DNA of 20,800 bases from Promethearchaeota archaeon (GTDB lineage Archaea > Asgardarchaeota > Lokiarchaeia > Sigyniarchaeales > SOKP01): assembly GCA_019058015.1 (NCBI GenBank), contig JAHLWH010000070.1:1-20800 (forward strand). Direction: 5' to 3'. Both the position numbers and the translations under genes were made by a program. Shown piece after piece: positions 1-20,800 of this stretch (position 1 is the first letter of the stretch; every line of letters starts with the position of its first letter). The notes under the pieces were generated by a model, which made no database searches, was not told the DNA's origin, and worked only from the letters and a program-made list of their open reading frames with translations.

Positions 1-535
1 GTTTTAATCCCTCTGGAGCAGTCATATTTTCTTTCCATTCTGTTTCCAAAACTCCGAGAGAGTAGGGAGAACCAGAACCAAAACTAATGAACTTTTCTTC
101 TTCATATAAAGTTCCAAGAAGGTCGATCCCATATAGCATTCCTTTGCCTTCTTTCTCTGAATACCCTGCAATTATCATTAAGGTAAGAAAATATGAACGC
201 CCCTGATAAAGTAGATTCCTAACGGTATTAGCAACATATTTCGGTTCAGGGATTTTTTCTTCTTCGACAGTCTTAAGATTAGATAAAGCAATGGCTTGAT
301 TCACAACATATTGACAATCAGCTACACCACCGCTAATCGTGGCAGCACAGAAATCGTTTATTTTGAACAATTTCTGGGCTTGTTTTGTTGCAACAAAGTA
401 TCCCGCTGTTGCTTGAGATTCAGTACCTACAACCACGCCATCTTTTACTTTAATTGCAACCGTAGTTGTACCTGTTTTGATAATATTAACTAACGTCTGT
501 GAATCAAATTTATTATTTAAAATGTGTTCGTTCAT
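1..535 (-). CDS. psmB: Proteasome beta subunit (3' end runs off the window; absent from the ORF track)
   Basis: Manual translation from ATG at 535 (in-frame GTG at 547 also possible): MNEHILNNKFDSQTLVNIIKTG|TTTVAIKVKDGVVVGTESQATAGYFVATKQAQKLF...SFGSGSPYSLGVLE. Shows a propeptide, G|T autocleavage site, Thr1/Glu17/Lys33 and the GSG motif. Confidence 0.95.
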   Translation of the reverse strand, partial: MNEHILNNKFDSQTLVNIIKTGTTTVAIKVKDGVVVGTESQATAGYFVATKQAQKLFKINDFCAATISGGVADCQYVVNQAIALSNLKTVEEEKIPEPKYVANTVRNLLYQGRSYFLTLMIIAGYSEKEGKGMLYGIDLLGTLYEEEKFISFGSGSPYSLGVLETEWKENMTAPEGLK

Positions 536-652
536 AATTGCTTGCACAATCTTTTATATAATTTAAGTAATAATGAGTTCTTTAATATTTATTTTTTTTC
601 TCTATATACCAAAAATCATAAAATTTTAAAGATTTTAAAAATTTAAAGAAAT

Positions 653-1033
653 ATGGCAAGGTCGCAAAAAAGAAGTAAAAGAAAATATACCGGAAAAAAG
701 TATAAACATTTTGGAAAAAAGAGAAAAAGAGAGCTTGCAAGACCTCCAATCGAAACAACAATTGGAACTGAAAAAAAGAAAAAACAAAGAGTTATTGGTG
801 GGAATTATAAATTAAAATTATTTTCAAACTCCTTTTGCAATCTAACAGACCCATTAAGTAAAAAAACTGAAAAAACTAAAATTCTCAGATTTGAGGAAAA
901 TCCTGCCTCTAAAGAGCTTTCTCGAAGGCATATTATAACTAAAGGAGCAATAATTCATACTGAGAAGGGATTAGCGAAAATAACAAGTCGTCCTGGTCAA
1001 AATGGTGTAATTAATGCTGTCCTTATAAAATAG
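653..1033 (+). CDS. rps8e: 30S ribosomal protein S8e
   Basis: Basic N-terminus, KRKRELARPP, and RHIITKGAIIHTEKGLAKITSRPGQNGVINAVL typical of eS8. Confidence 0.96.
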   Translation: MARSQKRSKRKYTGKKYKHFGKKRKRELARPPIETTIGTEKKKKQRVIGGNYKLKLFSNSFCNLTDPLSKKTEKTKILRFEENPASKELSRRHIITKGAIIHTEKGLAKITSRPGQNGVINAVLIK

Positions 1034-1036
1034 TAA

Positions 1037-1411
1037 TCAATCTGTTTCTATTTTTATATTTTTCACAGTCGCGGATTTCCCCTTAATAATTTTTGTATCT
1101 GTAGAATCACAAAACTTACATTTAAATAATAACAACCCCGTTAAGGCATCTGTTTCTTTAAAACTAATTATGGAGATTTTACCGCACTTATTACATTGAA
1201 TTTCTCCAGGTGTAATTTGCATATTTAGTTTAGCTCCTTCTGCAATAGTTCCTGTTATCGCCATTTTAAATGATTGTTTTAAAAGTTCAGGAACAATAAG
1301 AGTAAATTCTCCAATTTCTAAAAAAATTTCTTTAATTTTCGTCGCTTTATATTTTATTGCAGTTTTAAGAGCTGTTTGATATATCGCGCTCGCGAAAGCA
1401 AACTCGTGTAT
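1037..1411 (-). CDS. hypA: Hydrogenase maturation nickel metallochaperone HypA (probable ATA start)
   Basis: The frame of the 75-aa ORF extends upstream to (ATA)-H-E-FAFASAIYQTALKTA...LEIGEFTLIVPELL, matching the HypA MHE N-terminus. Two CxxC pairs (CNKC, CKFC). GGGGAG lies about 9 nt upstream. Confidence 0.9.
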   Translation of the reverse strand: MHEFAFASAIYQTALKTAIKYKATKIKEIFLEIGEFTLIVPELLKQSFKMAITGTIAEGAKLNMQITPGEIQCNKCGKISIISFKETDALTGLLLFKCKFCDSTDTKIIKGKSATVKNIKIETD

Positions 1412-1432
1412 TTTTTATCTCTCCCCAATTAA

Positions 1433-1723
1433 TTAACTTTTTATTTTTCTTATTTGCTTTGCGATTTCGAATAATAATTTTCTTTTATTTTTTCCTTTAG
1501 AATCAATGAGAATACGTCCCGGGTTTTCCCACCATGTCTTTGGATATCTTGAAGTATTTTCAATTTTATATTCATAACCTAATGTTTTCACTGCCTTCTC
1601 TATATCATCTAAAGATATCTTTTCAATTGCAAGATTTTTAGGCAACCTCCGACCTTGACTGATTGTTCGATTCTTATCAAAATATTGAGGCCAAAAAATA
1701 AGATACGGTGTTCTCTTTCTCAT
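1433..1723 (-). CDS. srp19: Signal recognition particle protein SRP19
   Basis: IFWPQYFDKNRTISQGRRLPK...YPKTWWENPGRILI motifs of SRP19/Sec65. Confidence 0.95.
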   Translation of the reverse strand: MRKRTPYLIFWPQYFDKNRTISQGRRLPKNLAIEKISLDDIEKAVKTLGYEYKIENTSRYPKTWWENPGRILIDSKGKNKRKLLFEIAKQIRKIKS

Positions 1724-1883
1724 TATTCTATTCTATTTTTTAAATTGATTGACACTTTAAATATTTTTTTTTGAAATTATTAACAATTTTAAATTGTGTT
1801 TTACTAAAAAAAAATATAGTATTATATTTGTTAAGTTACCCATTTTAACCCACTCTATAATATTGGGAGTAAAAGATCATTTT

Positions 1884-1987
1884 GGGATGGTGGTCTAGCT
1901 TGGTATGATTCTGTAAAGATTTGTTCTTTACAGCGTAATTCTTGGCTGGGGGCCAAGCGGTCGGGGGTTCGAATCCCTCCCATCCCA
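1884..1987 (+). tRNA. tRNA-Pro(GGG) with a 30-nt intron at position 25/26
   Basis: Acceptor stem GGGATGG/CCATCCC, anticodon arm CTTGG-CTGGGGG-CCAAG (GGG at 1948-1950), T arm GGGGG-TTCGAAT-CCCTC. The cloverleaf forms only after 1910-1939 is removed. CCA is not encoded. Confidence 0.95.
1910..1939 (+). other. BHB tRNA intron at a non-canonical D-arm/anticodon-arm junction position
   Basis: Central helix UAUG(1904-07)/CGUA(1934-37), bulges AUU(1908-10) and AUU(1938-40), inner 9-bp stem CUGUAAAGA/UCUUUACAG with a 5-nt loop. Confidence 0.92.
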
Positions 1988-2048
1988 TTAATCTAAAAGA
2001 AAATATAGTCCAAAAATTTTAATCAATAAAAAATTAGGAAAATATATT

Positions 2049-2897
2049 ATGAATTTATTTAATGAAATTGAAGAAAAATTTATAGAAACTAATGGAATAA
2101 AACTTCACACAATCATAGTAGGTTCTGGAGAACCTCTCATATTGCTACATGGATTTCCAGATTTTTGGTATGGTTGGAAAAATGTGATTTTAGGATTAAA
2201 AGATGAATTTAAATTAATCATTCCTGATATGCGCGGTTATAATCTTTCAGATAAGCCAGAGGGAATTGAAAATTATAAATTAGAAATTTTAATAGAAGAT
2301 ATTAAAGGTTTAAGCGAAAAATTAGGTTTTACTGAATTTAATCTTGCAGGACATGATTGGGGTGGAATGGTATCGTGGGCATTAGCCGAGAAATACCCTA
2401 AAATACTGAAAAAATTAATAATATTAAATGCGCCCCATGCAAAAATATTTAGAAAGTTAATTACAAAAAATAACGCCCAAAGAAAAGCCAGTGGCTATAT
2501 CGTCAGATTTTTAAAAGAAGGTGAAAATTTTCTCTTTGAAAATAATTTTCAAGCTTTACAATTATCTGTTTTTGGTACAGCAAAAAACAAAAAAGCATTT
2601 AGTGAATTTGATAAAGAAAAATATTTAGAAGCATGGTCCCAACCAGGCGCATTAAATGGAGGAGTAAATTATTACAGGGCAAATCGTCGTTATGAAGAAT
2701 GGTCTGGAATAATTAATGTCCCGACTTTAGTTATATTCGGTATGAAAGATATATTTGTATTACCTAAAGTACTCGAAGGATTAGAAGATTTTATTAAGGA
2801 TCTTAAAATTGTTAGAATTGAAAATGCATCTCATTGGGTTATGCACGATGATCCTGAATTAGTTAATTCAAGTATACTATCATTCCTTAGAGGATAA
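2049..2897 (+). CDS. Alpha/beta hydrolase, epoxide-hydrolase-like
   Basis: LHGFPD oxyanion motif, DMRGYNLSDKP, GHDWGG nucleophile Asp, C-terminal ASHW catalytic His. Confidence 0.9.
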   Translation: MNLFNEIEEKFIETNGIKLHTIIVGSGEPLILLHGFPDFWYGWKNVILGLKDEFKLIIPDMRGYNLSDKPEGIENYKLEILIEDIKGLSEKLGFTEFNLAGHDWGGMVSWALAEKYPKILKKLIILNAPHAKIFRKLITKNNAQRKASGYIVRFLKEGENFLFENNFQALQLSVFGTAKNKKAFSEFDKEKYLEAWSQPGALNGGVNYYRANRRYEEWSGIINVPTLVIFGMKDIFVLPKVLEGLEDFIKDLKIVRIENASHWVMHDDPELVNSSILSFLRG

Positions 2898-2949
2898 TAA
2901 GACATAGATTAAATCAATCTATTTCTTATGGAACAATTCATTGAATAAT

Positions 2950-4446
2950 TTAATCAATTCGCTTTATATTAAATATGTGACCGCTCCATGCAGAAAGATC
3001 AATATAAAGACCATAAGTTTCAAGATCTTTGCCCTTATAGATATAACTTTTTTGTGTTAGTAAATCAGTAAAAAACCAATCATAAGTATCGTAATTTAGT
3101 TCTTCAATTCTAACATGTCCTTGTGCAGGATTTGGACTGTAATTCACAATTATAAGTTGATACAGTTCTTTGAACTTCCATTGATAAGAAATTAAATTAG
3201 TATATGTGTAATTTTCAGCATTTATGGGTTCAATTTTACAGAGATCCCATTTACCTTTTGTTAATTCCTCTACAGATGCAATACTTAATAAATTTTGATA
3301 AAGATCTAGGAGATCTTGGTTATTATCCTCAACTGGACGCCTTCCTAATTGAACCGGTATTTTTATTTTATACCCCTTCATTTGTCCTTCATGGACTAAT
3401 TTTGCACCAGGTAAAGTAAGACTGATAATTGCAGCTGCTCGAGAACGTTCTTCACCAAATGCCGTTATTGCCCTAAGTTCATCATGATTTTCAATAAAGC
3501 GTAAAAGTTTCCTTTGATAATCCCATTCTGCACGGAGATGACTATAAATCGTTTCAGCTCTCTCGTGCAGCATACGATCATACAACCGTTTATCATAGCA
3601 AAAATCAAATCCTTGTTGCTGTAATTCCCATTCCATATTCCAATATACTTCTGCAATAAATAAGAAGTTTGGAAATTTTTCTCTTACAACTGGAATCACT
3701 TCTTTCCAAAATTCTTTCTCTGGTTGAGGTCCCGCTCTTTCACCCCAAGTACGACTAAAAACATCATTAGTCATTAACATTGCCATATCACATCGAACTC
3801 CATCGCATAATTCAGCAATATTTAATAAGGTATTAATTGCTTTTTGACGTGCTTCCGAAGAAAATGCGTTTATTTGAATTGTATCCGTCCAAGGTGGAAA
3901 AAAATTAGGATCCTTTCCATGTGCGTAAATATGATCATTAGTACTAAAAAATTCAATTGGATGTGCTCTATAATCATCAATAGTTCCTTTTATGAATATA
4001 TCTGATTCTTCTAAAATCCAAGGGTGATCAACAGCTACATGATTTGGTACATAATCTAGTAATAAATGTATATTCCGTTCGGTTAATTGATCACGGAAAT
4101 TTTCTAAACCATCATCACCACCAAGATGATGATCTACGTAATAATTAAAGATAGAATAGGGCGACCCTACAACATCATCTGGCTTAAAATCACTTAAAGC
4201 TTTATGATATTCCTGTTGTAACCCTGGGTGGTTAAGAGCAATTTCTCTACTTTGAGGACTGCGTTCCCAGACACCCATAAGCCAAATAACATTGAAAAAT
4301 TTTAATTCTTGACTAAAAACTTCAGGAGGGATATTATTAAACGTAATTTCCTGTTTATAAATCTTTGATAAAGCTTGGAGCCAAGGCCAAGTATTTATTT
4401 CATAAATTCTAGGTTGTTCCTGCCAATCTACATTTTTAGTTCTCAT
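2950..4446 (-). CDS. GH13 alpha-amylase family glycosyl hydrolase
   Basis: DYVPNH, DGVRCDMA (nucleophile Asp), AEVYW (acid/base Glu), FIENHDE. Confidence 0.92.
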   Translation of the reverse strand: MRTKNVDWQEQPRIYEINTWPWLQALSKIYKQEITFNNIPPEVFSQELKFFNVIWLMGVWERSPQSREIALNHPGLQQEYHKALSDFKPDDVVGSPYSIFNYYVDHHLGGDDGLENFRDQLTERNIHLLLDYVPNHVAVDHPWILEESDIFIKGTIDDYRAHPIEFFSTNDHIYAHGKDPNFFPPWTDTIQINAFSSEARQKAINTLLNIAELCDGVRCDMAMLMTNDVFSRTWGERAGPQPEKEFWKEVIPVVREKFPNFLFIAEVYWNMEWELQQQGFDFCYDKRLYDRMLHERAETIYSHLRAEWDYQRKLLRFIENHDELRAITAFGEERSRAAAIISLTLPGAKLVHEGQMKGYKIKIPVQLGRRPVEDNNQDLLDLYQNLLSIASVEELTKGKWDLCKIEPINAENYTYTNLISYQWKFKELYQLIIVNYSPNPAQGHVRIEELNYDTYDWFFTDLLTQKSYIYKGKDLETYGLYIDLSAWSGHIFNIKRID

Positions 4447-4612
4447 ATTAAAATCATCTTTTAAATAAAAGTCAAATATTCTTCATAACATATCTCTTAG
4501 TCATAAAAATTATTAATCTGTTTTTATTTTAAAGAAAATAAGATAAAAATTATTTGCGAAAACCAATAAGAATTATAATAAATTTTAATTAAAATGATTT
4601 ATTTAAGGAATT

Positions 4613-4656
4613 ATCCTATGATTAATGAAAATATTATAGTATATTTGAAGGAGGTT
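4613..4656 (+). promoter_or_regulatory. Predicted tandem double kink-turn in the rpl7ae 5' leader, overlapping the GGAGG ribosome-binding site
   Basis: CC-UAU-GA-UU-AAU-GA-AAAUAU-(UAUAGU)-AUAUUU-GA-AG-GA-GG: two 3-nt bulges, each followed by tandem G.A/A.G pairs. Confidence 0.7.
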
Positions 4657-4666
4657 TTTTAAAAAA

Positions 4667-5035
4667 ATGAGTTATGTAAAAATTAATATACCTGACAAAT
4701 TAAAAAAAAAAGTAATTGATACAATTTCAAATGTTTCGAGCACTCCTGAAACAAAAATTAAAAAGGGAATGAATGAGGTTACTAAATCTATTGAACGAGG
4801 AATCGCCCGTCTGGTTATCATTGCTGAAGATGTAGATCCACCAGAAGTTGTCTTCCATTTACCCTTGCTCTGCGATGAGAAGAACATTCCATATATTTTT
4901 GTTAACACAAAAAAAGATTTGGGAAAAGCGGTGGGTTTAAAAATTGATACATCCTCTCTTGCGATAATTATACCTGGAGAAGATAATGAAGCCGCAATTA
5001 AAGATATTATCAGCCAAGTTAATAAATTAAAGTAG
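4667..5035 (+). CDS. rpl7ae: 50S ribosomal protein L7Ae
   Basis: IKKGMNEVTKSIERGIARLVIIAEDVDPPEVVFHLPLLCDEKNIPY. Confidence 0.97.
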   Translation: MSYVKINIPDKLKKKVIDTISNVSSTPETKIKKGMNEVTKSIERGIARLVIIAEDVDPPEVVFHLPLLCDEKNIPYIFVNTKKDLGKAVGLKIDTSSLAIIIPGEDNEAAIKDIISQVNKLK

Positions 5036-5055
5036 AAACATCAAGTTGAGATTTA

Positions 5056-5292
5056 TTGAGTAAAAGAGAAAAGGGTAAAGAAGGATATGTAGATCGATCC
5101 TTTCCAGCTCAGGTCATTCAGGTTGTTGGAAAGACTGGGATGACAGGGGAGATATTGCAAGTAAAGGTCAGGATCTTAGAAGGGCGAGATAAAAACAGAA
5201 TTCTAACTCGCAACGTTAAGGGACCAGTTCGTTTAGATGATATCGTTGTATTAAGGGAAGTTGAACGAGAAGCAAGGAAAATTAGAAGATAA
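5056..5292 (+). CDS. rps28e: 30S ribosomal protein S28e (TTG start)
   Basis: [42 protein letters not shown]; follows rpl7ae as usual in archaea. Confidence 0.96.
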
Positions 5293-5421
5293 AAATATTT
5301 ATTATTTGATTTAATTTTTTTAGTATCTTTTTTTTTATGAGATTTTATTTTAAATTCAAACAACTGTTTAATTTAATATTAATATCAACTTGAAAAAAAT
5401 ATAAAAATTAAAAAAAATATT

Positions 5422-5508
5422 ATTAATAGGGTGCTTCAGAATTATGAATTTTCAATTCTATTCCGTTGAAGCGATAAATCATTAATTCTAAAGCGCTCCG
5501 CTATTAAT
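5422..5508. repeat. Long imperfect inverted repeat between convergent rps28e and hsp20
   Basis: Nested arms ATTAATAG/CTATTAAT, GGTGCTT/AAGCGCT, AGAATTA/TAATTCT, TTCAA/TTGAA. Confidence 0.65.
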
Positions 5509-5524
5509 TTTATTAAAGATTCTA

Positions 5525-6025
5525 TTAATCGTTTCCCTCAGTATTTATGTCGATATTTTTTGCTGGCTTTTTTCCAATTTTTATTTCTAAAAGACCATTA
5601 GCCATTTTTGGTTTAACCAAGTTTTCATCTGCATCAGCTTGTAAGGGAATATCGAGATCGATATCCTTTTTACTCATCCATGAGAAAAAATCCATGAAAA
5701 ATGGTGCTCCATATACTCCAAAAGATTTTTTACTTTCATCACTCACACTTTCTTTCTCATCAGATTTTGTTCTTTTTGCAGTGACATTTAAATTTCTTCC
5801 AACAATTGAAACTTTAACATCGTCTTTAGTTAGTCCTGGCAAAGGAATAGTAATTAAATATTCATTTTCATGTTCTTGTATATCGTGAGGGACCCAGCCT
5901 TCAAATATTTTCATACCATATTTCATACCCTTAGAAATCATTCCCTTTAATCCTGCTATATCATGGGGAGAACATCGAAAATGGCTATGCCGAAATCGTG
6001 GATTAAAGCTTCCTTCAAAACACAT
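5525..6025 (-). CDS. Small heat-shock protein (Hsp20/alpha-crystallin family)
   Basis: YLITIPLPGLTKDDVKVSIVGRNLNVTA...VKPKMANGLLEIKI and a C-terminal IDI (IXI) motif. GAGG RBS upstream. Confidence 0.85.
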   Translation of the reverse strand: MCFEGSFNPRFRHSHFRCSPHDIAGLKGMISKGMKYGMKIFEGWVPHDIQEHENEYLITIPLPGLTKDDVKVSIVGRNLNVTAKRTKSDEKESVSDESKKSFGVYGAPFFMDFFSWMSKKDIDLDIPLQADADENLVKPKMANGLLEIKIGKKPAKNIDINTEGND

Positions 6026-6085
6026 ATTTTTTTTCCTCTTTTTTATTATTTCTACTTATTAAATTCATTTGATTTGCTTAAATTT

Positions 6086-6733
6086 CTAAAAATCTTCATC
6101 ATCATCGATAATTGGAATAACTCTTGTATGTTTTTCTCGTTCATTCTTGAGTTTCTCGAGAATCGATTTATATTTCTCTAATCTTTCATCAAGCATGTTA
6201 ATTCTATCTGTAAAGTGCTTTTTTTTCTCTTCTAATTCCTGGACAATACTTTGAATTCGTTCTATATTATCTGAAGTATAATCAGATTCGTCAATTTTTT
6301 TAGCATGTCTTGGAAATTCTGGAAATGTATAAGGAAAGCAAGAAAACATTTGTTCAAAATGTTTTTTACTTGGTATGGCCTTTAAAACTGTTTGAATATA
6401 ATCACCAAGCGTATCAATATTTGGTTGGAGATTATTTTCTAACACTTTTTTTAATCCTTCAATGCCCCTTTTGGTGATCCTATAAATTTTTTTTAATCTA
6501 TTATTTTCAGTTTTTTCCTCTATATCAACGAATTGTTGTTCTGCTAATCGATTTAAGAGTGGATAAATTGTACCGGATGAAGCTCTCCATACATTTTTAA
6601 ATTTTCTATTTATTTTTTGAATTATTTCATATCCAGAAATACCATCATTGTTCTTTATCATTGATAATACTAATATATCCAATCCTGATGAATGACCGCC
6701 GTGATATCCGCTGAATCTCTTGCCAAAAAACAT
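6086..6733 (-). CDS. PadR-family transcriptional regulator with C-terminal coiled coil
   Basis: ISGYEIIQKI...WRASSGTIYPLLNRL...KKIYRITKRG winged-helix signature. GGTGA RBS at 6745-6749. Confidence 0.9.
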   Translation of the reverse strand: MFFGKRFSGYHGGHSSGLDILVLSMIKNNDGISGYEIIQKINRKFKNVWRASSGTIYPLLNRLAEQQFVDIEEKTENNRLKKIYRITKRGIEGLKKVLENNLQPNIDTLGDYIQTVLKAIPSKKHFEQMFSCFPYTFPEFPRHAKKIDESDYTSDNIERIQSIVQELEEKKKHFTDRINMLDERLEKYKSILEKLKNEREKHTRVIPIIDDDEDF

Positions 6734-6790
6734 TTTTTTTTAATTCACCAATTTAAACAAATTATTAATCTATTCAAAATATATTTTTTT

Positions 6791-6818
6791 TTATATATAT
6801 CTGTTTAGATATATATAA
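6791..6818. promoter_or_regulatory. Perfect 12-bp inverted repeat, candidate PadR operator
   Basis: TTATATATATCT-GTTT-AGATATATATAA, about 58 nt upstream of padR in the divergent padR/SDR spacer. Confidence 0.55.
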
Positions 6819-6988
6819 TTCATAGAAAAACAGATATTTAAATGTATCGGAGACTGATATATTGGAAAGTGATATATTAAAAATATGTTATTTCATAAGA
6901 AAAAATAGGAAAATAATTTAATTCTAATAAAAAAATAATTTAAGTAATAAAACTGACATAATTAGTAATAAAAAATGAGAGATTATTT

Positions 6989-7792
6989 ATGAATTTAGGA
7001 TTGGAACGGAAGGTTGCTTTAGTTTTAGCATCAAGTAAGGGGTTAGGGTTAGCTTGTGCTAAAGGTCTTTATGAAGAAGGAGTAAATGTTGTGATTTGTA
7101 GTAGATCAATGGAGAATTTAGAAAAAGCAAAAAAAGAAATTGAACAAATTAAATCCATAATGAAAGGAAATAAAGTTATTTCGGTAGTTGCAGATTTATT
7201 GAAAGAGGGAGATATAAAGAATCTTGTTGATAAAGTTTTAGAAGAATTTGGGAGAATAGATATTTTAGTGCATAACGCTGGAGGTCCACCCTCGGGTCCA
7301 ATAAATAAAATTACTAAAGAAGAGTGGTTAAATTCTATTGATTTAAATTTACTTTCTTTTATTTGGATTACTCGAATGATATTACCAATAATGCAAAAGC
7401 AAAAATCAGGTAGGATAATAGCAATAACTTCAGTTTCAGTAAAACAGCCCTTAGAAAATTTGGTTTTATCAAATACAACTCGTCTTGGTATTGTTGGATA
7501 TGCAAAAACTCTTGCTAATGAGTATGCAAAAGATAATATTTTGGTAAATGTCGTATGTCCTGGGCCAAATTTAACAGATAGAATGAAGGAATTAATTAAT
7601 AGAACTATTAAAGAAACAGGAAAATCGGAAGTAGAAGTTAAAAAATCATGGACAAGCCAAATTCCCTTAGGTCGATTGGGAAAACCTGAAGAGTTTGCTA
7701 ATTTAGTCGTATTTTTAGCGTCTGAAAAGGCTAGTTATATAACCGGAACGGTTATTCAAGTAGATGGAGGTTTTGTAAAGGGACCTTTTTAA
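6989..7792 (+). CDS. SDR-family oxidoreductase (FabG-like, lacking canonical YxxxK)
   Basis: LASSKGLG, DILVHNAGGPP, SNTTR in place of YxxxK, ASYITGTVIQVDGG. Confidence 0.9.
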   Translation: MNLGLERKVALVLASSKGLGLACAKGLYEEGVNVVICSRSMENLEKAKKEIEQIKSIMKGNKVISVVADLLKEGDIKNLVDKVLEEFGRIDILVHNAGGPPSGPINKITKEEWLNSIDLNLLSFIWITRMILPIMQKQKSGRIIAITSVSVKQPLENLVLSNTTRLGIVGYAKTLANEYAKDNILVNVVCPGPNLTDRMKELINRTIKETGKSEVEVKKSWTSQIPLGRLGKPEEFANLVVFLASEKASYITGTVIQVDGGFVKGPF

Positions 7793-7869
7793 AAAAATTT
7801 TAATTAGGAAGTTAGAGTTTTTTTTTTACAAATTGAATCTTTTTATACAATTTTAATTAAATTAATAGT

Positions 7870-9195
7870 ATGAAAAATAATTCTAAAAAAATTTCCATTT
7901 TATCAATAATTTTGTTTATAACGATCGTTACGTTAATCTCATCCATTTCAAATATGATTTCTCCAAATCTCCTCATTATTTCAAAATATTTTGGATTTGG
8001 AGGGAATACTACTCCATTAGGAGTACTCACATTTTCATTTACCATCTTAACAGGGATAGCAATGTTGATCTTTGGCTTTTTAGCAGATAAAATAATAAGA
8101 AAATGGATTGTCTTCATTGGAACGATAATTTTTTCAATATTTTCATTTGTTACGATCTTCATTCCATCAGGATTAACCGGATATTTTTTGTTTTTCTTGT
8201 TAACAATCATGACAGGAATTGGATATGGCGCTCTGATTCCATGTATCTTCTCATTGATGGGTGATATTGTCTCTCAAGAGGATCGATCTAAGGGTTTCTC
8301 TTTCTTTTCAATATCATCGCTAATAGGAATGGTCGTTGGAACGGGTTTAGCGACATTTCTAGGTAGTATTGATTGGCGTATCTCTTATTCAATTATAGGT
8401 ATAGCCGGGTTTATTAGTGCTCTGCTCTTCATTTTTTTCAGGGAACCATCTCGAGCTGGCAGAGATTATTCATATATGCTTGAAAAAGATGCAGTGGAAT
8501 ATACATATAGGATAAATTTTTCTGACCTGAAAGTAATCTTTAAAAAGAAAGCCAATGTTTGGTTAATTATTAATTTTGTTGATACAATTCCAACAGGTAT
8601 TATATTATTTTTGCTCTTTGCTTATATGGAAGACTATCATGGGATTTCTTCTGATGTAACTTTGATTTATTTAATACTCATTCTACTTGCCACACTAATT
8701 GGGACTATAATATTTGGTTTTATTGGAGATAAACAATTCAAAAAAGGCAGCAAAAAAGCACGTGTAAAACTTGCATTATTGGGAAATATAATTCCTATTC
8801 CATTTATCTTCATTGCTTTAATTATACCATTTAGAGCTCCGGATTTAATTCCCGGAATTTTAATTTGGTTAATATTGTTCATGATTGGATTATTTATAAA
8901 TGGTGCTGTAAATGGTAATTGGTATGCAACGGTAGTTGATTTAAACCTTCCCGAACATCGTGGAACTGTGCTTGCAACCTCTAATTGCTTTGATATTATT
9001 GGAAGAGCTATAGGTCCATTAATCGGTTCGATTTTTGCAGATACATTTGGTTTTGTTTATGGAATGATGATTTCAATTTTCTTTTGGATTTTTATTCCAT
9101 TCTTTTGGATTGCTGTACTTAAAAATATTGTTCCTGAAATGGAGGCGACAGAAAAAATATTTGCTGAAAGACTCGAATCATTGATTAAAAAATAA
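7870..9195 (+). CDS. MFS transporter
   Basis: About 12 hydrophobic segments; motif-A-like GFLADKIIRK and GFIGDK; PEHRGT. Confidence 0.9.
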   Translation: MKNNSKKISILSIILFITIVTLISSISNMISPNLLIISKYFGFGGNTTPLGVLTFSFTILTGIAMLIFGFLADKIIRKWIVFIGTIIFSIFSFVTIFIPSGLTGYFLFFLLTIMTGIGYGALIPCIFSLMGDIVSQEDRSKGFSFFSISSLIGMVVGTGLATFLGSIDWRISYSIIGIAGFISALLFIFFREPSRAGRDYSYMLEKDAVEYTYRINFSDLKVIFKKKANVWLIINFVDTIPTGIILFLLFAYMEDYHGISSDVTLIYLILILLATLIGTIIFGFIGDKQFKKGSKKARVKLALLGNIIPIPFIFIALIIPFRAPDLIPGILIWLILFMIGLFINGAVNGNWYATVVDLNLPEHRGTVLATSNCFDIIGRAIGPLIGSIFADTFGFVYGMMISIFFWIFIPFFWIAVLKNIVPEMEATEKIFAERLESLIKK

Positions 9196-9252
9196 ATAAT
9201 TAAAAATAAACAACTTTTTTTTATATATTTCATTTTTAAAATAAATTGAACT

Positions 9253-9942
9253 ATGAGCAGCATTAAAGAATTATTCGGAATTAACTTTAATCGTCTGTAC
9301 GAAACAATTGCTGTAACTCTTACAAAATTAGAAAAGGAAAAAATTATTATACCCAATTCTGCTTGTATGGGCGTTAAATTCCTTGATAATAACACATTTC
9401 AGATGACTCCATATCTTGAGACAGATACATATAAGAATTTGATTAAATTTCCATATGTTTCAATCAATTTTGTAGATAAAATTTATTTTTATGCTCAAGC
9501 CGCGTTATTGGGTGAGAATTCAGGTCTAACTGAAAGAGAATTTCCAGATTCCTATTATGATATTAAAGATGAAATTCCTTACTTAAAGGAATCGTGGGGA
9601 GTAATTTTTGGGAAGTTGAATGAGCACAAAATAATAAATAAAGCCACTCATCTTGGGGAAAATAATGTTCTCCAAGCCAATTTTAAAATTATTGATTTTA
9701 TAAAGATACAAGAGTCATTTTATCTTAAAAACCGGGCTGAAAATCTTGCTCTTGAATCAATTATTCTCGCAACAAGGTTAAAAATTGCAGTTAAAAAAGA
9801 AAATAAGGAAATGTATGAAAAAATCTATGATAGGATATTGTATTATAATGAACAAATTAAACATTTTGCTAAAAATGATAAAGCAATAGAAACTATGGAT
9901 TTTATAGTGAGTTATATAGAAAAAAATATAAAATTTAATTGA
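9253..9942 (+). CDS. DUF447-like protein (split-barrel/FMN-binding-like)
   Basis: YETIAVT...PNSACMGV...TDTYKNL...NRAENLALESIILATRL resembles archaeal DUF447 (recognised from memory). Confidence 0.7.
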   Translation: MSSIKELFGINFNRLYETIAVTLTKLEKEKIIIPNSACMGVKFLDNNTFQMTPYLETDTYKNLIKFPYVSINFVDKIYFYAQAALLGENSGLTEREFPDSYYDIKDEIPYLKESWGVIFGKLNEHKIINKATHLGENNVLQANFKIIDFIKIQESFYLKNRAENLALESIILATRLKIAVKKENKEMYEKIYDRILYYNEQIKHFAKNDKAIETMDFIVSYIEKNIKFN

Positions 9943-10054
9943 AAAAATTCCATAATACTAATTTTACAATTTTTAAATTGAAATTATTATCTTTTAAGAA
10001 TTATAAAAGCAACATATTTAATTAGAGAGGAAATAATTATAAATTAGAGTAGTA

Positions 10055-11296
10055 ATGAGTAGAGTAGAATTAATGGTTCCAGCTAAAAATTGGAAGAGCT
10101 TAAAGGCAATGTTAGGCAGTGCAGATGCCGTTTATTTTGGAATCGAAATTTTAAATATGCGAATGATGGCAGATAATTTTAGATTGGAGGAATTACCAAA
10201 GGTTGTTAAATTTTGCCATGAAAATAATATTCAAACTTACTTAGCAACTAATATTATTATTTATGAAAATGAAATAGATACTCTTTCGCAGGTTTTAGAT
10301 AAGGCTGCAGCTGCAGAAATTGATGCAGTTATTGTTCATGATGTAGGTGCTATCGAATTAGCAAAAGAAAGAAACCTTAATTTTCATATTTCTACTCAAA
10401 CTAGTATATCAAATTCTATGTCTGCAAAATATTATGAAAGTTTAGGTGCAAAAAGACTCATACTTGCTAGGGAACTCTCTCTTAAGCAAATAAAAGAAAT
10501 TAAACAAAAATTAAAGAAGGCAGAAATCGAGACCTTTGTACATGGGGCACAATGCACTTCAATATCAGGTAGATGTTATTTCTCAGCCGATGTTTTAGAA
10601 TCATCTGAATTCTCCGCTAATCGGGGTAAATGTATACAACCTTGTAGGAGGAGTTGGATTGTCACTGATGATACTGGTAAAAGTTTTATTTACGATGGAG
10701 TCTATTTTTTGAATACAAAAGATTTATGCATGATTGAATATATTCCACAGCTTATTGAGGCCAATATTGATGCTTTTAAGATTGAGGGTAGGATGCGCGA
10801 TGCACTTTATGTGGAGATGACTTCAAAATGTTATCGGGAAGCAATAGACTCACATTATGATGGAACTTTCACAGAGGAAAAGGTAAAAAACTGGTTAAAG
10901 GAATTGAATAAAGTATATAATAGAGGTTTTTCTACGGGGTTTTATTTCGGTCAACCCCAAGCCACTGAAATTGAACGCGAGACATCTGGAAATGTTTCAG
11001 AGTTTAGAAAAAGGGAAATTGGGCGTGTTCTTAGTTATTTTCGAAAGATAAAAGCAGCGAAGATATTACTTACATGGGGTCAATTAAAAGTGGGAGATGA
11101 GATAATTATAATGGGAATAAAAACCGATACTTATCTTCGACAAAAGATATCATCTCTTCAAATTAAGAAAAAGGTTGTAACAGAAACTCCAGTAGCATCA
11201 AAAGATAATCGAATAACCATTGGAATATTAGTTGATACTCCTGTTAAGGAAAATGATCGTGTCTATGTGTTAGATAAATATTCATCAAATACTTAA
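10055..11296 (+). CDS. Peptidase U32 family Fe-S protein (TrhP/RlhA-like)
   Basis: ELMVPA, ADAVYFG, HISTQ, ARELSL, ETFVHGAQCTSISGRC, NRGKCIQPCR, FKIEGR. Confidence 0.93.
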   Translation: MSRVELMVPAKNWKSLKAMLGSADAVYFGIEILNMRMMADNFRLEELPKVVKFCHENNIQTYLATNIIIYENEIDTLSQVLDKAAAAEIDAVIVHDVGAIELAKERNLNFHISTQTSISNSMSAKYYESLGAKRLILARELSLKQIKEIKQKLKKAEIETFVHGAQCTSISGRCYFSADVLESSEFSANRGKCIQPCRRSWIVTDDTGKSFIYDGVYFLNTKDLCMIEYIPQLIEANIDAFKIEGRMRDALYVEMTSKCYREAIDSHYDGTFTEEKVKNWLKELNKVYNRGFSTGFYFGQPQATEIERETSGNVSEFRKREIGRVLSYFRKIKAAKILLTWGQLKVGDEIIIMGIKTDTYLRQKISSLQIKKKVVTETPVASKDNRITIGILVDTPVKENDRVYVLDKYSSNT

Positions 11297-11301
11297 AGAA
11301 A

Positions 11302-11706
11302 TTAAAGTTCATTTAGTTCTGCAATATACATCAAGGGGTATTCAAAATCTTCTATCCATTTTATTTTTGCTTTAACTTCAACCTTCTTAAATTGAACTAC
11401 TAAGTCAGCTTCTATTGTTTTACCAGAGATTTCATCGTAATCGAATTCATTTTCTTTTTTTCCTTTTAAATTTTCTCTTCTGAGGTTTATTTTTACAGAT
11501 TTTACGTAAGGTTGACAAGATATTGCTTGTTCTATACCTATTTCAATCGACTTAATGACATTTTCATTTGTATTAATAGGAATTCCGCATAAAATGTGAT
11601 AAAGGGCACCTAATTTAATACCCGTCTCAAATGTTGCCCTTTCTTTATCCGTAAGATCTTTTGCAAAATGAATTTTGATTTTTTCTTCAGTGTTATTCTT
11701 CTTCAA
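11302..11706 (-). CDS. mptD: Archaeal dihydroneopterin aldolase (MptD/DUF381 family), TTG start
   Basis: ERATFETGIKLGALYH...IEQAISCQPYV...YPLMYI; overlaps the end of the RFAP synthase gene. Confidence 0.82.
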   Translation of the reverse strand: MKKNNTEEKIKIHFAKDLTDKERATFETGIKLGALYHILCGIPINTNENVIKSIEIGIEQAISCQPYVKSVKINLRRENLKGKKENEFDYDEISGKTIEADLVVQFKKVEVKAKIKWIEDFEYPLMYIAELNEL

Positions 11707-12700
11707 CTTTTATTTCTGCTCCAGTATTATTAGGTTTTGCAATTAAAACAGTACCTCCGAAATCTTTAAGAAATTCTTCGCATTTAGGTTTTAAAATGTT
11801 TGCAGACTCATCATTTTCAGTAATTGCAACTATGCATGGTCCAAAAGAGGACATTCCATAAGCTTTTACTTCTTCGGCTTCTAAAAATTTCATTAGTTTT
11901 TTAACGATTGGATCTTGTAATTCTATTTCGATTTTCTTGAAACCAATTTTTTGAATCCGTTTTATTCCTTGTCCAAAGCAATTTAAATCGTTTTTTATTA
12001 ATCCCGGTAAAATTTTCATAATAATTTGATGTGAAACTTCATTGACTTCTTCTCGATTAATGGGCGCAAATTCTTGAAAAATATTTACTTCTTCTTGGTT
12101 ATGAGCTCCTTGTTTTAAATTAGGAAGAATTACTACAAACCTCCAATTCTCGGGAATAGGGTATCTAAGGATAGTTAAAGCAGGGTTTGCTGATGAAGAA
12201 GCTGAAGATGGTAAGTAAGTTTCTTTCTCTCTTCCATTACCGAAATCGTGCCCCGCATCTAAGATAAAACCACCTTGTTCAAAACCCCTCCACCCAATTC
12301 CGGATGTACCTCCTCTCCCAACTATTTTTGTAATCTTTTCTATGGGTAAATTTGCCCCTTCTAATTTAGCTATTGCTAAACCGATTGCTAAGCTTAATTG
12401 AGTTTTTGATCCAATTCCTAAATGTTCCGGATAATATTCCTTAATTATGAAATGGTAATTCTTATTTTTAACATTAAGAGCATTTGTGATCGCCTCAGTT
12501 TTTTCTTTAATGGTTGTTAAAAATCCATCATGAGGTTCATCAATTTCAATTTTTAACCCATCAGAATTATTTGAAACCTCTATCACAATATTAGGGGATT
12601 CTAACATAAGACCAATCCCACCATCAATTCTGCCAGTATACCCATTCTCATCAATTAAAGAGAAGTGTACCCTACACGGGGTTTTTATAGTGATTTTGAT
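11693..12700 (-). CDS. Beta-ribofuranosylaminobenzene 5'-phosphate (RFAP) synthase, GHMP superfamily (probable ATC start)
   Basis: The frame extends 31 codons above the called ATG: (ATC)KITIKTPCRVHFSLIDENGYTGRIDGGIGL. Also PEHLGIGSKTQLSLA, GRGGTSGIG, GGFILDAGH, GMSSFGP. Confidence 0.9.
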   Translation of the reverse strand: MKITIKTPCRVHFSLIDENGYTGRIDGGIGLMLESPNIVIEVSNNSDGLKIEIDEPHDGFLTTIKEKTEAITNALNVKNKNYHFIIKEYYPEHLGIGSKTQLSLAIGLAIAKLEGANLPIEKITKIVGRGGTSGIGWRGFEQGGFILDAGHDFGNGREKETYLPSSASSSANPALTILRYPIPENWRFVVILPNLKQGAHNQEEVNIFQEFAPINREEVNEVSHQIIMKILPGLIKNDLNCFGQGIKRIQKIGFKKIEIELQDPIVKKLMKFLEAEEVKAYGMSSFGPCIVAITENDESANILKPKCEEFLKDFGGTVLIAKPNNTGAEIKVEEE

Positions 12701-12797
12701 TGTAACTTCACCGAGGCAATTGACAAAAATAAATAACTACTATCAAATATTCTAGCATATCATTAATTTTTAAGTTTATTAAATTTGTGAAATAAAA

Positions 12798-13301
12798 ATG
12801 AGTGATTTAGAAGGTCTTACAAGAAATTTACTTAAAAAACAAAATTCTAAAATTGAAATCATTGAAAGATTAAAGCAAGAATATCTTGATTACAAAAATA
12901 TATCTCCACAAAAGGCAGAATTATTATCAAATGCAATCTATGAGGAATGTGTAAAGAGTGATACAAATTCGATAAGAAATAAATTTATTAAAAATCTACT
13001 CGAAATTCCTACAGCTAATGTTTCAATTGGAAAACAAGGAGTTGGGCGTAGAGGTCTAGGAGATCTTTTTGTGCATAAATTAATAGCTGAGCTTTCTATT
13101 ACGAAAAGTAAGGCGTTCTTGGCGCCAACTTCTCTTGATGATGCTGGAGCAATTCAATTGGGGAATTATAGTGATTTCAGAGGAAGAGAATTTATCAGTT
13201 CGGATGTATTAATTGTTTCAAAAATGGAAGGTATCCACTCTCGATAAAGTGATTTCCCATTTATTTGTGGTTTTCATGTAACTCGCGCTGTCCTAAGAAA
13301 T
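12798..13301 (+). pseudogene. Truncated, intronless duplicate of the 5' third of the PurM/AIR-synthase-like gene
   Basis: Aligns with 15277-15800 (MSDLEGLTR, GKQGVG, SLDDAGA, VSKMEGIHSR). TAA at 13245-13247 replaces Leu (TTA in the other copy), then reads SDFPFICGFHVTRAVLRN, after which homology ends. Confidence 0.8.
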
Positions 13302-13304
13302 TGC

Positions 13305-15095
13305 TTGGATATTTCTATAGGTCAGTGTATAAAATTTCTTGAAATTGGAATGAATTATAATAATTCGTGTTCGCGAAAAAAATCAAAACGCGAGCAAAAC
13401 AAGACCTTTATAAACACTAAGGTAGATTTATATCAAAAAAAGAGTACTACAATGGTTAATGTAGTTAAAAAGATAGAAGATATTAATATAAAAAAATCTA
13501 AAACCTTAGATGATCACCAAAATGACATTGAAGATATCGTTATAAAAAAGAAAGGAAGAATAATTGGTAGTGAATGGAGGTATATTGGTAAAAACAAAAG
13601 AAAAACACCATATTTCCTCATAGAATGCAATAGAGGTTGCGGTTATGATTGCGATGAAAAACGTGAATTTTGGAGAGATAAATATGAGTTAAAACCCTCT
13701 AAACGGTACCCAGACGGGAAATGGTGTCCATATAAAATAATTAATAAATCTTTAATTCGTCACCAAAGGGAAATTGAAGATATTGTCAGAATGAAAGGAG
13801 GGAAAATTATTGATGCAAAATGGAGATATATAGGTAAGAATAGAGAGAAAAAACCATATTTCCTCATAGAATGTGGTGGTGATAACGAAAATAATGAAAA
13901 ACATCAATGGTGGGTTGAAAAATACAAATTAAAGGGAAATAAGAGTAATCCAGAGGGTACTTGGTGTAATCAATGTCCAAAAGGAAAAACTTTAGAAGAG
14001 CATCAAAAGGATATTGAAGATATTGTCAGAATGAAAGGAGGGAAAATTATTAATGCCAAATGGAGATATGATGAAAAAAATCGCAAATACCCTTATTTCT
14101 ACATAGAATGTGGAGGTGATAATGAATACAATATGACACACCAATTTTGGATTTATAAAAATGATTTAATACCAGATAAAACCCATCAAGTTGGTGTTTG
14201 GTGTCGAGAATGTCAAAGTAAAACCTTAGACCAACACCAAAACGACATTGAGGAATATACTAAGTGGAGGGGAGGAAAGATAATTGATAGTGAATGGAAA
14301 TGCGTATATCATGGAAAATATAAAGCTAAAATACCACATTTTTATATAGAATGCGATAATGAAGAGGAAAAACACAGGTGGTGGGTTGCTAAGGGTAACC
14401 TACTTCCTAAGGCAAGCAATCCAACAGGATCATGGTGTAAAGTATGTAATGATAGAATTAGAGCTGTTAGCGAATACGCTCATATTATTATCGAATATTA
14501 TAGTTTGATATATTTAAATTTAAAAAATTGTAATGGACGACATGAAGACATTCTTGATGAGGGATCTCGACCAGATCTCATTATTAACAGAGATGATAAT
14601 TTCAAGTCCAACATTGAACCTCATCAAAATATTATATCATTTTCAAATAATGTAGTTCTAACAAATATAGAAGAAATTGCTGTTGATTTTACGATGTCAT
14701 TAATTCCTTCTAATATTATAAGAAAATGCTTTAGAAATTATCAAAATAAAAAAAGGTATCTACTGATTGTATTAATACAAGAAGAGGGTATCGTAACTGC
14801 ACAATATATGCAAAATCTAATTAATAATGACGCAGAACTCGATAATGAAGAAAAGGAATTAATTAAGGTTATAAATTTTGATGAATATTTGCAATTTTTG
14901 AACTTAGAAATAAAATTGGATTTATTAAATTTTGATAAATGGAATTCTTTGTCCGAAAAGGAAAAAGAAATAATATCAATGTTCAGAAAAACAATTAAAT
15001 TGAGTATAGATGCTACTGAATCGAGTTTTGCTCTCAAAGAACTAATAAAATTAAGTGAAAAAAACGGTAAATTACTCGGAATTGAAAATCATTAG
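13305..15095 (+). CDS. Protein with four tandem zinc-ribbon-like repeats and a putative PD-(D/E)XK-like C-terminal domain (true start uncertain)
   Basis: Repeats K(T/S)LxxHQxxIE...GxII...W...(F)xIEC...HxW/FW...GxWCxxC; C-terminal RHE...SRPDLII...IAVDFT. Confidence 0.7.
   Translation: MDISIGQCIKFLEIGMNYNNSCSRKKSKREQNKTFINTKVDLYQKKSTTMVNVVKKIEDINIKKSKTLDDHQNDIEDIVIKKKGRIIGSEWRYIGKNKRKTPYFLIECNRGCGYDCDEKREFWRDKYELKPSKRYPDGKWCPYKIINKSLIRHQREIEDIVRMKGGKIIDAKWRYIGKNREKKPYFLIECGGDNENNEKHQWWVEKYKLKGNKSNPEGTWCNQCPKGKTLEEHQKDIEDIVRMKGGKIINAKWRYDEKNRKYPYFYIECGGDNEYNMTHQFWIYKNDLIPDKTHQVGVWCRECQSKTLDQHQNDIEEYTKWRGGKIIDSEWKCVYHGKYKAKIPHFYIECDNEEEKHRWWVAKGNLLPKASNPTGSWCKVCNDRIRAVSEYAHIIIEYYSLIYLNLKNCNGRHEDILDEGSRPDLIINRDDNFKSNIEPHQNIISFSNNVVLTNIEEIAVDFTMSLIPSNIIRKCFRNYQNKKRYLLIVLIQEEGIVTAQYMQNLINNDAELDNEEKELIKVINFDEYLQFLNLEIKLDLLNFDKWNSLSEKEKEIISMFRKTIKLSIDATESSFALKELIKLSEKNGKLLGIENH
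13500..14447 (+). repeat. Four intragenic tandem repeats of about 78-82 codons
   Basis: Units start at 13500, 13746, 13986 and 14220. Units 2 and 3 share the exact 39-mer ATTGAAGATATTGTCAGAATGAAAGGAGGGAAAATTATT. Confidence 0.9.
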
Positions 15096-15276
15096 ACTTA
15101 TTTAATTTCTCAACATTGATGTAAGTAGAACTTTAAACATCTTCAGAAAAGGATGCAGCGATGATTTTATATAAAATATACTGATATTATTTAACATTTT
15201 GTTGAGCAATATATTTTATAACCCTATAATTTAATATAATTAATATTGATTTATATGTTTATTATAGGTTTTAATC

Positions 15277-16704
15277 TTGAGTGATTTAGAAGGTTTGACA
15301 AGAAGGTTAATGGAGAAAAGTTTCAATAAGGAACAGATAATTATACGCCTTGTTAATGAATATATGGATTTTAAAGAGATTGAGAAAGAGTCCGCAATCT
15401 TGCTTGCTGAAGCAATCTATGAGGAATGTAAAAATAGTGATATAAAGTCCATTTCAGATCCTTTTATGAGATATTTATTAGATATTAATATGGCAAACGT
15501 GACTATTGGAAAACAAGGAGTGGGTTGTAGAGGAGCAGGTGATTTTTTTGTGCATAAACTCATTGCAAAGTTATCTGAGACCGAGAAAAAAGCGTATTTA
15601 TCACCTAGTTCTTTAGATGATGCCGGTGCTGTGAGATTATCTGATATTAAAGGATTTGAAACAAAAGATGATTTAATCATTGTATCTAAAATGGAAGGGA
15701 TTCATAGTCGCTTAAGCGATTTTCCATTTATGTGCGGTTTTCACGTAATTTCACGTAACACGTTTATGTGAAGCGTAACGAGGGCTGCACTTCGAGACTT
15801 ATATGTAAAGGGAGCAAAACCTATCTCCATAATGATTGATACGCATTTGGGTGATGATGCTGATGTTGGAAAACTTTTTGATTTTATGGCTGGTATCTCG
15901 ACAATTTCCGAATTAACTAATGTTCCTATAACTGCAGGGTCTACTTTAAGAATTGGGGGTGATATGGTAATTGGAGATCGGCTTGTGGGGGGAATAGCTG
16001 CAGTAGGGGTGTGTAAAAGAATTTTAGCTCGACGAAATATAATTCCCGGCAATAAAATATTAATGACTGAAGGAGCTGGAGGGGGAACGATCACAACTAC
16101 TGCGATTTATTCAGGTAATCATGAGGTTGTTAAAGAAACCCTGAATATTAAATTCTTAAAAGCATGTGAGAAACTGTTGACTTCTGATTACACAGATAAG
16201 ATCCATTGCATGTGTGATGTGACTAATGGAGGTTTGAGAGGAGATTTATATGAGATTAATTATGAAGCAAAATGTGGAGTATTAATTCAAGAAAAAAAAG
16301 TAAAAAAATTGGTGAATCCCAGAGTCTTAGATCTTCTAAATAAAACGGGAGTAGATTATTTAGGTGTATCGTTAGATTCACTCTTGATATATTGTGATGA
16401 AAACATCAGCGAAGATATAATCAATGACTTAAAGGATATTGATATTAAATGTTCTGAAATTGGTCTTGTTGATGATTCAAATGAAGTGAAATTTATATTT
16501 ACAGATAAAAAGTCTGCAACAATTCTTCCAAGATTTAGAGAATCTGCTTACACTAAAATAAAAAAGCAGATTGGAGAAAAAACTCCTGAGGATTACAAAG
16601 AAATGGAAATAATGGTCAATGCTGCTGCAAAAAAAGCTCTAAATAAAAGAAAAGAAATTCTAGATTATATTATTTCAAATTTAAACAGACAAATAAAATT
16701 ATGA
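15277..16704 (+). CDS. PurM/AIR-synthase-like (HypE/SelD/ThiL superfamily) protein, join(15277..15748,15779..16704), 465 aa after splicing
   Basis: The ORF-track pieces 15277-15771 and 15832-16704 are in the same frame. Motifs DDAGAV, EGIHSRLSDFPF, GFHV|TRAALRDLYVKGAKP, GSTLRIGGDMVIGDR, CDVTNGGLRGD. Confidence 0.9.
15749..15778 (+). other. Predicted 30-nt BHB intron in a protein-coding gene
   Basis: 11-bp outer helix, 4-bp central helix ACGU/GCGU, 3-nt bulges AAU and AAC, 9-bp inner helix. Contains an in-frame TGA, and its removal restores H-V-T-R. Confidence 0.88.
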
Positions 16705-17765
16705 ACTATTTTACTAAATATGACCTAATAAATAGTTTAGAAGGATGTATATCGTACATAGAATTAAATTATAACGAAGGCACGGTTGTTGTTTCTGAAT
16801 ATGGTGCGCGAGTATTAGGTATATTTCCAAAAAAGGAATGTATTAATCTTCTATGGGTTAATCCTTTAATAAAAGATCTTATTACTAAAAACGAGTGGAA
16901 TATTGGCGGTGATCGCTACTGGATTAGTCCTGAGAGGTTATTTTTCTATAAAAGTCCTGAATCGTGGGAAAGTTGGTTTTGTCCTGAAGGACTCGATCCT
17001 GCAGATTTTAAAATAACATCTTCTTCCAACACAAGTTGTCTTATAACTTCAGATATTTCTTTAACTAATCAATTAAATAAAAAAACTTATAATGGTAAAA
17101 TAAAGCGATACATTTCACTGGTTAAGGAACCAATTAGTACTGGAGTTGCCTATTGTGGGATTCAATATTTAGACGATTGTACACTTTTCGCACCCGATCT
17201 ACAAATTAACGGTTGGACTTTAACTCAGATAATATCGGGCAGTACGGAGAATCCTGGAACTGTGTTAATTCCAACTAAGAAAAATCCAAAACCTCAATCC
17301 TATTTTAGAACCATTCCAAACGACCGTATAAAAATAATGGATACATATGTGGCGTTCAAAATTGATGTTGATGACATCTATAAACTCGGAATTCGACCAG
17401 AAGATATTGATTTAAAGCGAGCAGCAAAAATTGGTTACATTTTAAAAATTCCAAATTCAGAAGATCATTTTTTTATAGTTAAGGTTTCTTTTGATATTGC
17501 TGAATCTCAAGAACAATGCTTTGATATATCCAGAGATCACCCTAATGCTGAAATTGGAGTAATTCAATCCTATAACGCTGAATCTCCAGATAAAAGTAAT
17601 CTCATGTTCGGTGAAATAGAACTACAATTAAAGCCCTTCAAAACCGTCAACCAAAAATCTCAAGGATTTGCTAAACATCAATTATTTGGATATCTTGGCA
17701 CAAAAGAAGAAATTCTAAATGTTGTTGAAAAATATCTCGGAATTATAAACCCAAAACTATTTTAA
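16701..17765 (+). CDS. Uncharacterised protein, possibly DUF6786/galactose-mutarotase-like fold
   Basis: 354-aa ORF with YGARVLG and WNIGGDRYWISPE; ATGA overlap with the upstream stop suggests translational coupling. Family assignment is tentative. Confidence 0.6.
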   Translation: MNYFTKYDLINSLEGCISYIELNYNEGTVVVSEYGARVLGIFPKKECINLLWVNPLIKDLITKNEWNIGGDRYWISPERLFFYKSPESWESWFCPEGLDPADFKITSSSNTSCLITSDISLTNQLNKKTYNGKIKRYISLVKEPISTGVAYCGIQYLDDCTLFAPDLQINGWTLTQIISGSTENPGTVLIPTKKNPKPQSYFRTIPNDRIKIMDTYVAFKIDVDDIYKLGIRPEDIDLKRAAKIGYILKIPNSEDHFFIVKVSFDIAESQEQCFDISRDHPNAEIGVIQSYNAESPDKSNLMFGEIELQLKPFKTVNQKSQGFAKHQLFGYLGTKEEILNVVEKYLGIINPKLF

Positions 17766-17820
17766 AATTATCGCTGTGAAAATTCTGAAATCTAAAATAA
17801 ATAAAAACGATTTCTTCCAT

Positions 17821-19164
17821 TTATTTAAGAAAATTAAACGCAAATAATGAATAAACTTTTATTGCGTTAATGAAATCTTCAATTTCCACATTTTCATTAA
17901 TGGCATGTGCTGTAGCAGCATTTCCAGGGCCAAAAAGAATTGTTTTTTCGCAATAATTACTATTACGATAATATTGAGCATCACTTGTTGCTGGGAATAA
18001 GAAATTTATTGGCTTTTTCTTATAGATTTTTTCAACTATATTACTAAAATCTTTTAACTTTTGAGATTCCTCCCAATTTCTCCAATAAGAAGGTTCTGAT
18101 TGAAGAAAAATGTCTAAATAAACAAAAATCTCACCCGGTTTTCCTTTAGGGCTATTATTAATTTTATAACCCAAATCATTAATTAATTTTTTTAAGGCGT
18201 TTATCACCATTTCTGAATTTTGACCTGGTAATAACCTAAAATCAATAATTGCTTCACAATGATCAGGAACGACATTCTCTTTAACTCCTCCTTTTATCAT
18301 ATTCATACTTTTAGTTGATTGTAATAAAGATTTCACGATACTTTGCAATTGTGGTTGTTCATTATAAATTCTCTTAAAAGTTTCTTCATTTGGGAACGCA
18401 GAACTTAGAAGTTTTAAAAGCGCCTTTTCCAGCATTGGAGGATCCACATCAGGAATCTCTAACTTATCTAAATTTTCAATAATTTCGGACATCATATAAA
18501 TAGCGTTTTTACCTTGAAATGCAATAGAACTATGACAAGCAATGCCATTTGTGATAATTTTTATTTGAACAATACCTTTTTCACCAAGTATAATGGCTTT
18601 AGGTAAAGGATTATACCCCGTAGCTTCTCCTACAATTACAAAATCACATTTAATTGAATTCAATTTATTTTCCACGAACCATTTTGTGCCCATTTTACCG
18701 CCAGTTTCTTCGTCCGGAACTGCATTTAGTATCAAATTACCAGTAAGTTTAATATTCAATTTCTTCAATATTTTTAAGGTAACAATCATTGCCGCTAATC
18801 CTGACTTCATATCCGTAGTTCCACGACCATACATAATCTTATTTCGCTTAATAAAACCAGAAAGAGGATCATGTTTCCAATCATCCAAAGAGGAAGGAGG
18901 GACTGTATCCATATGCCCATTATAAAGGAGATTATGACCATCAAAATTATCATTTAATGTGGCGATTAAATTAGCCCGATTATCTCCAAAAGGAAAAATC
19001 TCACTTTCAATGCCGGCTTCTTTCAAATATTTTTCAATCTCAACAGCCAAGTTCATTTCATTTCCAGGAGGATTATATGTGTTAATTTGTACCAATCGCT
19101 GTAAAAAATTAATATATTCCTCTCTATTGGACTCAATTTCATTAAGAATAGATTCTTCAGACAT
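17821..19164 (-). CDS. M20 metallopeptidase/deacylase (ArgE/DapE family)
   Basis: NGHMDTVP, YGRGTTDMKSG, PDEETGG, VGEA, AHAINE metal-ligand motifs. Confidence 0.93.
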   Translation of the reverse strand: MSEESILNEIESNREEYINFLQRLVQINTYNPPGNEMNLAVEIEKYLKEAGIESEIFPFGDNRANLIATLNDNFDGHNLLYNGHMDTVPPSSLDDWKHDPLSGFIKRNKIMYGRGTTDMKSGLAAMIVTLKILKKLNIKLTGNLILNAVPDEETGGKMGTKWFVENKLNSIKCDFVIVGEATGYNPLPKAIILGEKGIVQIKIITNGIACHSSIAFQGKNAIYMMSEIIENLDKLEIPDVDPPMLEKALLKLLSSAFPNEETFKRIYNEQPQLQSIVKSLLQSTKSMNMIKGGVKENVVPDHCEAIIDFRLLPGQNSEMVINALKKLINDLGYKINNSPKGKPGEIFVYLDIFLQSEPSYWRNWEESQKLKDFSNIVEKIYKKKPINFLFPATSDAQYYRNSNYCEKTILFGPGNAATAHAINENVEIEDFINAIKVYSLFAFNFLK

Positions 19165-19187
19165 AATAAAACCTACGTATTTTTTAT

Positions 19188-19970
19188 TTATTTTAAAATC
19201 TTAGATATAATATTACTAAAAACTTTATAAGCGTTATTCTCTTCTCTTAATTCCAAGATAGATGTTCCTATAAAATTCAATTCACTAATTTCTTCATCTT
19301 CGGGAATAAAACCTAATAGTTTTACATTTTTTTTGATAATCTTTTTCACCTCTCCCTCTAATTGTGATTTTAATCCGTCTGAAAATCTATTTCCAATAAC
19401 CCAGATATTCTTAAACTCTAACGTTAATTCATCAGTGATTTCGATAATTCTATTCATTGTATGAAAACCCATCTTACTGGGATCAGTCACAATTACCAAA
19501 TCATCCACATCTTTATCCGTTTTTCTTGCAAAATGCTCAAGTCCAGCAGGCATATCCAAAATTGTGATCGAATAGTTTTTCGAAATGTCATCTAGAATAG
19601 TCTTTAAAATTGAGTTAATATAACAATAACATCCCTCCCCCTCGCTCCTTCCCATTACCATTAAATCAAAATTGTCCTCTTCTATTAGCGAATCATAAAT
19701 TTCCGCTTCTAACATTTGATTTTTAGACATACTTGGAGGAAAAGATCTATTTGCAATTTGATGCTTTAGCTCAGTAGTAATGCCACCCACTGTATCTTTA
19801 AAAGGCACTTCTATTCCTAAAAGATCAGCAATGTTTGAATCGGGATCGGCATCAATAACCAATATCTCAAGATCGGGGTAATTAGTAATGAAATATTTTA
19901 AAAAAAGAGTTGCAAGAGTGGATTTTCCAACTCCACCTTTCCCAGAAAAACTAATTTTTTTTTTTTTCAA
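19188..19970 (-). CDS. cooC: CooC/AcsF-like nickel-insertion ATPase (TTG start)
   Basis: SGKGGVGKST deviant Walker A, IDADPDSN, GEGCYC, DMPAGLEHFAR. Confidence 0.85.
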   Translation of the reverse strand: MKKKKISFSGKGGVGKSTLATLFLKYFITNYPDLEILVIDADPDSNIADLLGIEVPFKDTVGGITTELKHQIANRSFPPSMSKNQMLEAEIYDSLIEEDNFDLMVMGRSEGEGCYCYINSILKTILDDISKNYSITILDMPAGLEHFARKTDKDVDDLVIVTDPSKMGFHTMNRIIEITDELTLEFKNIWVIGNRFSDGLKSQLEGEVKKIIKKNVKLLGFIPEDEEISELNFIGTSILELREENNAYKVFSNIISKILK

Positions 19971-20006
19971 ATTAATTTACAAATAATAATATTTATCAAA
20001 ATTATT

Positions 20007-20800
20007 TTAATCGCGCATTATAGGAACTATTTTTGACTCAAAATCCTCTCTAGTATATGGAAATTCTTCATCAGAACTTATTTGACCGGTTAATCTGAGT
20101 ACTTCTCGAGCCAATAAAAAGAACACTAAGCCAAGGGCCTTCTTACCTCTGTTGTTTGCAGGAACTGCGAGGTCTACGTATGTAAGATCATCATCAGTAT
20201 CAATGAGCGATAAGACCGGAATTCGTGCTATTTTTGCTTCAATCAGCGCTTGTTTATCTGCATGGGGATCAACAATTATTACTAATGAGACGTTTCTAAT
20301 GTAAGCTTCCATGTTTGGGTTAGTTAACGAGCCAGGAACAAATCTAACATCCTTTTCAATTACATTCGGACCTAACGCTTCTGAAAATTTTCTTATAGGC
20401 TCTTTTCCATACCGCCTCACAGAAGATATAACAATCTTGGATGGTTCAGTTTTTGTTTTTCCTTCTTCTAGAAATTTAGCAATCCATTTGGAAGCAATGT
20501 GAAGCCTTTCTTCAGTTCGGCGAATATTAAGAACGTAGAGTCCGTAATTAGTCTGTCTGTAAATAAAATCGTTACTGGCGCCAAAATGGTTGAGGTGAAT
20601 CTTTCTCAGCTTGCCAGATAATATTTTGGTCCCAATATGAATTCCACTACTTAAAAACATCTGTTTAATCTCCTCATCCATCTCTTCAATTTCTTCCTCC
20701 TCAGGCTTTTCTTCTACAGGGATAATAAATTCTTCTTCAACCTCTTCTTCCTCAATTACTTCAAAATCTTCCTTAAATTCCTCTTCGAAATCTTCTATTA
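20007..20800 (-). CDS. rps2: 30S ribosomal protein S2 (uS2); frame is open to the window edge, start may lie outside
   Basis: SGIHIGT, GLYVLNIRRTEERL, RFVPGSLTNP, VDPHADKQALIEA, VDLAVPANNRG. 39 stop-free acidic codons precede the ATG at 20681. Confidence 0.95.
   Translation of the reverse strand, partial: IEDFEEEFKEDFEVIEEEEVEEEFIIPVEEKPEEEEIEEMDEEIKQMFLSSGIHIGTKILSGKLRKIHLNHFGASNDFIYRQTNYGLYVLNIRRTEERLHIASKWIAKFLEEGKTKTEPSKIVISSVRRYGKEPIRKFSEALGPNVIEKDVRFVPGSLTNPNMEAYIRNVSLVIIVDPHADKQALIEAKIARIPVLSLIDTDDDLTYVDLAVPANNRGKKALGLVFFLLAREVLRLTGQISSDEEFPYTREDFESKIVPIMRD

Follow-up and report, generated by a model that had tools for sequence, protein, structure and literature searches.

What brings a gene to lie behind a broken copy of its own first half, with a gene for a nuclease-like protein between the two and a stop-bearing insert in the copy that is complete? 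The question is raised by a 20,800-nt stretch of DNA (the window) from genome G000, a metagenome-assembled genome of 283 contigs from a member of the Promethearchaeota, a Loki-type Asgard archaeon. Our analysis favors, with a probability of about 0.6, an archaeal form of "collaborative homing" by a selfish cassette. The host gene is a member of the PurM/AIR synthase-related superfamily in which Pfam identifies both the N-terminal and the C-terminal AIRS domains: the intronless orthologue in G004 matches AIRS (1.2e-7) and AIRS_C (2.2e-11), and the second exon in the window matches AIRS_C (4.2e-11). NCBIfam matches (ThiL, HypE, and SelD) all fall far under their cut-offs. The original prediction described an intronless fragment followed by an ORF and then by a complete, intron-containing gene, and this order is present:

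12798-13281, plus strand: copy 1, the pseudogenized resident "A-type" exon 1 of the PurM-family gene
13282-13303, plus strand: degenerate first ~20 nt of the resident exon 2, then the left junction of the inserted segment
13452-15095, plus strand: free-standing nuclease-like gene, 547 aa from ATG (596-aa ORF, 13305-15095, from an upstream TTG)
15277-16704, plus strand: complete intron-bearing gene (copy 2), with a TTG start and a 30-nt in-frame TGA-bearing insert

Judged by its sequence, copy 1 is the version of exon 1 native to the genus. It aligns with residues 1-158 of the full gene at 63% amino acid identity (E = 1.8e-57), interrupted by one internal stop codon (TAA, 13245-13247), and it is 95% identical to the protein of G004 and 92% identical to that of G001, both intronless and of the same genus, with which it clusters in trees (SH-aLRT 99-100). 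The native 190-nt spacer between the RFAP synthase gene and copy 1 is retained. The nonsense codon had been predicted, as had the reading GVGRRGLGDL in copy 1 for GVGCRGAGDF in copy 2, and both are read in the sequence; the second includes a Cys-to-Arg change in GVGCRG. The direct repeat shared by the copies (D6) stops exactly at 13281 and 15748 (...CATGTAA and ...CACGTAA), so the intron-equivalent site had been placed correctly at 13281/13282, and copy 1 is without the intron. Homology had been said to fade about 20 nt past this site; counted by eye, 13 of 21 bases agree with the G004 intronless allele, and beyond them there is no similarity.

The first exon of copy 2 has a different ancestry. 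Around it, the following parts can be distinguished:

15196-15276, plus strand: cassette-borne upstream region, the probable promoter and leader of the B-type allele
15277-15748, plus strand: foreign "B-type" exon 1, 157 codons, TTG start
15779-15891, plus strand: start of exon 2 that came with the cassette, a co-converted tract
15892-16704, plus strand: resident part of exon 2, AIRS_C domain

At the amino acid level, exon 1 of copy 2 is 62% identical to G004 and G001, and 90% and 83% identical to L055 and G024, respectively, both of which come from other genera; its upstream region (15196-15276) is homologous to the DNA upstream of B-type alleles in L055-L059 and G024, and unlike the native spacer. 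The rest of the gene beyond exon 1 is 91-93% identical to sister genomes, with exon 2 at 92-93% amino acid identity to G004 and G001. Separate trees of the two parts, a check proposed with the original prediction, agree with a mixed origin. Exon 1 of copy 2 falls in a B-type clade of 19 rows from genera g1, g2, and g11 (SH-aLRT 99), and exon 2 places the window within its own genus clade (SH-aLRT 100); an AU test failed to reject uniting all seven genus-g1 exon-1 copies (p = 0.205).

Maximum chi-square analysis locates the boundaries of the foreign segment within the gene. Against G004, identity is 62% (250/402) to the left of 15679 and 91% (888/972) to the right (p = 1.6e-35); against L055, which belongs to a different genus (its RFAP synthase is 58% identical to that of G000 in amino acids), identity is 90% (551/614) to the left of 15891 and 69% (540/781) to the right (p = 2e-21). 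The breakpoint at 15891 is also obtained against L058. G000 departs from G004, G001, and G002 up to ~15845-15880 and is at least 95% identical to them from ~15860 to ~16570. With copy 1 genus-native and copy 2 foreign, the arrangement is therefore not a tandem duplication.

The 30-nt insert is, by its predicted fold, a canonical bulge-helix-bulge (BHB) intron, with the following elements:

15749-15778, plus strand: 30-nt BHB (tRNA-type) intron with an in-frame TGA, its bounds given by the BHB cleavage rule
15732-15790, plus strand: hBHBh' splicing motif
15732-15742 with 15780-15790: outer helix of the motif, 11 bp
15743-15746 with 15773-15776: central helix, 4 bp
15747-15749 and 15777-15779: 3-nt bulges, AAU and AAC
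15750-15772: inner hairpin, 9 bp

This structure is the minimum-free-energy fold of 15725-15800 (-25.2 kcal/mol, z = -3.78, equaled by 0 of 200 shuffles) and recurs in 12 of 13 alleles, the exception being G022 with a relaxed 5' bulge. In the alignment of these 13 sequences, 97.7% of cells are paired, versus 34-53% in slid controls, and compensatory changes are found at four pairs, three of them in the intron hairpin. The covariation score was reached by 0 of 500 shuffles, a count that is not a probability since the sequences are related. Cutting at AA/U and AA/C restores GFHV/TRAAL (slashes mark the cuts and the resulting junction), as in 16 intronless orthologues. G000 encodes two EndA-family proteins (PF01974) and one RtcB (PF01139), all above curated cut-offs, and splicing in vivo is predicted.

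Were the insert left in the message, the gene would be split, dead, or dependent on readthrough of the TGA, and the two copies would be the product of a tandem duplication in decay. Of the 28 genomes that carry the insert, 20 have it in frame, as readthrough would have it, but eight have 29-nt versions, which would shift the frame unless spliced and cannot be read through. Nor do the compensatory changes in the BHB structure, the exchange of the internal stop codon (TGA in some alleles, TAA in others), or the high conservation of both gene halves across genera, in a gene whose AIRS_N domain the insert interrupts, suit an unspliced insert, and we consider this explanation very improbable.

Two regions can be recognized in the protein encoded between the copies:

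13500-14456, plus strand: four ~80-aa repeats, each with Cys...His...Cys-x2-Cys; putative zinc DNA-binding modules
14451-15092, plus strand: C-terminal domain, putative PD-(D/E)xK-type nuclease of an unnamed family (AF2 pLDDT 92.6)

A TAG in L054 interrupts the reading frame that runs in from copy 1, which makes the ATG at 13452 the likely start of the gene. Orthologues with 69-96% identity were identified in 10 metagenome loci, and dN/dS values of 0.18-0.32 across 15 pairs indicate purifying selection. The 547-aa protein has no match in Pfam, NCBIfam, or PADLOC, nor in PDB by sequence. Its N-terminal repeats form direct repeat family D1, with a period of 234-246 nt, and their Cys and His residues are invariant in six orthologues. 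The equivalent repeat region of a paralogue in G006 matches DUF4379 (1.4e-8) and DUF723 (3.4e-6), families of treble-clef zinc fingers that occur in homing-type nucleases. AF2 gave only a mediocre model of the repeats (pLDDT 70), with which a Foldseek search of PDB returned no match. The wider family is patchy and multi-copy, occurring in 10 of 41 related genomes with up to four copies per genome. One paralogue is flanked by the duplicated end of a neighbor gene.

The model of the C-terminal domain was tested for a PD-(D/E)xK core (an alpha-beta-beta-beta-alpha-beta fold, whose catalytic motif has an Asp where strand 2 begins and a (D/E)-x-K within strand 3), and weakly resembles nucleases of this type. 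Its core elements run in the order H19-42, E47-49, E61-64, E93-99, H104-110, and E120-126. The best core matches are nucleases and are weak (Z 5.3-6.8, no structural Z reaching 8), with the Can2 nuclease domain and AF1548 at the top (Z 6.8 each) and further weak matches to BsaWI, BspD6I, PspGI, McrC, BglII, and Cfr10I; Foldseek matches (R2 endonuclease, EcoO109I, MspJI, and HindIII) all have E >= 0.016. Residues E50, D60, and D97 are invariant, and H29, E33, T99, and K110 nearly so. The conserved acidic residues are ordered as the fold expects: D60 precedes strand 2 (consensus RPD) and D97 lies within strand 3. The lysine position of the motif is occupied by T99, and the nearly invariant K110 lies on the following helix; relocated lysines occur in some members of the PD-(D/E)xK superfamily. 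Relatives of the domain number only 72 among 1.84 billion cluster representatives, and an Atlas search with it gave no usable match.

The ORF is linked to the foreign exon. Its orthologues lie directly upstream of a B-type exon 1 in 8 of the 8 metagenome contigs that reach far enough (two of the 10 ORF loci end too early to show exon 1), and the 30-nt insert is present in all seven loci that reach its site. Co-occurrence of intron and ORF, proposed at the outset as a check, thus stands in one direction and fails in the other, since the ORF implies the intron and the intron does not imply the ORF. The intron is found in 28 of 135 related genomes (species representatives), of which G000 is the only one that also has an ORF orthologue (E <= 1e-40), and at this threshold the ORF occurs nowhere else in the 135. 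The intron, and even the B-type exon, therefore mostly occur without it. At least nine intron-bearing alleles have an exon 1 that is not of the B type, so the intron is not tied to a cassette of the G000 kind. The original prediction had counted an intron widespread in relatives lacking the ORF as evidence against itself, and this is literally what is seen in 27 of the 28 carriers, which lowers our confidence that the ORF drives spread; loss of the ORF after invasion would fit the same distribution.

Other loci preserve comparable scars. Remnants of an old exon 1 are of three sequence types with different DNA after each. That of L059 stops at the intron site, those of G000 and L054 run on for ~20 nt beyond it, and that of G104 for ~27 nt; comparison of these sequences points to at least three independent arrivals that left such remnants. 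Shorter remnants are present in L060 (38 codons), L055 (46 nt), and G093 (111 codons), and G002 has its native spacer fused to a B-type exon, the junction falling in the first ~20 nt of coding sequence. In G104 and G093 the duplication is present with 2-4 kb of other DNA between the copies, in which tblastn found no trace of the ORF up to E <= 10. The ORF of L057 is preceded by a gene for a radical SAM protein and two unknowns, L059 retains the 3' part of one of these upstream genes, and the extent of the inserted DNA varies from locus to locus. In G081, recombination has given an intronless allele whose 5' part is of the B type and whose intron-site region is native.

These loci argue strongly against an assembly in which two strains' alleles were joined. 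G000 is metagenome-assembled in many contigs, and mixed strains do occur (the G129 bin has three alleles on separate contigs), but the succession of remnant, insert, and B-type gene is found on single contigs in L054, L059, L060, G104, and G093. L054, an independent metagenome contig, repeats the order of parts in G000 at 96-97% protein identity, with the same remnant, its TAA included. The duplication is not attributable to a chimera, an explanation that we regard as scarcely credible.

An account that dispenses with a dedicated nuclease is unlikely, though it deserves attention. The B-type 5' allele and the intron might spread among Loki-type lineages by ordinary transfer, through homologous or illegitimate recombination, and the ORF might hitchhike as an unrelated selfish or regulatory gene that happens to lie upstream in some donors. 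The 27 carriers without the ORF, the duplications without it in G104 and G093, the intronless recombinant G081, and the weak support for the nuclease fold would all be expected. Passive spread has more difficulty with remnant breakpoints that, in three independent events, lie no more than ~27 nt from the intron site, with an ORF that adjoins the B-type allele at every informative locus and has an orthologue at E <= 1e-40 nowhere else among the 135 genomes, with the purifying selection on that ORF, and with relatives of it that act like mobile nuclease genes.

Partial gene duplications around inserted DNA are also the typical product of a single crossover, in which a circular plasmid or virus bearing the ORF and a partial gene copy integrates through shared sequence (Campbell-type integration); the further genes before the ORF in L057, one of them kept in part by L059, could belong to such an element. 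The foreign first 110 nt of exon 2, however, would require the crossover at or beyond +110 nt and hence a remnant reaching at least that far, whereas the actual remnants stop at 0 to +27. The loci also differ in how much DNA was inserted, and neither an integrase nor att-like or terminal repeats came to light; we judge this route improbable. As had been noted for the window, there is no sign of a transposase or of terminal repeats: Pfam gave no match to a transposase family, the G000 cassette has no convincing terminal inverted repeats, and the only inverted repeats are weak, AT-rich, and away from the junctions.

The central claim of the original prediction, that recombination close to the intron site brought in the ORF together with a new 5' end bearing the intron, at the expense of the old one, is supported by the native ancestry of copy 1, the position of exon 1 of copy 2 in a separate clade shared by three genera, the constancy of the unit of ORF, exon 1, and intron, and the remnants at three independent loci. 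In the collaborative homing that we favor, a cassette of ~2.4 kb (roughly 13452/13480 to 15891) would comprise the gene for a free-standing site-specific endonuclease, a promoter, the foreign exon 1, the 30-nt intron, and ~110 nt of exon 2. The predicted nuclease would recognize a conserved sequence across the intron insertion site of the intronless allele and cut the DNA 0-30 bp downstream of the insertion point. Of the two ends, that in exon 2 would lose ~100 nt to resection and invade a cassette-bearing donor; copying would then proceed leftward, taking in the intron, exon 1, and finally the nuclease gene. Because resident and donor exon 1 are only ~62% identical, the left end could not pair; it would be joined illegitimately, stranding the old exon 1 upstream as a dead copy. 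The remnant and the nuclease gene may later be lost, either by ordinary deletion or by recombination of the two copies at their conserved 5' ends, leaving "clean" intron-bearing alleles such as that of G002. By splitting the nuclease target, the intron is predicted to protect its carriers, and its excision from the mRNA by the host's EndA and RtcB would keep the gene functional.

Parallels to such a cassette in phage T4 include the seg genes and the MobA/gene 60 cassette. Crenarchaeal rRNA genes contain BHB introns (I-DmoI type) that encode endonucleases and home at the DNA level. They resemble the G000 intron in being archaeal BHB introns with mobility, here proposed, at the DNA level, but have a LAGLIDADG gene inside a long intron of an rRNA gene, whereas the G000 intron is 30 nt long, contains no ORF, interrupts a protein gene, and has the nuclease-like gene outside it. 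A BHB intron is also contained in the cbf5 pre-mRNA of Crenarchaeota (Yokobori et al. 2009, PMC2738675), a different gene in a different phylum; the part of that paper available to us reports no nuclease gene or exon-replacement scar for it.

In cyanophage S-PM2, the free-standing endonuclease F-CphI is encoded beside an intron-containing psbA gene and takes part in collaborative homing (Zeng, Bonocora and Shub 2009, via PMC6083498). As far as the available part of this source describes the system, both cases have a nuclease gene outside the intron and adjoining the intron-bearing gene, a proposed target in the intronless allele at the intron insertion site, an intron proposed to protect carriers, and two parts that move together. 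They differ in the intron (a protein-spliced BHB intron of 30 nt versus a self-splicing group I intron), in the host (a cellular Asgard archaeon versus a phage), and in the nuclease, the putative one of G000 being of an unnamed family other than that of F-CphI. Unlike F-CphI/psbA, as there described, the G000 cassette carries a whole foreign exon and leaves old exons behind as fossils. Free-standing homing endonucleases of phage T4, such as mobE (PMC2790892), share with the mechanism proposed for G000 an intergenic nuclease gene, a break in a conserved neighbor gene, and flanking co-conversion. The T4 events are two-sided homologous repair between closely related phages and are not known to leave a duplicated gene fragment or to involve a BHB intron.

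No comparable nuclease-exon-intron cassette was found in the published literature. If it moves by homing as we propose, the G000 cassette illustrates one route by which tRNA-type introns enter archaeal protein genes.

The genome that carries the window (G000; 3.84 Mb in 283 contigs, 94% complete) holds the locus in what looks like a biosynthetic cluster for a pterin (methanopterin-type) cofactor, in the order DUF447 gene, U32 peptidase, archaeal dihydroneopterin aldolase, GHMP-kinase-type gene (the RFAP synthase of the original prediction), and PurM-superfamily gene. The following features are discussed (forward-strand coordinates).

12798–13281, forward: copy 1, the resident (A-type) exon-1 pseudogene
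12798–13247, forward: 149-codon ORF within copy 1
13305–15095, forward: long ORF, the nuclease-like middle gene, listed from an upstream TTG
15277–15771, forward: 164-codon ORF, 5′ half of the interrupted PurM-family gene (copy 2)
15749–15778, forward: 30-nt insert
15832–16704, forward: 290-codon ORF, 3′ half of the same gene
16701–17765: DUF6786 gene

The two ORFs at 15277–15771 and 15832–16704 are a single gene, split by 30 nt with a TGA inside. The original prediction had described a diverged, intronless 5′ copy upstream, and that description holds in its particulars: the partial copy at 12798 matches residues 1–158 of the gene (63% amino acid identity, E 1.8e-57) with one TAA (13245–13247), reads GVGRRGLGDL where copy 2 reads GVGCRGAGDF, and the DNA repeat between the copies terminates exactly at 13281 and 15748, at the intron-equivalent site. 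The loss of homology about 20 nt past the site was also recovered; 13 of the 21 bases after 13281 match an intronless sister allele, and similarity ends there. An assembly chimera had been named as a possible undoing of the prediction; the arrangement is not such an artefact, because an independent contig (L054) repeats the order of parts and the same TAA at 96–97% protein identity. The finding is real, and it goes beyond what could be seen in the window alone.

The DUF6786 gene is a second presence/absence difference at the locus: it lies 3′ of the PurM-like gene in G000 and in G001 (same genus), an M20 peptidase gene directly follows in G004 (same genus) and L054, which have no DUF6786 gene, and DUF6786 was not found there in G002 (same genus) either. 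The start codon of the working copy is TTG in the window (15277); G002 and copy 1 have ATG instead.

The insert is most readily explained as a spliced bulge-helix-bulge (BHB) intron. The minimum free energy fold of 15725–15800 consists of an 11-bp outer helix, a 4-bp helix between two opposite-strand 3-nt bulges, and a 9-bp inner hairpin (−25.2 kcal/mol, z −3.78; equally good folds in 0 of 200 shuffles), the same layout as in tRNA introns at the canonical position. Cuts after the second base of each bulge remove 15749–15778 and restore GFHV|TRAAL, the sequence of intronless orthologues (16 among 20 aligned). Across an alignment of 13 intron-bearing alleles, 97.7% of cells pair, both sides have changed in four pairs (three within the intron hairpin), and 12 alleles have the identical minimum fold, G022 showing a relaxed 5′ bulge; in slid controls, with the partner moved by 1–3 columns, just 34–53% of cells are paired. 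A covariance model built from this alignment and run on the 135 genomes of the family gave 79–80-nt matches of at least 75 bits in 28 genomes, cleanly separated from the rest, whose matches span only 50 nt of DNA at no more than 42 bits and represent the intronless state. The insert interrupts the AIRS_N domain and measures 30 nt in 20 of the 28 and 29 nt in eight; the 29-nt form shifts the frame, so that the gene is unreadable without splicing. G000 encodes two EndA-family proteins and RtcB. Readings as an intein, as TGA read-through, or as a selenocysteine codon were rejected because some alleles have TAA as the stop and in eight the insert is 29 nt long. Annotators should be aware that the gene is called as two ORFs, with the halves in different frames in eight genomes.

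The first 10 nt of the intron (TTTCACGTAA, 15749–15758) exactly repeat the last 10 nt of exon 1 (15739–15748), and its 3′ end reads GCGTAA; the sequence thus hints at an origin by local duplication plus a hairpin. Since CGTAA occurs at both borders, several equivalent border positions can be drawn. Other inserts could exist at other sites: in a more distant family, L043 (G032:C1, 7143–7739) has an exon-1 region about 126 nt longer with a TAA, and G031:C137 has a TGA somewhere within the match.

The two halves of copy 2 differ in ancestry. Compared with the intronless G004, the flanking genes are 95–99% and copy 1 is 95% identical in amino acids; exon 2 of copy 2 is 92–93% identical to both G004 and the likewise intronless G001, against 62% for its exon 1. 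That exon 1 is 90% identical to the one at metagenome locus L055, though the RFAP synthase flanking the latter is only 58% identical to that of the window, and 83% identical to that of G024, from another genus. Maximum chi-square analysis (nominal p values, uncorrected for the choice of breakpoint) placed a break between G000 and G004 at 15679 (left 250/402, 62%; right 888/972, 91%; p 1.6e-35) and between G000 and L055 at 15891 (left 551/614, 90%; right 540/781, 69%; p 2e-21). In the exon-1 tree (49 rows), alleles of genera g1 (that of G000), g2, and g11 are joined with six metagenome alleles in a B-type clade of 19 rows (SH-aLRT 99), and the displaced exon-1 copies fall outside it; for exon 2, the allele of the window clusters with the four others from its own genus (SH-aLRT 100). 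By these sequence comparisons, copy 1 is evidently native and exon 1 of copy 2 foreign. One result goes against a foreign exon 1: an AU test did not reject a tree uniting all seven genus-g1 copies (p 0.205, 161 columns). We put this down to a long A-type branch in a short alignment; because these leave the test little power, we rely on the mosaic identity instead.

The nuclease-like gene travels with the foreign exon. A scan of genome contigs for close relatives of the ORF returned none, and a metagenome scan found ten loci with orthologues at 69–96% identity. B-type exon 1 directly follows the orthologue in all eight loci with long enough flanks (the other two end too early to judge), and each of the seven that extend to the site has the 30-nt insert. 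The DNA of these loci resembles that of the window over 13480/13490–15085 and 15196–15893, which defines the cassette. Upstream of the nuclease-like gene, L057 carries a radical SAM gene and two unknown genes (3913–5939), and of the last one only the 3′ part is left in L059 (823–1221), where it separates the old exon remnant from the ORF; events therefore differ in how much donor DNA was copied.

Remnants of an old exon 1 lie upstream of the cassette or of a B-type allele at several loci. They extend about 20 nt past the intron site in G000 and L054, up to the site in L059 (...CACGTAA), and to the site plus about 27 nt in G104 (...GFHVTRACLRDL, divergent afterwards); 111 codons are left in G093, 38 codons in L060, and 46 nt in L055. 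The three full-length remnants (G000, L059, and G104) differ in sequence type and in the DNA that follows them: about 170 nt and then the ORF in G000; the 3′ part of a 189-codon gene, which precedes the ORF in L057, and then the ORF in L059; and about 1.8 kb of AT-rich DNA in G104. These differences indicate independent events with breakpoints no more than about 27 nt from the intron site. No trace of a decayed ORF was found in the G104 and G093 gaps, even at E ≤ 10.

Elsewhere the B-type allele sits cleanly beside the RFAP synthase gene (G002, G092, and G083). The junction between native and B-type sequence in G002 lies no more than ~20 nt into the coding sequence, in a stretch where the window's two copies have 16 bases in common; an inter-copy deletion in a G000-like ancestor would yield exactly this arrangement. 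L087 (G081:C1, 5901–7268) has a B-type 5′ part of exon 1, native-type sequence around the site, and no intron, and appears to be a recombinant of intron-plus and intron-minus alleles. The metagenome-assembled genome G129 has three alleles (contigs C55, C113, and C199), one seemingly intron-bearing (in-frame TGA; 90.6 bits to R1, the intron-match search model) and two with no in-frame stop or strong R1 match, which points either to coexistence of such alleles in one community or to a mixed bin.

Read from its ATG at 13452, the middle gene codes for 547 residues. A longer frame extending from copy 1 is interrupted by a TAG in L054 and hence not conserved; a fusion of copy 1 and the ORF into one protein was dropped on account of that TAG and of the TAA already in copy 1. 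The protein has four repeats of ~80 residues (DNA period 234–246 nt), each with an invariant Cys, His, and Cys-x2-Cys, and a C-terminal domain with only 72 relatives among 1.84 billion cluster representatives; in full-length relatives the domain match lies at or near the C-terminus, with the single exception of the relative P0006. The model of this domain is confident (pLDDT 92.6), and its best core matches, all weak, are PD-(D/E)xK nucleases: the Can2 nuclease domain (Z 6.8), AF1548 (Z 6.8), several type II restriction enzymes, and McrC, with Foldseek matches (E ≥ 0.016) to the R2 retrotransposon endonuclease, EcoO109I, MspJI, and HindIII. E50, D60, and D97 are invariant and H29, E33, T99, and K110 nearly so; on the secondary structure of the model the conserved residues occupy the PD-(D/E)xK catalytic places, with the motif lysine replaced by threonine. 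A divergent PD-(D/E)xK nuclease core is a possible reading of the predicted structure. The repeats of a paralogue match DUF4379, DUF723, and PHROG families named endonuclease. The window protein itself matched no significant family in Pfam, PHROGs, NCBIfam, or PADLOC (a PadR match at 7.4e-5 was disregarded as far below the PadR cut-off), its profile matched no PDB sequences at E ≤ 5, an ESM Atlas search gave nothing usable, and a fold search with the N-terminal repeats returned unrelated low-probability matches only.

The ratio dN/dS is 0.18–0.32 in all 15 pairs of six orthologues, indicating that the protein is maintained by selection; the L055 copy is split in two. The wider family is patchy and multi-copy: ten of 41 related genomes have members, as many as four apiece, all of them at other loci; the closest paralogue (G147:C29, 41–54% identical) lies at an unrelated locus, not beside the PurM-like gene. 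Around the paralogue at L069 (G009:C78; ORF 5794–7626), an 84-nt duplicate of the 3′ end of the convergent neighbour gene (5501–5585 and 7667–7751; 82% amino acid identity over 28 codons) looks as if that cassette had supplied a new gene end in place of the old, now displaced one, on the same principle as in the window but without an intron. Among eleven paralogue loci checked for flanking duplications, this one alone has a duplicated neighbour-gene end.

Taken together, the left end is kept to 0–27 nt past the site, the foreign tract in the working copy runs to ~110 nt past it, and the donor DNA has a variable left extent. Such a pattern would follow from a double-strand break just 3′ of the insertion site, after which the exon-2 end would be resected, invade a diverged donor, and be extended by copying through the intron, exon 1, and whatever donor DNA lies further upstream; the left end would then be joined illegitimately, because the two first exons (~62% identical) cannot pair. 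Single-crossover integration of a circle should leave remnants that extend no less far than the foreign tract, and the actual remnants fall short. The original proposal that a segment recombined in near the intron site and displaced the old 5′ end is well supported, by mosaic identity and remnants.

The product of the middle gene may make the break, with the intron protecting its carriers. This enzymatic part is plausible by analogy with collaborative homing (PMC6083498); both it and free-standing homing endonucleases are known from phages with group I introns. Several observations count against a nuclease-driven reading. The co-occurrence of intron and ORF among relatives that the original prediction proposed to test holds from ORF to intron but not from intron to ORF: the gene is present in 120 of the 135 species representatives and the intron in 28 (six of 13 genera), and an ORF orthologue (E ≤ 1e-40) in G000 only. 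The duplication is found without the ORF in G104 and G093; at least nine intron alleles have a non-B-type exon 1 (G007, G020, G022, G045, G053, G087, G134, G136, and G137) in a tree that omits eight of the 28 intron genomes (G046, G051, G054, G058, G076, G100, G122, and G129); and in G081 the 5′ part is B-type, yet the site is native and intronless. Homing genes usually pass through a life cycle of invasion, fixation, decay, and loss, and the ORF-less intron alleles, the ORF-less duplications, the non-B-type intron alleles, and G081 fit such a cycle; a trans-acting nuclease, or the absence of any nuclease, would account for them just as well.

Endonuclease-encoding BHB introns that home are known from crenarchaeal rRNA genes, and a BHB intron is likewise known in the cbf5 mRNA. 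Our search of open-access papers and preprints turned up neither a BHB intron in an Asgard protein gene nor a cassette combining such an intron with a free-standing nuclease. A 2026 preprint on Asgard tRNA introns found no general route and left their manner of arrival open.

How BHB introns reach new sites is the question on which this locus bears. It adds a protein-coding BHB intron in Asgard archaea and preserves an arrival event in which the displaced exon, the imported exon and intron, the candidate nuclease, and the position of the break are all visible, and several genera carry the same cassette, decayed to different degrees. The nuclease may represent a new homing-endonuclease family with a modular zinc-finger array, a kind of enzyme useful in genome engineering, and the hypothesis can be tested directly with one protein and two DNA substrates. 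At somewhat less than even odds (roughly 0.45), we propose that free-standing nuclease cassettes are a general DNA-level route for tRNA-type introns into and among Asgard protein genes; that the enzymes form an undescribed homing-endonuclease family with a divergent PD-(D/E)xK core behind a Cys/His-finger array; and that whole exons are exchanged between genera through one-ended repair from diverged donors, with datable “fossil exons” left behind. If this is true, the locus would show intron gain coupled to exon shuffling, at work in the prokaryotes most closely related to eukaryotes.

Follow-up and report, generated by a model that had tools for sequence, protein, structure and literature searches.

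A probable tRNA-type mRNA intron at the edge of a 2.5-kb insertion in an AIR synthase-related gene of Asgard archaea

Watanabe 2002 and Yoshinari 2006 are cited for the BHB intron of the crenarchaeal cbf5 pre-mRNA. Mobility of rRNA introns is conferred by a DNA endonuclease of the LAGLIDADG type, with insertion exact at one site. In the collaborative homing of T-even phages, a free-standing homing endonuclease gene is paired with an ORF-less group I intron. The eukaryotic HAC1/XBP1 mRNA intron is cut at stem-loops by a protein endonuclease and the exons are sealed by a tRNA ligase, which in animals is RtcB. According to the accessible text of one study, the cbf5 intron of Desulfurococcales and Sulfolobales is an ORF-less BHB intron of 16-44 bp with patchy gain and loss, and is linked to a two-subunit splicing endonuclease (PMC2738675). 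It is too short to code for a nuclease, and the same text reports no associated nuclease while noting that archaeal rRNA introns encoding homing endonucleases exist (PMC2738675). Many gains of tRNA introns in Asgard archaea are inferred in the accessible part of a 2026 preprint, which leaves mRNA unmentioned. In the literature searched, crenarchaeal cbf5 was the only archaeal protein-coding gene with a reported BHB intron.

We analyzed a 20,800-nt stretch of an Asgard archaeal contig (the window), in which an AIR synthase-related gene of the PurM superfamily, on the forward strand, is split by an insert at 15749-15778 into ORFs beginning at 15277 and ending at 16704. The insert lies in a complete helix-bulge-helix-bulge-helix (hBHBh') motif on the same strand (15732..15790). 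The outer helix (15732-42/15780-90) has 11 pairs, four of them G-U, the central helix (15743-46/15773-76) has 4 bp, and the inner helix (15750-58/15764-72) has 9 bp closed by a loop at 15759-63; the two bulges, AAU (15747-49) and AAC (15777-79), are 3 nt each. An earlier note made from the sequence had given the same positions for the outer and central helices, the bulges and the insert, all correct when read directly from the DNA, and had claimed that the RNA folds completely in this way. Minimum free energy folding of 15732-15790 with RNAfold yields precisely this motif (-24.0 kcal/mol, z -4.2), and none of 200 shuffles folds as well. Rfam and ARAGORN returned zero matches in the window.

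The 30-nt insert contains an in-frame TGA (15769-71). An EndA-type endonuclease would cut each bulge behind its second base, at 15748|15749 and 15778|15779. As the note had proposed, these cuts remove exactly the stop-carrying insert: excision joins the codon A|CG (Thr), restores H-V-T-R, and brings the two ORFs into one frame. RtcB would then join the exons and release the 30-nt intron, probably as a circle. The genome encodes two EndA-type proteins, from genes on two contigs (PF01974 at 100 and 67.6 bits), and RtcB (PF01139 at 577.5 bits), and 15 of its 21 ARAGORN tRNAs have introns. The EndA-type ORFs lie at C235 869-1471 (minus strand) and C115 11248-11868, and RtcB is on C65. The sequencing-run listing for this sequence comprised 20 DNA entries and no RNA run, and we infer cleavage and ligation of the host-gene mRNA from the genome sequence.

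To place the motif in its genomic context we scanned both strands of the 3.84-Mb genome for strict hBHBh' motifs (outer helix of at least 7, inner helix of at least 4, intron of 12-200 nt). The motif at 15732-15790 is the best of 2,089, at -24.0 versus -13.1 for the next. Combined with a split-ORF search, strict motifs occurred at 2,396 sites where both sides are open; 266 of these need removal of the intervening sequence and 78 are of length 110 nt or less. This genome-wide scan at split ORFs, suggested by the note, left 15749-15778 as the only strong BHB, with a strongly negative motif energy, among the 78 short candidates. The runners-up at C219:701-748 and C207:6127-6169 were rejected as introns, both being ordinary adjacent genes.

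The first exon of the host gene, here called exon 1' (15277..15748, + strand), starts with TTG and comprises 157 codons and the first base of the Thr codon. Exon 2 (15779..16704, + strand) is native and encodes the remainder of the AIRS N-domain and AIRS_C. The following gene has a start that overlaps this exon's stop codon, TGA at 16702-04. Exon 2 alone matches AIRS_C at 43.5 bits and AIRS at 24.1 bits. The intron-less ortholog of G004, a genome of the same genus, matches AIRS at 32.6 bits (cut-off 24) and AIRS_C at 44.6 bits (cut-off 23.1), and its AIRS match crosses the intron site. Matches to Pfam AIRS and AIRS_C above gathering scores place the gene in the AIR synthase-related PurM group, and its class is given as AIR synthase-related only, no NCBIfam equivalog reaching its cut-off. 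In 12 chosen carrier pairs, dN/dS was 0.06-0.30 for both exons, which on this measure are under purifying selection. A beta-ribofuranosylaminobenzene 5'-phosphate synthase family gene (11693..12607, - strand; NCBIfam TIGR00144, 259 bits, above cut-off) is the divergent native neighbor and adjoins the host gene in at least 16 examined loci.

To determine how widespread the insert is, we surveyed 135 species genomes of the family. It is found at the same codon in 28, this species and 27 relatives, and a covariance model gave one full-length match per genome in 28 of the 135, always in this gene. The insert is 30 nt long in 20 carriers, all with an in-frame stop, and 29 nt in the other eight, all frame-shifting; the reading frame is thus broken in every carrier. 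Canonical EndA cuts give His-Val-Thr-Arg in 28 of 28, for both lengths alike, with exon 1 and exon 2 intact in all. In alignment A2, itself fitted to the model, pairing is kept in 96.8% of helix cells across the 28 species versus 32-53% in slid controls, and in 98.2% of those in the central helix. An independent MAFFT alignment of nine sequences gave 96.7%. Seven pairs change on both sides, a number equalled in none of 500 shuffles, and in the inner helix six of the nine pairs do so. As the carriers are kin, counts over 28 species overstate independence. The alignment of orthologs that the note had called for comes out in favor of an intron, with the same site occupied in 28 species and helices that covary.

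The exon codons that fall inside the helices also differ between carriers (n = 28) and intron-less genes (n = 40). The Thr codon is ACG in all 28 carriers versus 5 of 40 intron-less genes, and the His codon is CAC in 27 of 28 versus 10 of 40. GGA is used for Gly in no carrier versus 26 of the 40 intron-less genes, while AGR is used for Arg in all carriers and in half of the others (20/40). In these sequences the exon codons are biased toward keeping the pairing. Geometry, compensated h and h' helices, a reading frame and conserved H-V-T-R restored by canonical cuts, and genes for EndA and RtcB were all found, as for a BHB (EndA-type) intron. The proposal that a metabolic gene of an Asgard archaeon undergoes EndA/RtcB-dependent mRNA splicing accordingly gains support, at the level of sequence, from conservation, covariation, selection and the enzyme genes.

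That the intron belongs to a 2.5-kb insertion at the splice junction is new beyond the earlier note. Empty-site contigs and the break in homology with G004 define a cassette of 2,497 bp (13282..15778, + strand) exactly at the junction (GTAA|C); the repeat of GTAAC leaves its ends free to slide by up to 5 nt. It consists, in order, of a left arm, ORF596, its own upstream region, the foreign exon 1' and the mini-intron. DNA contigs from two other studies lack exactly 2,497 nt (13277 to 15775 and 13286 to 15784, with 4-5 ambiguous letters) and connect the upstream exon-1 copy directly to exon 2. The occupied allele is present without indels in contigs of a third study. Occupied forms are the window, X3 and X8; the same-genus genomes G004 and G001 have empty sites, and homology to G004 ends at the insertion point. 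We consider it very probable that 15749-15778 is a tRNA-type (BHB) mRNA intron brought in as the 3' end of this cassette.

Upstream of the cassette lies the displaced native exon 1 (copy A, 12798..13281, + strand), now a pseudogene fragment with TAA at 13245-47. Together with its upstream gene it is 96.8% identical in nucleotides to G004, and the empty-site contigs have T at 13246 (TTA, Leu) where copy A has the stop. The note had read GFHVTRA, which lies at 13270-13290, and taken it for an upstream paralog. The reading stands; the paralogy does not, since here the displaced native 5' exon runs into the left end of the cassette, to which the ACT CGC codons ascribed to the paralog belong. A 21-nt exon-2-like stub (TRAVLRN) is present at the left end of the cassette in this genome and is unaccounted for by the cassette model. 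A reading in which the entire 2.5-kb insert is spliced out starting from copy A was also weighed, as by eye copy A can pair with the 3' half, but it was set aside as copy A has a stop here.

The first exon adjoining the intron is an acquired replacement. Exon 1' is 83% identical in amino acids to G024, of genus g2, versus 62% to same-genus G001 and G004, to which exon 2 is 92-94% identical. On the exon-1 tree, exon 1' falls within a clade of 14 intron-bearing g2/g11 sequences (99% support), while the exon-2 tree recovers the g1 clade with 100% support; the intron label requires 7 changes on the former versus 14 on the latter. Grouping of the four genus-g1 exon-1 sequences was not rejected by an AU test (p 0.251); the case for replacement therefore comes from the two copies being physically present and from the identities, not from the tree test. 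The region carried by the cassette upstream of exon 1' (15096..15276, + strand) is A/T-rich, with TTTATAT about 35 nt before the start, and may act as a promoter. The stretch 15208-15277 aligns with the upstream region of G024 and is unlike the native upstream region (12632-12797). The sister species G002 is a resolved recombinant, in which exon 1' comes after the native upstream region and ATG.

ORF596 (13305..15095, + strand) has four repeats of about 75 aa ending in CxxC-like motifs and a C-terminal domain (about aa 360-596); the portion conserved in homologs begins near the ATG at 13452. Its fusion in translation to the displaced exon 1 was rejected, as homologs possess starts of their own and their alignment sets in only at about residue 48-64. 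Searches of Pfam, NCBIfam, PHROG(s), PDB sequences and the ESM Atlas gave nothing usable, with one sub-threshold NCBIfam match to PadR. Structural matches to its AF2 model (pLDDT 84.6) fall almost wholly among PD-(D/E)xK nucleases, yet they are weak: the best E is 7e-3, with no Foldseek match at E of 0.001 or less, and the best Z of 7.0 is below the level the tool calls clear. Nine sequences share invariant H34, E38, E55, D65, D102 and K115, and one relative, P0019, has four PF14311 treble-clef fingers. ORF596 probably consists of zinc-finger-like repeats and a PD-(D/E)xK nuclease domain, the nuclease assignment being weak.

We also examined how often ORF596 and the intron are found together. 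In all eight metagenome contigs of sufficient reach, close ORF596 homologs (69-96% identity) precede exon 1', with the BHB coming next in seven of seven; the host exon 2 in these is 71-95% identical to the one in the window. One locus, L192, has a different, intact displaced exon 1 that ends exactly at ...CACGTAA|, and L190 has the same genes without the duplication. A remnant of ORF596 is present upstream of the carrier gene in G068. Near ORF596-family paralogs of other genomes, no BHB below -6 kcal/mol was found within the 1.5-kb flanks of 10 loci.

Occupied and empty alleles thus differ by a precise insertion, and a putative nuclease gene is linked to the intron across hosts, as in homing systems. 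The empty-site alleles, the G002 recombinant and the eight metagenome contigs of the same gene order support a homing-like cassette. We give roughly even chances to the mini-intron and the free-standing zinc-finger/PD-(D/E)xK putative nuclease gene forming a cooperative homing cassette in Asgard archaea. In this reading, ORF596 would act as a site-specific nuclease with the intron-less junction as its target. An allele bearing the cassette would then serve as repair template: the exon-2 side would be mended through homology, the exon-1 side often through end joining, and the ORF596 gene, the foreign 5' exon and the intron would be copied in where the DNA was cut. Carriers would be shielded by the mini-intron, which interrupts the target site in DNA yet is gone from the mRNA. 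The native exon 1 was displaced by the cassette and has gained its stop codon since. Later deletion between the exon-1 copies would leave only the foreign exon 1 and the intron, as in G002 and most carriers.

Several other explanations of the insert were weighed. Ribosomes can hop over untranslated sequence, as in phage T4 gene 60, and here a ribosome might leave at GUA (15745-47) and land on GUA (15775-77), skipping 30 nt without RNA cutting; the insert lies between matching GTA codons, in the window as in most carriers, and a stable hairpin separates them. Such a bypass would however yield Val followed by Ser (TCG) in 25 of the 28 carriers, and by Ala (GCG) in G022, whereas BHB cuts yield Thr in all 28 and intron-less genes have Thr (ACN) in 38 of 40. 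The take-off codon is also without a following stop codon, and the exact 3-nt bulges, the 4-bp central helix and the bias of exon codons toward an intact outer helix would go unaccounted for, making programmed bypass very improbable. Only slightly less improbable is a dead or split gene, in which the insert would be a never-removed hairpin footprint or att-like site in a pseudogene or between two separate polypeptides. The insert does sit at the border of a 2.5-kb insertion, and copy A is a pseudogene, but both halves are open and constrained in the 28 species, the first ATG in the exon-2 frame of the window is 17 codons inside conserved sequence, and neither covariation nor codon bias has a role in a dead site. 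In addition, 26 of the 28 carrier species genomes have the insert without ORF596 sequence nearby. Nothing was found in favor of an assembly or sequencing artefact, which we regard as having a negligible chance: other runs, among them those of another study, give contigs with the insert free of indels, and 27 further species genomes have it too.

With the insert read as a spliced intron, it is also possible, if on balance unlikely, that it spread only by ordinary homologous recombination or gene conversion among related archaea, with ORF596, as a defence or selfish gene, being a passenger of no relation to it that lies upstream by chance. ORF596 or a remnant lies beside the gene in only two of the 28 carrier species genomes, its nuclease fold match is weak, and family paralogs elsewhere lack an adjacent BHB. 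Exon-1 and exon-2 dS are unequal in many carrier pairs, as expected from recombination. Against a passenger stands the recurrence of exon 1' after close homologs in every informative contig, in varied host backgrounds. Plain recombination does not readily explain a left border at the exact splice-site base in two unrelated exon-1 backgrounds, with almost no homology there.

With a metabolic gene that very probably has an mRNA intron in 28 Asgard species, the locus bears on both annotation and intron gain. Gene callers will report two fragments in every carrier, which makes it relevant to annotation. One genus provides a series of empty sites (G004, G001 and contigs of two metagenomes), a fresh insertion with the displaced exon (the window) and a resolved form (G002), so that the mechanism of intron gain is directly testable with few proteins and transcripts. 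If the cassette reading is true, intron gain is active and still running in protein-coding genes of the closest prokaryotic relatives of eukaryotes.

Compared with known systems, the locus shares with tRNA and rRNA BHB introns the motif geometry and the predicted enzymes, EndA and RtcB. It differs in that the substrate is mRNA and in that the candidate nuclease is outside the mini-intron, upstream of the duplicated 5' exon; this candidate looks like PD-(D/E)xK, not the LAGLIDADG type of rRNA introns. Like HAC1/XBP1, it would involve an mRNA intron, a protein endonuclease, a tRNA ligase and a changed reading frame, but there IRE1 rather than the tRNA splicing endonuclease cuts, the role is regulatory rather than selfish, and the two have no homology. 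Similar to collaborative homing, a nuclease gene lies beside the target gene, an ORF-less intron splits the presumed target so that carriers would be immune, and both are inherited together with flanking exon sequence replaced. Here the intron is of the protein-spliced BHB type and not a ribozyme, the hosts are archaea, exon 1 is duplicated in some products and the nuclease is putative. The cbf5 intron, as far as the available text describes it, is alike in being a short ORF-less BHB intron in a protein gene, with a two-subunit endonuclease and a patchy distribution. In contrast to cbf5, which codes for an RNA-modifying enzyme, the host gene here encodes an AIR synthase-related enzyme in the Asgard phylum, and the DNA cassette delivering the intron is preserved.

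The window is a complete 20.8-kb contig from a 3.84-Mb archaeal genome (G000, 29.4% G+C). Its nearest relatives bear the titles Promethearchaeota or Promethearchaeia, which are Asgard archaea, as the earlier note had thought probable of the host. That note's description of the sequence between two ORFs was exact on direct reading; the first opens with TTG at 15277 and is closed by a TGA (15769-71), and the second, in the matching frame, ends at 16704. For 15732-15790, RNAfold predicts as the minimum-free-energy structure the complete helix-bulge-helix-bulge-helix (hBHBh') described there, at -24.0 kcal/mol (z -4.2), matched by none of 200 shuffles. Cutting after the second base of each bulge, the rule that yields a 7-nt anticodon loop with the canonical 37/38 tRNA intron, returned the intron proposed previously, 15749-15778, and the same in-frame junction, CAC GTA A/CG AGG (His-Val-Thr-Arg; slash at the splice). 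The host gene codes for an AIR-synthase-related enzyme of the PurM superfamily (Pfam AIRS / AIRS_C), with no NCBIfam equivalog for the protein at its cut-off. The intron site falls within the Pfam AIRS domain of an intron-less ortholog. The tRNA-type intron in this Asgard metabolic gene is real and conserved and, judging from sequence, is very probably spliced.

The stop of the intron-bearing gene overlaps the next gene (DUF6786, 71 bits; 16701-17765) in an ATGA, so the two are probably co-transcribed. On the other side, a beta-RFAP synthase family gene (11693-12607, minus strand) is divergently paired with the AIR-synthase-related gene (12798) in at least 16 fetched loci from several families. 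Beta-RFAP synthase acts in methanopterin biosynthesis, and the pairing hints at the same pathway for the AIR-synthase-related enzyme.

To determine how widely the insert occurs, we built a covariance model from nine carriers and searched 135 species genomes of the family. A full-length match was found in 28, once per genome and always within the AIR-synthase-related gene, which itself was found in 58 of 61 related genomes. Carriers are scattered over genera g1 (2/5), g4 (3/4), g9 (1/2), g6 (4/10), g11 (10/54), and g2 (8/42). Two additional weak matches (43-nt) proved to be intron-less genes. The insert is missing from 23 further orthologs inside the family and from all 17 fetched from other families. 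It is 30 nt long with an in-frame stop in 20 carriers and 29 nt long, shifting the frame, in the other eight, and both exons are intact in all 28. One intron-less ortholog (L042, contig C97 of genome G015) is missing some 120 residues midway through exon 2 (hits 1-63 and 183-297, 122 nt apart) and is probably a broken gene.

The fold is conserved among the carriers. In a 28-sequence alignment fitted to the covariance model, 96.8% of helix cells are paired, and shifting the partner strand by 1-3 columns lowers this to 32-53%; a MAFFT alignment of nine carriers gives 96.7%. The covariation that the earlier note proposed to look for is present, with seven pairs changed on both sides, six of them in the inner helix (0/500 shuffles reach seven). 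The helix-forming exon bases are also constrained. Thr is ACG in 28/28 carriers but in 5/40 intron-less genes, His is CAC in 27/28 versus 10/40, Arg is AGR in 28/28 versus 20/40, and Gly is GGA in 0/28 versus 26/40, counts that are not independent because the carriers are kin. For 12 selected carrier pairs, dN/dS is 0.06-0.30 in each exon.

Two EndA-type genes, both containing the full pair of Pfam endonuclease domains, and a single RtcB gene are present in G000. EndA would cleave after 15748 and after 15778, and RtcB would join the exons. The sequencing runs listed with this sequence include no RNA run. ARAGORN called introns in 15 of 21 tRNAs, and with just 21 tRNAs in a 94%-complete genome many intron-rich tRNA genes were probably missed. 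Two of the calls, on small contigs (C241, 234-339; C245, 126-231), are intron-containing tRNAs with a CTA anticodon ('tRNA-Pyl'). Alternatively, the gene could be dead or split, or the insert an artefact; the motif, the comparative evidence, and the enzymes together make all three very unlikely. Ribosome hopping between the GTA codons flanking the insert would place Ser after Val in 25 of the 28 carriers and Ala in one more, whereas 38 of 40 intron-less genes have Thr (ACN) there.

A genome-wide BHB scan, another suggestion of the earlier note, covered both strands of G000 with introns of 12-200 nt. Among 2,089 strict motifs (outer helix at least 7 bp, inner at least 4 bp), 15732-15790 ranks best, at -24.0 versus -13.1 for the next. 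Sites whose removal would join two open frames, each 60 codons or longer, numbered 2,396; 266 require removal to stay open, 78 of these being 110 nt or shorter. The window site alone among these candidates has a strongly negative motif energy, and the next two are ordinary neighbouring genes. Separately, an amidohydrolase-like gene (locus L068, ~1584-1586, minus strand, contig C219), called D-aminoacylase-like by eye, reads on across an in-frame TAA (...KNAKE-stop-GIFLHADLYPY...), the second met in G000 after that in the upstream partial copy of the intron-bearing gene. It has neither a BHB nor an insert, which indicates a point nonsense change or a pseudogene.

The partial copy at 12798-13281 (copy A) had been taken for an upstream paralog. 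Instead, copy A and the neighbouring beta-RFAP synthase gene together match G004, a genome of the same genus, at 96.8% DNA identity; copy A corresponds there to the 5' portion of an intact gene without the intron. The match breaks off at the splice-site base. The 5' exon now joined to the intron (exon 1', 15277-15748) is 62% identical in protein to those of G001 and G004 and 83% to that of a genus-g2 carrier, while exon 2 (15779-16704) is 92-94% identical to G001 and G004. In DNA contigs from two other studies the site is empty, copy A being joined straight to exon 2 with exactly 2,497 nt skipped (4-5 letters are ambiguous because GTAAC is repeated) and with TTA (Leu) at the window's TAA (13245-47). 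A contig from a third study has the occupied form without indels. These identities and the empty-site contigs make 13282-15778 an insertion exactly at the splice junction. A contig from sequencing run X5 matches exon 1' to 15746 and then passes directly into exon-2-like sequence without the intron, so that sample also has alleles in which a B-type exon 1 occurs with no intron.

The inserted cassette consists of a 21-nt exon-2-like stub, ORF596 (13305-15095, plus strand), foreign exon 1' preceded by its own upstream region, and, closing the cassette, the 30-nt mini-intron. The stub (13282-13302) encodes T-R-A-V-L-R-N, the first residues of exon 2, in different codons. In the sister species G002, the native upstream region and ATG lead, through a shared 16-nt stretch, into exon 1', which is followed by the intron and the native exon 2; deletion between the two exon-1 starts would be expected to give this product. 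The geometry of the insertion is seen at three stages, and the cassette caught with the intron most likely installed it.

Apart from G000, the family's 134 remaining species genomes encode no close ORF596 homolog (top match 45% identical). Ten metagenome contigs have homologs at 69-96% identity, followed by exon 1' (81-96% identical) in all eight that reach far enough downstream and by the BHB in all seven that extend to the junction. Identity to the window's exon 2 is 71-95% in these contigs, indicating different hosts. The layout of the window recurs in contig L187. L192 has a different displaced exon 1, still intact, whose end falls exactly at ...CACGTAA; after it, with no stub, come the 3' portion of a gene X that is unrelated, then ORF596, exon 1', and the intron. 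In L190 gene X is complete and accompanied by ORF596, exon 1', and the intron, and nothing is duplicated. In G068 (genus g6), an 87-aa remnant of the ORF596 tail lies immediately upstream of the carrier gene. The left arm of the cassette is therefore variable and its left junction fixed at the splice-site base.

ORF596 had no match in sequence libraries. It has four ~75-aa repeats, each ending in a CxxC-like motif, and a relative 39% identical in the C-terminal domain has four PF14311 treble-clef zinc fingers. For the C-terminal 237 residues, an AlphaFold model (nine-sequence alignment, pLDDT 84.6) matched almost only PD-(D/E)xK nucleases, weakly (best E 7e-3, best Z 7.0), including MspJI, HindIII, EcoO109I, the R2 endonuclease domain, Can2, and AF1548. 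The C-terminal alignment has six invariant residues (His, Glu, Glu, Asp, Asp, and Lys). That ORF596 is a site-specific nuclease is somewhat more likely than not. Proteins sharing the C-terminal domain form a family, 540-720 aa long and variable in their zinc-finger-rich N-termini; 10 of 61 relatives have it, G006 and G009 with four copies apiece, and no strong BHB lies within 1.5 kb of these copies (L057, L058, L066, L067, and other loci).

Exon-1 and exon-2 trees had 55 rows each, leaving out partial rows L042, L083, and L095 and 11 of the 17 out-of-family loci. In the exon-1 tree G000 and G002 are nested in a 99%-supported clade of 14 g2 and g11 carriers, and seven changes of the intron label are required. 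In the exon-2 tree the four genomes of g1 group together with 100% support, and 14 label changes are required, at least nine forced by well-supported branches. As an AU test on exon 1 did not reject keeping g1 together (p 0.251), exon-1 replacement rests on the two physical copies and the identities. In several carrier pairs dS contrasts sharply between exons (G020 versus G033: 0.96 in exon 1, 0.18 in exon 2).

In the full-text literature searched, the only archaeal protein-coding gene with a BHB intron is cbf5, the case the earlier note had cited; subscription journals and bioRxiv supplements lie outside that coverage and an earlier report is possible. One article deems the cbf5 introns, at 16-44 bp, too short to encode a nuclease (PMC2738675). 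The term 'mRNA' is absent from the accessible part of a 2026 preprint on Asgard tRNA introns.

We propose that ORF596 would cleave the intron-less junction and that the exon-2 end of the break would invade a cassette-bearing allele, copying leftwards through the intron, exon 1', and ORF596. Since exon 1' and native exon 1 are too diverged to anneal, end joining would frequently connect the copy to the broken native exon, giving a fixed left junction and variable left arms. The mini-intron would split the target site and so protect carriers, and the displaced exon and nuclease gene would later be lost by deletion and decay, as in 26 of the 28 carrier species genomes. The steps taken jointly, from cut to decay, are about evenly balanced between right and wrong, and they leave the 21-nt stub unaccounted for. 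In phages, free-standing endonuclease genes act with group I introns in 'collaborative homing', and the mechanism proposed for the cassette would be similar.
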